A DNA stretch of 64,000 nucleotides from Guillardia theta CCMP2712 (taxonomy: Eukaryota; Protista; Cryptophyta), in assembly GCF_000315625.1 (NCBI RefSeq), contig NW_005434669.1, positions 757,638 to 821,637 on the forward strand. The letters are read 5' to 3'. A program made the translations under genes and the position numbers. Below are positions 1 to 64,000 of this stretch, one piece after another (the stretch's first letter is position 1; each line of letters begins with the position of its first letter). A model generated the notes under the pieces. That model was not told where the DNA came from. It made no database searches and worked only from the letters and a program-made list of their open reading frames with translations.

Positions 1-601
1 GTTTGACGGGACGGACTGTGTGATGCTATCAGGAGAGACAGCCAACGGGAGCTTTCCGGACACAGCGGTGGAGACGATGGCGTCGATCGTAGCCAATGCT
101 GAGTTGGTCAACAATTTCTACGCCATCTTTGCTTTCATCCGAGATTTCACTCCCAAGGTGAGATTTTTTGATTGCCGCTTTTGCTTCTCACTCTTCTTCT
201 TCGCTTTTCCTTTCTTGGTCTTGATTCTTCAGCCATTCTCCACCAAGGAGTCAGCGGCTTCCAGCGCAGCACAAGCTTGCATTGATGGTCATGCAGACCT
301 TGTGATCGTCTTAAGCAAGTCCGCGGAGAGCGCAAACCTAGTCTGCAAGTATCGCCCTAGTGCGCCTGTGCTGGTTGTGTCTGCGGACGAGAAGATTGTC
401 CGGGGATCGTGCTCGCAGTTTGCCCAGTACGGGTTGTTGAAGAACGTCAAGGACATGTCGCTGGAGGACTTCAAGAAGTCCGGGGCTCTAGAGGAAGCAC
501 TTGCCTATGCTCGCGAGAGGAAGTTGATAGGAGACAAGAGCAAGGGGGTCGTGCTGGTGGCAGAGCAGAGCGAAAAGCATCTGATCGTCTCTCATGTTTG
601 A
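1..601 (+). CDS. PYK: Pyruvate kinase, 3' part (5' truncated by window); intron 158-232
   Basis: DGTDCVMLSGETANGSFP active-site motif and C-domain KYRPSAPVLVV. 75-nt GT-AG pyrimidine-rich in-frame intron. Confidence 0.93.
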   Translation, partial: FDGTDCVMLSGETANGSFPDTAVETMASIVANAELVNNFYAIFAFIRDFTPKVRFFDCRFCFSLFFFAFPFLVLILQPFSTKESAASSAAQACIDGHADLVIVLSKSAESANLVCKYRPSAPVLVVSADEKIVRGSCSQFAQYGLLKNVKDMSLEDFKKSGALEEALAYARERKLIGDKSKGVVLVAEQSEKHLIVSHV

Positions 602-678
602 GATCCAGATGTTTTCATGTTGCAAGCAAGCTGCTGTCTTGCTTTCTATTGTTTTTTTGGAACAAAATGTTTGTCATA

Positions 679-2534
679 TCAGAATTGCGACAACAGTTTC
701 TCCATGATCATTTGTCCCTTCCTCAGGTTGAGGATTCGAATCCTCTCATTGGGCAGGTGTGCGTTGTCCGACGCTTGTCCCATGGGCAAGTGAATTGCTG
801 GGGCCTTGAGCGTCTGCTCCAGGAAGGTCGTCACACCCCCGTAGCTTCCTCCTTCTCGCACCAGGATGGGTTCTATCCCCCACACCTCGCTCACTGCCTT
901 GGCTGCTTGCCGGAAGATGTTGTGGTCCGTGTTGCCCAGCCACCAGCCAGACGCCTGAAGGAAGACGACGGACAGCGAGTTGGTGGAGTTCCGCTGACGA
1001 AAGAAGTCGTGGAGATGTTTCCTTAGTGCCTCCTGCAGCTGCCCGATCTCCTGCTTGGGAACGAAGTGCAAGCTCAGGCGCCCGACCACAGCCTTGGGAA
1101 TCTTGCGGAAGACTTGAGAGCGGTTGGTGGTCTCGATGCTGCTGACGCTAATCCATGGCTCTGACCACCTTGACTTGAGGATTTCTTTCCTGTCCTCCGT
1201 GCGGAGCTTGGCGACTCCGATGCTCTTGCAGTAGCTGTCGATGTCGAGCTGCAGGGCGGTGTACCTCGCCTCTTCCTCCTCCGACACCGGCTGTAACCCA
1301 ACGAGCAGCTCCTTGACCTGCATCGCTTGTTAAGGAGGACGTGGAGGTTGCGGGAGGAAGGTGAAGTGAAGGATCAGGAGGAGGTTGGAGGGGAGGACGA
1401 GGAGGGAGAGACAGGGATACCGCCAGTCGTCCTTGTTGGTCCGTGAGAGAGGCAATGAGGGCGGTCAGGTCGTGCATTGGCTCGTTGACGGCTCCTCCGT
1501 CCACTCCCGAGTGCAGATCCTTGCTTGGTCCGGTGACCCAGAGCTCGAAGTCAATGACACCCTGGTAGAAGCGCTAAGGATGAGGAGAGAGAAACAGACA
1601 GGCGAGACGAGACGAGGGAGAGAGATGAGGGTATGTGTGTGGGGAGAAGAGAGCGACGAGAGAGGAGGGAGACTCGGGGAATGTGAACTACGGGGCGGCG
1701 AAGATGAACAGAAGCGAGGAGATAGCTTGAGACAAGGAGAAGGGCAAGGAAGATGAGGAAGAGGAAGAGGAAGAGGAAGGGGAAGAGGATAATAAGGAGG
1801 AATAATAGTGCATGAGGGGGAGAATAGCGGGATAGCAGGAGGAGACTGACCCGCATTCCGTAGGTCAGGCAAGGGCGCTGGTCGTCGATCCAGTAGTTGT
1901 TGCTGATGATGATGGCCCGGCAGTTGCCGAACCAGTGCATGTGGTCGACGATGATCTCCTCAAGGCCTCGCTCGGAGAGGCTCAGGCCGCTCTCTTCCTC
2001 CCCCTCGATCACAAACGTCACGTCCACCTTGAGCTCCCCCCTCTCCATCAGATTCTTCACTGCAAAGAACGACGCCAGCAGTGGGCCCTTGTTGTCCGAT
2101 ACTCCTCGTCCGTAAAGGTACCCGTCCCTCCCGCACAGAGTGAAGGGGTCCGAGTCCCAGTTTGATGGCTCCGCAAAGGCGACATCGTAGTGTCCATAGA
2201 TCAAGATGCTCTCCTTCCCGCCCCCTGCCTCCTCCTCCTCCTCCTTCATCTTCTGCTCCTCTTGCCTCGCTGCCTTCACGTTGCATGCAAACTTGGCGAG
2301 CACGCATGGCAGACGCGGATGTTTGCCAGAGGGAGCAACGAGCTTGACCTGTGCTCCGAGAAACTCCAGCGTGGTGGCGGCGAACCTTGCGGCGTGCCAG
2401 CAGTCCTCCTGCAAGTATCGACTGGAGCTGATGGAAGGGAGGGAGATAAAGTCCCGCAGGAGGTTGTAGAACGTGAGCTCATCATCGTCCACGTCACCCG
2501 CGTGAAATCGAAACTTCTTGCGCGCTGACAGGGT

Positions 2535-2582
<48 letters not shown>

Positions 2583-5500
2583 TCCTGCGCCTATTTCCTT
2601 ATCTTCTTCTCTTGGCCTCACCGCGTCTTCGCTCTCCTTGTCTGCATTCTTCCGCTTGCCTCCCACCCCGATGCCCAGAGCCTCCAGCACCTCCTGCGGC
2701 AGCTTGGAAGCATCTTGTGGGATAGCAGGAGCCTCTCCCTGCTCCTGCTCCTTCCTTGACACGAGCGAGCTGCCTCTCTGCTCCTTCCTTGCCCGCCTCA
2801 GGTCTGGGACGTTCCAGGAGACGATCCGCCCTGCGTCTGTGCCGCACATGATGACCGAGAGCGTCTCCTCTACCGACACGCAGTGCACGGGACCCCCGCC
2901 AGCCGAGAGCGTCTGTCCCACCCCATCAGAACAGACAAGAGGAGCAGCAGCTTCCCACACCTGCAGCACTCCGTAGCTCGAGCGGTCGATGATTTGGAGG
3001 AAACCGCTGGCATAGCCAGCGAGGAGGACGGAGGGAGTGACGGCGAGGGCGAGCACGTCGCTCTTGCCGGGGAGCGTTCGCTTGCAGGCCAGCAGGTCGA
3101 GATCCCAAACCCTGCGAGGAGGTCAGGGGCGACGACACTCTGCGCTCATACCTGATCGCCCCGTCCGTCGCTCCTGTGAACAAGGAGGAGGAGGAAGAGT
3201 CGGCCACTATCGCCATCACTGCTCCTCGATGCCCCGCAAGCGTCTTGATGAACCGCAACGTCGACTTGTGCCAGAGCTTCACCCGCCCGTCGCCTCCACC
3301 GCTGCAGATGAAGTCGCCGCAGGAGACAACACCGAAGACGAAGCCGCAGTGCGAGGAGACTCTTGTGACGCTCGACTCACAATGCGACTGACAGACTTCG
3401 AGCGAAGAATGGGGCTGCTTCCTCCCGTCGCTCTTGCTGCACTGCTGCTCAATTCTGCAGTGACGGATGGTCCTCAGACAAGCTCCGGCTTCTTTCATCT
3501 GCTCTTCCTTCAGACCCTGCGAGGCATCCCTGAATTTTATCCTCTCCTCCTCCTCCTCCTCCTCGCTCATCTCCCTCAGCAAGAATTGCAGTACGTCTCC
3601 CCTTCTCTGCCGCGTTGACTCTCCTCCTTCCTTCTCCTCTCCTCCTTCCCGCTGCCCCTCCCTCAGCGGGCATCTGTCTCTCAGGTCGAACGTCGCGCAC
3701 CTCACGGTCGCGTCCTGCGAACCAAGAAGGAGGAGGCCGTCGGAAGTCACTGCGAGCGAGAGGATGTGACCTACCGACGGGCAGCGGATCTTGCAGCGGA
3801 TGCTGATGCCATGCGCAGGTTGAGAGGCATCCCAGACCAGGAGGCTGTTGTTGGACACGGAGCTGAGCAGCCAGGGCCCTGTCTCTGCGAGACAGAGAGC
3901 GAGGATGCATCCGTTCTGCGGACTAGTACGGCTGAGAAACTGCCAAGTCTCGACATCGTAGACGCTGATGGCGCCTGTCTCGCCCCCGTCGCTTGAGAAC
4001 GCAAACTTGTTCTTCATGCAGACGGCAATGACTGAGCACTTGCTGCCGGAGTTGAGGACATGGATGGGATACCTCGCGGGCGTCTGCGGGCTCGGGCGCT
4101 CGTTTGGTCGGCTCATGTAGCTCTTTGCCCACGTCTGGTTCATCAGCGCAGCTTCGCGTCCTGCAGACCTCGGGCTGAACTCCATCTGCATGCTCTTCGC
4201 TCCATCCTGTTGGCTCCCAGGGTCAACACGGTCGCCGTCTTCTCGGGAGTCAACGGAGGAGTTGAGGGATAGGTCCTTCGCTCTCCTCGTGTTGAGGGGA
4301 ACCTTCCTGGAGTTGGAGGTGGAAGGTGACGACGATGACGTCACAGCGTGCAGGCCTGCCATGAAGCTCGACCTCGGGTTGCAGCCGCAACCAGGAGGAC
4401 AACCTTTGCCGTGCGCCTCCCCCATGCCGCCGCGGAGACTCTCAATCTTCATGACGTTCTTCATGTGATCCAAGAAGCTGATCGTCTTCCCTGGCGACGT
4501 CACCTCCTGCATTCCCGGTGCCTTGAACGAGTCGTCAATCTGAACTTGCAGGCCTGTGAACGGCTTCTCCGAGACAGGCTCCATCGTCTTGAGCTCCCCC
4601 AGCTCCGCCTCGCCCCCCAAGCTGCGAGAGCGATCGAAGAGGTTGTTCACTTTGATGGGCAGGTGAGTCATGATCTCAATCGTCCTCCTCGACGCGTCCG
4701 ACACCTCAAAGCCCAGGTCGTTGTACGTCCGCGGGGTAAGGAAAGCGTTCTCCAAGCCGCTCGTCCGACCAGAGAATCCAAGGGAAGGAGGCATGTCAAG
4801 AGAGGCATTGGGGCTCCGAGGTGTCCCGCTGGGAGAGCGGGAGAGGACAGGAAGGCTTCCGTTGCTCTGGCGAGGCATGCCAGCTCTGTCATGGCCGAAC
4901 TGCTCCAGCACCTCGTTGAGTTCGCTCGCCGCGTACTTTATCGACGTGTTGGCCTCTCCCTCCAGCATCACGGGAGCTAGCAGCACCTGCCGTAGAGGCG
5001 TGACGAGGACGATGTGATTCTTGGGCACGGGGATCCAATCGGCTCGCACGTTGGTCAAGGGCTCGGAGGTGATGATGACAACATCATCCCTTCGGTCCTC
5101 GTGCACCATCCTGTACTCCCTCAACGGCTCTTGCATCACCGCAGGGCACTTCTTCCCCTCCGGCATGTCGGGAGCTTCTGCAGGAGTCAGGGAAGGCTCG
5201 AAGCTCGTGCCGGAGGAGAAGTAGAGAGAGGCCGCAGGCACATTCTTGGTCCGGTTGATCACGTAGCGCGTCGCTGCCAGCGAGTTACCATCCGTCACCA
5301 CGAAGTTGAGGAGGGAGGTTTCGTTGACGTTGTGCCTCTCCAGAGCATCGCTGAGGGATTGGATCACCTTGGTCAGCTTCATCTTCATGTGCTGAGGGGA
5401 GATGGCGGCGTGCGGGTCGTCCAACTGATCGATAAAGAGTGCGAACGCAAGGGCGGAGTCGGAGGCGCTGTTGGCGATGCAGAAGTCATACGCGCACTGG

Positions 5501-5934
5501 CTCAGCGTGTCCATGAGCTCCCTCCGGATCTTCTTGAACCCTGCGACCTGCCCGTTGTGCATGAAGAGGAACCGCCCGTACTCGAAGGGATGGCAGGAGC
5601 AATGGCACACCCCCATGCCGGGACCGGCCGCGCGCACGTGGGCGAAGATGACGGAGGAGCGGACCTTGCAAGCGAGACGGTGGAGGTTGCGGTTGTGCCA
5701 TGCTGGTCCGACCTCAGTGAACACGCAGGGGGTCACGTCCTCGGAGTCGTCCTGGGAGTACCATCCCAGCCCGAACCCATCGGCATTGAGGTTGCCGAGG
5801 TCGTACACCTGTCCCCCAGACCCTCCCAGTCGCTCCCTCGCGTCAAAGGATTGTCTGATGACGCTCCTCGTGGGTCGCGTCACCACATCTGCAGCAAGTG
5901 TACTGTGGCCGAAGTATGCCGTTAGCCTGCACAT
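679..5934 (-). CDS. Fused glutathione-degradation protein: class II glutamine amidotransferase (Dug3-like) + WD40 + M20 peptidase domain (Dug2-like). Exons 5934-3152, 3111-1851, 1561-1421, 1317-679 (~1607 aa)
   Basis: N-terminal MCRL Ntn-cysteine; NADGFG, FAHVRAA, FMHNGQ, DSALAF motifs. WD40 repeats (GGGDGRVKLW; spliced GAIRVWD). M20 motifs YGHYDV, GRGVSDNKGP, EGEEESG, spliced YGMRG...DLHSGVDGG, DNAHLPNE. GT-AG introns restore the conserved motifs. Confidence 0.88.
2534..2588 (+). repeat. (CCTGCT)n hexamer repeat encoding a (Gly-Ala)n linker
   Basis: Tandem CCTGCT units, read as GAGAGA... in the minus-strand exon between the WD40 and M20 domains. Confidence 0.9.
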
Positions 5935-6720
5935 CTCAACTCCGGGGAGTCGAAGGAGCTGACTGCTTCCCCCCTGCTGTGACTGCTTTTCCCCTGTTTT
6001 CTTTATCAGGCCCCCACCCCTCTCACTGTTTGTCCTGAAACTCCTCGTCACTTCTATCTCTTGACCTCCCCTGTCAACTTCATCATCTTGTTGTATTCAC
6101 TTGCTCCTCCTCTCCTCCTCCTCTGCTGCTTCCCACCCCCTTCTCTCTCTTCCACCATTCTCTACTGCCACCCCCTTCGTTCCGCCCCCAGTTTCGCCCT
6201 CATCCCCGCACTGACACCATGCATTCTCAGCATGTCACTGAGCGTGTTTCACCGGGCCGAGCGGCCCGGACAATCTAAACGCCATTGACAATTGTGCCTT
6301 TAAATTCAAATTCCTCTTTTTGCTTATAAATATTTAATTTTCAATAGAATAGTTTCAAATTTTCCTCGTCGAGGCTTGTAAGAATTCCTTGGGTCATACC
6401 CCACCCTTGAAACCCTGGAGAAATGTAAGGGTGGTCATGAGAGGCCGCACCCTCTCAGCGGGTGGGGCGAGAGTTCTTTAGGCAATAATATAAAAGTATT
6501 TAAAGTTACCCCTCATCACCCCCTCAAACACTAATTGACTACCCACCATCTGGCTCCATACCCCCTCGCTAATTACCCCCTCTATTAAATTGCCTATTGC
6601 TCGCTTCCTACCACCCCCATGTCGATTACCCTCTTTATGGCTAAATAAAATGTGATAAAACTACCGGTAGTGTCTGAGATAGGCTGCCGTTCCATCGAAC
6701 TGGATCAGTGAAGGCCTCGC

Positions 6721-7905
6721 ATGCGCGTCCTTCTCCTCCTCCTCCTCGTTGCTCGCGAGGCCTCCGCCTTCGCTCCGACCCCACTCACATTCACCTCCTC
6801 TGCATCAACTAGGCTCTCTCTCCGTCAGCCAGCCTTGTCCGCGAGCCCCTCCCTGCTCGCAAGGAGTAAAAGATGCGTGATCCTCCCAAAGATGTCGGTG
6901 AGTGAGAACAAGGCAGTTTGCGCCCAATCTCTTGCAAGATCTCAATCAACTTGTTCTCATTTATACACTGTCTTCATTTGAAAACAGTTTCCACCAAAAA
7001 TCTCTGGGCTATCCTGTTGAGCTCATGATCTATTCAGGCTGACAACGACCTCGCCATGTTCTCCGGATTGGAGCAGCTCAAGTTTGACGATGAGGGGACC
7101 GATCGGGAGAACCTTTCTGTGGAAGGCTTGAAGGCGACCAAGGTGCATGATCCTTGCGATGCTGGCAGCTTGCAGAAGCTACTGCCTCCCGCTTACGAAC
7201 ATAATCTATGACTCCAGGTGACCGACAGTGAGCCGGCATTTGCGATTTTCGGGAACGACATGTCCAGTGGGGTTCAGAAGGTCGGTGTTCGTGTGCTGAA
7301 GAGAAAGTTCAGCATGTTCGTTGGGTAAGAATGCTACTATGTCTCTGCCATGAATCAATCTGGTCCAGGATTTTGTCTCAACCTCGTTCACCCTCCAAGC
7401 CTTGCTGGGCAGACACTTTGCGCACTCCCGCCGTGATGTTGGGCAAGGGCGGCAGGTCCGCAGCGAGTATTCCTTTACTCGTCATTTGACAATGCTCTTC
7501 ATCAGCGTCTACCGAACAGGAAGGGTGGGAACCAAGCTGAGTGAATACCTCGGCCCTGAAATCAAGTCCCAGTTGGTGAGTAGAAACAAGGCACGACAAG
7601 ATCTCTGACGCGTGCTGGTTCAGGGAAATGCCTATCCTCCTAAGTTTCAAGAGGGCGACGTCATCCACATGGAGCTTGATAGGGACAATCAGGTCAGATG
7701 AGACTGAGAAATTTGCTCCGTTGAAGCTTCGACAGGTGTTCAAGTGCTGGGTTAACAACGGAAAGCCTTTCGTGGTGAATGGAGTGGCAAAGAACTCCAA
7801 GTTCTTTGTCAACATGGAGGTTAATTGCTTGGGATTCATGACTGTCTTGCGTTGACTTTGTAACAGGGTAAGGAATCAGCTGTTGAACTGGTCAAGCTGG
7901 ATTAA
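6721..7905 (+). CDS. Plastid-targeted multi-exon protein with a probable SPRY/B30.2-like domain
   Basis: Signal peptide ending ASA-FAP plus an S/T/R-rich transit peptide. Spliced exons give FSMFVG...KFQEGDVIHMELDRDNQVFKCWVNNG, resembling SPRY. Several ~50-nt GT-AG introns. Confidence 0.6.
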
Positions 7906-8066
7906 GGCAGATTCCGACCATATGCTCGAAATTGCATGTTTTAACAGGATACATTACATTATGGCAAAAATGAAATCGACTTTCAAGTAATTGGATACCA
8001 TATGATTGCTCAATTTTCAAACTTTTCTTCTCATCGGTATGATGTACAGGCCGCAATTGAAGAACT

Positions 8067-10343
8067 TTATGAGCCGTATCCAATGGCAGAGGTAGCGCGT
8101 TGCTCATCACCTGCTTCATCTGAAGCAATATGAACATACCTGTGGCAATCAACCTTGAGCCGTAACCATGACATCGCACAAACAAGTACCACAGAGAAAT
8201 AGCTTTCATCAGCTCAGGCTTGTCGATGACACCATCTCCAATGACATCAGCATGATCCAAGACCCACTTTACCTCTTCGTCTCTGAAATCGAGTCATTCA
8301 TATCGAACAAAGACGAGGGGGAAATCAATTCACGTCGGCATGATGTTGTCATTCAGCTCCATCAAAAGCGTCTTGAGTTGATCCCGGTTGAGTGAACCAT
8401 CCCTACACTGAAATTCAATTGGGCGAAACAATCAAAGTACAACCGCGCTCACTTGTCCACATCGTGCTTCTCGAAAACTTCATCAATCACATCTCTGCTC
8501 TTTGAACGCTACAGTCAGATGCTCATGATTGTAGTATGTGATAGCTACTTCATTGTACGAGAGCCATGCCTCGGCTGCAGTAGTGAAATATTCCGGTCTG
8601 GAGGTATGTCAGCCTTGAGCGTTCTATGGGCTGGTGACTCACTCAAGCGACAGGAGCGTGTAATCTTGTTTCTTGCTAGCAGCAGCCATAGACATTACCC
8701 ACTTGACCTGAAATAGCCAACTTCACTTCAAATTCAAATCGTAGGGAGGATGGCAGAATCACCTCATGGTCAGAGACATCTCGTCCTTTGGAGATAGATG
8801 ACAACCACTGGCGAAGCTCGTCGTAGCTCAACGACCCTTGAAGCAAATCAGTGAATCGCGAGGTATCAAAGTCATGCAACCAGTTCCACTCTTGTTCCAG
8901 TTCAGCAAGACTTCTTTGACGAACTATTGAATGAAATTCAGCGAATTCCCATGTCACGATAACAAGCCATACTTGTTTGTGCTCTTGCTTACGGTCCACC
9001 AATTCTCGTTTCTTAGCCTTGAATCCGGTATCAACAACCAAAAATTGCAAGAGGCATAAAAGTTACAGATGATTTCTTCACAAGTGGATTGGTTTCGTGC
9101 AGTCCGAGGCTTGCAAACATGTGATTCACATCTCGATGGTTTGCCTGAATTCGCATGTCAACGTGTCGATAGACAAACACACAGAGCACACCTCATCAGC
9201 TCTGACCACAAGGAACAAATCTCGCATGGTAGCATCGGGTTTCATGTGCCAATAGTCAATCGCTATTTGTGGCGCACGCTGCCCGTAAAAGTACGTCATT
9301 AGGTCATGAAAACCAAGAGAAGCACTATACAGCATTTCGGAATGACGAAAGCCTCCCATCATCAATGGCATTGAGAATATCTGTGTACGTCTTAACAGCT
9401 TCTTCTTCGAGGTATCCGACGAATCTATGGCAAATCTTGGGATAGATCAGGTACGTGACGAAGAATAAGTTCATGAAGACTCCTTGTGTTCCAAGAACAG
9501 CCCATCGGAAAATCGGGCCAGGCTTCTTGATAGTGACAAAGGTAAGCAGGTGCATCCGCTCGTTCTCAGCTTCCTCCAGCAGTGTGTGAATCCAGCCATG
9601 ATCGCGAGTCATTGTCCTCAGAGACCTCAGATGGCGAAGCATCCCTCCTACCATCCCAGGTACTCCAGCCACTGTTTCAAGGAAGATTGCACGATTGATG
9701 ACCTTCGATTCAGTCAATTGTCCGATTTTATAGCCAGACAGTGTATCAAACATCCATCTAGCCGTTTGAACAGCACGATACGCGATCGAATCTGCCGTGT
9801 CTTTCGGATCCACGTGGGTTTTCTGAACAGCGTAGATCTCCTCCTCGGACCACACCTTGCAAATAACAAGTCAAAACGCAACCAATCAGGATAAGAAAGT
9901 TCTTGTTGGACTTACGGAATGCTGGAATGGATTGTCCCAGACATCCTTCTCTCCCGTGCTTACTTTCTTCACACCCAGTGAATGTCTGTTGGGAGTGACT
10001 TTGAAATGCACCTAGGACACGAGTTACAAGGGTTTCAAAGAGGAGAATGGCGATGAAAGGATACCATGTCATGAATGATTTCTGGACGAGGTGGAAGAGG
10101 GTTAGGCCCATGAACTTCCCGGACTTGAAGGGGACAACGCTTGTTCGCATGTTTGTTTCGTGGCGCGTTCAATACCGATCTCCCGCCCATATGTGTTGCA
10201 GCCATGGCGAAAACAGGGACGTGGATGGAGCGAGAAGCAGAGGCAATCCACATGCATGCACTGGAAGAAGGAGAAGCTGACGCACTAGCCTTCCGCAACG
10301 CATTGAGCGCGGCTACTCCCTTTTGAGGGCGACGCAGCAGCAT
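8067..10343 (-). CDS. AOX: Mitochondrial alternative oxidase with a C-terminal calmodulin-like EF-hand domain (multi-exon)
   Basis: Di-iron motifs LETVAGVPGMV, EEAENERMHL, LEEEAVKTY and spliced RADEANHRDVNH. R/S/A-rich presequence. Downstream exons carry EF loops NKSGTGSLSYDE, DVDKDGSLNRDQ, DVIGDGVIDKPE. Confidence 0.9.
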
Positions 10344-10935
10344 TGCGAATGAGGGGATGAGATGGGGGTAATCCACGAGGAAAGGAAGGGGTACAAGAAA
10401 GGAGGGTCGTAACACCTTAGAGGGGCCGTAGTGGGGTAGGGTCAGTGGTGGTGGGGTGGCACCACCTGTGGTATGTCCACAGCAGTTAAAATGGGGGGTA
10501 GTTGAAGGTATAATGTAGGGTGTGATTCAAGATGGGTGGGAGAAGTCCAGGTGGGGTAATAATTTGTGAAGGGGTGTAATGGCCTGCAAGCCACATTGGG
10601 GGTGGGGTGGAAGTTTCGAGGGTAGACGAAGGCATACGAGAGTGAGGGGTGGGGGGGGGGGGTGGGGCGGTACATTACACTGACAATGTCAGGGGTACTT
10701 GATTGTGTGGAGGAGGAGGACGAGGAGGTGGGGGTAGTATGTATGAGGGGTAGGGTTCTGTTCAGTAGTGAAACGACGAGTTTTCGGATAAGCGCTCACC
10801 GTCACCCTTCACTCAACGGCCGCCTCTGACTCCGGGGGCTCCCGAGGCCCGGGTCCCGGGGGCACACTGCCCGGCCGAGTCCGACCCCGGGTGCCGGCTG
10901 AGTGACTAAGTTAGGCAACTGGGCCGCGGCCCGGT

Positions 10936-11174
10936 CGGTGGGTCACTAAAGTTTCCGAGTTTCAGTCGGACTCGCGGGGCCCGGCCGCCCGACTCCCCGG
11001 CAGTCCGTGGCCGCGCCACTCAGCCTTCACGGTGCGGCAGCCTTCAGTGACCGTGACTGAGTCGCCAGAGGCCGAAGTTCAGTAGTCAGAGTCGGAAGTT
11101 ACAAGTTACTAATACCGTTAGGCGACCGTGGGCCGCCCGGTGGGTCACTAAAGTTTCCGAGTTTCAGTCGGACT
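10936..11174 (+). repeat. 37-bp exact direct repeat (10936-10972 and 11138-11174) in a GC island
   Basis: CGGTGGGTCACTAAAGTTTCCGAGTTTCAGTCGGACT occurs twice, 202 bp apart. Confidence 0.9.
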
Positions 11175-11195
11175 GTGCCATGTGACCATCACAGT

Positions 11196-11227
11196 CTTTA
11201 CTCAAAATTAAGTTAAAAATCAGTACG
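11196..11227 (+). repeat. Dispersed intergenic element, copy 1
   Basis: CTTTACTCAAAATTAAGTTAAAAATCAGTACG. Confidence 0.8.
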
Positions 11228-11973
11228 CGTGACTCCCGGAGAGTAGCAGTCGAGTCCGTCGCTCGGCGCCCCCTGCGGCGGCTCGTGGCCTTCGGAACTG
11301 GTGGGGGTGCCAGAAATTAACTCGTGGGTAAAATCAAGTTTTAAAGATGAAAGGGTTAGTACCAGGCAGGTACAAGTTCTTTCTTTACAATTGAGAAGTA
11401 AAGTCACCCTGCGGCCGGCGCTTTTTGGTTTTCAAATATTGGGGTTTCATTCCGGTACATCCATAAAATATCTTTGAAAAATTTAGAATTTACAATGATT
11501 CAAAGGAAGGTTCGAAATGTAACCGCGGCTTGCAAACACGCGCCCTGCTTGTCGTCGGTCTGAGCAAGAAGTAGCCGGAAGTTGATTTCGACATATTATT
11601 ATTATTACTATTATTATTGTATAATATTAGTACCAGTATACATTATATGGACAACCCCTACCCCTGCTTCCCCTCTGATGACCCACCCCTACTCCTTGTG
11701 CCCTTTTGCTCCTTCTATGGACCCCTTTTCCCACAAATAGGAACACATTACCACCGGTGTATTAGTATTCCACTGGGGGGGGGTGGGGTAGGAACGAGAA
11801 CAATCCAAAATCACGCCACTTTGGTACCCCTGCTCCACTCCCTTGCACCCCAGCCCCTTGCGCTTCCGCTGTCCCCCTCTCCCCCCGTCCTCCCGTCCTC
11901 CCGTCCTCGCCTCATTCTCGCTCCCTTTCGTGCTCGACTCTTCTAACTTCATAGACTTCTTGGTATCCATCAT

Positions 11974-12651
11974 ATGCTTGACTTGAAGATGGAGCATATC
12001 AAAGAAAAGGAAACAGATCTGAATATCTTGGAACCCTTTCATGGGCTTGCTACTACGGTTGATAGCTGCGCAAAGTTCTCTTTGAACTTCATTGTAGAAT
12101 CTTTGGACAAGCTAAAAGTTGAAGTCGGACAAAATAGCAGTCTCCTTGCCGACACCTTTAATCAGATGTCTTCTATTCCCGAGAACAATACAGTTCTCGA
12201 ATCTGATGCCATGAGCACTGATTCGCATGATTGGGACAGCATCAGCATGCGGTTTCGTGATAGGAATAATTCCTTGACAAATTCATTTCATTCCACGGGG
12301 AAAGACAGCCGGTCCTCTGCAGGAAAGCATTCGTCAGGAAAGAGAAGCAACCATAACTCTCGTGCGAGCAGCGTAGCTGGCAGGAGCAGCCACAGCAGCA
12401 GCGGATCATCGTGCAGCTCCTCGCCGACCTCACAGGTTGCTGATTTCGAGCGGTTGCGATCAGAGATGGTAAACGAGACAACCATGCAAGCGCTCAAGGC
12501 GAGATGCTGCGAAGCCACGAAGCGGGGGACACAGAAGCTGAGGAAATCGGACGACGCCGATTGGAGGTCGCAGGTTGCACACGTTCGAAGGGGTTGCGGA
12601 GGGCAGACGATCCAGGGAGTGAACGTGAAGACAGGCCAGCTCTTAGAATGA
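11974..12651 (+). CDS. Hypothetical Ser-rich protein (225 aa)
   Basis: Single ATG-initiated ORF downstream of an ACCC-rich tract. No recognisable domain. Confidence 0.55.
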   Translation: MLDLKMEHIKEKETDLNILEPFHGLATTVDSCAKFSLNFIVESLDKLKVEVGQNSSLLADTFNQMSSIPENNTVLESDAMSTDSHDWDSISMRFRDRNNSLTNSFHSTGKDSRSSAGKHSSGKRSNHNSRASSVAGRSSHSSSGSSCSSSPTSQVADFERLRSEMVNETTMQALKARCCEATKRGTQKLRKSDDADWRSQVAHVRRGCGGQTIQGVNVKTGQLLE

Positions 12652-15600
12652 AACAAGTATTCGTGATTGCTCGAGAGGGTGGTGTGAATAAACTTGTACT
12701 TGCTCCAGAGTCTTACTCCTTCTCCTCCTCCTTCTCCCCCTCCCCTCCCCTCCTTCCTTGGTCATGTCGGAACCACTGACGACAGCCTGACCTCCTTGCT
12801 GACAACAAACCCCTGCTCCGCAAGTCAACCAGGAAGGGGAGGAAGAGAAGAAGTTTGATACCCTGGTCACGTTCTGCCATTCTTTCGGCCTCTTGCGGAA
12901 GGACCTCCAGGCACCGTAGAAGGGCAGGACCGAGAAGATGGCAGCAAGAAGCGACAGGTACCACCCCACGCTGAGGTAATGGCTAGTTGCATACCTGAGA
13001 TGAAGTTGCAACAGCGTTCAGAAACCTCTCAGTCTCTTTTTCTAATTTTTGTTTTTCTCTTTTTCCCACCTGTGTGTCCCTCCCTCCCTTCCACTTCTTG
13101 CCTCCCTCGTCTACTCTCGTCTACCCCTCGTGTCATCCTCCCCCTCCCCGTCCCCTTCCCCCTCCTCCTCCCCCTCCAACTGCTCTCCTTTCTCTTACCT
13201 CATGGTGTCTCCAAATATCTTCACGTAGATTCCATATAGCATGGCCGGGACTGCAAGCACGAGGGCGGTCGCCACACAAGATGCCAGCACAAACTTCTCC
13301 TGCTGCCATGCGTCTTCCACGTTCGCCTCGTCGCTAGCTCGGATGGTTCGCCAGATGATCCAGAAGTTGTGGAGCTGCAGCGCGAACGCGAGGACATGGA
13401 GGGCGACGATGATTGAGGTGACGGGGCAGAGGACGACGAAGAGCTCTAGCAGACCTCGCATGGGGAGCGTCGACATGTACTCGCGCACTGTTCCGGTGTA
13501 GGGGAACATCTTGTCCAAGACCCGATCGAGGAAGAGCGAGCATGCTCCACCAGCGCAGGTCCATGGCGGGTTGTATCCTGCCCTATACGCTGCGCTCCCT
13601 TCCATCCCCGAGACTTGAAGAAGCTTCTTGAGCCCGCAGGAGAGGTTGCTACCGTATTGGACTCTCCGGCTTGGAAGGAAAAAGTTGCGGTCGACACATG
13701 CGTCGATGCAGGCTGAGCAGTTCCCGTTCACAGCACATTGACACTGCAGCACCTTCTTCTTCATGCCCGGGTTGCTTGCTGGAAAGTCTTGCATGCTGTT
13801 TGTGGGCTCTTCCAGTGTCACCATGCTGTCTTTGTAGTCGCCAACTAAAATCTTGTTGTCACACTGTAAGAGACGAGAAGTCAGTCAGACAACGAGTAGC
13901 CGGACACGAAGGGAGGAGGGAGGAGGGAGGAGGGAGGAGGGAGGAGGGAAGAGCGAGAATAGCCATCGACAGGGAAAGTGAAGATGAGGGGGGGGGGTGG
14001 GGGGGGGGGCGGGAGGGGGCGCAGTGATCCTGCAAGCTTCCCAAGACCTGGTCGAGCATGACGGCTTTGAAACGAGACTTTTGCGACAGAGCTGAGGCAT
14101 CCGTGACTGTTTCTTGCATGACTGCTTGAACGATCTCTCGGAAGATGTAAGTCTGTTGAACATCGCATCAATTTGCCACCCAACACAACCTTGCTCTACT
14201 TGATTCAGGATGCACATGGTGTCGTAAATCGCCGACATCCCCGACGTCCCTCCATGCACGTGAAAGTTTGAGGTTTTTTCCTTTGGCCAAGACAACAAAC
14301 GTGAGCCGTCTCTCCGATCATGCAGCCCATTCTCTCAGCTCACCAGCACCAGGGAGGAGGAGTTGTGTGGGTACGAGCAGGACGGGCAGGTTTGATCCAG
14401 GGGGCAGCTGTCTCCTTGGATTCCAGTCCCAATCCTGTTGCAAGCAGCTCAGGCTGCAGCAGGAGACAGGCGCAGCTGTAAATTCCTGGTGACGCAGGTG
14501 GGATGAAAGGGCGAGTTGGTCGCTCTGTTCTTCCTTACCGCTATCGCTGGGCCTGCCAGACTTTCTTCACAAAATTCGTCAGCCAACTTCCTCCGCCCAC
14601 CTGGAGCGCAACCCGCCCCGAGCTCGGCCTTGCCATCTGTGCCAGAGGAGGAAGTTTAGATCATGGCAAGACGAACCGAAGAGGAGGGGAGGAGATTGTG
14701 AGTTAGAATCACTGGTGGGACGCGAGGGAGGGGATGGGGTGGAAAGGGGAGGAGAGGGGAGAGGAAAGCAGGAGGATGGACAAGAATTCAAGGCTTGCCT
14801 GGTCGACATTTGACTTGACAGCCGTACTCCTTGACCTGATAATCAAAGGTAGAAAGCAGCCACTTGGCTAGAACCCGGCACTGTCAAATAGTTCTGTTAT
14901 TCCTCTTCCTCCTCCCTTGCCTGCTCCTCCCTCTGTTCCCCCTCTGTCCGCTGCCTACCTGAGGAGGCTGCGGAGGACTGAGAGGGTCGAGGTTGAGCGG
15001 GATGTCGTATCCCTTCTTGTTCCAGAAGTCGATGGTCCCGACGCAGTGAAACCCCGGCTGGGCTTTCTTGACTCCACGGTAGTCGTAGAAGGGTAGCTCG
15101 TTCCTTGTCTCCGTGAAGATGCTTGCGCAGTTTCAGCCCTCCTGTCTCCCGCAAGAGCTCTCGACGCACCTGTGGCAGCGCTCCGATGCAGCATCGGGGG
15201 CCAAGGTGACGTCGATGAGGAAGTTGAGGGTAGCGGATCCCAGGAAGGAGTGGAAGCTCACGTTCACGCAGTGATTCGACTGCGCCCTCTCACTTTCCGG
15301 CAGCCCTGCACCAGCCGCTTGCAAGTCAGCCGGCGTCAGGAGCCAGTAGAACTCACCTGGGACAAGCTGGCGGGCGAAGAGGGAGAATTCCACTATGTCA
15401 ACCTGCGTGCGCTGAACACACTTGGCCTCCTTGGACTTCGGAGTGAGGAGGAGCCAGTCGGTCTTGATCGTGGAGCTGACACAGTCGTCCCCAGTCTGCT
15501 TCACGTAGTTTTCGTCCATGAGGTTGAAGATACAGCTCTGCAGTTTGATAGGATCTCTCATCAACTGGTTGTTCGTTGCTATCCACTGCGCCGAGCCCAG

Positions 15601-16115
15601 ACAAGTCGCTCGATTGCCTACCGCGCACTTGGACTGCAGGGTCTTGACCGCAGACTCCAGGCAGCTGCTACTGCGATCAGCTAGGATGGCGCGCATCATC
15701 TCGGCATCATTGCGGTAGTAGGAGCCGAAGAAGACCTGGTTGACGTCCTTGAGAGCGAGACTGAGCTCGCTGAACTCTAGCACGTTGTTGGCGTTGGCGT
15801 CGAAGAAGTCAAAGACTTTGCGGACCCGCTCCAAGTGGTTGCCGGTGAAAGAGGTGAACTCCAGCCATGCGAGGAAAGGCGAGGCAACAGTGAAGGCGAT
15901 GAGCACGAGCTGCGTGATCGCCGTGACCCTGTGGAACACTGTCCCGTTGTGCCACAGTGCGCAGATGAAGCATCGCAAGCAGCCGCACCAGAGCTCGCGA
16001 TATTCCTTGCGCCTCGGCATGTGTACGTCAAGACAAGCTCATGTTTCTAGCTGACTGTTATGTCCTCGCGGAAGAAAACAAACCATACGACACGAAACGT
16101 GCTGCCGGTGACCAT
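12643..16115 (-). CDS. Multi-exon multi-pass membrane protein with an EF-hand and Cys-rich segments (ends approximate)
   Basis: ORFs 15133-16020, 13195-13824 and 12643-13011 lie on one strand, separated by GT-AG introns. EF loop DANANNVLEFSE at 15766-15801. Hydrophobic helices near both termini. Confidence 0.6.
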
Positions 16116-16770
16116 CGCGACTTTGTTTCTACTCAAGAGTGTCCCATGGATGACAACTTCTTCCTCCTCCTCCCTGCTTCTCCTTCTGCTCCTCTCTTCG
16201 TGTCCTCCTTCTCCTCGCTTATTCTCGCACCCGAGCTCTTCTCATCGTCGTTGCCTCATCCATCTTGACATGTACAGTGCGTTTCGTTTTTCTTCTTTAG
16301 CTAATTGGATTTCAAAAGAATCAGCCGCCGCATCATGCTCAGATCCGATCCGATCACCGATCGCCGGCCCGGCGCCGCACCGCGGCGCAGCGGCCGGGCC
16401 GGGCGGGACTTCAGCCACTCACCGTTTCAGTACTGACCGTCGGACGGTCACCATGGCGCTGAGTGACTGAAGCCTCTAGACTCTTCGAGCATGGCAGGGT
16501 TCAGAGATCTCACGAGTCTTCATGCATGACCTTCATATCTTCGGAAGACTCAGATGATGAAGACGCCCAGAAAGAAGGGAAATTTAAGCATTCTTTCAGG
16601 CTTCAGGCGCCACTGATAACTTATTTGACTGCCAGGTGACACTCGGTATCAGCGGCGAACAGACACAGAAATATTGTTGATCAAGTTGGCAAATGTGCCC
16701 GGCAATGACAATGAGAGTCAGTCAAGGGATGGTGTTTGAAAACAGTTTTTACTGTGTGAGGTGAGACTCT

Positions 16771-16808
16771 CTTTACTCAAAGTTAGGTTAAAAATCAGTA
16801 CTAGGACA
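16771..16808 (+). repeat. Dispersed intergenic element, copy 2
   Basis: CTTTACTCAAAGTTAGGTTAAAAATCAGTACTAGGACA, just beyond the stop codon of an RWP-RK gene. Confidence 0.85.
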
Positions 16809-16840
16809 GTGAGACGGAGTTACAAATGAATAAATGACAT

Positions 16841-17512
16841 CTAATGATTCCAATTGGACGATGCGCGGAGATTCCGCAAGAGTACATCCATACAAAGAGA
16901 GCCATCCATGAGAAAGCTGAAGTCTGTGCCCCCCCCCTCCTCTTCCAGGTTACTTGAATCTTGGTGATCTTTCTCTATCCCAAAGTGCTCAGACGTTGAG
17001 GTGAGTGATGCTAGCGTGCTTGCCATCGAGTCCATATCCGATTGACCTTCGATCTCTGTGTATTCGTCCTCTGAGCTGTTCGATGGATTTTGCACCAAAG
17101 CAGCATACCTAGTTTCCCCATGGATGATATTTTCAGCCGTCTCTTGCTGTTCCTGGAAGACCATTGGCACTTTTTTCCTGCGTATGCGTGAGCGGCCCTT
17201 TGTGCATGGACGCCTGTAAGGCCATCGATCTAAACCGAGCTTGCGACATAGCTGTTTCATGGCGGTCAAGGATATGCCCAAAATCTTACAAGCCTCGACC
17301 TGCGGGATGGTGTACATGGATTCAATGACCGACATGTCGATTGTGAGAGGAGGACGCCCTTTCTTAGGCAACTCGACTTCTCCCTGCTTTCTGCGCGGAA
17401 ACAAAGAGATCTGACGGTCGTTGGCTTCATCCGGAAGGTCATTTCTTGGATTCTCGATCCGATGCTGTATGATTGCGCGTGGAAAGTTTGACAGTTGGAA
17501 AGTGGTGCTCAT
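16841..17512 (-). CDS. RWP-RK domain transcription factor
   Basis: IPQVEACKILGISLTAMKQLCRKLGLDRWPYRR; intronless; acidic C-terminus. First ATG (MSTT) at 17512. Confidence 0.9.
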   Translation of the reverse strand: MSTTFQLSNFPRAIIQHRIENPRNDLPDEANDRQISLFPRRKQGEVELPKKGRPPLTIDMSVIESMYTIPQVEACKILGISLTAMKQLCRKLGLDRWPYRRPCTKGRSRIRRKKVPMVFQEQQETAENIIHGETRYAALVQNPSNSSEDEYTEIEGQSDMDSMASTLASLTSTSEHFGIEKDHQDSSNLEEEGGGTDFSFLMDGSLCMDVLLRNLRASSNWNH

Positions 17513-18269
17513 GCGATGAAGACAATGACGCAAAGAACAAGATCAATGTGCGATGGAAGGGCACGGGACGAGTGAAGGAGGAACTAGAGCGATGGCGAGA
17601 CTAGTTGAGGCAAGTAATTCTTTTGTATGCACAATGGGGGTGAGAGAAGGCAAAGTACCGGTGTCAAGATTTTCGTCAACAGAGAAGGGGGGTAGCATTG
17701 ATGAATGTGTATTTGTATTGGAGTTTCACTATAAGGAATGGAAAGCTTGCCTGCTCGCCCTAATTCTTCAGCTTTTCAAAGGCTATTTGTCTGGTGGGGT
17801 ACTCTGTCTTCTACAAGGACTGGGTAGGGTGGGAGGTGGGGGCATAAAGGAAATTATCATTTTTAAAATCGAGGTGGGGTCCATGGGGCGGTATGTAGAT
17901 GAGGGTAGGGTAGTGGGGGTCCCGTTTCGCCCATTCGTTGGTTACCGGTGGTTCGGAGTTGAAAGCCGGCTAGGGGACGGGGGTGGAGCAGAGGGGGGTG
18001 CAATACTGTTAAGGGAGCTATTCAGAAAAGGGGGTCCTTAGATACGAGTCGATGGGGTGTAAAACTAAATTTGGTCCCCTAGCCTAGAGTGGCTACGAAG
18101 CGATGTATGTTTTAAGGCCTGACGACATAATTTGATCTCTTTAAAATGCTCGGATCGCAATCTCTAGCCGCAACAGTCGCGATCCTAATAGAAGATGACA
18201 GTCTCTCTCATCACCTGAGTCCGTGGACATCAGCTGTCATGATCTGGCACGCATTCGGCATGGCCGTAG

Positions 18270-19520
18270 CAATTGGCCCGCCGGGGGCCGGCCCGGGACA
18301 CCGTGACAGGCCGCAAGTTGAACTTCCGCCTTCAGTTCCGATCGCCGAAGTTCCCGGAGTCCGGGCCCGGGCCGGGGACTTCAACTTCCGAGTTCGCCGC
18401 CGGCGCGGCGGGCCGGGTCCGAGCCCGACCCGGTGCCGGACTCCCAGGCTCGCCCGGCCGACCGTCGGACGGTCGGCACCGTCCGGTCTCAGACTGGGCC
18501 GGCGGCCGGGCAGTGGCGGCCGGGGCCCCCGGCAGCCGAGCTCGGAGTACCCGGCCGTACGGTAGTACCCGGCCGGTACGCCGCCGAGTACCGGGTACGC
18601 CGATAGCCGGCCCGGTTGAACTCCTTTACTCAAAGGTAACGTAGTAAACTGTTCAGTACGAGGACACTACTCAGTGACTACCGGGCCGTAGTACAGTGAG
18701 TAAACCCTAACTGTGACGTGACTTAAACCGTGGCCGCGGCCTAACTTGAGGGCCGGCGGCGGCCCGGCCGCCCGGCGGCCCGGGGGCCGCCATACTAAGT
18801 TGAACCCGGGATCGGACCGGCCGCCGAAGCCCAGTACGGTAGGTTCGGAGCTTTCCAACTACGGCCACTGATGTTATCCGACGCACTGTACTACCGTACG
18901 GTAGGCCGGGAAGACTCAGTCGGGAAACTTCCGAAAGGTCTCTGCGACTTTGACCACAGCGGCCTGACTCAGTGAGGGAAGGGAAGGTGGTGCCACGGTG
19001 CGCAAAGCCTTCAGAGCCATCGCCAAGGGGTCCCCCTGAGAAACTCCCGTGGTGGCCGAAAAAGCCCGAGTCTCTCCGAGCGCCTGATCATCACGGTTTC
19101 AGAAATACCTTACCGGCCTTTACTCAAAGTTAAGTTAAAGATCAGTACGAGGACAATCAGGAGAGTCGAGGAGGCTTGACCCTGACACTGTCGCACAGGC
19201 CAAACGGCGAGAAGAGAAAAGACAGCGAGAACCCAAACTTAACTGATACCTTCACTTAACGGCGCGCAGGACAAGTCCCCCGCGCGGCCATGCCCCGGCC
19301 TGGTCACACGGTGCTCAAAGTTGAGTTGAAGTTAAGTTAAAGATCAGTACGAGGACAATCACTGAGCTCCTGATTGTACGGTCCGACCGTACCGTGATTT
19401 TTCACTTACCGGGCCGAAGTCGGACCGTCGGACTCTGTGACGGTCAAGCCCGGTTTGACCCCCCCGGCCCGGCGGGCGGTGGCACTGTGACGGCGGTCAG
19501 ACGGCGTGCCGGGCTCCGAC
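18270..19520. other. CCGG/GGCC-rich palindromic GC island containing element copies 3-5 (18624-18666, 19118-19159, 19314-19361)
   Basis: Dense CCGG/GGCC/GTAC words. Palindromes such as CGACCGTC-G-GACGGTCG and CTACCGTACGGTAG. Three CAGTACGAGGACA-ended copies. Confidence 0.75.
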
Positions 19521-19875
19521 ATGACTGCTGAGTGACTAGTTTGCTCCACTTATGGCTGAGTGCGCGACCGTGAGACTCAAGATAGAGGGCTAGTGAAGGG
19601 GAGACGGGCAAGACAAGGAAACCACCTCTTTTCGGCTCAAATGAAAGATACACCTTTGTCATCAAACATCTGAAAATGCATCTTCTCGAGGCATAAGCGA
19701 CACTAGCCCTGCTCCCGTGAGCAGGTCTCCCCTACTGACTCTCTCGTCCTGATCTTATAGAGGCTCACGACGAGAATCACATCCCGCTCGCCACGCCCAC
19801 ACGTTGATCTCCTCTCCCTCATCTTTGCGATCCCATTCTTGTCACTCAGATTCGCCGAGAATACCTGATACACTC

Positions 19876-20424
19876 ATGACCGAAGACAGCTCTGCAACTG
19901 TTCAGCTCTTCCCCCGTCGCAAGCTTGGCGACTCCGACATCCCCCAGCGAGGTCGTGCTCCTCTCACCATAGACCTCCCCGTCATCCAGTCTCTCTTCAG
20001 CATCCCGCAGGTCGAGGCCTGCAAGGTGCTCGGGGTCTCCTTGACGGCGATGAAGCAGCTTTGCCGGAAGCTGGGGGTCAGCCGCTGGCCCTACACCCGT
20101 CCTTGCACCACCGGACGCCGCCGACATAGAGCGAGGAAGTCAAAGCCCGACACCCAGCCTGAGCAAGCCAAGCCCGTGTGCGAGGAAGCGGTGGCAGACT
20201 GCCAAGGGAAGCAGGAGCTCGAGTCTGCCAGCTCAACGTCACCTGGCTCGTTGTCGGAGGACGACAGTGCTGTAGAGGACGCGGAGGCGTCAGGGGGTTC
20301 TGTAGTCGAGCCGACAGCAGCAGAGGAGGAGGTAACAGAAGGGAGCTGGATGCCGAACACGGGGTGGATCGACTGGTACATGGAGTGTGGAGACGAGGAA
20401 GACGTGTCTCAGAGGCTAATATGA
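19876..20424 (+). CDS. RWP-RK domain transcription factor (copy A)
   Basis: IPQVEACKVLGVSLTAMKQLCRKLGVSRWPYTR; C-terminal WIDWYM motif. Confidence 0.9.
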   Translation: MTEDSSATVQLFPRRKLGDSDIPQRGRAPLTIDLPVIQSLFSIPQVEACKVLGVSLTAMKQLCRKLGVSRWPYTRPCTTGRRRHRARKSKPDTQPEQAKPVCEEAVADCQGKQELESASSTSPGSLSEDDSAVEDAEASGGSVVEPTAAEEEVTEGSWMPNTGWIDWYMECGDEEDVSQRLI

Positions 20425-21034
20425 TTGGATTCTACGGAAAGTATTCCAGATTACGTCCAATGTAGCGGTTTGTTTTTTATTCCTTTTATTCCTTTTGGTT
20501 TTAGTAGAAATTCTTCCTGAAGTGTCTGTTGAGCTCAAATCAAGGCTCTTCATGAACTCTGCAGTTGCGTTAGCGAATTGCATCGCAATTTCCCGTTTTG
20601 CTAGTCTGCGATCGTCTTCAAACACTTTGACAGCGGAGGCTCATCAGGAACTAAGGTCTCGTTACTCAAAGGCGGTGTGAGGTCGGAGCGTTTGTTCCGA
20701 GACGAAGTTGACCCTTTTAACTGTAACAGTTCACGCCGGGGGCTAATGACCCATTGTTTCCGAACAAATGTCTTTTCAATCTCTATACTCTACATGGATA
20801 TCAGACGATGTGTTTTTTTGAAGAGGTCCCGCCCCAGAAACAGTTTCGAAGTTGCACGGCCCCCCCCCCAAATTGAATCGATGTATGTTTCCTATAAGCC
20901 ATGGATTACCACACAAAAGGGAGGCCGAAGAAACCCAACGATTCATATCTTAGGCAGGGAATAGGAGGAGAGGTCACCACCAACCCTTAAAATTAAAACC
21001 TTAGTTTAGCCCTCCCCGTTCTCTCCAACCAAGA

Positions 21035-21622
21035 ATGCCCCATCCGATCCTCCCATCCACTGTTCAGCTCTTCCCCCGTCGCAAGCTTGGCGACTCCGAC
21101 ATCCCCCAGCGAGGTCGTGCTCCTCTCACCATAGACCTCCCCGTCATCCAGTCTCTCTTCAGCATCCCGCAGGTCGAGGCCTGCAAGGTGCTCGGAGTCT
21201 CCTTGACGGCGATGAAGCAGCTTTGCCGGAAGCTGGGGGTCAGCCGCTGGCCCTACACCCGTCCTTGCACCACCGGACGCCGCCGACATAGAGCGAGGAA
21301 GTCAAAGCCCGACACCCAGCCTGAGCAAGCCAAGCCCGTGTGCGAGGAAGCGGTGGCAGACTGCCAAGGGAAGCAGGAGCTCGAGTCTGCCAGCTCAACG
21401 TCACCTGGCTCGTTGTCGGAGGACGACAGTGCTGTAGAGGACGCGGAGGCGTCAGGATCCGAGCTAGGAGAGCTTTGTGCCCAGGGGGAGGAGGGGTCTG
21501 TAGTCGAGCCGACAGCAGCAGAGGAGGAGGTAACAGAAGGGAGCTGGATGCCGAACACGGGGTGGATCGACTGGTACATGGAGTGTGGAGACGAGGAAGA
21601 CGTGTCTCAGAGGCTATGCTGA
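21035..21622 (+). CDS. RWP-RK domain transcription factor (copy B, near-identical to copy A)
   Basis: 21059-21616 matches 19897-20418 except for a 36-bp in-frame indel and about two substitutions. Confidence 0.88.
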   Translation: MPHPILPSTVQLFPRRKLGDSDIPQRGRAPLTIDLPVIQSLFSIPQVEACKVLGVSLTAMKQLCRKLGVSRWPYTRPCTTGRRRHRARKSKPDTQPEQAKPVCEEAVADCQGKQELESASSTSPGSLSEDDSAVEDAEASGSELGELCAQGEEGSVVEPTAAEEEVTEGSWMPNTGWIDWYMECGDEEDVSQRLC

Positions 21623-22049
21623 GTGCGATGAACGATGAACCAGGCGATACGGAAGTGTTCCTATGTTCTTTTATTTTCAGTATTAGTAGTTGCATCGAGC
21701 AAGTTCCTTGATGACTTGAAAGTTTTGATTTTGTTAACTTGTGTAGGGATTTGTGGGCTGGGTGTTCTCTACATTAATCTTGAGAGTATAGTTTTGTAAA
21801 TATCACATAATCTTTGACTGCACAATGACTTCATTGGCACGCCTTCGTCTGCATTCACTCGATTTCTTCGTGGTTTTCACTCATTCTGGTTTTCACCACT
21901 AATTCATAAGTTTGACTGAAAAATCGACGCAGAAGAAGGAATCAATGATTCAAACAATTGGGGGATTGAGTTGGATTCACTTATCAGGTATTTCTGCTCT
22001 GCAACCAATGCACAAACGTCTGATGCGAGTTTTCCATGTCTCGTAGAAA

Positions 22050-23186
22050 TTCACGAGTTTGATTCTAAATTTACCGTGAGCAAAGGCGAGTGTCTGGAGA
22101 ATTTGAAAGGTTCATACCTCATCCAAGACTTCCGTGGCTCTCATTGCGCTGAGAATCTGTATACAGAAGTCATCTCGGGAAACGATTACACTCTACACAA
22201 GATGCTCACCTGCAACCAAGACTTGACTTTCATTTTGGGCTCGAAATCAGCCCTGAAAGTATCGTGACGCTCATTTGCAGTCGCATATCACTTGCGATTA
22301 CGGTAGTTGGGCAATCTTGTTCAATGCGTTGACAACGTCGGCAGTAAGAGGATGAACCTAGGAAAGGATTGAGTTGAAGCTTGAAAACTTCATGTGTATT
22401 AGTCACTTGATCCACCGCTGTCATCCCGAGACGCAGAGAATCCATGAGCTGTCGAGACGGAAGATCAGCGACTTCGAGCAGCTGTAGAGCCTAAGAGCTC
22501 ACCGTGATAAAACCTTGAACTGCTTCTGCCACAAAGAGTGCAATCTTGCTCGAGTCTTCACCGCCGCCGGCTGAGCACGTGGCAGGAACCCCTGAACCTC
22601 GTTCAGGAAGTGGGTCGGCATGCGGCAGGGTTGGCCCTCACCTGTTGCGAATCTGTTTGCAGCTCGTGCGGCTTTGAGCTGGTATCTTGCAAGGGCATGA
22701 CAACATTGAAGGCTCATCCTCTCACCTTACCTTGACATGAACGTGGGGATCGCCATTGCGGGATTCTGTGAACCAAGCTTCTCAGAGGTGATCGGGTGGG
22801 AGCCAGAGAAAAAGTCTTTAAGCATAGACACAAGTCAACCTGCATGTCGCTGGGGAGGCACTCTTTGAGTGTAGAGAATCGAGGAAGGAGTTTCTGACAT
22901 TCCTACATTCCAGATCACGGATGGAGATAATGGTCATCTAGCAAAGACGTCTCTAACCTTCTCATACACATCTGGTGCTATGGTGCCTCGGATGTACTGT
23001 GTTTCAAGTTTTTCCATGGTTCTAATGATAGCGTAATAGTCCGCGAAGGATTCCATTTCTTGCCTAACAAGGATTAGATTGTCTAACCCAGAAGGACATC
23101 GACAAGCACCTGTTTGAGTCATCTTCTACTTGTAGCTGTTTCTCTAGCTCTTTCTTGATGCTTGGACTTGCTTTGCTTGCAAGCAT
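22050..23186 (-). CDS. VPS28: ESCRT-I subunit Vps28 (multi-exon; 3' end approximate)
   Basis: Spliced EMESFADYYAIIRTMEKLETQYIRG, VAEAVQGFIT-LMDSLRLGMTAVDQ, ADFEPKMKVK and LSAMRATEVLDE match Vps28 blocks. Confidence 0.78.
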
Positions 23187-24291
23187 TCTCGAAGAATCAT
23201 TCTGCAAAGTTATGTAAAACCATCAAATATCTGATGGTAAAAGAATTGAATCTGCATCTCACTTGAGCATGGGCGCCAACATTGTTTTGAGCCATCTACC
23301 ACAAATTCATAAGCTTGCATTAGACACGAGTTTGCATACTCGAGCATTAGTAACACTATACGAAGGAGGAGGTGCACGATATGCTGCCATGCTTCTTGAT
23401 TTCCAAGTTCTACAGCGCGCGATTGGAAGATTTCATGTGTGCGAAATTTTCCTGGAATTCAGTCTTATCAAGAACACATCCTTTCAAGATAGGCAACATA
23501 ACAGCACTTCCACCCTTTCTCACTCCAACTTTGATTTGAGATTATCCTCTCCTCTTTTCTGAACTCCCTCCCTCCTGTCCCATTCTCTCCGCTTCCCATC
23601 ATCGCTGCTCCCGCTTCGCTACAGCTGCTGCCATGGGCATTTGTAGCATGTTACAAATGCCCGTCGGACAACTTGAAACTTTCTCCAACAATTTGAAAAC
23701 TATGGAAGATATTCGACCGGGCCCAGTAAAGGGCCGGGCCTTCGCCAGTGATGCCCTTGTCAGTTATCAGCAAGGTTATGAGTCCTCATAGCTGGGTGGC
23801 CCTCCTCCCCCAACAGTCCCTTAAAAAAAACCGAGAACGTGCGTGCGCCGCAAGCCAGCAAGAGGTGATGGCGGATGGAGATGGAGAAGGAGGAGGAGAG
23901 GAGGAGGAGATGATGCGACGATCTGATGTTCATGATCTGATGAGCTGAGATTTCATCGTGAACATTGCTGTGATGTGGCTCGGAGACGTTTTCCATATGA
24001 TCAGAACACAGAGGAGGAAGGACGTGGGGTGGATGTGGGGGAGAGGGAATGCGAAGATCGGGCAACTAATTGCTGCACGTCTTGATGTGGACATGATTGA
24101 ATCTAATGCTACTTGTGCGTGAAGCATGAAGATGAGAATTATGTGCTTTATATGTTTTGCTGCAGAGCAATGATGTGTTTTTGTATTACAGCGTATTTGA
24201 TTGTGGAGTTGACCTTGTCTGATATTCTTGTTGAAGTTCGTGTTCGCTTTTGTCTGCCTTGAAGTCTGACGATTATTGCAGCAACTGAACA

Positions 24292-24741
24292 ATGCCCCCC
24301 AAAGCTGAGAAGAAGGAGGAAGCCGCCGTGTCCCTCGGACCTCAGAAGAACGACGGAGAGCAGGTCTTCGCCGTCGCTCACATCTTCGCTTCCTTCAACG
24401 ACACTTTCGTTCACGTTACTGATTTGACCGGACGTGAAACTCTCGTCCGTGTCACTGGAGGCATGAAGGTTAAGGCGGATCGTGACGAGTCCTCCCCGTA
24501 CGCTGCTATGCTTGCCGCCCAGGATGTTGCCACCCGATGCAAAGAGCTCGGCATCACTGCCTTGCACATCAAGATCCGCGCTACCGGTGGAGTCAAGACC
24601 AAGACTCCTGGACCAGGAGCCCAGGCTGCTCTCCGCTCCCTTGCCCGTTCCGGCATGAAGATCGGGCGCATTGAGGACGTTACTCCCGTCCCCACCGATT
24701 GCACCCGAAGGAAGGGTGGTCGCCGTGGTCGCCGTTTGTAA
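24292..24741 (+). CDS. RPS14: 40S ribosomal protein S14 (uS11)
   Basis: [36 protein letters not shown]-terminal [18 protein letters not shown]...CAG acceptor just upstream suggests a 5'UTR intron. Confidence 0.98.
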
Positions 24742-24989
24742 GAGAGGAGCGCTCCTCTCGGTCTCGGCTGCGGGATCAGTACTTGTTCAGTCGCGCACGA
24801 CGGCAGCTCAACAAGAAATTCATGTTGTTTTTCTCCTTCCCTGATGCTCCCTGGCGTGCTATCCGTCCTCTTTATTCTCTAGTAAACGGATTTGGCTGCA
24901 ATTTCATTGCTGATTCTGGGGACCCCAACCTTACAAGCTTGTAGACAAACTCGTTGTCACTTCCGTTGCACTATTCCACGACTGTGTGA

Positions 24990-26230
24990 GATTGGTCAAC
25001 TAACAAAGATACGAATAGACCTGATAGACAGTCCATGCCATCATTACCTGTGCATCTCTTGATTGGACCTGTAAATTGTCGGTACGCTCCCATGAAATGG
25101 ATTCATGATTCACCTTCTTTGTGATTATCTTCGCAACATCTCTTTCTAAATTTCCATCTTTGTACAGTATGGCAATTTTTTGCATTAAAGATGTCACCTG
25201 CCATTCAGTTTGAGTCAAGAAAAAAATTCTCGCTAAAACCTCGGCATCTGTCGGCTTCGAAGGAGACGATTTCTAACCATATCAGCGTCAGATACAACCT
25301 CAGCGGGCATCAATTGATTTACCTTTGTTGATGCGGACAGTGAAGATCGTTTTGATTCAGGAGCACGATGATCGGATCGACTGGTTTCAGCTTCAAACTT
25401 TTTCTTTGGCAGATTTTGAGGCTTTTCAGTGAATGTGGGCGATGTTTACCTGCTTCTGGAGCTTGACAAGGGTGAATCTTATGAGCAAGTCATTCGCAAG
25501 CAGTGGCGCCATCAGTTTGGCAGTGAACTGACCCGTCCTGACCACGTCTGTATGATGGTGTTGCTGGCTCTGTGAAGGCAACTGTCAGCTTAAGATATGC
25601 AGGGCAACGAGGGAGGACCGTAACATTCTTTTCGCTTGCTGCGAGAGGTTCCTGTAAGATCTGCATTGCAGCAGCAGGAGCTCAACCAGTCAGTCCCCGT
25701 GGAGAACTGCTGTCGCATCGTTCACCTGTCGTGTCGAGGGGCGCAGTGTTGCCGCTGCTGTAAGGGTTATCACAACTCAATAACAAGCATGAGGTATGGC
25801 AAACCCGAGATGTCGCAGGCCAGAGGAGCCGTTCGCTGACCAACCCAGTAAGAGAGGACATGGGGAACTGAGCCTTACATGATCCTCGATGGTGACTTGT
25901 TGCACATTGTCATTGACACTTTCAGATTGAGAGCAGGCGTCACGGCAAAGATTTTGAAAAAGGAACAATCTCACCCACAGCAGCCTAGCATGTTTGATCG
26001 TGTCTCCTTCTCCCATTCTATCAGGCTATTTTGAATCCACTCAAGCATCATCAGACGAGACTGATTGGAACATGATCCAGTTGGCGACACGACCCCTTTT
26101 TCGGGGTATTAACTGAGTTCGTCCATTCCTGTAAACATACAGCAATTCATCAGCAGGGTAACTTGTAAATGATCCGCTCGGAACACACGATCGGACTTTA
26201 CTCCTGACAAAGATTTTGAACGGTCCATCT
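24990..26230 (-). CDS. Hypothetical multi-exon protein (boundaries uncertain)
   Basis: Series of short minus-strand reading segments bounded by GT/AG sites (e.g. ARIFFLTQTEWQVTSLMQKIAILYKDG). No family recognised. Confidence 0.35.
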
Positions 26231-27317
26231 GTTCACTCTGCGTGAGATTCCTTTTCCTGACTTGCGTCCGACTTGCACTGCGGACAGTATTTCCCTATTT
26301 CTGTCTGCTTTCTTTCTTGTCTGATCCGATCCTTCTCCCGGCGCGGCTGTGCGGCTTAATACCGTAACTGCTTGAGTCTCTATACTATGATACCAAGTAG
26401 CGGCTGAGCGGCACCGCGGCAGTGACTTATGATCCGCCGCATCAACTTCAGCGCCGCCGAGCCCCTGGAAGCGCTGCGCAGCTGTGGCTACTTCTGTACT
26501 CTTCGCCCTTTTCTCCTTACAACGGTCCCCCGGACTCACCCGTCAAACTTTGAAAAGAAAAGCACGTAAAAGAGTCTTCAGTCAGCGTGACTCACTCAGT
26601 CACTCGGGCCTGACTGAGGGCCCGGGCCCGGCGGGGGCCCCGGATTATCCAGGCCGGGTCCGAGCGGCCCCGAACGGACCGTGTCAACCCGGGCCGGTGA
26701 CCCGACACGTCAGATTCTGATCACCAACCTTTACCACCCACCCTCGACAACTTGGGAAGGGGGTACTGGACGCATGAAGGGATCTTGACCCTGAAATGGT
26801 GGTTGCAGTCGTCTAGAGGCTGAAGAAGGAGAGCAGGAGGAGGGCAAGGGTAGTCGACGAGAGAGAGGATGGCAACGATGCTTCGGCTGAGGTTTGACCG
26901 TTGGTAGAGGGACATGTGTTGTGCGCATGTGGAGGGACAAGGAGGGTGGGCGAAAGAGGGGTTGACGAAGAAAAACAGAAGATAGGAATGGAACATTAGA
27001 TGGTCTTGGGTTTTACTCGTTCATAGATTTAAGATGAGAAACAGAATGGTTCGGTGGTAAATGATGTGATGGATGTTGAAGGAGTTTGCAAGGGATGTTT
27101 GGCTTAGCTGCTGTTATTCGAATCTCAGTCTTGGAGTTCCGCTTGCTGTTGTCTGCACTTTGCATGGTATTGCTGATGGGCGAGTGTACTATGACGAGGA
27201 TCATGTTTGTCTTGCCGACCCTTACCATAGCAGAAACGTTCACAGTGAATGATTTTGAAGCTGCTATCATGCGTTTTTGTTTCATTGACGCCATCGTTGT
27301 CATCAGCGTTTTGCAAG

Positions 27318-28015
27318 ATGATTCGACGCATCATCACCGCTGTTCTGGTGTTCATGTTCTTGATGGCGGGCGCCAACAAGGTCTCGCCGCACATCAATGC
27401 AGAGATGCACAACCACCTCTCAAAGGCGTTTCCCCCCATGGGAAAGGTGCGCCGTCCTGCTGTTTGCTCGTGTGATGGCTCATGGATTGATTGCTGTTGC
27501 ACGCGTTAGATGTGGAGCGGTCTCCTTCGAGACTTCCTCGCTTCCTTGAAGCAGGAGCAATACCATGATCTCATCGAGAAGAATCTTCTGGACGATGGTT
27601 CCGGCAGTTACAAAATGTTCATGACCAACCTTGGGTACATGTGGTTTCTCATTGATTTATCGTTTCTTATTTTCTCCTCGTTAGATACGTCGAAGTAGTG
27701 TGCGCTGTGCTGTTGATGACCCCGCTTAGTCCCCTGCCCTCGCTGATCCTCTTTCTCATCATGATCGCTGCAACCTATACGCATCATGTGATGAAGGAAC
27801 CGGTCACTATGCTTTTGCGAGCAAGCAAACGATACTAATCCTTCAACGTGTTGCATCGACAGATAGTGGTAACTGTCGGACTGATGGTCCTGTTTGTCGT
27901 GCGCGCATTGCTGCCAGGTGACTTCGTTCAAAAGGGTGTTCGTCTGTTGTTTGATTACACATTTTCAGTACCGAAGTCTGCCGGCAAAAAAGTTGTCAAG
28001 CCGAAGAAATCGTAG
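27318..28015 (+). CDS. DoxX-family / TMEM35 (NACHO)-like ER membrane protein, 5 exons
   Basis: Spliced MIRRIITAVLVFMFLMAGANKVSP...NLGYVEVVCAVLLM...MIAATYTHHVMKEP... with ~4 TM helices. C-terminal KPKKS* (KxKxx ER retrieval). Confidence 0.7.
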
Positions 28016-28438
28016 ATGACTTTGTGTGTTTTGAGCATCACTTGAATCAAAGAGATCTTAAATAGATTGCAATGTTAATCAGTAAAATGAATCTTGAGCT
28101 GCAACGGCCATATCGCCCAGCAACGTTTGAACACGTTTTGGGCAAATTCGCTTGGAAATGAAAAGTTTCTCTTCTATTCCGTTGTTGTGGTATTCCTTGT
28201 CAATCAGCTTTGGTTTTCTGGGAGAGCCAATCGTTTTGTTTTAGCCACCATGGCATTCTATTTAATCGATGTGATACAATTTGCATTTCACTTGCGCTGA
28301 TCGCAAGTGATGTGATGATGCTCTTCTGATGGGCTTCGACTAGTTCATACGATCCATCTCTGTCTGTCACTGTCTGTTCAACAAGAACTCTGACCAAACT
28401 TGTGCGTGACCTATCTAGCAGCAATTGCTTCCGGGAGA

Positions 28439-29623
28439 CTAGAGGACCGAAGGATCGTCCATCATGGCAGCAAAGTAAGCCGGGATGAGCAATACTGCTG
28501 CTGTCCAGCAAGCAGTCTCCACGCCTTGAAGCTTAAGGGAGAATTTCAGCAACTGCGTTGAGAGCACTCCCACTGGAAAGTCTCCATACTGTGCAAGGTC
28601 ATACAGGGCAAGCTGGAACACAAAGCTGAAAATGTGCAGAACAACGAACAACGCCTTTTGTTGAAACAGACCAGCCGCACCAACGACGATGCCGTAAAGT
28701 CCTAACAGCATTGTGAAGACTCCGTCTGCTAACACAAGGTCTCTTCTGCTGACGAAGAAAGGCGCCGCAGTCGTGACGGGGACCGATGCTTCTCTCATCA
28801 ACACGGCAATCGCCATCTCGCTGCATCCTTTCAACAGCACCAGGAAGCTGTAAAATACAACGAGCCCTCTCAGCACGGCGTTACTGAAGGCTTCGGTAGG
28901 CTCTTTCTTGAAATCCTGTTTGTAGAAGTGAAGGGTCAGACAGAACTGCCCACTGAGCAGCGCTGTGCCATTGGCTATCATATACAGCATGCACATCATT
29001 TCAAACTTGACAACTGACGGGTTTGAGGAGTATAATTTGGCCTCGAATGCCCAAGTTCCAAACATCATGGCAGCTAATGTAAAGATTCCAAAAACTCCTT
29101 GTAAAGACAACACAAAGATGGTAAAACCTTTGCTCTTGACGTTCAACAACACAGCGGTAATTCCGAGGGTAAGTCCTCCGAGTCCCATGCATAGCATGCA
29201 CAATCCCGATATGAGGAGGACGACTGGCGGATACACAACACCGCTTCCTTTGTAGTTCGACAGATTGTCGTGGCTGGAATATAGATTCGCATATTCGACA
29301 CCCAAAAGAACTAGCATGAAAGAGAAAAGAACAAGAAATGCCGATATTGCTGACGCTTGAAATGATATGTTTCCATGATTTCCTCTTGTGGGCTCTTCTT
29401 GTTTTTCAGAAGATTCTTGAACGGGCATTGCAGAAAGCATGACAGTTGCCAAGAACAATGTAAAATCGTTTGTCCTGCCATTTACAGTCATCTTCCTCGC
29501 AACAAGATTGGGATAGGAGCAGAACGTGAAGTGCTTGATGAAACAGGTAGTTGCGAGATGACCTCTCAGTCTACCTGAGTCTAAGTTGTGACTTAGTGAT
29601 GATGAGTACTGCATGCAGCACAC
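28439..29623 (-). CDS. Hypothetical multi-pass membrane protein (~7-8 TM; true start probably downstream of 29623)
   Basis: 394-codon ORF of successive hydrophobic helices. No family recognised. Confidence 0.65.
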   Translation of the reverse strand: MCCMQYSSSLSHNLDSGRLRGHLATTCFIKHFTFCSYPNLVARKMTVNGRTNDFTLFLATVMLSAMPVQESSEKQEEPTRGNHGNISFQASAISAFLVLFSFMLVLLGVEYANLYSSHDNLSNYKGSGVVYPPVVLLISGLCMLCMGLGGLTLGITAVLLNVKSKGFTIFVLSLQGVFGIFTLAAMMFGTWAFEAKLYSSNPSVVKFEMMCMLYMIANGTALLSGQFCLTLHFYKQDFKKEPTEAFSNAVLRGLVVFYSFLVLLKGCSEMAIAVLMREASVPVTTAAPFFVSRRDLVLADGVFTMLLGLYGIVVGAAGLFQQKALFVVLHIFSFVFQLALYDLAQYGDFPVGVLSTQLLKFSLKLQGVETACWTAAVLLIPAYFAAMMDDPSVL

Positions 29624-29933
29624 TAGATAGCCCTTGCAAGAAAGCTATCAGTATGGCAGGCTGTTACTAGTTCGTGGAACTGAGCCAACTCGGATCGACT
29701 AGAGTTGATGACACTGTACTTGTCACTGGCATGCAGCTACTAGGCTACTAAAGTTCTCTCATTGAATAAAGTTCACCGCTTGCCAAGTTTTCTCAGTCTC
29801 ATGCTCTGACCGTGTTCTACTCGTTTTCAAGTTTCAATTTCGCCTGCATGGCATGTAATATTTTTCGGCTTCGACCAAGTTTTCAAGTTCCGGGAAATAC
29901 GCCTCCCTCCGAGGCTCCCGGTGAGTCTCCGCC

Positions 29934-30464
29934 TGTCCTCGTACTGTTTTTTCACTTAACGGAAGTTTGAGCGCCTTCAAAAGCGCCACTGCCGGTAGTC
30001 ACGGTACCGTACGGTCAGTACTGACCTGGGGCGCCGCCGCGCGGCCGGGCCGCCGGCCGTACCGGCCCCCCCCGGCCGATCCGGTGACCGCGGGCCGGGC
30101 CCGCCGCCGCCGGGCCGCCGCCCGCCCGGCCGCGCGACTCTCAATGGGCCCCGCCGCCCGCCGGGGGCGGACTCCGAGAGTCCCCGATCACCGGGTCCGT
30201 CGCCGGGAGCCACAGGCTCAGTGAGGCCCCGGCTCACGGTTAACTTAACAGGCTTTGAGTAAAGTTCCAAAGTCCGGTCAGGACATAACTAGGCTCTTCT
30301 TTACGCTAGGCTAGTTTGGAGTAAAACCCCGGCGGGCCGGGGGCCCAGCCTGGCCCGCGGCTGAGGGCCTGGCCTCACTGATCGCCGTACTGAGTCCAGT
30401 TGAGTAAAACCTCACGGTTAACCGGGCACTCTTTACTCAAGATTAGTTAAGTCAAAATTAGTAC
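29934..30464. mobile_element. Candidate MITE-like unit: GC island bracketed by inverted element copies (29934-29971 minus, 30238-30264 minus partial, 30431-30464 plus)
   Basis: Left end TGTCCTCGTACTG...CTTAAC...TTTGAG is the reverse complement of the consensus. Right copy is CTTTACTCAAGATTAGTTAAGTCAAAATTAGTAC. No TSD identified. Confidence 0.4.
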
Positions 30465-32217
30465 CGAAAGAGGAGACCGATGAGCACGTTGCGGTACTAA
30501 GTAGCAGGGGTGTTTGCGCCTTCAGCTTCCCAGTGACTCTCTGTCGCAAGGGCGTTGATGCAATTTGTCTACCTTTTACAGCTTCGTAAAAAAAATGAAG
30601 ACTCCCTTCTTCAGGGTGTACTGGCAAAAGGAACATTCCAGGCAGGGTGGGGAAAAAAACATTTTACTGCCCGCCCCAGAAGGCAGGCTACGGGGAACTA
30701 CTCGGGGTTGCCTGGTCGAATCTGTGACGAATTAACGACCCAACCTCTAGTGCTTCTGGTGGGTCATCAACACTAGCGGAGATGGTGGGGGTGATTCCTC
30801 GTACAATCTCATGGTACCACTGGTTGTACGCCGACTACCTTGCGGGATTTGTTAGTGGTGAGAAGGGGTGGAGGCCGGGGAAGTGTGTGCTAAGGGGAGA
30901 GGTAGGAGGTATTCCCCTTTTTATTGAGGACAACATATGAGATTCTCACGGTATGGTGGACAGAGCTTGAACCATGCCCAGAAGGTCATGGAGACACCCC
31001 TACCCCCCTATAAACAAAAAGGGGGTGATGGCTGGACGGTGGGGGTAGTTCTAAGGGTCTACATGTAAAGGGTCCCCGGGACGATGCCGCTCCTTCTTGG
31101 GAGATAGGGTGGAGATGTTAAAGGGGGGGTGGTAAGGAATTCGACTACCATGTAGGGGTATTGGCACTGAATTGCAGTAGTCTTGGTGGGGTGGTGGAGA
31201 ATTACACAGAGAATCCATGTTGGACTCTATTGGAGGGGGAATGGAAACAAAACTGTATGGAGATGTCTTTTTTTCTTTTTTGCTCTCCCCACTCTCAAGC
31301 ATGGTAGGGGATCCTATGCTGGTAGCACTTTGAATAGGAAGAGGTCATAGGACCAGCACCCCCAAAACGCACACTCTACTACCCTACTGGATGTTTTCCA
31401 CCCCATTACAAATACACCCCCACCCCTCATTTCGTACCTTTGTGGGGCTGCCTCATTGACTGTACCCAACCCCTCTCTTCAGAAAATGATTACCCCCACC
31501 CCCTCATTTCCCATCAATTCGGAGATGCATCTGATGCCTACCCCATCATACATCTTTTGTAGCACCGGTTATTTTCCTTTGAGAGTACAAACTCCTTGGG
31601 CTGTTAGAACCCCCCACCCCCTCGTTTGTGAAACTCGAGAACCCCACCGTTTCCTATTGTACCCCCTTTCGCACACAGGAGACCACCGGATCTGAGCGTA
31701 GGCATCACCCAACCAACTTCACGACGAGATCTACCCCCACCCCCTCTTTCAACTGCAATTACCTACTTCTTCTCCAGGTTCTTTTGCAAGGATGAGCACC
31801 CCACCCACCCTTTGTTCTACACTACTACGCACCACCGTACCTATCATTGACAGTACCCCTTCAAAAACTAACATCGATATACTACCACCACTGATTTACC
31901 GATGATGAAGCTCTCACAAGATCAGACCACGGTAAACAGACAATTTTCTTAAGTACGTCCATAAGTGACAATCAGCATGTCTTTCACATGCTTATTCTTT
32001 TTGCCCCGCAAAAAGCAAGTACCGTACCCTTTGATCACAAACAAGTACCCTACCCACACACAAGCTTAACCCTGAAGGAACCCACCACCCACTCAATCCC
32101 AATACCGAATGACCCTACCCCTTCAAAGACCCCCTTCTGTTCCTCGGGTTGGCCCCCTCAAGACGTCTCCCCATCCCCCTTTCACCCTCAATCCGCGTCG
32201 CACCCTCACCACACGCC

Positions 32218-33480
32218 ATGCTTCGCAAGGTTGTCCTCGCTGGTCTCGCCGCCACTGCAGTTGATGCCTTCACTGCCCCCTCTGGCTTCTTTGGCAACCG
32301 TCAGGCCCCTGCTGCGAAGATCAACTCCGTGAAGCCTGTTTCCGCCAGGACTCAGCGTGTGAACGGTGCGGCCTCCCTCAGGGCTGCCGAGGCTACCAAG
32401 AGCAAGCTCCCTGCCTCCGTCAAGCCCGGCGTTGTCACTGGCCAGGCTCTCGTTGACCTTTTGAACTATGCCAAGGAGAACAACTTTGCTATTCCGGGAG
32501 TGAACATTGTTGGAACTAACTCCATCAACGCTTGCATGGAGGCCGCTGCTAAGTATGGCGGTCCCATCATGGTTACCTTCTCCAAGGGTGGAGGACAGTT
32601 CATTGCTGGAAAGTCTCTTCCTAACAAGAACGATGAGGCTTCCATTGCTGGATCTATCGCTGGAGCTCTTCACGTTCGTGCTGTCGCCAAGCAGTACGGA
32701 ATCCCAGTTGTCCTTCACACTGACCATTGCCAGAAGGCTTGGCTTCCATGGATTGATGGGCTCATGGCTGCCAACGAGGACTACTTCAAGACCCACGGAG
32801 AGCCCCTCTTCTCTTCTCACATGCTTGACCTTTCCGAGGAGCCCCTTGAGGAGAACGTCGCTATCTGCAAGAAGTACCTCGAGCGCATGGCCAAGTGCAA
32901 CGTCCTCCTCGAGATGGAGCTCGGAGTTACTGGTGGTGAGGAGGATGGTGTTGACAATTCTGGAGTCGACTCCTCCCGCCTCTACACCCAGCCTGAGGAG
33001 GTTTGGTACACCTACCAGGAGCTCTCCAAGGTTCAGAATGGACACTTCACCATAGCCGCCTCCTTTGGAAACGTGCACGGAGTTTATGCACCGGGAAATG
33101 TTGACCTCAAGCCAGTTATTCTTCACAACACTCAGAAATACATCAGCGAGAAGCTTGGTGGAAAGGACAAGAAGCCCGTTAACTTCGTCTTCCACGGAGG
33201 GTCCGGATCCTCCCTTGAGGATATCCGCTATGCTATCGAGGCTGGCGTTATCAAGATGAACATCGACACTGATACTCAGTGGGCATTCTGGGATGGAGTT
33301 CGTGGATACGAAGCCAAGTACCACGATTACCTTCAGGGACAGATCGGAAACCCTGAGGGCGCAACCAAGCCAAATAAGAAGTACTATGATCCCCGCATGA
33401 TGTTGCGCGCTGGAGAGGAGTCCATGGCCAAGAGATTGATGCAGGCCGCGCAGGATCTTAACTGTGTCAATGTTGTCTGA
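32218..33480 (+). CDS. FBA: Plastid-targeted class II (type A) fructose-bisphosphate aldolase, intronless
   Basis: VLHTDHC, SSHMLDLS, GGEEDG, FGNVHG, FVFHGGSG, KMNIDTD, PNKKYYDPR. Bipartite leader MLRKVVLAGLAATAVDA-F. Confidence 0.96.
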   Translation: MLRKVVLAGLAATAVDAFTAPSGFFGNRQAPAAKINSVKPVSARTQRVNGAASLRAAEATKSKLPASVKPGVVTGQALVDLLNYAKENNFAIPGVNIVGTNSINACMEAAAKYGGPIMVTFSKGGGQFIAGKSLPNKNDEASIAGSIAGALHVRAVAKQYGIPVVLHTDHCQKAWLPWIDGLMAANEDYFKTHGEPLFSSHMLDLSEEPLEENVAICKKYLERMAKCNVLLEMELGVTGGEEDGVDNSGVDSSRLYTQPEEVWYTYQELSKVQNGHFTIAASFGNVHGVYAPGNVDLKPVILHNTQKYISEKLGGKDKKPVNFVFHGGSGSSLEDIRYAIEAGVIKMNIDTDTQWAFWDGVRGYEAKYHDYLQGQIGNPEGATKPNKKYYDPRMMLRAGEESMAKRLMQAAQDLNCVNVV

Positions 33481-35387
33481 ATATTTGTGAAATGAAACTG
33501 AGGGTAGTGATAAAACGAAAGACAAATTTGTTGTTGTCACTTTCATTCTCACGTTCAATATTCAGTACTTTATTCATTGTTCTGCCATCCAAAAATTCAT
33601 GCCTGTTCAGTATCCAGGTATCACTGCACCCCGTTGAACCTGAACAAGCTATGTCAATGCACTCGAACAGTTATGTGTTGGAAGACCTGCTGGGAATACT
33701 CTCGCCACCATTCAGCATGTGCACGGAAGTGTTCACCGACGTCGGATTCGCAGTCATTGTCTCCATGCGGTTGAACTCCGTAGAGGCTCATCTGATCTTC
33801 GATCAATGCTTGACAAGCCTGCCGCCCGTCCACATTCATTGCGTTGCTGCAAACCGGTTGTGCTGGACAAAATTTCTTGTGAATCGCCTCATACCCAGAT
33901 TCAATGACACAATCAAATGTTATTTGCCGTTTCATCGGATGGACAACGGACTCAGAGATCTGGTCTCTCAGGCTTAGGCGCTCAGAAGCTGCCTAAAAAC
34001 CTTGTGATCGGAAATACCTAGAAAAAACGGTAAGTCTCTTTATCATCAACATTCTCATTGTTTCATTGATCAAATCTATCATGCCTGTGTTTTCTCCTTT
34101 TTATCAAGCTTTTCAATCTACTGTCCCTCGCTGTTAATCTACCCTTCTCGAAAGTCATAACTTGGTCTATAGATGTGTTAGAATCTTTTCTCTGCTTTTG
34201 TTAAAATTGGGGCGAGACAACAAAGATCTAGGCGGGGGTTGTCGAGCTATAATGTGTTTGATTGAAATCATGCATTCTTAGTCCTTGCTGTATTCCGTCA
34301 TGAGTGATCCTACCTCCGGTAGTTGTGCTTCAAACGTACATTAGCCAGTATCCTCACCTGCTTAGATCTGAGTCTGGGTTCTTCCGAATATTTGCCTCGT
34401 TTTCTCTGAACTATCCTGGGGGCGAATATTTGCCTTGTTATCTCTGGACTATCCTGGATCCTCGTTTGCTAGTGTACCTCCTTCCTACAGTTCTATTCTG
34501 TTCTACCCCGCCATTGTTTGTGGGTGGGCGGGAAGCCTCTCACTCACCGGACCCCCTCTACCCCTGTTTGCCTACAAGACCACCCTCTTTTTGACCCACA
34601 ATCCCAAAAATTCCTTACCACCGGTGTGAACATGTATGTCTGTACCTACCCTCCCATCTCCATTGTCTGTACCCTACCCTACATCATCAATGACTCCACA
34701 TTCCTGCAGGTAGACCTAATCAAATCACCTGATTGCATTTTGGTATTAGTGGCTGATCTATATTTTATATGACCTTGAGGGATATCTCTCCTACTGAGGG
34801 TGGCCGTGTTCAAACCCCTTAGGTCAAACTCTACCCCCACCCCACCATTGGACATAGTATCCCACAGTTACAACCCTGCCCCCTCCCCGTTTTGATGGAC
34901 CACCCTACTACCCCTCCTAACGAGTCCCTCGTTCTTACAACCCCCTTTCAGTTGCTTGAGGGTTGTATCAACAAACTGTCTACCCCCCTCAGTCCTATCA
35001 TGTACCCCCTTGTCTCTCCATCTAGGAGAGCGAAAGGGATCGATTCTGAGGGGTGGGGTGCTTGATCTGTCCTTTGGCAGGGGTAGTATGAAGTTGGACG
35101 AGGGTGGGTTGGGCCCACTGACATATTGGTACCACCACCACCCCTCTATTTCCAATAAAATCTCCACCACCCTCGATGGAACTAAAACTTAGTTTTAAAC
35201 TTGTGCGTGCGGCCCCCACGGGTGTGAACCACGGTGATGGTAGAACAGGTCAAAAGCTCATGAAGAAAGTTTGCTGGTAAAAGTTTGATTCTCAAAGTTG
35301 TAAATAAAAGGCTCAAAGTTGTAAAGTCTTGTGTTGGTTGCAGGCACAAGCTGGTTGTACATGCGCAAACGCTGTTAGTGTCGAAAC

Positions 35388-36667
35388 ATGGGTGGGTCGC
35401 AGAGGAAGAGGGCAGTGCAGAAGACCAATTCATGCTTGCCATCGTGTCTCCAGAGCTGCCTGATGTTCTTATGCTGTTTTGTTTGCTACATTTGACCGTA
35501 CTGTACCCGATGTTTGTCGGATCCCTCGGCATCGAGGCATCTTGCACTGAGTCTTCTGCTCTTAGGCTCTAGACTTGAACAAAGACCGTGCAGTGTGCAG
35601 TGACCTTTGAGTGATTCAAGGTAACAGCATATCTCCTCTCACTCCTTGGATGTATCCTAAGTCGCGATAAGCAAACAAACTTGTGCAAAGATTCTCGATC
35701 CAAGCGGGGGAAATGCCTCTCAGAGCTAGGATGATCCTCTCAGAAATGCGAATGCCTAACAAATCAATCCTTTCATCTTGGATCAAAAGAGGAAACCCCC
35801 AGGTTGTTCAAGATAATGCTCTATGTCTGCTATTGTGGGTGCTGAAATATGTCGAAGGATCCAGAAGACCAAAAGCAAAGCATCCAGCTCGACCAGGTGA
35901 CCTCTTCCTCTAACGTCATGACCAGACCTGATGCCATCTCTTTTGTCTGCAGTCAGAAGCAAAATCAAAAGCTTTTGGAGGGCTTGCACCCACTACGATG
36001 GTGTGCAGATCCTTCGTGCAGCTCTGACCAGGTTTTGTGTTTGACGATTGGTGTGATTGACTTGTAGGTGCGTACTCGCCGAGCAGCCATGGAAGCGATG
36101 AGGAGAAGATCAGCAGAGAAGTACATCTCTCTCGGCAACTTCTAGTTTGACTGTGAAATTGGGAAGATCGTGGGAAGAAGCAGAAGAAAAAGTCAAGAGG
36201 CAGTTGCAAGTAGAAATGATTTGTTCAAGCAAAAACCTTTGAGAATCCATTTAGGCGATGGAAAGAGCAAGAGAACTTGAGTTCGAGAAGTTGAAGGAAA
36301 GGTTTGCACGTGCTTGATCCCCTCATGTCTTAACAATCGTCATGATTTCCCCCATGCTTTTAATGTAGGTTGCAAAAGGAAAAGCAAGGGGGAGATGATG
36401 GGGCCATCTCGGACGAACAAAAGTAACGCTTTCTTGATTTGTCATTCTCCTGTCTTTGATACTTGTGTGCATAACAGAAAGTCTGGAATCACTGAAGCGT
36501 ATGAAGCTGCGTCGGAGCACATTCGCGAGGAGAGTGCAAACGTGATTGCCAACGATGATTTGAACAGCTCTTTTCACACATTGAACAGGTCTCCAGGGAT
36601 AATTCGGCAATTCTATGGAGACATACAATCTCTGGCCGCCCAACGAACTTTGGAGGTGGTCTGTTGA
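35388..36667 (+). CDS. Hypothetical multi-exon coiled-coil protein (boundaries uncertain)
   Basis: Short exon-like segments between GT-AG introns (RAAMEAMRRRSAEK, EEAEEKVKRQLQ, AMERARELEFEKLKER). Confidence 0.35.
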
Positions 36668-36836
36668 ACTTGTGTATGCCCACTGTCACTCTGAAATTTT
36701 ATAGGCAATCATGAATCTTCGCTGAAAAGCATCCAAGATTCATCAGGAAAAGTATCGAATTGATTCAAATCTTTGATTTATTTACAAGAAAAAATAATAC
36801 TTCTTCGGTTCTGAAGAGATCAAATGCTTGGTTTGA

Positions 36837-37226
36837 TCATCCGCCGAACGATGGTGGATTGCTTTGATTCATCCATCTTTCAATCTTCATTTTGGTTTCT
36901 CTGTCACAAGTCTGCGTGTTCTTTCGTTCTATTGCGCCATGGAATGTGTCGTTCATGTACACTGTCTCCGTCTTGCGGCCTGGTTTCGAGTTGGCTGCCC
37001 TTGGCGTGTCAGCCCTTGTCTCGGCAAAAATCCCATTGAGAGGGGAGCTGACAGTCTCGACCAAGTTTTTTGCTGCATCCTCTACTTGAAACATCCAGTT
37101 CTGGAACGAGTGATTCACAACATACACCATCTGGTTCAAAGGATCATGTGCTGGTGGCGCAGGGGCTGTGCTATGATTCGCCCCCTTGCTTCGATTCGCG
37201 GACATGTTAGACGGCACCCGTGACAT
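36837..37226 (-). CDS. Hypothetical protein (129 aa)
   Basis: ATG ORF downstream of an oriented GGGT-rich upstream tract. No domain recognised. Confidence 0.45.
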   Translation of the reverse strand: MSRVPSNMSANRSKGANHSTAPAPPAHDPLNQMVYVVNHSFQNWMFQVEDAAKNLVETVSSPLNGIFAETRADTPRAANSKPGRKTETVYMNDTFHGAIERKNTQTCDRETKMKIERWMNQSNPPSFGG

Positions 37227-38970
37227 AGGAGAAAATCGTTTGAATGGTGTTGACGGGCGTAGAAAGGAAAATTCAGAAAGGCCCCTGCAGTACGAGAGAG
37301 GGCTGTATCAATATTATGATCACTGTTGCCTTCAGAACTATCTTGCAATCAACGATGAAAGCTGGCAATGCAGAAGAGCAATGCAGTACAGATAGGAGGA
37401 GAAGGGCAGGCAGGAGCAATGGATAGAGGAGTTGGTGAGTGGGAGTGGGAGCGAGGGAGGAACAGGTGGAGGTTGGATGAAGAGGTAGGAGGCAGTGTCG
37501 GTGTACAGGTGAAGGAGACCGACACCAGTAAAAGAGCACTTGTATCACAAGCCATCCCTAGGGGTAGGGGTATCTTTTTTGTGGGTGATCTACCCTAATT
37601 TTGATTGAGATTTGAGGGGGTACCTATCGTTATGGTGCATGGATTTAGTTCTCAAGGCAAGGTGGGGTATGCTTTACATGCTTTTTCTTTTTTCTGAAAA
37701 GGAAAAATCGATTAGTTGCAACACTACGGGGTAGGGTTATCAAGGGAGGGGTACAGCATATAATTTTGAGTTTTCCCTAATGCTCATATGCAGACTTGAC
37801 ACTATATATATGGTAGTAATATGAAAAGAGGTTAAAGTCTTGACCCCTATAACATTAATGACAAAGTTTTGACGGTATGGGGTAGGGTTCAAGAAAGAAA
37901 GGGGGTAGTCTGTCGTTGTCTTGTCACAGTGAAGAGTCAAAGATAATCCGGGAGGGGGGTGGGTGAATGTGACCCCTGGGGGGCCCTATGAACTTGAGTA
38001 CCCCTTTTTCCCCCAGACAATAGTAGGGTCCACAATGATTCTATTACTGCAAAGGTGACCCCCACCCCCTTCGGAGAACAAAATCTAATTTCGTACCGTA
38101 CAGGCTCGAGACCAGAGAGTACCCCATACTTCCCCTGTCCACTCCAATCATTCGCGACGGTAGGGTCCTTCTAGGCTTCACTTCCTGACTCTTTGCTTGT
38201 TTTTTCCCTTTTTTTCCTTTTGGTGATTTTTACATTTATTGTTCCGAACTTGAAGCCTGAGGCCGAACTTGCTGTCGGACTCTGTGAAGTCACGGGCCGG
38301 TCCGACCGGGCCGGCCCGGCGGACTCGGGCCGAGGCCGCCGGGAACTGACCGAGTCCGATCCCTCGGACCGTCCGGGGGAGTCCGACCGATAAGGTCAAG
38401 GCGCCGGATGCACTGAGACCGTGGCAGTGAGCCGGCGGCGGAGCGCCCGGCCCCTGCTCAGTCTCGAGGGCTGGTCACCGGGTCCGGCGCCGGGCGATCC
38501 GGGGGGCCGGCCGCAGGAGCCCCGGCGACCGAGTCGGACCGTACTCCGGCCCGGCCCGGAACGCGCCGCCGGCTCCCGGCACCCAGGCCGAATTTCACGT
38601 GCCAGCATGAGACAACAGAAGTCATGGCGGATAGACGGGAAGAAGAAACACGATAGGAATGAGGTCGAGAAGACGGGAGATTTCACTATATTTGTCATGC
38701 TAGAAGCCTTGAAAAGAGCTAGGCAAATGCATGGACGTAGAAGGAGAGGAGGGTTGAAAAGTAGATGTTGAAAAGTAGATGTTGAAATCGAAGATAGGAA
38801 TATACGACAGGATAACTCTTACGATTGTCGAGCTCAGTTGTTGGCTGCTATTGGGCGATCATGAATAATTTTGATGCATATCATTTATCTTGACCTGCTT
38901 TGAATCGCTTGACAGGCTTTTGCCATATTCTGGGAATATCAAAGTTGAGTTGAGCGAAACTGTCTTGGAA

Positions 38971-40191
38971 ATGGGGAAGGATTCAGAAAAATCGTCGAAA
39001 AAGCGAAAGAGATCGGCCGAAGATGATTCCGCTGTGAAAGATAGTGAAGGTCTAACATGAATTGCTTATTTTGGATCATGAATGACATGGTTGCTCTGTA
39101 GAATGTAAGACACTGAATGACAGTCGTCCTGAAACCAAGAAGATAACCAAGGCAATGAAAAAGATAGGAGAGTCCGTTGGATTGACGTTCAGCGGACAAG
39201 ACAAGCTTGAAGTTGAATTTGAATCTCTCTGGGAAAATTTTCCAAAGCCAAAACGAATAAAGAAACTCCCCGACGCGCAGAAAGAAAAAGCTGTATGTGA
39301 CAGCGATTTCATTTATGATTTTGCTGACTTTGGTGTAACGCAGATGTCAAGGATATTCTCTATTTGCACCAGATCGTCAGAATTATCGTCGAAGCTCCTT
39401 CACAGGTATGCTTTGAAATATGCCGGTATGAGTCTGAACAGACGCACAAGGTTCGGGGACAAACATTGTGTTGGCGGAGTGGCAGGATTGGGTATAGACA
39501 TGCCCGACGAGCTTGTTGTCAGGGTAGAGAAGAAGGCGGACAGAATTCTTGACAACGAGGAACTGTGAGTTTTTTGTGTACGACATCATGGATACGAGCT
39601 CCATACTGACACTCCTGATTGTCAGGTGGAAACGAACTTTAGGTGCAAGCCGTCGCTGTGTGCATGCATCTCTCAAACACTTGAGCGATGCATTGCGTGA
39701 GGAAGATCAGTCAGACACCGCAGATGCTGATGCTGCATGGACCGAGGCATCTCAGGCAGATGTTGAGGCAAACGAGGAGGACAAGACAGAAGACGAAAGA
39801 GACGAGAATGCTGCTTTGAGAGCAGAGCGGGGAGGCAAAGCAGAATCTAGCACGAGCGGCTTCATGGAGTGGTACATGTCAAAGTTTACAGACTCGTTTG
39901 CAGAGGAGTTAGATTCCATTCGTTCGAAGGTGAAGGACGAAGTTGCAAGGTGCTGTGCTGGAATTGACCGATAAGCTCAGGAGGAGCTCGACGCAAACGG
40001 TGTCAGCCTGCTGGTGGATGCGATCAAGTCAGGAGTTGATGTCATTCCCAAGGTTGAGAGGTGATGGTCGGTGTTGGCGTCCGACCAGCGCTCACTGATG
40101 TCTATGAAGGTACCTTTGCATGCCAAGTGATAGGGCAAAACAAGACTCCTCCTCCTCCAAGTCGACGAAGAAGATCAAGAAATCCAAGTGA
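38971..40191 (+). CDS. Nucleolar-type protein with a C-terminal Rsa3 (ribosome assembly protein 3)-like domain, multi-exon
   Basis: N-terminal KKRKR NLS and an acidic tract. Spliced FMEWYMSKFTDSFAEELDSIRSKEELDANGVSLLVDAIKSGVDVI resembles the Rsa3 domain. Lys-rich tail. Confidence 0.6.
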
Positions 40192-40299
40192 GATGAATTT
40201 TGCGATGGCAATGCCAATAAAGAGATAGCCATGCCCCGCGATTATGACAGGATTCATGTCATGAGAATATGATTTCTTCCTTCACGCAATTCTCCGTAT

Positions 40300-41619
40300 T
40301 CTCTATTTCTTCTCTTTTTTTCTCGTCTTCAAGTGTGTAAAACCGCAATGCAAAGTCTTTGTGGCCCCTCAACTGTTTCAGCAAGAGATCTCACATTGTT
40401 GTTATACCATATCACTGCACCTTAGCTCGTCTTGTGTAATGTGCGTTTGCCATCAGAAGTTCCACCTGCACAAAAAGGAGAGCAGTGAGAAATGTTTTGA
40501 AGAAGATAGTCACTACCAATTCGGTCTGATTGTTCTGTTTCGCCATCTTGATCGCGTCGCTTCCATCCTCGTTGACTACCTCATACGAAGATCCGTACTC
40601 AAGGAGTTTCTTCACCACCTGTGTCTTGTTGTGACCCCTTCAGCATCAGGAGGATCAGCAAACTTGCCCTCCCCTGTCCTCGAGAGGTTGCCAGGAGGAG
40701 AGCAGAATTGCCATCCTTGTCTCGAATAGTATCATTCGCTCCATTCTCTAACAGCACGTCGACCTGCCAGGCACGATGAGGGTCGCTCCTGCTGACGTGG
40801 TCGATCTACCGAGCACTCCCTTCCCAACATAGCAGCATGATGGAGAGGGGTCTTCCCATGCGCATCCTGACTGTCAATGTCGGCGTCGTTCAGGATCAGA
40901 TGTTCCACCATGCTGTATCTGTCTCAGCATTCAGCTCGAGCCTTCGGTGGCACAGGACACAGAGACTCGTCTTTGATGGCTGCGAGATGCAGAGCCGTCC
41001 GATTTCGCACATCCCTCTGATCTACATCAACCTGCTTGCATTACAGCAGCGTCATATTGTAACTGGATCCTTACCCCGTACTGCAGGAGCAGATCGACGA
41101 TTGTTGCCTGCCCGGAAAGAGCGGCATGATGGAGCGGGATTCCTGAAGCGATCGAGATGAGAAGAGTCTCTGACTAGACAGAGAGATGAAAATGTTCCAC
41201 CCGAGCTGATAGAACCCTCGGCCTGTCCTCACCGTCAGTCCACGGTGATCAGGTGCAAGAGTCAACCAGTCCGCACGGATCGTACGCACTCTCGAGAAGG
41301 AAGGTAATGTCGTGTAGGTGCCCCTTGGAACAGGCCTGAGAGTCTTGTCAGACAATGTTTGCTTCCTTCCTCCTGCTTTTCCTCGCTCACATACCTTACA
41401 TAGCCTCCTGATCGCTTCTTCGTCCTCAGTGAGCGGTAGACCCCCCCACTCCTCCCGATCTGCCCCCGTGCTGTCCTCCCCAGACACAGCGCCTCTGCTC
41501 TTGGTGAGCATGTCCAGATCTTCGACCCGGGTCTCCTCCTCCAGCCCCCCTCGCAGCTTCATCGTCCTCCCCTTCTCCCCTTCAACCCACATCGCAATCG
41601 CCAGGATCGCTACCAGCAT
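40300..41619 (-). CDS. Ankyrin-repeat protein with a signal peptide (multi-exon; 3' end approximate)
   Basis: DVRNRTALHLAA, QDAHGKTPLHHAAMLG, VLLENGA...DKDGNSALLLA, KLLEYGS...NEDGSDA. N-terminal MLVAILAIAMWVEG followed by KLRGG. Confidence 0.8.
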
Positions 41620-41733
41620 AGTTGAGCCGGGGCTCAACTAAAATGTAACGGACACAATAACGGAAGATACCCTCCTCCCCGCACTGAGCCCAGAATAGCG
41701 ATCAATGCAGAACTTCACGTGCGGTAGATGAGA

Positions 41734-44700
41734 ATGGGGAAGCGGAAGGCTGGGGGGGGAGGAGCAGGAGAAGATGAAGCGGGAGGAGGAGCGGGAGCGA
41801 GAGCAGGAGCAGAACTCGCTGCCATAAGTGCGAGCCCGGGAACGAAGGAGAGCACTCCCAAGTCAAAACCGTCTTCGAGCTCGCTGTCGTCAAAGAGAAG
41901 GCGCAAGAGTGGAGGACAAACAGCGAATGTAAGCGGCATGATGCGATTCTTGTTGCGACGAAGTTCTTGTCATGACTTCTCTCTCCCAACCTGCATGCTG
42001 TATCTCAGTACCGATCTGATCTTCACTTGTTGACAGGAGGGGTCGGAAAAGAAAATCAAGCTGAGAGCAGTTGTCCCCAAAGTCGTTCCATGGATCGACT
42101 GGGACGAATGGTTGAATGTAGCAGAGAATGTCTTCTCAGACGACAAGGAACGTGCTCGAGTTGCGGTTGAGAGGATACGGACATGGCAGAGCAGGGGAAA
42201 GGTGGGAGGGGGAGCCGCAGAGATGCAGAGGGAGCGATGATGAGATGATGCAGGTCCCACACTCAGCTGAGGCTACAGCAGCTCTGGTGGAGATCAACTG
42301 CAGCAGCGACCAACACAGTGTCTACGAACTTCGTCTGATGTGAGGGGAGGGGTGGGGGGGATGAAGGGGTGGGGGATGATTCAGGATGGACCAGGTACTC
42401 GATGAGTATCATACGGTTCGTCAACGGTATCGTCGACTCTGTTCAGCAAAGGAAGTTTGCTTCTCCCATCTCCGACCTTGCTGAACATGCGGCCGTACCG
42501 CGAATCCTTGTGGATGTGAGAAGCTTGTTCCCTGCTCCTCTTCGGACTCACCTGGCCTCAGATTCGACATGCTGCCTCGCATAACAACCTTCCCACGCTT
42601 CCAGTTCTCCGCGTCGCGACTGAGAGTGCTCTGGTATGCGACCTGATCTGTTGGGGTGATTGAAGTGACCTGATGCAACGCCAGGCTTGGCTCAGGCATC
42701 ACTACTGGGACCCACAGGCTGCGGTGCTTTCGCGGCTTGAGTTGTTGTGGCGAGATGGTGACGTTGGTGCTGTCAGACATTGAAGAACGCGAAAGACTTC
42801 CTTGAGCCGTGCATCAGGTTGATTCTGTTGCAGCTGTTGTCTGCATGGACTTGGGTGACCCGTTTGCTGTCGTTACCAACAGAGACTATGTTGGGGTCAG
42901 AAGTCGACTCATTGCGGTAGCGAGCAAGAAGGTTACAGACAAGACAGACAAGACAAAGCTTGAAACCAAGAAGCGAGAGTTAGAGGTGAAGGACAAGGTT
43001 AAATGCGAGAGAGTGGACGGTCACACGTTGCTGCAGGAGAAGTCACTCGAGCTGCTCCGTCTCATCTTGCAGTCTACTCCCATCACCGACATTCACAACT
43101 CCTTGATCCTGCATGTGGGGTTCGTACTTCCCTCTCCCTTCCTCTGACCCTCAGCAGATTTTCAAGACCTCCATCCTCATTCTGCAGGAGACTCTTGCTG
43201 ACGTCATCGACGCAAAGAGAACTCCGACGAAGAAGGTGCAAGGAATCGCCCCGCTCCCCGCACGCATCGTTTTCTTCGTATCAAAGACATCATCGTAGAA
43301 ATTACGCATGGAGGGTGGTTAGAAGATAGATCAGAATGATGTTGAAACTAAGAAGAAGATAGATCAGAATGATGTTGAAACTAAGAAGAAGGTAGAGAAA
43401 CACGAGGAGGAGCAAGAGGAGGAGCAAGGGGAGGAGCAGGCGTGAAGGGAGGAGGAGCATGGGGAGGAGGAGGAGGAGGAGGATGTAAAATGTTAAAGGG
43501 GGCAGTGAAACGAATGGCAGAATGAGTGAATAACTCCGTAGAAACAGGTTTAACAGTATATTGACATGACGAGATGGCAACGTTACTCCTCCTAGATATG
43601 GATGGTTGTTCTCACTACTAAACATGTTAGCAGGACTTTGACCGCATCACTCATTATGTTTTCGATATCTGGAAAGTTGCACTACAGGAATTCACAGGTC
43701 CCATCCTCTTTCTTCCCTTTCCCCACCTTCCCGTCCTCCTCCTGCGCATTCCTGCATTCACTGCTCACAATCTTGAAACGTTGGTATCAGATCAGTACCC
43801 TCAATTTCGGGGAATGTTCAACAGCGCCTTGCTGGACGCCCTTTCTTTGCTCTCCATCTTTGAGAAAGGTACGAGCAAGACATGGTTAGAGATGGTGATG
43901 AAGGGATGCACATAGACAAGAATGAGAGAAGGGCTGGGAGCAGACAGGGAAGAAGACGAGGAGAACGGGAAGGAGTAGCAGGAGGACGACGAGGTGGTGG
44001 TAGTGATGGTGCAGGAAGCGGAGGAAGAGGAGCAAGAGGAGAAAGAGAAGAAAGAAGGAGACACTTTATGGGCTGACGGAGAGTTTGCAGCAGAGGCAGG
44101 AGGCTCCCCCATGAAGGATCTGCTACCGCTCAAGACGGCGGAGGAAACCAGCACCTTCGGGCTTATCTTGGTCGAATGGATCTCGTCGGTCAACACGGAT
44201 GACAAGGGCAGCAACTGGAAGGACGATGATGAGGTCAAGAGGATTGTTCGATGCTGCGTTGATTCTCCTAGCGCCTGGTCGTTGAGCATGTAAGACCCTC
44301 CATGTTGTCCCTCTCTTCTTCTTCCTGGTGGTTTTTTCTCCCTCCGCTCCCATGTATCAGCTTGGAGGGGTTGACTCCTTCTCTTCTCCTGCTGGTCAGT
44401 CTGGAGAAGATTTCTGCAAGCTCAAAGGGGAGGGAAGTCGCAAGAGCTCTCGGTGAGCTGCGCCCCGGCCCATTGCGCACTCGCTGACCTCCCGCCCCTC
44501 CTGTCAGAATACCTGCGCGGGTTTCAGAGCTTCTTTGACGAGAAACCGTCAATATCGTCTGCAACTTCGGAGCTCGGGATGGAGGAAGTTTGCAAGGATC
44601 TCTCTATGTGGGAGGAGAGATCGCAGCGAAGGCATGCCCCGTCCATGAGAGGTTGGAGCGTCGTTGAAGATTGGCTGCCATGCCCTATCGGGACGGTACT

Positions 44701-45045
44701 TCCTCTTCCTCCCCTTCGCTCAGATTGCTCCTTCTTTCCAGGCCTTTCCGTTTCTCCTCTCTCTCACCTCCTCGTTTTCCTCCTCTAATCCTGGACACAT
44801 TTGTGAAGGTGTTCGGCAAGCAAGTCTCGTTGAGGCTTGGGGAGGAGGATTGCAAGGAGGAGCAGACTGAAACTGTTCTTGATACTGCGCTACCTCCGTT
44901 CCCTCGAGCTCATGAGCAGGCGATCACGTCACCAAGGGAAGAAGCGGAGGGAGGGAGGACAGAGCGTGCGTGCTCCCCTGTGGACAAGGGAGCTTGTGCT
45001 GTGTCAGACCTGATAGGTGAAGTTGGAGATGAGGAAGGGAAGTGA
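41734..45045 (+). CDS. LAS1: Las1-like HEPN endoribonuclease (pre-rRNA ITS2 processing), multi-exon
   Basis: VVPWIDWDEW, TWQSRGKVPHSAEATA, YSMSIIRFVNGIVD, HEPN motif IRHAASHNNLP, WLRHHYW, C-terminal WLPCPIG. Confidence 0.88.
43321..43389 (+). repeat. 33-bp tandem duplication in a LAS1 intron
   Basis: AGAAGATAGATCAGAATGATGTTGAAACTAAGA twice. Confidence 0.85.
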
Positions 45046-45341
45046 CTGATGAGTCTGACATGGCAGATGAAACCTGGATCCACAAGACGTCCTCGATGAT
45101 CAAACTCCTCGTGTGAGGGCAGGAGATGCTTTCGACCACGTGATGGTGATGGCCATGATGAAGACGATGATGACGACGACTTCTAAGACAATGCCAATGA
45201 TGCCAATGATGCCGATGCCGATGATGAAATGATGATGATGATGATGATGATGGAGCAGCTAGCACAGCATCATCAAAGTCAAGTATAGGGGCCCAGAGGC
45301 ATGAATCAATCTTTCAGTTGTCAGCCTTGTTTTCCTACCCT

Positions 45342-46358
45342 CTAGTTCTGCAGCAGGAGCGAGGTCACCTCCGTCACGTCCTCTGTCTTCTCCCACAGCT
45401 TCTTCGCATCCTCCTCACTGTAGAATTTGAGCGAAGAGTAGTCCTCTAGCGTGTTGCCAATCACTACCGGCGGCCCCGCTATCATGAAAGCTGGGCCGAT
45501 GTACTTGTCGCCAGGGGCATCGAAGGCCGCACGAAGGAGGGATAGGACGCCCCTCCTCGGAGTCATTCCCAGACCAAGTCTGTTTCCTCTTACCACCATG
45601 CTCCTGAACAGATCGTCGCCGGTCGCGCGCTCCTGCAGCTCAGTCACTGTCCATCCGGGGTGGGCGGCAGTGGCTGTGACTCCGATCCTCCTGGCCTTGC
45701 GGTTCAGCTCATGCGCGAAGAGCAAGTTCGCCCTCTTGGAGGATGCGTACGCTCTGAACGCATCGTACGGTCGCTTCTCATAGTTGAGATCGTCGATGTC
45801 CAGCCCGGGGAACGAATGCACACTGCTACTGTGCATTACGACCCGCCCGACTCCTTTAGCCAGTAGCGGAAGAAGCTGGAGGGTGAGGATGAAGTGTCCG
45901 AAATGGTTGACAGCAATCTGCCCCTCCCATCCTTTGGAGTTTCGAGTCTCCACAATGGCCATAACCCCAGCATTGTTCAGGAGGTAGTCGATCCTGTTGT
46001 ACTTCTCGCTCACCCGCTTCACAAATGCATCGATGCTGTCAGGCTCCATCAGATCGAGGATCTCCACCACCACCTTTCCCTTCACACGACCAGAGGCTTT
46101 CATCTCTTTCAGCGCCTGCTCTCCCTTCTGCTTGGATCGGCAGCCCATGATCACATTGTACCCCTTCTCTCCCAGGATTGTAGCTGCTGCCAGACCCAGT
46201 CCCGCGCTGGCTCCAGTGATGACGACAACCTTGTCCTTGCCATCTCCAATCTTGTCTTCGTTCCAGGACAGGGGACCGTCTCCTCCTTCTGCCCATATAA
46301 TCCACAACCTCACAGCCACTGCCACTAGCGCTCCACCGATCACCAGCCCCCACCGCAT
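45342..46358 (-). CDS. Short-chain dehydrogenase/reductase (retinol dehydrogenase/Tic32-like) with an N-terminal TM anchor
   Basis: TGASAGLG, NNAGVM, NHFGHF, YASSK, HPGWTVT motifs; intronless. Confidence 0.93.
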   Translation of the reverse strand: MRWGLVIGGALVAVAVRLWIIWAEGGDGPLSWNEDKIGDGKDKVVVITGASAGLGLAAATILGEKGYNVIMGCRSKQKGEQALKEMKASGRVKGKVVVEILDLMEPDSIDAFVKRVSEKYNRIDYLLNNAGVMAIVETRNSKGWEGQIAVNHFGHFILTLQLLPLLAKGVGRVVMHSSSVHSFPGLDIDDLNYEKRPYDAFRAYASSKRANLLFAHELNRKARRIGVTATAAHPGWTVTELQERATGDDLFRSMVVRGNRLGLGMTPRRGVLSLLRAAFDAPGDKYIGPAFMIAGPPVVIGNTLEDYSSLKFYSEEDAKKLWEKTEDVTEVTSLLLQN

Positions 46359-46911
46359 TGTTCCGCGCGGTAGGACGATGAGGAATGAGGGGTGGTGAAC
46401 CCCCACGGAGAAAGGAAAGCAAAGGGGTGGTGGTGGTTGGTCCAGGAGCCGGGGAGTCTGGTAGTTACAATTCCGTTACAATCCTAATTTCACTCAGTTC
46501 TGAAGTAGATAATTTGAAGTGCTGTCCTCACAAAAGACTCTTCTAGAAACGTGAGGCGAACTTGTATTTATAATGTATTTCACATCCAATTATCGTGGGG
46601 GTGCCAACATTGTCACAGGAGACACATTTTCTTCAAATTCATTGTCTAAGTTTGAAATTATATGATGTAAATATCAAATTTCGACCACACCAGCTGCACT
46701 CATGAAACAAATCTTGGGTGCTGATTTTGCCGGCTAAATGAATCGACGATGGAACATGGACTGGAGCGCCGTGGAACAGCATGGAAGGGAAGGGAAAGGA
46801 ACGAGAGGGGATACACAGAACATCGCTGAAACAATGATGAGCATCAGTAAGGAAGATCTGAACCCCGCCGCTCTCTGCTGAGACAGTATCCTCTAAAGTC
46901 TCTTGGTCCAC

Positions 46912-49900
46912 ATGACCGTCAGGTTGGACAAGTCTGAACCAAGAGACTTCATCCTGATATCGTCGGATAGCTCCGATGACGAGAAACCCGCCCTCAACTT
47001 CTTACTGTATGGACTGTCAAGGAGTGAGCAGGATGCCTATTGCGAGGGCAGCTCCTCTTCCAATCTCGAGGTCCTGGGTCTCCCCGAGCCTGCCAGCCAC
47101 GACATGCTTACGACTGCACGGACGGCCTCTCTTTCAGAAGTCAGATGCGGACGCATCGCAATCTCAGATGAGTTCGATGAGAGCGGATCAGCAGCTGCTC
47201 ATGACCGTTCGCACCCTCCCCGACACGCTCCCACGGAAGCAGAAGAGGAGGAGTACCACTTCATTCAAGTGAAGCCAAGCAACAACAGCCAACGCCCGAG
47301 GACGCAGCAGGTGCGGAAGTCTAGCAGACCGAAGAAGCGGTCAGTGAGATATGCAGCGAGGGAGGAGAGCGCCGAGCCGGGCGCGGGAGGCGGAGTTGCC
47401 GCTGGCAAGAAGGAGCAGAAGAAGACAGAGGAAGCGAAATCTGCCCAGAGTCCCTCCAAGGGGCTCGCAGCCTCCCAGCTCGATCCGCCCACCTGCTCCT
47501 TCTGCAAGAAACCCTTCAAGAAGGGAGCAGGGCCGGAAGGGGGGGGGAGACTGCTGGGGCCGATCGGAGTGAAGATGGACGTGTATGTTCATGAGTATTG
47601 CGCGTTGTTCTCTCCGCAGGTTTACTTCAACCGGGAGATCACCCCTGATACAGACGTGCTGCGCAACCAGGATCTTGATGGTGAGTGAGTGCTGATGGAG
47701 AGCAATGCCTGTTGCTGCTGGCTGATCGGTTGTTCGTGCCTGGTTGTATCCCTTGAGGGTTGTGTACTACACCCCGCACACCCCTCCTTTTCCGCCATCC
47801 CAGTCTTCCCCTTGCCGTGTTCGAGCAGGTTATGACACGCCGAGCAGAGAAGTCGATTCGCTCAGAGCTCCGGAGGTCCAACGGGTTGAGATGTGCCCTC
47901 TGCAACCTATCTGGAGCCTCCATCGGCTGCTACATATGCTCGCAGAAATCTTATCACTTTCCCTGTGCGCAGGTGTTTATTCTTGCTCCGCTCCCCTTCC
48001 CCGCTCTCTTCCTTCCTTCTCTAGATCGTCTTGCTCCCTCGTCCTTCGTTTCCTTGTCGTCATCCTTCTCCTCTCCTTGCCCTTGACATCGTTTCTTATA
48101 GCGGGCTGGGCTGGTCGAGTGGCATTGGTGGGAGAATCATGGCGAGAGGATCGTGCACTGCCCTGCTCATCGAGATCCTCTTTGCGAGGTCTAGACTCCT
48201 GCTCTTCCCTTCTGCTCCACCTCCACCTCCAGCTCCTCTTGCTCTCTTTGTTTGTTCATCCTTCTCGTTGCTCTTCTTTCACCTCTTGCCGGTCCTCTCC
48301 TCGTTCTCATTCTGCTCTATCCTTGTCCTCTCCTCTTGACGTGTTCTGGTCTGCCTCAGGTGTGGTGGTCGGGCGACGACTCGTTCCCCGAGCAAGGATG
48401 GTTTCCTTGCGCGGTGGTCGACGGGCCAATCGAGGGGCATCTGACTGTCCTCTACTCCACCCCCCCTTGGGGCGAGGAGAGACTCAATATGCGTGCAGTC
48501 AGGATAAGATTTCCTGTGAGGAGGAGGGAATGAAGAGAGGAGGGGGAGGAAGGAGGAGGTGTTAAGAGTGTGAAAGGGAGGGAGCGGGGAGAAGGGATCC
48601 TTGTTAAGGAGTCTGCAGAAATTCTGATTCCTCGATTTTGTTTAGGAGAGTCCTCCTGTTGGCTGTACAAGATGGCAAGCGTTCGCGGATTTGTTTGGCG
48701 AAGAAGGGTGAGAAGAAGAGATAGGAGAGGGGGGGGAGAATGGCATGCTGCAACGTTGAGGAGAGTCCTCACGGGGAGGGCAGAGGCTGAGGATGGAGCA
48801 GGAAAGAGACGAGATTTGGGGAAGGAGAGGTCAAAGGAAAGAGGGTAGAGAGGGGACACGGAGGGTCAAGACAGAATCTTTCCAGTGACCGGGGAGGCAG
48901 GAAATACGATGCGGACAAGAACACCATGGAGAGCAAGCTGAACGACCTCTTGCCGTTGGCAATCGGGTCAAGGCTGGGGAGGAGGAATGCCAAGAGGAGC
49001 AGGACAAGAGAAGACATCTGCTTCAGAGAGTACTGCGCCTGCGAGAACGAGACCCCCAAGAGCCTGGCTAGGAAGTTTGCGGTGGACCTCAAGGAGTTGA
49101 TGGAGCTGAACGTCTCGCGATTCCCCGAGCTCGTCCCGAGCTCTCGTTTCAGGAAGAATACCATCGTCCTTATCCCCACGAGCCCCGCCATGTCGGCGCC
49201 GCTCAGCGGGGAGCTGATGGTCCAGGAGTACTTTGTGGAGGAGGATGAGACTCCGAGGTCGATCGCCAAGAGGCTCAAGGTCGACGTGAACATCGTCCTC
49301 GACTTCAACAGGAGCTTGTACCCCAGGATCACTCCCAACTTCAAGCTGCCGCGCAACTCCGTCCTCCGTGTTCCCGCCCTCTACTCCAACGATCCTCCGT
49401 CCTCCCCCCCCTCGATGGCTAGTCGCTTCTCCAAGGGTGCTGGGGGAGTGCGGTCGCACACAAGTGCCCTGCTTCACATCCTATCCAAGGATTGTTTGTA
49501 CCAGGTTAGAGAGGAGAGGATGCGTCTTTTGAACCCTCTCCTTCTCTTCCACTCCCCTCCTTCTCTCTCGCCTTGGTGCATTGTTTTCATGCATTTCGTC
49601 TCCCCCTTTTCCCGTCTCTTTCTAGTTCCCCATACTTTTTCTGATCCTGATCCTCATTCTGATCCTCGTCCTCGTCCTCATCCTCGTCCTTGTTCATGTT
49701 GATGTACTTTCCTCTTTCTCAGATTGCCAGCAAGCTCGGGTCGGACGAGTTTCTCTTTCGCTTCCTCCTGAGCTCCAAGCAAGTTTCAAGGGTCTTTGAT
49801 GAGATGCCATGGTGCGTGTGGAGGGATGGCAAGGGGAGAGAGCGGAGAGGGGAGGTTGTTAGTATTGAAGAAGATGTCACCTGATACATTTACGTTACTT

Positions 49901-52690
49901 GAGGTCGTTGAGCTGGTTCTGAGTCGAGCTATGATGAGTGAATTTATTGACCAGCATCTTGACTGTGATGACTGCAGCATTTGGAGGCATATCTTCCGGT
50001 GTAAGTTCGGCACTGAGATGGAAGATCAGATTGAGGTTGGAGTGTGTTTCAATTGTGATCATTGTTTTCATCTGCCGCGTCTTTGTCTTCTTTCTCGTCT
50101 TGATCTTCGTCATTATGATTCTATCATCGTCACTGTTCTCATCAATACCACTACTACCTCCATATTCGTTTTCATCATTAAGAGTATCACAAACATGATC
50201 TCCAACCTTGTCATCTTCATCATTTTGCTGCCGTTTACCTCATTTGTTTTCATTTCTTGCTGGTGTATTGACGTCGTTGTGGTACCTTACTAAACGCTTC
50301 TCTGCTCAGTCAGGGGATGGTTTCAAATCGACAGTATCAGCTACAAGTAACGCTGGTAGACTAGAAGAGAAATTGTTCTCTTTCAGCTCACTTGTTTCCG
50401 GCAGAAAGCGCAAACTGCTCGGACGCTTGTTCGGCGAGGTAGGATGATTGAAGTGCTTCTGCTCCTGTCACCAGCTGTGTCTCTCTTCTTCCTCCCGCCC
50501 TCAGCCTCCTCTTCTCTTTCTTTTCCTCACATCGTTCTCTGTCTTCCCTTCGCTGCATGGACCCGATGGATCTGATTTGTGTCTTTCTTCTCTGCAGAAC
50601 AAATGAGCTCGCAGAAGAAGAAGACAACGGAGGTGACGATCGTACACGATTTTCTATCTCTTTCCTGTATTCTGTATGCTGTATCCTCTATCTCTTTATC
50701 TGTCTCTGTCTCTGTCTCTGTCTCTGTCTCTATCTTTAAATTTTTCCGTCTCTCTACCTGTGTGTTTCTTTCCCCCTGCTGATGCTCCTCACGCGCTCGC
50801 AGATGATTCTGCAGCATCTAGCAACGACGACAACGTGATGATGAGTATGGCCACTTGATTTCCCGCACGTGTCAAGTTTTCTCACTGCCAAGTCAGTCGC
50901 CTCGACAGCAAACCTGATGCAGCTGTTCGACTCCTGGTTCAAGGACGACACGCTCTTCGAGCTGAGGAAACGACTTCTGCTGTCTCCTCGGCAGGAGAGT
51001 GACTCTGAGCGCAGGCTGGGCAAGGGGAAACGCTTCCAGGGAATTATCGACTCCAATGGGACTATCTTCAATATCTCCTCCTCCTTCTCCTCCTCTTGCT
51101 CCTCCGAGCATACCCAGATGTTCAGAGATGCGATGGAGTGGTACCGGCACTGCCAGGTAGTCAACTGTACTATTTTGCTCCCCTTCCACCCCTTCTCCTC
51201 CACGCTCTTGCTCCCCTTCCTGATCTTCTCTTCCACCTGATCTCCTCTTTATCATCTCTTCCACCTGATCTCTTCATCATCCCCGTTTCACTGTTGTGAT
51301 GCTTCTCCCCGCCCCTCCCTCCCTCCTGCTTCAACCTTGTGACTGGGCTACAGCAACTGACGAAGCAGAAGACACCGAGGGGGGTGAGGGGGAGAAAGGT
51401 CCATGTCATGTGTCGAGCTAAGTCTTTTGGCAGGAGGTGAATCTGAAGCAGTACATCTTCTTCAAGAACCAGAGCTTGGCAGACTGCGAGAAGTTGTTTC
51501 AGCAGCACCCTGTAGAGCAATGCATGCAGCTGATAGCAGAAAGAACGGGCGGGGAGGCTGCAGAGGAGATAGAGGAAGGCAAAGACGAAGGAGATGGAGG
51601 AGGAGGAGGAGGAGGAGGAGGAGGAGGAGGAAGAAGAGAGAGAGTAAGGGATGTGTCGGGGGTGCAGCAGCCATGTGCTTCCCTGCCGCAGACAGCAGCA
51701 AGCATACCCACCACGGATTACAAACAAGCGTACAAGTATTACAAGGAGATGAGCCTGTGGCATATCGCCGACCCGTACAAGGCGGGAGGAAGGAGGGGAA
51801 AGGAGGGAGGAAGGGAGGGAGAGACTCTAACAGGAGCCTCACTTTCTTCTTCCTATGAAAAGTTCAAGATGAAACTGCAGCATTCTTGTTGTGGTACCAT
51901 CCTCTCGAGAGATCGGCGAGAAGTCAACAAGCCTGTGTCTGAAGACTGCACGTGCATTGCAGGTGATAACATCTCCACCGTTGTCTCCTTCTTTCTTTCG
52001 TTTCTTCTTCTCTCCTCCTTTCTCTTTGTGTTTTGGCCTTGTCCCTCACCACATTACTGCTGATGGTATTCACCTCATCTCTTACACTTGTCATTTCAGG
52101 GCTTCTCAACGAGATTGGCTTCCGTCGCGGAGCTCATCTCTGGTTTATCAAATCCCGTCAGATGAATCCAGGAGCGACGAACGAGCGGTCGTCCTTCGTA
52201 GTGGGTGAGGAGTAATATCGGAGGAAGCTGCTTCTCGCTGTTGCCATTTGTTCGTATGCGTTCTCTTGACTCACCGGGATCAGGAGTTGTCACCGAGCAA
52301 AGAAGTCCAGGTCGAATCTTCTTGGGTTGCGAGCTGCAGGGCTGCGGCTTAGGTAAGTTCTCACTTCCTTAACAACCCTAGTTCGCCCCCTCCTCCCTCC
52401 TGCTCTCGTCTCCTTGTCTCCTCGTTTCGTCGCCTCCTCTCCTTGTCTTCTCCTTTCTTCTTCCCTTCTTCCCTCCCTTTTACATCCTCGACAGGTTTCG
52501 CATACCAGGGGAGCTCGGGGGACATATTCATGACAGGCAGAGAGAACAAGACCTACGGTAAGCGCTGGAACTCCGGTTCTTCCTCTTCGTCGTCATGCCT
52601 TTGCCCTTGTCATTCTTGTTCTCGCTCACCTTTTCTTCCTCCTCTCGTTCCTGTTCCTGTTCCTGTTCCTGTTCCTGTTCCTGTTCCTCA

Positions 52691-52738
<48 letters not shown>

Positions 52739-54246
52739 TCCTGTTCCTGTTCCTCCTTCTCTTCCTCTTGCCTTCTTGTTCGTCTCGTTGCCCTTCCAAC
52801 TCGTTCCATCCCGTTGTTCTTCCTCCTCCCATTTCTCATCAGCCCGGGCAGGCGTCAAGTTCATGGCTGGAGACAGCGTGGGTGTCTTGCTCGACTGCGA
52901 TCAGAAGAGACTTTCCTTTATAGTGGAAGGGGTGAGTGTGGACGAGGAGGGGGAGAGGAGAGATGGTAGCGGATGATGGGGATGGTACAGCCAAGGTTGG
53001 GATGAGAGGCAGGAGTGGTAGAAAGAATGGTAGAACGAAGAGAAGGAGAAGGAAGAGGTGGGAGAGGAAGAATATGAGGAAGAGGAGGAAGAGAAGGAGG
53101 AAGAGGAGGTGGAAGAGGAGGAAGAGGGAGAGGAATATGAGGAAGAGGAGGAAGAGAAGGAGGAAGAGGAGGTGGAAGAGGAGAGGGAGAGGAAGAGGAA
53201 GAGGAAGAGATCTGTGCTTTTCTTATATGGCGTGGCAGGTGCCTCAAGGGATCGCCTTTGATGACTTACCCGAGGGCTCGAGCTTCTGGCCAGCTGTAAG
53301 AGATGAGAAAGGACGAGGCGAGAGGAGGCAGGGGAGAGTGGATGAGGAGGAGAAAGAAGGGAGTTGGGAGGAGAGAAGGGGAGTAGGATGAGGTGATGGG
53401 AGATGTGAAGGAGGAGGAGGAGGAGGAGGAGGAGGAGGTTAAGGAGTGATCTGCAGGTGGGTCTGCATACAGAAGGAGTGATCATATCGATTGAGCACAA
53501 GAGCGCGGCAGCTTTCCTGGAGAAGAGGAGGAAGGAGCTGGAGGAGCTGGTGGTGGGGAGGAGAATAAAAAAACAGGTGAGATAATGTTGAAGACAAAGT
53601 GGGATGTTCGCAGAAAGTGGTGCAAGTAGAGGCTTTAGGGGAGAGGAGGAGGACGTGCCGGTGTGTGTGTGGGGGGGGAGGGTAAGAGAGGGGAATGAAG
53701 ACATAGGTGATCTGTTTTAACTGACACTTTCCAAGTTCCCCGACGGCGTTTGGCGGAATGGAAAGGTGAGCAACGAATGGCTGCAATCAAGGGAGAGGGG
53801 AAGCAAAGAGAGGAAGGGATTTTGGAAGATCGTGGACAAAGAGAAGGGAATGGGGAGGAAAGGGATGAGTGGAGGGAGGGTAAAGAGGGATCGAGGATGA
53901 GGAGGGGGGGGAGGAGAAGGTTGCAGCTAGAATGCGATCAGGGGATTGACACCAGCTTGCAGATCAAGGAAAAGTTGAGTGAAGAGACCTTCATGGTAAA
54001 ATCACACTGACATCTTTTGATTCCGTTTTCTGTTCCTCTTCTTCGAGCTCTTTCTCTTCGTCGCGATTTTCCTCAGCCTGTCCCTGCCTGTCTTTTGCTC
54101 TCCCGCTCTTTCCCCTCCATCAACTCTCCTTCCCCTTCACTCCTCTATCTTACCTGTCGCAGGTTCGCTTTGACGGCGGGCAGGACCTGCAAGTTCGCTG
54201 TGGGGTGGAGGACGGGGTGGAACTTCTGGCCGACGAGGCCCAGTGA
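46912..54246 (+). CDS. Large multi-exon chromatin-type protein: extended PHD + Tudor-like + two LysM-like repeats + SPRY
   Basis: CSFC...VHEYCALFSP...CALC...GASIGCYICSQKSYHFPCA. VWWSGD...WFPCAVV. Two ETP.S.A...VD...L..N...P..........L.IP repeats at ~49031-49375. SPRY FMAGDSVGVLLDCDQKRLSFIVEGVPQGIAF...FWPAVGL. Confidence 0.72.
52648..52753 (+). repeat. (CCTGYT)n intronic hexamer microsatellite
   Basis: Tandem CCTGTT/CCTGCT units. Confidence 0.9.
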
Positions 54247-54593
54247 CGTAGGAGCGATGACGAAGCAGGGGAAGGATAACTTGCCAGAAGGGACTGGATA
54301 GTGGAGACGACGGAAATAGGTGGAGGAGGGAGCAGGAGGAACAGATGGAGTAGGAAGTGAAGGAGGAGCAGGAGGGGCAATTTTGGGGGGGGGGGGGGGG
54401 GGGGCAGGGGGAGCCGGGAGGACTGAACAGCCGCTTCACTCGCATGCGCTATGTACAGTTAATAGTTCCTACAAGGAAAACTAAATAATAAAACCCAGAG
54501 ACCGACTCGTGAGCCTTAAGATGGGCGGAGAGAGAAGGCAGAGGGAGGAGGAGGAGGAGGGCAGGGGAGGAGACGAGGGGAGGAGGGGAGAGG

Positions 54594-57000
54594 TTACTGT
54601 GCCGCAGCTTCCTGCGCGTCAAGCGCCTGGTGCAGCCAAGTAAGAGAGCCGGAGGAGGCGATCAAAAGTTGAAGGAAGAAACGTGAGGAGGACGAGGAAG
54701 AGGGCATACGAAGGAGAGCAAGGGGCAGCGAGCGATGGGGAGAGAAGAGAGGACGAGAGAAAGCAGGGAAGCAGACAAGGGAAGTCGGAGGGGGAGGAGA
54801 CCTTGAAATATGACTGCTTCTTTCCTCTCCTCCTGATGTCAGTGGTGACGCAGTGGAAAGAGCCTCCGAACTCGAAGACGTTGCGGAAGGGGACGGGGAT
54901 CGTGTCGAAACCCTGCGAGGAGAGTTAAAGCAGGTGAGGGAAGGAGCAAGGGAGAGCTGGAGCAAGAGACGCAGAAGAAAGGCCGAGGAGAGATGGAGAG
55001 GGAAGGGGAACAGAAGAATCAGGAAGAAGAAGAGAGAGGAGGATAGAAGAGGGAGAGGGAGGGGAAGGGAGAGGGAGAAGCTGATGAGATCCTCACGTAG
55101 TCGTTGAAGAGGTTCATCATCTCCTTCTCCGTCTCCTCACAAAAGATGACTTTCTCGCTGAGGGACAGGACGTTCATGCACAGCCAAGGGGAGCACTGGG
55201 ACAGAGCGGGCATCTCCATGGTGTTGGGTTGAGCTGCTGTTATGAGCTTCCAGTCGTTCTCCTGCTCAGCAAAATCACACCTTCCTCCTCGTCCCCGATC
55301 CCTCACTTGTACTCTTCATCCCCTCCCCTTCATCCCCCTCCGCCTCTCTTGTTTGCGTGATCTTGTTCCCTGCTGCCCACTTCCTTCACCCCTCTCGGGC
55401 CTCCTTCTACCTTCTCCCGTTCAATTCTCTCCTCTCTCTACGTATCCACCCTCTCTCCGAGCGATCTCATCCTCTCATCCTCATTCTCACCTCGAAGATC
55501 CTCCTCTCAAACGGCTCCATGGGCCGAGCAGGGTTCTCGAGCGCCAGGTAAGGGCGGAGGGGGACGAACGTTGCATCGCAGTGGAAGGGGCAGAGGTCGT
55601 CGGGGAAATGCAGCATGTGCGCGCGCATGCCCCTTGAAGCGCAATGCCTCCTCAGCCACTCAAACCCAAACTCGTTGGTGGTGAATCCCATGTGAACGAA
55701 GATGTCCTTTCCGAACCTCATGATGTCCGCTGCGTCAAAGATCGGCTCCTCCTCCGACGTCAGGTATATGTAGTTGCGCACGAGCTCCTTGTTCTTGGCC
55801 GAGTAGTCTGTCGGGTAGTCTGAGCGGTAGAGGTTGTCCGCCATGAGCGGCTTTGGGGCGCAGGTCCAGAGCATGCAAGGATCTCTCTTCATGTAGTCCT
55901 TGAGAATGCCGCGGTAGCTGCAGGGGAAGCTTCAGAAAGAAGGAGGAAGAGGGACAGAGCGAGGAGGCGAGACGGAGGGGAGAGGGAGAAAGGAGGAAAC
56001 ATCAGCTTACGGGCGATACTCAAAGAAGCGCGACCGCCATGACATGGTAGCTTCGATCACTTCATTTCCTGTCACACAAAAATCAGTTCTCCCCTTTCCT
56101 TCTTCGCTGTCCAGTTTCTCCCTTCCTCCCTTGATAATCTGACCCTGTTCTAACGCTCACCAAGTGTTAGGAGAAGGTCGCGAGGGCATGCGGAGGTGTT
56201 CATTCGCGGGACCTCCCAGTCAGGCGTCTTAACGGGGACGTTGAAGTCGACGACATCAGGTCGGCGGACAACAACTCCCTCTCCCTGCCCATCACCCTTG
56301 TCAGTCTCGAAACATCCACGATTGTTGCAAGAAGAAGAGGAGCTACAAGGGACAAGGCATGTGAGGAGGAGGAGGAGGAGGTGGAGGAGGTGAAGGAGGT
56401 GGAGGAGGTGAAGGAGGAGGAGGAGGAGGTGGTGGTGGTGGTGGTGGTGGGCTAAATGACCTCGAGCAGCTCTACGAAGTAGTTCAACTGATCGTTTGCC
56501 ATCTTGATCGACTGTTCTGTCCTGTATCCTACCGAGCTGCATGTCAGGTCTAGATTAGTCACAGACCCCCCTCCTGCTACCTGTGCCCTCAAGCATGTGG
56601 ATCTTCCCAGAGTCCTTCACTTTCATCTGCGCAACTCACTTCAGCAAGGACCAGCCGGATGTTGTTTCTCGCTGCACCTCAAACGCCGGCTCTTTGGGAG
56701 GGATCACAGCCTTGTCTGCGATCCCAACGATGATCTCTTCCAAGGTGTCCCACTCATTCCATGAGTTGACCAGACCCTTCTGCGAGCACTGGTGAGACAT
56801 GGAGAAATTCGGAGGTGCAGGACACAACAAGAAAACGAGGTGAAGGGAGAGACGGTAAGAGAACATAACGCAGATCAAGGATTCAAGCATAGCACGGCAT
56901 AGGCGCTATTCACCTCATTTCCGAGGGACTTTCGAAAAGCAGAGACAGGAGCTGTCGTCTTGGTCTTCTTTGGTGCGTGTGGGTGATCGTTCTCGCTCAT
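54594..57000 (-). CDS. Amidinotransferase (L-arginine:glycine amidinotransferase family), multi-exon
   Basis: VNSWNEWDTLEEIIVG, CPRD, MSWRSRFFEY, FDAAD (catalytic Asp), FHCDATF (His), WLCMNVL, GGSFHCVTTDIRRRG (Cys). Confidence 0.92.
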
Positions 57001-59116
57001 GATGCCAGCCTGCACGAAGAGGGTTAGCAAAGGATCACTTCATTTCGATGGAACGTTGCGAATATTGTGAGCATTGTGAGTTTCATGCTACATTCACACC
57101 GAATTGCGAGCTGCTAAAAAGTTTCTAGCAAGATAATGGGTGATCCTGTTTACGGGGCGAAATATTCATTACGCAACAATGATGATGACAACAACGGAAC
57201 GGGATTGTGCCACTGGCTCCACAAAATCAAATCAAAATCTTGGGGGAGAACTGTTTCTACATATGAAAAGAGTGCATGTCGCAATGACAGTCCGTACGAA
57301 TCTCCTACAAACAAATAGTGATCCAAGGCACATGCAAGCAAATGAAACAGTCAAAACATCCTGAATAGGTTGCATTGACACATTCCGGTCACATCCGAGC
57401 ATTGGGAGATGTGATGAAAAGGCAGGAATCCAGTGGATGAGGACTGGGGGGTCCCGGGGAACGCGCAAGGAAGCTGCGATGGGATTCGAGGCGCAGCTCA
57501 CGCATTTTCATCAGTGTCAGCGCAGCGTGAGTGGTAGTTGGTACCACCATGGGGGTTGTCATGCATGGGGTAGGTCTATTCTATCCCGGGGGTAGGTAGG
57601 TTGACGGTATAGTACGGGTACTCCATTGTATAATGTGAACTTGACTTTGGGAAGAGCGTCGGGTCATCGACTCACCCACCTCGGTGATACCGGATACCTG
57701 ACCAGACCTTGGGTCCCTTCTACCAGGTAGGGGTGGTGTATACTACCAGGGGATGTTAAAAATACGATTCGGGACCAGATCACACATAGTGGGTAGGGGT
57801 GATATTTTCGATGAGGTGGGGTCATTTTCGAAGGTGGGTGGTTAGTGCATCCTAGTCCACTCTAAGGAAAGGAAGTACCCTACCCTATCTCAGGCCTCGC
57901 CTCCGATAGGGTCAATTTTAGTACCCACCCCGTGACAAAGACGCACATTTCCACCGGTCAATGCTACCGTGTACCCACCCCCAAAATTATTCAATCCCGG
58001 GTCAACACCACATTCAGGAGGTACATGGAATAGTAAATGAGGGGGTAGTGTAAAACCTCCTACCATCATTATTGGACCCCGATGGGTACCACCCCACATG
58101 TTAACAACCATAATAATCTTCCACCCCCCAAATTTTTCACCCACCCACCTCTGCTCTACTTCCCCCACATCGTTGCTCATATTTTTTGGGGGGAGGATCC
58201 CCGGACGAGCACCCCTCAAGCACCACCCCCTGCAAATTAGATGACCCGGTTTTTCTCCATCTTAATACCCACCTTTCTCTCTCGGCCGTTGATCAATGAT
58301 ACCACCCCACCTATCTTTCAAGATCTGTATATCTTGAGCCCTCGGCCCATCACAACTACCCACCCCTTCTGGCAAGATTCTTCTACACTACCCCTATCTC
58401 CCCATGTACCCCCAAAAATCAGAACCCCCTTGTGATCCGAGTTTTCATCCCGTCATTGGCCGACTTACCAGCTAAACATCTACCCTACCCAAGTACCCTA
58501 CCCTATTTCAACCGGAGGTGATGACTTAAACAGGTGTGGGGGAATCCTGGACCCACCCATGAACTGCAAAATTGTTCATTCGAGGTACCCACCTTGAGCA
58601 AAGTATGTCAATCATCACCCTACCCATGAATGTACCATCAAAGTCCTCTCTTTTCCCTACACCCCTACCCTCGCTCCCTATTCTCAGCCTCCCTTCCCTG
58701 CCTCCCTCTGCCTCCCTTTCCTCCCCTCCCCTCCCCTCCCCTCCCCCTCAGATTTCGACCTTCACGCTTTCCCCCAGTCTCTACATCCTTCGCCCTGGTC
58801 CTCTTTCCCCATGTTTCATTCACCACCCCTCCCACAAAACCATCCACCCTTCTCTCTACATCCTTCCCAAGGACCCCTCCCTCATATTGATTGTTATCCA
58901 CCCACCCTTGAGAAGCATGACCTGTCGGTCAACTTACCGAGACATAGAGAACCACCCTACCCTATCTGACCCCCCTTCGAACGCCGCCACTGTCAACAAG
59001 TCCCTCAGGGGTGGTCCGGTAAAAGTCATTGTTGATCTGTATATGGTTTTTGTACCTGATCCAAGTCTGGTACCCAAATATCTACATCTTCCCAATCAAA
59101 ACAGTACCACGGCTGA

Positions 59117-59154
59117 TTATCCTCGTACTAAATCTTTACCTAACTTTGAGTAAA
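59117..59154 (-). repeat. Dispersed intergenic element, copy 9
   Basis: Reverse complement TTTACTCAAAGTTAGGTAAAGATTTAGTACGAGGATAA, ~130 bp upstream of an ATG. Confidence 0.8.
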
Positions 59155-59283
59155 CACTGCAGCGGCAAAGGATCGGGCCCGGTGGGCCGGGTGCAGTAGC
59201 TCCGACAAAACTGCAAATACTGAAAAACTGCTGGTCCATGAGGTATATGACGAGTTCGAGTGGTCGCAAAGGCCGATCCATGG

Positions 59284-61797
59284 ATGGCGGGCCGGGTGTT
59301 GATGGTGGCGCTGGTAGCGCTGACGGCAGGGCAGGGACAAGAGACATGGCTGCATCATGACAGAGCGGATCATCCTGCTCCTCCCTTCTGCCAGCCTCTC
59401 CTTCACGCTGAGTGTTCTCTCCGCTCGGAAGAGGCTCCAGCCCTGCCGTGCCTGCGGGTGGTGGGAGGTAGAGGGAAGTTGAAGCAAATGTCGAAGGGGG
59501 CAAAAGTGAGGAGGCAGAAGAAGAAGAAACAAACTCGGAAACAAAAGAGAGAGGATGAAAGAAAGAAGAGAAAGGAGGAGTTTTCTATGGAGCCAGTGAG
59601 GATCGGCGGAGGGCTCGTTCATCCAACGCGCCTTGGAGGAGTTACGAAGGAAGACGTGAAGGAGACCCTGCAGCAGAAGAAACAGCCTCTCAGCAGGATC
59701 AAATCGAGGCTAAAGTTGAAGCAGCCGACCAAGAAAGCCATGGCGGGGGAGATAGGGCACTATCCGCGGAAAGCAAATTTCATGCCGAAGCGTGACAGGA
59801 GGAAACTGAGAAAGTTGCAAGCCTTGCAAGCACTCAAGCAAAGGAAGGACTCCATCGCGGGGCAGAAAAGGCAAGCAAGTCAGGTTGCCGGGAGGAATGA
59901 GGAGGAGGAGGAGGAGGAGGAGTCTTCAGAGTCAAAGGCAGACGGGTCTGAGCAGGCTGTGGCATCGGACGAGAGTTTGTATGAGGGGGACTTTGAAACT
60001 CTTGAGGAGGAGAAAAAGCACAGGGAGATGCTTGCTCGCAGATCGCTTCTTTCCGTGCAAGGCAAGGAGGACAGGCTGCAGAGCTTTGTGTCTCAGCAAT
60101 CAGGTTACCCGCACGGCAAGAAAGGCTTGCATAGGAACCTTACGCCCGAGAACTTGGCTGAAGCTGGTTTCCGGTACCTGCCAGACTGCGCGGGATCTGA
60201 TCAGACAGTTTTTGAGCAGACGGGAGAGCTGTTCAAGGACTGGCAGAAAGATGATGTGCCGATGCAGATCAGCGTTGGTTTGCTCGAGAACATGTACTGG
60301 TCAAAACGATTCTCTTCAACCTCGAGCGAGGTAGCGAGACAGATCGAGTTTACGTACAGAGTGCTGGGGAACACAGAGGAGGCAGAGAGATGGCATCGAA
60401 TCTCACTAGAGGAGGCTCAAGCGAAGCAGGAAGAAGCTGGAGCAGAAGCTCTTTCAAGACCGGAGAGAGCCCTCGCAATCGCCGATGACGTCATCCGTGA
60501 CGCCTTAGCCGAGGATGAGATGGACAAGGTCTTGAAGGAGAACGCTTTGACTTGGAAGCAGCGCGCACAGCAGCTCACGCAGCTTCCGAAACGGGGAAAG
60601 TTTGAGTGGGAGAAGTACATGGAGGGGGATGCTTCCAACGCCATCCCGATGGTCACAAACGAGCATACGGAGGGAAGGGAGAGGAAAGCGAGGCCGATCG
60701 ACCCCCAGGAGTCGATGATGCTCAAGGTAATGAAGGAGGACATTTCTCTATCTGTGAATTTCCGCGAGGAGACGGTGCTGCTCAACAACCTCTCCTTCCC
60801 CCTGCCTACCTCTGCCCCGTGCAAGTTCGACGACTTGGAGGTGGAGGGAGATAGGTTAAATGGTGTGAACTTCTCTCAATCGGGCATGCGAGTTGTCAGG
60901 GTCGATGTCTCTGCACACCCCATCGTCCGCTGGGCCACTAATCTCCTCACGGGAGCCGATAAGCGCAAGAGGAGCAGCTGGAGCCTGCGGGTGGTGAAGA
61001 ACAAGGGAAGGATCGTTGTGGGCTTTCTTGGGAGCAGCCTGCAGTCCTCCTACAACCTTGAGCTGAACTCTGCCGTGAACGGATTCCTGCTCGACAGCAA
61101 CGGGAAGGCGGTGCGAACGTCAGAGGACATCTTGCGCCCTGACAGGCTGGGAGAGAGGCAGATGAATGTGCTCGAGCTTGCAAAGCTCCATCGCAAACTG
61201 GTCACAGGAGAGTGCAGGAGGAACGCGACCGTGATCTCCGTGCGAGAGCCTCCTTCCTCCTCCCCTGATGCCAAGTCGCATCTGGACCTCTCTTTCGGCC
61301 AGGACTCCATCATCGTCCTTACCATCGACCGCCGGAGGCAGCGAGCAAGGATCGACGTTTACAAGTCCCAGCTGCTGGACCATGTGGGAGGGTTGGGACG
61401 TGTGTCCACGGGACGACTCGAGTCGGTCGTCTCCTTCAGGATCCAGGGGGTAGCCAACGACTCTGTGCCGTTCGTGGTCTTGGAGGAGTACGGGGATACT
61501 GTTGACCTGATGACGAGGAGGACCTTCAAGAAGGAGCTTATGCGCATGATCGACCCCTTCTACGTGGGCGGGAGGAAGAGGAGGAAGAGGAGGAGGCTTC
61601 CTCCGGTGGACCGAGAGGACCTGTACGTGGAGCGGGTGAAGGATGCGATAAAGGAAGAGCGGGCTAGAGGTAAGGCTGCAGGCTTGCTCAAACTCTCGCT
61701 GATGTTCTGCTCCGCAGAGAAAGAAAGGATCAGGCAGATCTTGAGGGAGGACGAGAGCAACGAGCCGGGCGACTATCAGTCAGCGTCCTCGGACTGA
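59284..61797 (+). CDS. ~837-aa protein: signal peptide, Lys/Arg-rich region, degenerate BIR-like domain, SPRY-like domain
   Basis: Long single ORF. RLQSF...LTPENLAEAGFRY...D......LFKDWQKDDVP (~60073-60262). WSLRVVKNKGRIVVGF...FGQDSIIVLTIDR...PFVVL. Confidence 0.75.
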   Translation: MAGRVLMVALVALTAGQGQETWLHHDRADHPAPPFCQPLLHAECSLRSEEAPALPCLRVVGGRGKLKQMSKGAKVRRQKKKKQTRKQKREDERKKRKEEFSMEPVRIGGGLVHPTRLGGVTKEDVKETLQQKKQPLSRIKSRLKLKQPTKKAMAGEIGHYPRKANFMPKRDRRKLRKLQALQALKQRKDSIAGQKRQASQVAGRNEEEEEEEESSESKADGSEQAVASDESLYEGDFETLEEEKKHREMLARRSLLSVQGKEDRLQSFVSQQSGYPHGKKGLHRNLTPENLAEAGFRYLPDCAGSDQTVFEQTGELFKDWQKDDVPMQISVGLLENMYWSKRFSSTSSEVARQIEFTYRVLGNTEEAERWHRISLEEAQAKQEEAGAEALSRPERALAIADDVIRDALAEDEMDKVLKENALTWKQRAQQLTQLPKRGKFEWEKYMEGDASNAIPMVTNEHTEGRERKARPIDPQESMMLKVMKEDISLSVNFREETVLLNNLSFPLPTSAPCKFDDLEVEGDRLNGVNFSQSGMRVVRVDVSAHPIVRWATNLLTGADKRKRSSWSLRVVKNKGRIVVGFLGSSLQSSYNLELNSAVNGFLLDSNGKAVRTSEDILRPDRLGERQMNVLELAKLHRKLVTGECRRNATVISVREPPSSSPDAKSHLDLSFGQDSIIVLTIDRRRQRARIDVYKSQLLDHVGGLGRVSTGRLESVVSFRIQGVANDSVPFVVLEEYGDTVDLMTRRTFKKELMRMIDPFYVGGRKRRKRRRLPPVDREDLYVERVKDAIKEERARGKAAGLLKLSLMFCSAEKERIRQILREDESNEPGDYQSASSD

Positions 61798-61939
61798 TAC
61801 GACCGGTGGGCTGCAGTCCGAACAATCTCAGTCACAATCCCCAGCTGGTAGGCTCGGAGGTGCCTCCTAACAAGACCCAGTGTTCCTGGCTGTTTGACAT
61901 GGAGTTGCCTTTCACGGCTCAAGGCCTCAGTTCGATTTT

Positions 61940-64000
61940 ATTCCAACCAGCCTTGAGGGGAACCATGAAAGGTGTCAAGTGAAGACTGGTTGCTGCCAGC
62001 TCAGACCCATCGCTGGTTCGAGTTGTAATGGAACGACTTCTTGCGAATCACGTTCTGACAAAGGAACGTCAGGTCTTGCTCCGTCTCCCCACACACAGTC
62101 ATACATCTTTGCCTTCCTTTTCCCTTCCTTCCCTCCTCCCTTACTCTCAACCTCCCCCCATCGTCCTCTTGTATCTCTGCAGACCTGCCTCTCTCCCCAT
62201 CTCTCCCCTTCGCGTGTCAAGCTCTCCTCTCACCGGGTTGTAGTACGCGGGGCCCGGTGCCACGGTCCTCGCCTTGATGTCCACCTCTCTCTCTGTGCTA
62301 GAGACAAACGCCTGTAGCAGCTGAGTGAGCGAGGAGGAGGAGGAGGAGGAGGATGAGGAGGCGGTGGTGGTGGTGGTGGTGGTGCCTGAGGAGGAGGCGG
62401 TTGATGTGGAGGAGGTAGAGAGACAAGGGCGGAGAGACAGAAGGAAGACTAGGGAAGAGAATAGGAAGGAAGAAGGAAGAGGAGGGAAGAGGAGGAGGGA
62501 AGATAGGAGGGAGAAGGCACAATGGATGAGGAGACGGAGGAGACGGAGAGGAGGGGGAGGAGGAGGAGTAGTCTTACCGACATCGTCGCCTCCACTTTTT
62601 GTGATTGATCCTTGAGCACCTGCCGGGAAAGTGAGGAGAGGAAGCGAGAAGAGCAGCAGGGAAGACAAGAGGCAAGAAACGAGGAAGCAAGGCAAGGTAG
62701 AAACAATAGAAGAAAGCTCGAAAAGAAGGCATACGGAGCTGAGGACAAGGAAAGAAGGGAAACCGGGAAGGAAGAAGAGGAGGGCTGGTAAGAGGAGGAC
62801 GGCAGGTGGATCGTGAAAGGAAAGAGGCGGGGAGAAGGTGGGGAGGATGGGATATACCTCGTAAGCACCCGGACCAGGTGTTGCTTTGTATTTCTCTGCT
62901 GGTTGAGCGAACCTGTGGGAGGAGGATTAAGAGGTGGAGGGAGAGAGAGGAGAGGGAGTGGAGGAGAGGAGGGAAAGAGGAGGAGTGAGCAGATAGAAAA
63001 AACAGATGAAAAAGGGGAGCAGGTAGGAAGAGAATATGGCAAAATGGAAGCAGGATCACGACGAAGAAACGATTGCATTGGAGTAGGCTGAAGAGTTGGA
63101 GAATGAGTTACCGGTCTTGTTTCGATGGGACAAATGTCGCCGAATGTCGGAGCTAGCGCATGAAACTTGTTACTGCCTTCCTCTTCCCTCCTCTCCTCCA
63201 GTAACCATCACCTCTCTCCCCCCTCCTCCGAGCATCACCTTCTGCAACGAGTATTCTTCGGCGGCCCGAGGGTTGTAGTATCCTGGTCCTGGCTGTTTTG
63301 CAGAAGCTGTCACGGGGATAACAAAAGATAAGGGAAGAAAGATAGAGACATCATGAAGCTGCGCAGCATGATAAGGGGGAGGGGAGAAGGAGACGCAGGG
63401 ACGGTCGCGAAGGCTCAAGGCGAGCAGAAGAGAGAGAAAGAGAGCAAACGATATGAGGGAGGCGAAGAATGAGATGAGAATGTAGATAACGAGGAAAACG
63501 ATAGATGGGAGAGGAAGAGGAGGAGGAGGAGGAGGAGGAGGAAGAGGAGGAGGAGGAGGAGGAGGAGGAAGAGGAGGAGGAGGAGGAGGAGGAGGAGGAA
63601 GAGGAGGAGGAGGAGGAGGATCACCATCATCTCCGGTTTCAGTTGGTTGGGCTTGATATCCACATGAATGCCGAGCGATGGCCCGAGGGAAGGATGCGGT
63701 TTGAGAGCGTCAAGAGGATTGTCCTGAGATGAAGTGAGAGGAGGGAGAGAGACGGTAAGGAAGTAAGGGAAGGGGGGAGAGGCTGGAAAGACGTGCGAGG
63801 AAGAAACAGATGAGGAGGAAGAAGAGCAGATTGCAGGGATGGATAGAGGAAGAGATGGGATGGAAGAAAGTGAGTCTGCGAAGCAGCAAATGGAGTTGGC
63901 GAAAGAGGAGGATAAACGAGGAGGAGGGAGCAGGAACGGACCCTGCTTGCCCGCATGTAGTCGAATTTCCTTCCAGTGCGACTTCGAAAGGCAGCACTAG
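61940..64000 (-). CDS. SHIPPO/STPG (sperm-tail PG-rich, ODF3-like) repeat flagellar protein, 5' truncated, multi-exon
   Basis: Exons encoding QPGPGYYNP, TPGPGAYE and APGPAYYNP, separated by long CT-rich introns. Confidence 0.72.
63510..63620 (+). repeat. (GAG/GAA)n trinucleotide tract, intronic
   Basis: Uninterrupted polypurine triplet run. Confidence 0.92.

What the first reader, a model, noticed from the sequence alone, without database searches (positions are those of the whole stretch)
679..5934. Single-chain Dug3-Dug2 fusion: the fungal glutathione-degrading complex as one polypeptide in an alga
Seen: a class II GATase domain starting with an Ntn Cys (MCRL) is in the same uninterrupted ORF as WD40 repeats, via a long S/P-rich linker. 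A 40-nt GT-AG intron (3151-3112) joins GAIR|VWD, and later introns rebuild M20 peptidase motifs. Known: in yeast, Dug3 (GATase II) and Dug2 (WD40+M20A) are separate subunits of a complex that cleaves the gamma-glutamyl bond of glutathione independently of gamma-glutamyl transpeptidase; the pathway is usually described as fungal. Inference: this is a Rosetta-stone fusion that places the DUG pathway in a secondary alga. The Dug3-first order is needed to keep the catalytic Cys N-terminal.
Basis: partly seen in the sequence, partly recalled or inferred. Interest (0 to 1): 0.82.

Follow-up and report, generated by a model that had tools for sequence, protein, structure and literature searches.

The report
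Single-chain Dug3-Dug2 glutathione-degrading enzyme gene
This alga carries one expressed gene that joins the two subunits of yeast's glutathione-splitting enzyme (Dug3 and Dug2) into a single protein, but dozens of non-fungal eukaryotes have the same joined form, so the "fungus-specific" label in the literature is too narrow.

Summary
A five-exon gene on the minus strand (5934..679) encodes a 1591-aa protein. It reads: class-II (Ntn) glutamine-amidotransferase domain starting Met-Cys, a 285-aa Ser/Gly/Pro-rich linker, a WD40 propeller, then an M20A peptidase domain. Spliced transcript contigs from three runs show four GT-AG introns. One contig runs unbroken from the 5' UTR through the amidotransferase domain, linker and WD40 region.

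The M20 domain falls with fungal Dug2, not with CNDP/Dug1, and shares a Dug2-type signature: the metal ligand Asp195 of CNDP2 is Asn. The amidotransferase domain scores below the EgtC cut-off, as fungal Dug3 proteins do.

The fusion is not special to this alga. I found 75 proteins with the same domain order, in red and green algae, Euglena, an amoebozoan and an ichthyosporean. Fungi and oomycetes have the split form. The genome (87.1 Mb, 669 contigs) is probably Guillardia theta. It has no separate Dug1/CNDP-type gene.

This is a real, expressed, single-chain variant of a known enzyme. It is present in databases, but I found no description of it in the papers I could search. Interest is moderate. 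The scan's earlier notes hold nothing on it.

The parts
679..5934 (-). Whole coding region of the fusion gene (start ATG 5934-5932, stop 681-679); spliced product 1591 aa
5935..6012 (-). 5' UTR as far as transcript contigs reach (X1 to 6012, X3 to 5992, X2 to 5970); no upstream ATG
3152..5934 (-). Exon 1: GATase domain, linker and most of the WD40 region (aa 1-927 plus 2 nt)
   Evidence: contig X2 record 6 and X1 record 3 are continuous across it
4930..5934 (-). Class-II (Ntn) glutamine amidotransferase domain, Dug3-type, aa 1-335, nucleophile Cys2
4075..4929 (-). Low-complexity Ser/Gly/Pro-rich linker, aa 336-620; about 200 aa longer than in relatives
2802..4074 (-). WD40 beta-propeller region, aa ~621-1015, with an acidic insert; crosses introns 1 and 2
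3112..3151 (-). Intron 1, 40 nt, GT-AG, joins GAIR|VWD
   Evidence: (X2, X3)
2961..3111 (-). Exon 2 (151 nt)
2913..2960 (-).
   Evidence: (X1, X2, X3)
1851..2912 (-). Exon 3: last WD40 blades, second linker, N-terminal half of the M20 domain
2527..2595 (-). GCAGGA tandem repeat (Gly-Ala run) in the second linker; the only place where transcript contigs break
1562..1850 (-). Intron 3, 289 nt, GT-AG, CT-rich
1421..1561 (-). Exon 4 (141 nt), holds the DLHSGVDGG motif
1318..1420 (-). Intron 4, 103 nt, GT-AG
679..1317 (-). Exon 5: C-terminal half of the M20 domain and stop codon
682..2501 (-). M20A peptidase domain, Dug2-type, aa 1116-1591 (crosses introns 3 and 4)

Best explanation
The gene encodes a cytosolic, single-chain counterpart of the yeast (Dug2p-Dug3p)2 enzyme. 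After the initiator Met is removed, Cys2 of the N-terminal class-II amidotransferase domain acts as the Ntn nucleophile. It hydrolyses the gamma-glutamyl bond of glutathione, and probably of other gamma-glutamyl peptides, giving glutamate and Cys-Gly. The amidotransferase domain is tethered by a long disordered linker and docks on the WD40 propeller. The C-terminal M20A domain of Dug2 type serves mainly as a dimerisation and scaffold module, not as the Cys-Gly dipeptidase. Shown here: gene structure, expression, domain content, conserved catalytic residues, kinship of both halves, and a predicted GATase-WD40 interface in the nearest full-length relative. Inferred: the substrate, the cytosolic location (an N-terminal nucleophile leaves no room for a targeting peptide), the dimerisation and the non-catalytic role of the M20 domain.
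For: Gene model and expression. Spliced contigs from three runs give four GT-AG introns, and one contig is continuous over 5970..2596. The CDS is 1591 aa with one stop. Runs from six studies hold the stretch.

GATase half. GATase_4 is above its cut-off. Cys2 and every position conserved in at least 93% of 90 family members are kept: R3, H99, R101, H115, P116, H126-N127-G128, R138, D159, N210, D215-G216, R223. The EgtC model TIGR03442 gives 171 bits, below its 218.65 cut-off. Fungal Dug3 proteins score 143-166 and other fusions 165-180, while bacterial 285-aa proteins score 209-235. Solved EgtC is distant at 44.5 bits. In the tree the window lies in a eukaryote-only clade of 44 rows (SH-aLRT 98), and the bacterial group forms one side of a branch (91).

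M20 half. The CNDP/Dug1-type proteins form a separate clade (96). The window groups with WD40-M20 and fusion proteins. P0388 of that clade scores 429 bits to CNDP2 and 385 to yeast Dug1. The CNDP2 ligand Asp195 is Asn in the window, in all fungal Dug2 and in all but one fusion M20 domain (Ser in two rows that are near-copies of each other), but Asp in all four CNDP-type rows. H99, D132, E166/E167 and H445 are kept.

Architecture. 75 proteins have GATase and M20, always in this order, and 51 start with MC. One relative is a single uninterrupted 1261-aa ORF on a 158-kb eukaryotic contig.

Interface. For P0002 GATase (1-345) against its WD40 region (415-835), ipSAE was 0.76 with best control 0.00. 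That mark was reached by 51 of 78 solved complexes and 2 of 108 mismatched pairs. The runs agree in at least 68% of contacts, and partner pLDDT is at least 78.

Yeast biochemistry. (DUG2-DUG3)2 cleaves GSH to Glu and Cys-Gly, and (DUG1)2 cleaves Cys-Gly (PMC9804317). The complex also cleaves gamma-Glu-Met (PMC7617739).
Against: No enzyme assay exists for any fused form. The transcript contigs break at the GCAGGA repeat 2527-2595, so no single read or contig was shown to span from the GATase domain to the M20 domain. The 2026 raw RNA reads (X19) gave almost no depth on the gene. The GATase tree has no outgroup. By score, the bacterial 285-aa proteins are as close to the window as fungal Dug3 proteins are. 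The interface test was run on a homologue (54% identical in the GATase part), not on the window's own protein, and it is only a model. The M20 domain keeps the catalytic Glu and four of five metal ligands, so it may be an active peptidase.
Confidence: 0.75

Rival explanations
1. Complete glutathione breakdown in one chain. The M20 domain of the fusion is an active Cys-Gly dipeptidase, so the protein does the work of Dug3, Dug2 and Dug1 together.
For: The window's M20 domain keeps His99, Asp132, the catalytic Glu166, Glu167 and His445 (CNDP2 numbering). A CNDP2/Dug1-type query finds nothing in the 87-Mb genome except the fusion gene's own exons. The two best of the four other M20 loci were scanned and are of the amidohydrolase (M20D) and ArgE/DapE types; the other two were not classified.
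Against: The fifth ligand, Asp195, is Asn, exactly as in fungal Dug2. Yeast still needs Dug1 although it has Dug2: dug1, dug2 and dug3 mutants are each defective (PMC9804317). From my memory of Kaur et al. 2012, Dug2p has no peptidase activity. Some fusions (red algae) have lost Glu166 (QGEGE), so catalysis is not conserved across the family. Cys-Gly can be cleaved by unrelated aminopeptidases. The genome search works exon by exon and can miss genes.
Confidence: 0.2
2. The fold and chemistry are the same but the physiological substrate differs. The enzyme removes gamma-glutamyl groups from other gamma-glutamyl peptides or thiol conjugates rather than from glutathione itself.
For: The nearest curated model is EgtC, which acts on a gamma-glutamyl-cysteine sulfoxide conjugate. 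The yeast complex also cleaves gamma-Glu-Met (PMC7617739). The genome already has a gamma-glutamyl transpeptidase (C40) and a ChaC-like gene (C14) for glutathione.
Against: It is below the EgtC cut-off and far from solved EgtC. The coupling to a Dug2-type WD40-M20 module is the hallmark of the glutathione enzyme. In Euglena the orthologous contig rises when glutathione falls under hypoxia (PMC6351624).
Confidence: 0.15
3. Two neighbouring genes (a Dug3-like gene and a Dug2-like gene) are wrongly read as one.
For: The protein collection holds a 312-aa product for this genome that ends inside the ORF (P0044). Contigs can merge overlapping transcripts: X1 record 1 and X2 record 5 run on about 500 letters beyond position 650, into the convergent neighbour.
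Against: There is no stop in 927 codons of exon 1, against 41 and 16 in the other frames. RNA-derived contigs are continuous over 5970..2596 on one strand. There is no ATG-led restart signal, and 75 homologues have the same fused order, one of them an uninterrupted genomic ORF.
Confidence: 0.03

Closest known systems
Saccharomyces cerevisiae (Dug2p-Dug3p)2 glutathione-degrading amidotransferase (DUG pathway)
   Same: The parts are the same: an Ntn class-II GATase with Cys2, a WD40 propeller and an M20A domain. The window's M20 domain carries the Dug2-type Asp195-to-Asn change. A GATase-WD40 contact is predicted, as reported for the yeast complex. The expected reaction is glutathione to Glu plus Cys-Gly.
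   Different: It is one polypeptide instead of two subunits. The parts are joined by a 285-aa disordered linker, with extra low-complexity inserts in the WD40 region and before the M20 domain. No Dug1 partner gene was found in the genome.
Fused GATase_4-WD40-M20 proteins of other eukaryotes (Cymbomonas tetramitiformis CYMTET_55016, Chlorella vulgaris, Prototheca wickerhamii, Gracilaria and Agarophyton, Porphyridium aerugineum, Planoprotostelium fungivorum PROFUN_10293, Euglena gracilis EG_transcript_716)
   Same: The domain order is identical and most start with MCR. Both halves show the same broad grouping in their trees. The nearest relatives, unnamed metagenome proteins P0002-P0005, P0166 and P0045-49, are 54-75% identical to the window in the domains.
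   Different: The window's protein is among the longer ones (1591 aa against a median of 1341), because of its linkers. None of these relatives has been characterised. Their names in databases are generic or wrong, for example 'Cys-Gly metallodipeptidase DUG1'.
EgtC (ergothioneine biosynthesis amidohydrolase, TIGR03442; PDB 4ZFJ)
   Same: Same Ntn class-II GATase fold family and the same kind of gamma-glutamyl hydrolysis. It is the best NCBIfam hit.
   Different: It scores 171 bits against a cut-off of 218.65, and only 44.5 bits to the solved EgtC. EgtC has no WD40-M20 partner. The bacterial 285-aa look-alikes labelled EgtC had no recognisable ergothioneine genes beside them in the two contexts read.
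CNDP2 / yeast Dug1 (M20A Cys-Gly and non-specific dipeptidases; PDB 2ZOF, 4G1P)
   Same: Same M20A fold over the whole domain. The relative P0002 scores 280 bits to CNDP2. The catalytic Glu and four metal ligands are kept.
   Different: They form a separate clade (SH-aLRT 96). Asp195 is Asn here. The domain here is fused behind a WD40 propeller, not a free ~480-aa enzyme.

Membership tests
Dug3-type class-II (Ntn) glutamine amidotransferase (Pfam GATase_4) | Cys directly after the initiator Met (Ntn nucleophile) | tested here: met
   MCRL at 5934; no upstream ATG in frame. 83 of 90 aligned family members start MC.
Dug3-type class-II (Ntn) glutamine amidotransferase (Pfam GATase_4) | Match to GATase_4 above the curated cut-off, and the family's conserved residues | tested here: met
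   38.6 bits against a cut-off of 23. All 43 positions conserved in at least 93% of rows are kept, including H126-N127-G128, D159, N210, D215-G216 and R223.
Dug3-type class-II (Ntn) glutamine amidotransferase (Pfam GATase_4) | Groups with eukaryotic Dug3 and fusion sequences rather than bacterial EgtC-like ones | tested here: met
   The window lies in a eukaryote-only clade (98). The bacterial group forms one side of a branch (91). The tree is unrooted and was built by the quick method.
Dug3-type class-II (Ntn) glutamine amidotransferase (Pfam GATase_4) | Hydrolyses the gamma-glutamyl bond of glutathione in a Cys2-dependent way | not testable with these tools
   Needs an enzyme assay or yeast complementation.
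Dug2-type subunit (WD40 + M20A) | WD40 propeller directly N-terminal to an M20A peptidase domain | tested here: met
   WD40 hits at aa ~632-937 and M20 at aa 1116-1591.
Dug2-type subunit (WD40 + M20A) | M20A domain of the Dug2 lineage, not CNDP/Dug1 | tested here: met
   The CNDP-type clade is separate (96). Asn replaces CNDP2 Asp195 in the window and in all fungal Dug2 rows, while the four CNDP-type rows have Asp.
Dug2-type subunit (WD40 + M20A) | The amidotransferase docks on the WD40 domain | tested here: inconclusive
   The model supports binding for the homologue P0002: score 0.76 against a best control of 0.00. The mark was reached by 51 of 78 solved complexes and 2 of 108 mismatched pairs, with at least 68% of contacts shared and partner pLDDT at least 78. 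It was not run on the window's own protein, and it is a model only.
Dug2-type subunit (WD40 + M20A) | Homodimerises through the M20 domain | not tested
   Known for yeast only from my memory of Kaur et al. 2012, which is not held in the library.
EgtC (TIGR03442 equivalog) | Score at or above the curated cut-off of 218.65 bits | tested here: not met
   171 bits.
CNDP2/Dug1 Cys-Gly dipeptidase (M20A) | Full set of five metal ligands including Asp195, and placement in the CNDP clade | tested here: not met
   Asp195 is Asn. The window lies outside the CNDP clade.

The most novel reading that the evidence does not exclude
The fused Dug3-WD40-M20 protein may be the ancestral and still predominant eukaryotic form of a cytosolic glutathione-degrading amidotransferase. 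The well-studied two-subunit fungal enzyme, and the split oomycete genes, would then be products of later gene fission. On that reading the 'fungus-specific DUG pathway' is a pan-eukaryotic pathway that was first seen in its derived state. In lineages such as this alga, which lack a Dug1/CNDP gene, the fused protein or an unrelated peptidase would complete the pathway.
Probability: 0.45. Interest if true: 0.6.

Novelty: new variant of a known kind. Interest (0 to 1): 0.45.

Why it matters
Recent papers still call the DUG route of glutathione breakdown specific to fungi (PMC9012958). This gene and its 75 relatives show that the Dug2/Dug3 enzyme exists, as one chain, in algae of primary and secondary origin, in euglenids, in an amoebozoan and in a relative of animals.

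Three things follow:
- There is a natural Rosetta-stone confirmation of the Dug2-Dug3 partnership.
- A single-gene version of the enzyme becomes available for expression and structure work.
- The question of whether the fungal complex arose by fission can be tested.

It also adds a cytosolic glutathione-recycling route to the sulphur and nitrogen economy of marine algae. The gain is comparative and annotational rather than a new mechanism.

Tried and rejected
- The raw RNA reads of 2026 (X19) gave depth only at 650-1013, plus a trace in the 1378-1559 bin, mostly from the neighbouring gene's 3' end. They add nothing on the fusion.
- The look-up of encoding contigs for the window's own 312-aa product P0044 found nothing on record, so I could not see how the source annotation divides the locus.
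- The primary yeast papers (Kaur et al. 2012; Ganguli et al. 2007) are not held. What I say of WD40-mediated binding, M20-mediated dimerisation and Dug2's lack of peptidase activity rests on memory.
- The supplement of the Euglena paper held no text on the degradosome contig. A search for 'glutathione degradosome' found no paper. One broad literature search was badly framed and gave only algal reviews.
- I considered EgtC membership and rejected it: below cut-off, distant from solved EgtC, and a different partner architecture.
- I considered that the ~480-aa hits of the big search were all CNDP-type. Most proved to be fragments of Dug2-type proteins, and only four were CNDP-type.
- I considered that P0166, the nearest M20 relative (1075 aa, no GATase), shows a split form in close kin. 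Its contig carries one continuous frame from the end of the GATase domain onward, so it is a 5'-truncated fusion.


Full report
**1. What is in the sequence**

On the minus strand, an ORF of 1041 codons runs from 6051 to 2926. Its first ATG is at 5934 and the product starts MCRL. The 117 nt upstream within the ORF hold no ATG.

Pfam finds GATase_4 (38.6 bits, cut-off 23) and WD40 repeats (44.6 bits, cut-off 27) inside this one ORF. It finds Peptidase_M20 in two downstream ORFs, 1551..3056 and 679..1323. NCBIfam gives EgtC (TIGR03442) as the only hit for the N-terminal domain, at 171 bits, below the cut-off of 218.65. For the C-terminal ORFs it gives M20 dipeptidase models.

Exon 1 has no stop in 927 codons, against 41 and 16 stops in the other two frames. 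The 285-codon linker alone has 0 against 9 and 8. The open frame between the two enzyme parts is therefore maintained by selection, not chance.

**2. Gene model and expression**

Fifteen public runs from six studies hold the stretch or a part of it. I laid four runs on 650-6100. The contigs of X1, X2 and X3 skip four segments with CT..AC ends on the plus strand, which are GT-AG introns of a minus-strand gene. This also shows that these contigs derive from RNA.

The four introns are:
- 3151..3112 (40 nt; seen in X2 and X3)
- 2960..2913 (48 nt, in frame; seen in all three runs)
- 1850..1562 (289 nt)
- 1420..1318 (103 nt)

The 48-nt intron is new.

X2 record 6 is continuous from 5970 to 2596, covering the 5' UTR, GATase, linker and WD40 region. 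X1 record 3 runs from 6012 to 3151. Records 1, 5 and 7 cover 2526 (X3: 2190) down to 650 (X3: 687). The only gap, 2527-2595, is a GCAGGA tandem repeat, where short-word assemblies break.

Joining the exons gives 4776 nt, or 1591 aa, with one terminal stop. The splices rebuild conserved motifs...GAIR|VWDL... in a WD40 blade, and ...LTYGMR|GVIDFEL...DLHSGVDGG... and ...GRLA|VKELL... in the M20 domain.

What is not shown is a single molecule that spans the whole gene. The 2026 raw RNA reads gave almost no depth here.

**3. The N-terminal half**

The domain (aa 1-335) keeps Cys2 and all 43 positions that are conserved in at least 93% of 90 aligned family members. These include H126-N127-G128, D159, N210, D215-G216 and R223.

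Among solved structures, the best match is an uncharacterised class-II amidotransferase (3MDN, 91.7 bits). Mycobacterial EgtC is far off at 44.5 bits.

Scores against the EgtC model fall in this order:

| Group | TIGR03442 bits (cut-off 218.65) |
|---|---|
| Window | 171 |
| Fungal Dug3-type proteins (four fungi) | 143-166 |
| Oomycete standalone (Aphanomyces) | 162.5 |
| Other fusions (Cymbomonas, Euglena) | 165-180 |
| Bacterial 285-aa proteins (three tested) | 209-235 |

In a maximum-likelihood tree of 90 domains, the window sits in a clade of 44 eukaryotic rows (33 fusions, 10 standalone rows and the window; SH-aLRT 98). The standalone rows in it are short or partial gene calls. The 26 bacterial proteins form one side of a branch (91). 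Fungal Dug3, oomycete, Euglena and Planoprotostelium sequences lie between them. The tree is unrooted.

Two of the bacterial proteins sit in ordinary bacterial neighbourhoods with no recognisable ergothioneine genes. Their 'EgtC' label is therefore nominal.

**4. The C-terminal half**

I could not hand a spliced protein to the searches, so I used the M20 domain of the nearest full-length relative, P0002. It scores 280 bits to mouse CNDP2 and 218 to yeast Dug1. The fold is therefore M20A.

An exhaustive search of 1.84 billion representatives with that domain lists mainly long proteins in which the match lies behind 300-1000 residues, that is WD40-M20 or full fusions.

In a tree of 66 M20 domains, four ~480-aa proteins form their own clade (96). 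One of them, P0388, scores 429 bits to CNDP2 and 385 to Dug1, so this is the CNDP/Dug1 type. The window lies elsewhere, next to P0166 (99) and with P0002-P0005 (99).

A discrete character agrees with the tree. The metal ligand Asp195 of CNDP2 (motif ISDNYW) is Asn in the window (ISNNYW) and in every fungal Dug2 row, including those named DUG2. It is Asn in every fusion row but two, which have Ser and are near-copies of each other. It is Asp in all four CNDP-type rows (numbering from the alignment).

The window keeps His99, Asp132, Glu166, Glu167 and His445. Red-algal fusions have lost Glu166.

**5. How widespread the fusion is**

A word search with exon 1 returned about 35 proteins of 1100-1450 aa that carry all three domains. 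The M20 search added more. By phmmer, 75 proteins in my set hold both a GATase and an M20 domain. The GATase comes first in all 75. In 71 the GATase match begins within the first six residues, and 51 start with MC.

Named fusion examples:
- Red algae: Agarophyton chilense, Gracilaria domingensis, Porphyridium aerugineum.
- Green algae: Cymbomonas tetramitiformis, Chlorella vulgaris, Prototheca wickerhamii.
- Amoebozoa: Planoprotostelium fungivorum.
- EukProt entries EG_transcript_716 and CFRG7853T1. From memory, these prefixes belong to Euglena gracilis and the ichthyosporean Creolimax fragrantissima.

Split forms:
- Fungi: Dug3 at about 350 aa and Dug2 at about 870 aa.
- Oomycetes: Aphanomyces and Saprolegnia.
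- Apparently Nannochloropsis and Balamuthia, where a WD40-M20 protein was seen without a GATase domain.

One relative (P0004) is an uninterrupted 1261-aa ORF on a 158-kb contig, among eukaryotic genes. The window's nearest M20 relative, P0166, looked split. Its contig in fact has one frame running from the end of the GATase domain onward, so it is a truncated fusion.

The broad grouping is the same in both trees:
- a window group;
- red algae;
- green algae;
- Creolimax with P0167;
- Euglena with P0041, near Planoprotostelium and the split lineages.

This fits an old fusion whose halves have evolved together. Direction, whether ancestral fusion with later fission or repeated fusion, is not settled by these unrooted trees.

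**6. The organism and its other glutathione genes**

The window is C5:757638-821637 of an assembly of 87,145,349 bases in 669 contigs. Guillardia theta is reported at 87.2 Mbp (PMC9756366). The taxonomy holds a species and one strain entry, which fits the two organism labels among the runs. I take the organism to be this cryptophyte, a secondary alga. This rests on circumstantial evidence only.

The genome has one copy of the GATase domain. A CNDP/Dug1-type query hits only the fusion's own exons. Four other M20 loci were found. The two best were scanned and are of the amidohydrolase and ArgE/DapE types; the other two were not classified. A gamma-glutamyl transpeptidase gene (C40) and a ChaC-like gene (C14) are present.

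So the organism has the Dug2/Dug3 step but no recognisable Dug1.

**7. How it most likely works**

[quoted passage not shown] The complex also cleaves gamma-Glu-Met (PMC7617739).

By analogy, the window's protein uses Cys2 as the Ntn nucleophile after Met removal. This explains why the GATase must be first, and it argues for a cytosolic location, because a targeting peptide would bury the nucleophile. That step is inference.

A complex prediction on P0002 supports a contact between the C-terminal part of the GATase domain (residues about 252-336) and the WD40 propeller. The score was 0.76 against a best control of 0.00. That mark was reached by 51 of 78 solved complexes and 2 of 108 mismatched pairs. 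The runs agree in at least 68% of contacts, and the partner's pLDDT is at least 78. This is a model, not a measurement, and it was run on a homologue.

From memory of Kaur et al. 2012, the yeast Dug3-Dug2 contact is through WD40, Dug2 dimerises through M20, and Dug2 has no peptidase activity. I could not read that paper here.

The Asp195-to-Asn change shared with yeast Dug2 makes me favour a scaffold and dimerisation role for the M20 domain. The retained catalytic Glu and the missing Dug1 keep an active-peptidase reading open, at about 0.2.

**8. Novelty**

Papers of 2022 and later still call the pathway specific to fungi (PMC9012958). A 2025 Dug3 paper compares fungi only.

The one exception I found is a 2019 Euglena study. 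It names a single transcript contig as the orthologue of the 'GSH degradosome proteins', reports that it rises in hypoxia, and does not comment on the fusion (PMC6351624). I found no paper that describes the fused architecture. The library lacks most subscription journals, so this is weak evidence of absence.

The proteins themselves are in public databases under generic or misleading names. For this genome, the collection holds only a 312-aa truncated product.

**Verdict.** The gene is real, expressed and correctly interpreted. It is a single-chain variant of a known enzyme, one member of a large and apparently undescribed set. Its main value is in correcting the pathway's supposed distribution and in offering a one-gene form for experiments.

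Noticed in passing
window 20-681, + strand: A convergent gene, whose last ORF (20..601) looks like the C-terminal end of a pyruvate kinase by eye, ends with a poly(A) tail added at about 681 in raw RNA reads. Its 3' UTR therefore overlaps the stop codon (681..679) of the fusion gene, and contigs of X1 and X2 run on from the fusion gene into it.
   Followed up: partly
window 3112-3151: In run X1 the contigs break at the 40-nt intron: record 2 reads 3 nt into it, record 3 starts at 3151, and no joint is seen. X2 and X3 show the splice. This may be partial intron retention, which would shift the frame and end the protein at 2926.
   Followed up: no
P0044 (window 4999-5934, minus strand): The protein collection holds a 312-aa product for this genome that stops at ...NHIVLVT inside the open frame. 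The existing gene call for this locus does not show the fusion.
   Followed up: partly
G000:C40:47687-49652 and G000:C14:616396-616702: The same genome has a gamma-glutamyl transpeptidase gene and a ChaC-like gene, so it has up to three routes for glutathione breakdown. No CNDP/Dug1-type dipeptidase gene was found.
   Followed up: partly
L016 5001-5858; L017 2391-3248: Bacterial 285-aa amidotransferases that score near the EgtC cut-off and are labelled EgtC by JGI lie beside DsbD-like, MerT-like or SDF transporter genes. No gene with a recognisable ergothioneine-pathway family is nearby, so the label may be wrong for this group.
   Followed up: partly
L015 11-4108: A metatranscriptome contig called as a 1075-aa WD40-M20 protein (P0166) has one continuous frame that aligns to window residues 269-1577. 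It is a 5'-truncated fusion from a close relative, not a split form.
   Followed up: yes
window 2527-2595: A perfect GCAGGA tandem repeat encodes a Gly-Ala run in the linker before the M20 domain. It is absent from relatives and is a likely site of length variation between strains.
   Followed up: no

What the first reader, a model, noticed from the sequence alone, without database searches (positions are those of the whole stretch)
8067..10343. Alternative oxidase fused to a calmodulin-like EF-hand tail
Seen: after the last AOX motif (RADEANHRDVNH...NPLVKKSS), a 49-nt GT-AG intron (9066-9018) skips the stop. It leads in frame through further short introns into two repeated EF-pair units. Each unit contains D(H/E)EVKWV; the loops are NKSGTGSLSYDE, DVDKDGSLNRDQ and DVIGDGVIDKPE, with EF2 degenerate. 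Known: plant AOX is controlled by a disulfide and keto-acids, fungal AOX by nucleotides. EF-hand-bearing AOXs have been noted in a few protists but are poorly characterised. Inference: direct Ca2+ gating of non-phosphorylating respiration. Retaining the 9066 intron would give a tail-less AOX, a possible splice switch.
Basis: partly seen in the sequence, partly recalled or inferred. Interest (0 to 1): 0.75.

Follow-up and report, generated by a model that had tools for sequence, protein, structure and literature searches.

The report
Alternative oxidase with calmodulin-like tail
This cryptophyte alga makes a mitochondrial alternative oxidase permanently joined to a four-EF-hand, calmodulin-like tail, so its bypass respiration may answer to calcium, but in this species the main calcium-binding residues are altered and nothing has been tested at the bench.

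Summary
Window 10343..8067 (minus strand) is one 14-exon, 540-aa gene. Transcript contigs from three studies splice all 13 GT-AG introns, including 9066-9018, which joins the last AOX exon to the tail.

The protein is already public as Guillardia theta XP_005840739.1 / UniProt L1JZN0, "EF-hand domain-containing protein". I found no paper on it.

Pfam scores AOX at 331 bits and EF-hand_7 at 48.5 bits, above its cut-off of 30. The tail has four EF-hand units and is under purifying selection. It is shared by a second Guillardia gene (contig C57) and by a clade of environmental orthologues.

The tail comes from a family of stand-alone EF-hand proteins that end in a CaaX box. The fusion point is exactly the flagged intron.

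Calcium gating is only inferred. No Guillardia loop fits the EF-hand consensus (N at position 1 of EF1, Q at position 12 of EF3, I at position 3 of EF4). Orthologues keep canonical EF1 and/or EF3.

The splice-switch idea is not supported. No intron-retaining contig was seen, five tail-less AOX genes lie elsewhere in the genome, and a relative has no intron at the junction.

EF-hands have joined AOX several times independently.

The parts
10065..10343 (-). Exon 1: start codon, presequence-like N-terminus and start of the conserved N-terminal arm (HGPNPLPP..IIHDM)
   Evidence: Contigs reach 10359-10368. First acidic residue is at position 76, with 11 R/K in the first 74 residues. The Hanusia orthologue P0240 starts the same way.
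9916..10011 (-). Exon 2: conserved VHFK..NPFQHS segment before the AOX domain
   Evidence: Joints 10009>10063 and 9853>9914. Exact match in P0202 and P0313.
9331..9855 (-). Exon 3: AOX core, with LET, NERMH and LEEEA iron-ligand motifs
   Evidence: Pfam PF01786 E 3e-77 on this exon alone. Motifs located.
9192..9278 (-). Exon 4: AOX, ends in RADE (first half of the fourth iron motif)
   Evidence: PF01786 E 3e-10. Joints.
9067..9144 (-). Exon 5: last AOX exon (ANHRDVNH...NPLVKKSS)
9018..9066 (-). 49-nt GT..AG intron at the AOX/tail fusion point. If retained, the frame ends 15 codons on (..VTFMPLAIFGC, TGA).
   Evidence: Spliced in contigs of X1, X4 and X12, with no retaining contig. Read-through translation.
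8973..9017 (-). Exon 6: basic linker helix (AKKRELVDRKQEHKQ), homologous to the N-terminus of the stand-alone EF-hand proteins
   Evidence: Modelled as one long helix, 332-365 of P0202.
8763..8923 (-). Exons 7-8 (8923-8881, 8836-8763) with intron 8880-8837: EF1, loop NKSGTGSLSYDE (8896-8881 + 8836-8817)
   Evidence: Orthologues have D at loop position 1.
8549..8707 (-). Exons 9-10 (8707-8643, 8597-8549) with intron 8642-8598: degenerate EF2. EVKWVMSMAA..DY..L.L.P..F..AAE is the most conserved stretch of the tail.
8334..8499 (-). Exons 11-12 (8499-8453, 8402-8334) with intron 8452-8403: EF3, loop DVDKDGSLNRDQ (8463-8453 + 8402-8378)
   Evidence: Pfam EF-hand_1/6/7 best stretch is here on P0202.
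8190..8282 (-). Exon 13: EF4, loop DVIGDGVIDKPE (8248-8213), followed by the conserved AISLW(Y) motif, whose Y is the first full codon of exon 14
   Evidence: (EF-hand_1 E 0.004 on this exon alone).
8067..8139 (-). Exon 14: variable acidic C-terminus and TAA stop (8069-8067). No Cys, so no CaaX box.
   Evidence: Contrast with the stand-alone relatives.
7900..8066 (-). 3' UTR; the end point is approximate
   Evidence: Raw reads of X22 peak at 7978-8066 and fall off by 7889.

Best explanation
Shown: one constitutively spliced 14-exon gene encodes a 540-aa protein. It has a presequence-like N-terminus, a complete alternative oxidase (all four iron-ligand motifs, 50-58% identical to the trypanosome enzyme), a basic linker helix, and a 4-EF-hand calmodulin-like domain built of two duplicated EF pairs.

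Shown: the tail is homologous to stand-alone ~190-260-aa EF-hand proteins that end in a CaaX box. The fusion point coincides with intron 9066-9018. The fused form is kept in two old Guillardia paralogues, and their Hanusia orthologues group with them in the AOX-domain tree (the available Hanusia models stop before the tail, so their tails were not seen). A sister clade of environmental sequences also has the fused form.

Inferred: AOX sits on the matrix face of the inner mitochondrial membrane, so the tail lies in the matrix. There it most likely acts as a built-in regulatory module that couples AOX activity, assembly or partner binding to matrix Ca2+. A uniporter homologue is present in the genome.

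Inferred: in the family this sensing would go through EF1 and EF3. In Guillardia both sites carry amide-for-acid replacements, so Ca2+ affinity there is probably low, or shifted to the more acidic EF4.
For: - Splicing and open frame.
- Identity to public proteins P0202/P0313.
- Pfam on the whole protein: AOX 331 bits, EF-hand_7 48.5 (cut-off 30), EF-hand_1 42.7 (cut-off 25.4).
- Iron motifs.
- AF2 model: AOX pLDDT >90, tail 73-91, with a helix-loop-helix pattern.
- Foldseek: trypanosome AOX TM 0.83, tail to whole calmodulin over about 148 columns.
- Tail profile against PDB sequences: calmodulin E 4e-13.
- Orthologues with canonical loops and Pfam scores up to 53.8 bits.
- Purifying selection: tail pN 0.19 against saturated pS 0.83 between paralogues, with the exons matching piece for piece across all 13 intron sites.
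- Tail conservation: 71% mean column identity across orthologues.
- Stand-alone CaaX relatives.
- MCU homologue, 129 bits.
- Repeated independent EF-AOX fusions.
Against: - No Guillardia loop fits PS00018. EF1 has N at position 1, EF3 has Q at 12, EF4 has I at 3, and EF2 has no loop.
- E12Q is the classic way to disable an EF-hand (established knowledge, not tested here).
- The most conserved part of the tail is the non-binding EF2 region, not a Ca2+ loop. That fits a docking surface as well as it fits a sensor.
- Mitochondrial location rests on composition and family membership only.
- No biochemical data exist and no paper was found.
- How the tail sits relative to the AOX domain was not examined; pTM was 0.65.
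Confidence: 0.5

Rival explanations
1. The tail is a Ca2+-independent pseudo-EF-hand module. It keeps the fold but serves as a fixed structural, dimerisation or partner-docking domain of AOX, at least in Guillardia.
For: - All four loops miss the consensus in both Guillardia paralogues.
- The invariant block is the loop-less EF2 region and the AISLWY helix.
- The tail is still under purifying selection.
Against: - Orthologues keep one or two fully canonical loops (DQDKTGSLSFEE, DVDGNGKLDRNE and others).
- EF-hands were added to AOX independently several times, which points to Ca2+ as the common theme.
- Guillardia EF4 has gained acidic residues at positions 5 and 9.
Confidence: 0.35
2. Regulated retention of intron 9066-9018 is a splice switch. 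It would yield a tail-less AOX ending ..KKSSVTFMPLAIFGC.
For: - The retained intron gives a stop after 15 codons.
- The resulting C-terminal length is like that of ordinary tail-less AOXs.
- Contigs drop rare variants, so a minor isoform is not excluded.
Against: - No retaining contig appears in three runs. Depth in bins 8957-9045 and 9046-9134 equals the exon share only.
- No 3'-end signal near 9000 in the 3'-biased raw reads.
- Five separate tail-less AOX genes make a switch unnecessary.
- A related species has no intron at the junction.
Confidence: 0.06
3. AOX and the EF-hand exons are two adjacent genes, and the joined form is an assembly or read-through artefact.
For: - The tail family exists as stand-alone genes.
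- The same contigs also run into the convergent neighbour gene, which shows that contigs can merge genes.
Against: - The join is a canonical GT..AG splice on the gene's own strand, in frame, in three studies and in the MMETSP transcript.
- The same fusion occurs in the C57 paralogue and in many environmental transcripts.
- In one relative the two parts share an exon.
- The tail exons have no start of their own upstream of EF1.
Confidence: 0.02

Closest known systems
Trypanosoma brucei alternative oxidase (PDB 3VV9, 3VVA, 3W54)
   Same: Same fold and diiron four-helix bundle. 50-58% identity and TM 0.83 by target. All iron-ligand motifs are present.
   Different: The trypanosome, plant and fungal enzymes end shortly after the last iron helix. 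Here about 185 more residues form a 4-EF-hand domain.
Stand-alone CaaX-ended 4-EF-hand proteins of cryptophytes and other protists (Proteomonas P0326, Hemiselmis P0327/P0329; own genome L009, L010)
   Same: 47-56% identical to the tail over about 85% of it. They share the basic N-terminal helix, the EVxWV motifs, the DVIG.G loop with a hydrophobic position 3, and AISLWY.
   Different: They are separate proteins ending in CSIQ, CVLQ, CTIL and similar motifs, so they are probably lipid-anchored outside mitochondria (inference). The Guillardia copies seen (L009, L010) sit in single uninterrupted ORFs. The AOX tail has no Cys at its end and carries eight introns.
AOXs with N-terminal EF-hand pairs (environmental P0071 and P0102; cryptophyte Proteomonas sulcata P0319)
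   Same: AOX plus EF-hand in one chain.
   Different: The EF pair lies before the AOX domain and is not specifically related to this tail (hhalign probability 11%). These AOXs branch elsewhere in the tree. P0071 and P0102 are below the Pfam cut-offs.
Other C-terminal EF-hand AOXs (environmental P0028 with one canonical EF pair; P0136)
   Same: EF-hands follow the AOX domain.
   Different: One EF pair, or a single loop after a long spacer. The tail is unrelated and the AOX branches elsewhere.
Plant and fungal external NAD(P)H dehydrogenases with an EF-hand (NDB1 type)
   Same: These are non-proton-pumping bypass enzymes of the respiratory chain with a built-in EF-hand and shown Ca2+ dependence (PMC4587368 and the reviews listed). 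They are the nearest precedent for how this could work.
   Different: A different enzyme, with one EF insert, facing the intermembrane space and sensing cytosolic Ca2+. The AOX tail would sense matrix Ca2+.
Calmodulin and enzymes with fused calmodulin-like domains (CDPK, NOX5/RBOH; named from general knowledge)
   Same: Four EF-hands in two lobes. The C-lobe aligns to calmodulin at E 4e-13, and the whole tail at 22-23% identity.
   Different: It is not calmodulin: identity is low, the loops are non-canonical, and a distinctive conserved EF2 surface is present. No autoinhibitory target helix has been identified.

Membership tests
Alternative oxidase (Pfam PF01786) | Profile match above the curated cut-off (22.7 bits) | tested here: met
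   331.5 bits on P0202. Exon 3 alone gives 259.5 bits.
Alternative oxidase (Pfam PF01786) | Four iron-ligand motifs: E (LET), ExxH (NERMH), E (LEEEA), ExxH (RADEANH) | tested here: met
   All are present. The last is split by intron 9191-9145. The columns are invariant in the 69-sequence alignment.
Alternative oxidase (Pfam PF01786) | Fold of the solved enzyme | tested here: met
   AF2 pLDDT >90 over the domain. Foldseek E 2e-17, TM 0.83 to 3W54/3VVA.
Alternative oxidase (Pfam PF01786) | Mitochondrial, cyanide-insensitive quinol oxidase activity | not testable with these tools
   Only a presequence-like N-terminus: no D/E in the first 75 residues and 11 R/K.
EF-hand domain pair (Pfam PF13499, PF00036, PF13405) | Profile match above the curated cut-offs | tested here: met
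   On P0202: EF-hand_7 48.5 (cut-off 30), EF-hand_1 42.7 (25.4), EF-hand_6 43.6 (25). Exon by exon the match is only sub-threshold.
Canonical Ca2+-binding EF-hand loop (PROSITE PS00018) | D at 1, D/N/S at 3, D/E/N/S/T/G at 5, D/E at 12 and the rest of the pattern | tested here: not met
   No loop of P0202 or P0313 matches. Orthologues match at EF3 and/or EF1. The C57 paralogue has the same N at position 1 and Q at position 12.
Canonical Ca2+-binding EF-hand loop (PROSITE PS00018) | Measured Ca2+ binding | not testable with these tools
   Needs protein work.
Calmodulin proper | About 149 aa, four canonical loops, high identity to calmodulin | tested here: not met
   22-23% identity. Only the C-lobe aligns by sequence. 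It resembles calmodulin in fold but is not a member.
Stand-alone CaaX 4-EF-hand family (P0326, L009 type) | Homology over the whole domain, including the basic N-terminal helix | tested here: met
   E 1e-64 and 56% identity over 85% for P0326. Own-genome hit L009 at E 2e-55 to P0326.
Stand-alone CaaX 4-EF-hand family (P0326, L009 type) | Free-standing protein with a C-terminal CaaX box | tested here: not met
   The tail is fused to AOX and ends ..AIGYGS without Cys.
N-terminal-EF-hand AOX (P0071, P0102, P0319 type) | EF pair upstream of the AOX domain | tested here: not met
   Here the EF units are all downstream. The N-terminal 110 residues have no Pfam hit.

The most novel reading that the evidence does not exclude
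Alternative respiration is directly gated by matrix Ca2+ in several algal and protist lineages through EF-hand modules bolted onto AOX at least four separate times (N-terminal or C-terminal, from different donors). The Guillardia/Hanusia lineage would then have retuned or silenced the sensor by amide-for-acid swaps at the two key ligand positions. That would give natural 'on' and 'off' versions of a Ca2+-controlled terminal oxidase.
Probability: 0.3. Interest if true: 0.75.

Novelty: new variant of a known kind. Interest (0 to 1): 0.55.

Why it matters
A Ca2+-sensing domain built into the enzyme would be a third, direct mode of control. It would link mitochondrial Ca2+ signals to the choice between energy-conserving and energy-wasting respiration in ecologically important algae.

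EF-hands have been attached to AOX repeatedly and independently. That is a strong evolutionary hint that the coupling is useful.

The family offers natural variants with canonical and with disabled loops, which makes the question easy to test with recombinant proteins. The finding also corrects the reference gene model by five residues and dates the fusion to a known donor family.

Tried and rejected
1. Pfam exon by exon on the tail gave only one weak EF-hand hit, because the exons are too short. The whole-protein result came from the public protein P0202 that a search returned.
2. The first call of the family scan failed on wrong exon bounds.
3. My first guess at the donor for the 8549/8499 intron (the one the reference annotation uses) was contradicted by the RNA joints.
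4. dN/dS could not be computed because synonymous sites between the paralogues are saturated. Only pN against pS is given.
5. The first AU test was flawed: the truncated Hanusia rows were left outside the constrained group. It was repeated with them inside and gave p 0.012. One search returned nothing.
6. Nine paper searches, including one by accession, found nothing on EF-hand AOXs. The hits concern NDB-type dehydrogenases, NOX/RBOH or KEA3.
7. A PNAS diatom paper that I thought might mention an EF-hand AOX is not held, so that recollection stays unverified.
8. Foldseek on the tail alone gave only weak matches (best E 5e-3, TM below 0.5), as expected for two flexibly linked lobes.
9. The idea that the Proteomonas N-terminal EF region shares a donor with this tail was rejected (hhalign probability 11%).
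10. A 'Rosetta stone' reading, in which the stand-alone EF proteins bind tail-less AOX in trans, was judged unlikely because those proteins end in CaaX boxes.
Full report
WHAT IS THERE

The genome is the cryptophyte alga Guillardia theta. Earlier notes say 'cryptophyte'. The window's protein is carried by NCBI as XP_005840739.1 / EKX53759.1, GUITHDRAFT_100729, Guillardia theta CCMP2712. The window is contig C5:757638-821637 of an 87-Mb assembly.

On the minus strand between 10343 and 8067 lies an intron-rich gene. I laid four public runs on 7800-10450.
- In each of X1, X4 and X12 (three studies, three organism labels, 100% identity) a transcript contig skips 13 stretches of 44-60 nt. All are CT..AC on the plus strand, that is GT..AG on the gene's strand.
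- With these joints the 14 exons add up to 1623 nt with no internal stop, giving 540 aa.

The exon translations were compared with two public proteins.
- In the MMETSP transcript protein P0202 (523 aa), 13 of the 14 occur exactly and in order. The first matches over its last 72 residues.
- In the reference protein P0313 (535 aa), 12 of the 14 occur whole.
- The reference model lacks five residues (YNESR) because it uses another donor and acceptor at the 8549/8499 intron. All RNA contigs and P0202 support the 540-aa form.

Exons were searched one by one by reference. Whole-protein analyses used P0202 and P0313, which tools returned.

THE TWO HALVES

AOX half:
- Exons 3-4 match Pfam AOX even on their own (E 3e-77 and 3e-10). 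The whole protein scores 331 bits.
- The four iron-ligand motifs LET, NERMH, LEEEA and RADE|ANH are intact.
- The AlphaFold model has pLDDT above 90 across the domain.
- It superposes on trypanosome AOX with TM 0.83 and 50-58% identity.
- The first 75 residues have no acidic residue and 11 Arg/Lys. That looks like a mitochondrial presequence, but location was not tested.

Tail half, from exon 6 on:
- A basic helix is followed by four helix-loop-helix units, modelled at pLDDT 73-91.
- On the whole protein, EF-hand_7 (48.5 bits, cut-off 30), EF-hand_1 (42.7, cut-off 25.4) and EF-hand_6 pass Pfam's cut-offs.
- A profile of seven orthologous tails hits calmodulin's C-lobe at E 4e-13 among solved structures.
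- Foldseek aligns the tail to whole calmodulin over about 148 columns at 22-23% identity.
- The two halves of the tail are 31% identical (E 5e-7), including D(H/E)EVKWV.

EXPRESSION AND THE SPLICE-SWITCH IDEA

The join between AOX and tail is an in-frame, same-strand canonical splice seen in three studies. It cannot be a merging artefact.

The same contigs do run on past 7865 into a convergent plus-strand gene, through an intron that is GT..AG on the plus strand (7820-7866). That is a merge through overlapping 3' ends.

Evidence against intron retention and an internal mRNA end (all):
- Contig depth in bins 8957-9045 and 9046-9134 is 57.7 and 90.5, against 116.7 in all-exon bins of X1.
- That is what the exon share of those bins predicts (45/89 and 68/89). 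No intron-retaining contig contributes.
- The same holds for X4.
- The raw-read run X22 (60-nt reads, strongly 3'-biased, only about 6% of the run read) peaks at 7978-8066, just after the tail's stop. It has essentially nothing between 8423 and 9400.

Retaining the intron would indeed stop the frame after 15 codons. Three things argue against a switch.
- The genome has five intronless, tail-less AOX genes with their own presequence-like starts. Two lie head-to-head on C19 and three on C4.
- A 9.7-kb metagenome contig of a relative carries AOX and tail up to EF3 in one uninterrupted exon.
- Contigs hide rare isoforms, so a minor retained form is not excluded.

RELATIVES

- A full HMMER scan with the AOX exon found 2163 relatives.
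- Among the proteins these searches returned, a set has the same C-terminal tail: P0004, P0151, P0152/P0169/P0173, P0153, P0154, P0192, P0199 and their clusters.
- These come from JGI, ENA and Logan environmental assemblies. They are named at most 'Ca2+-binding EF-hand superfamily protein' or 'ubiquinol oxidase'.
- Their tails are 51-54% identical to Guillardia's, with 71% mean column identity.
- A second Guillardia gene on contig C57 has the same architecture, and its exons match piece for piece across all 13 intron sites.
- Between the two paralogues synonymous sites are saturated (pS 0.83-0.89). The tail has pN 0.19 and the AOX part 0.07, so both are under purifying selection.
- In a maximum-likelihood tree of the AOX domain, each Guillardia paralogue pairs with a Hanusia sequence (100/99). 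The Guillardia/Hanusia clade joins the environmental tail-bearing clade with moderate support (86/60) among cryptophyte AOXs.

WHERE THE TAIL CAME FROM

- A profile search with the tail alone found complete stand-alone proteins of 186-236 aa. They occur in Proteomonas (P0326, 56% identical), Hemiselmis (P0327, P0329) and other protists.
- They begin with the same basic helix and end in CaaX-like boxes such as CSIQ, CAVQ, CVVM, CCIA and CTVM.
- Guillardia itself has such genes, each in a single uninterrupted ORF: C13, a 218-aa ORF ending CVLQ, and C69, ending CTIL.
- The AOX tail lacks any terminal Cys.
- Homology to these proteins starts at exon 6, so the flagged intron marks the fusion point of two once-separate genes.

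WILL IT BIND CALCIUM?

Against PROSITE PS00018, no Guillardia loop passes.
- EF1, NKSGTGSLSYDE, has N where D is nearly invariant (position 1).
- EF3, DVDKDGSLNRDQ, has Q at position 12, where the bidentate Glu sits.
- EF4, DVIGDGVIDKPE, has Ile at ligand position 3.
- EF2 has no loop.

The C57 paralogue shares N at position 1 and Q at position 12.

Orthologues are more orthodox.
- EF3 is canonical in P0151, P0156, P0169 and P0199.
- EF1 is canonical in P0153 and P0154.
- Both are canonical in P0192.
- All share the odd DVIG.G loop of EF4.

The ancestral tail therefore probably had one working site per lobe. The Guillardia lineage replaced the two key carboxylates by their amides, which is what experimenters do to disable EF-hands (established knowledge, not tested here). 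Guillardia's EF4 gained Asp at positions 5 and 9.

The best conserved surface is the EF2 block EVKWVMSMAA...DY..L.L.P..F..AAE, which looks like a docking face. A uniporter (MCU) homologue is present (129 bits), so matrix Ca2+ signals are plausible.

CONVERGENCE

EF-hands sit on AOX in at least four further ways.
- N-terminal pairs in P0071 and P0102 (sub-threshold).
- An N-terminal pair in the cryptophyte Proteomonas, P0319 (45.8 bits).
- A canonical C-terminal pair in P0028 (56.2 bits).
- A distant C-terminal loop in P0136.

They branch apart in the tree, with five state changes at the least. Forcing all EF-bearing AOXs together costs 60 log-likelihood units (AU p 0.012). The Proteomonas N-terminal region is not specifically related to this tail.

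LITERATURE AND NOVELTY

Nine full-text searches, including one by accession, found no paper that describes an EF-hand-bearing AOX. The held library lacks most subscription journals, so this is not proof of absence.

The sequence itself is public and machine-annotated. I rate it a new variant of a known kind. It is an uncharacterised architecture of a well-known enzyme, now with a traced origin, a defined clade, and a caution about its calcium sites.

VERDICT

- Observation: confirmed.
- Fusion interpretation: supported.
- Calcium gating: plausible for the family but doubtful, or weak, in Guillardia.
- Splice switch: not supported.

Noticed in passing
window 7628-7900 (+), intron 7820-7866: A convergent plus-strand gene ends inside or next to the AOX-EF gene's 3' UTR. 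Unstranded transcript contigs of three runs merge the two genes through this overlap.
   Followed up: partly
window 8453-8597: The reference protein XP_005840739.1 lacks five residues (YNESR) that all RNA contigs and the MMETSP transcript include. The annotation uses a different donor and acceptor for this intron.
   Followed up: yes
L001/L002 (C19:96299-99364) and L003-L005 (C4:19658-24750): Five intronless, tail-less AOX genes sit in two tight clusters (a head-to-head pair and a triplet), about 60% identical to the intron-rich AOX-EF genes. Intronless and intron-rich AOX lineages coexist in one genome.
   Followed up: partly
L009 (C13:505313-505867), L010 (C69:134190-134714), L011 (C28): Stand-alone relatives of the tail. 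L009 and L010 sit in single uninterrupted ORFs that end in CaaX boxes (CVLQ, CTIL), so they are probably lipid-anchored Ca2+ sensors. The family seems undescribed.
   Followed up: partly
window 10400-10760 (-): The region upstream of the start codon is a long C-rich, CCCAC/CCTC-rich tract, including a run of 12 C. Its role (promoter or 5' UTR) is unknown.
   Followed up: no
L007 (C57:87581-91099): The paralogous AOX-EF gene sits in a GC-richer setting. Synonymous sites against the window gene are saturated although the exons match piece for piece across all 13 intron sites. Its expression was not checked.
   Followed up: partly
L008 (C92:103830-104408) and C6:1133926-1134393: Two further weak AOX-family matches. 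One (89 bits) lies in a 1038-codon open frame. The other has stops inside. They were not examined further.
   Followed up: no
P0001 (Actinostola sp., 363 aa): A sea-anemone protein model holds two partial AOX domains in tandem. This is probably an annotation merge of neighbouring genes (P0209 is the next gene).
   Followed up: no
P0319 (Proteomonas sulcata, 449 aa): The N-terminal EF-hand segment LYKTFKAIDVNGNGLLEKSEVAQIL occurs twice in this transcript model. It is either a real duplication or an assembly artefact.
   Followed up: no
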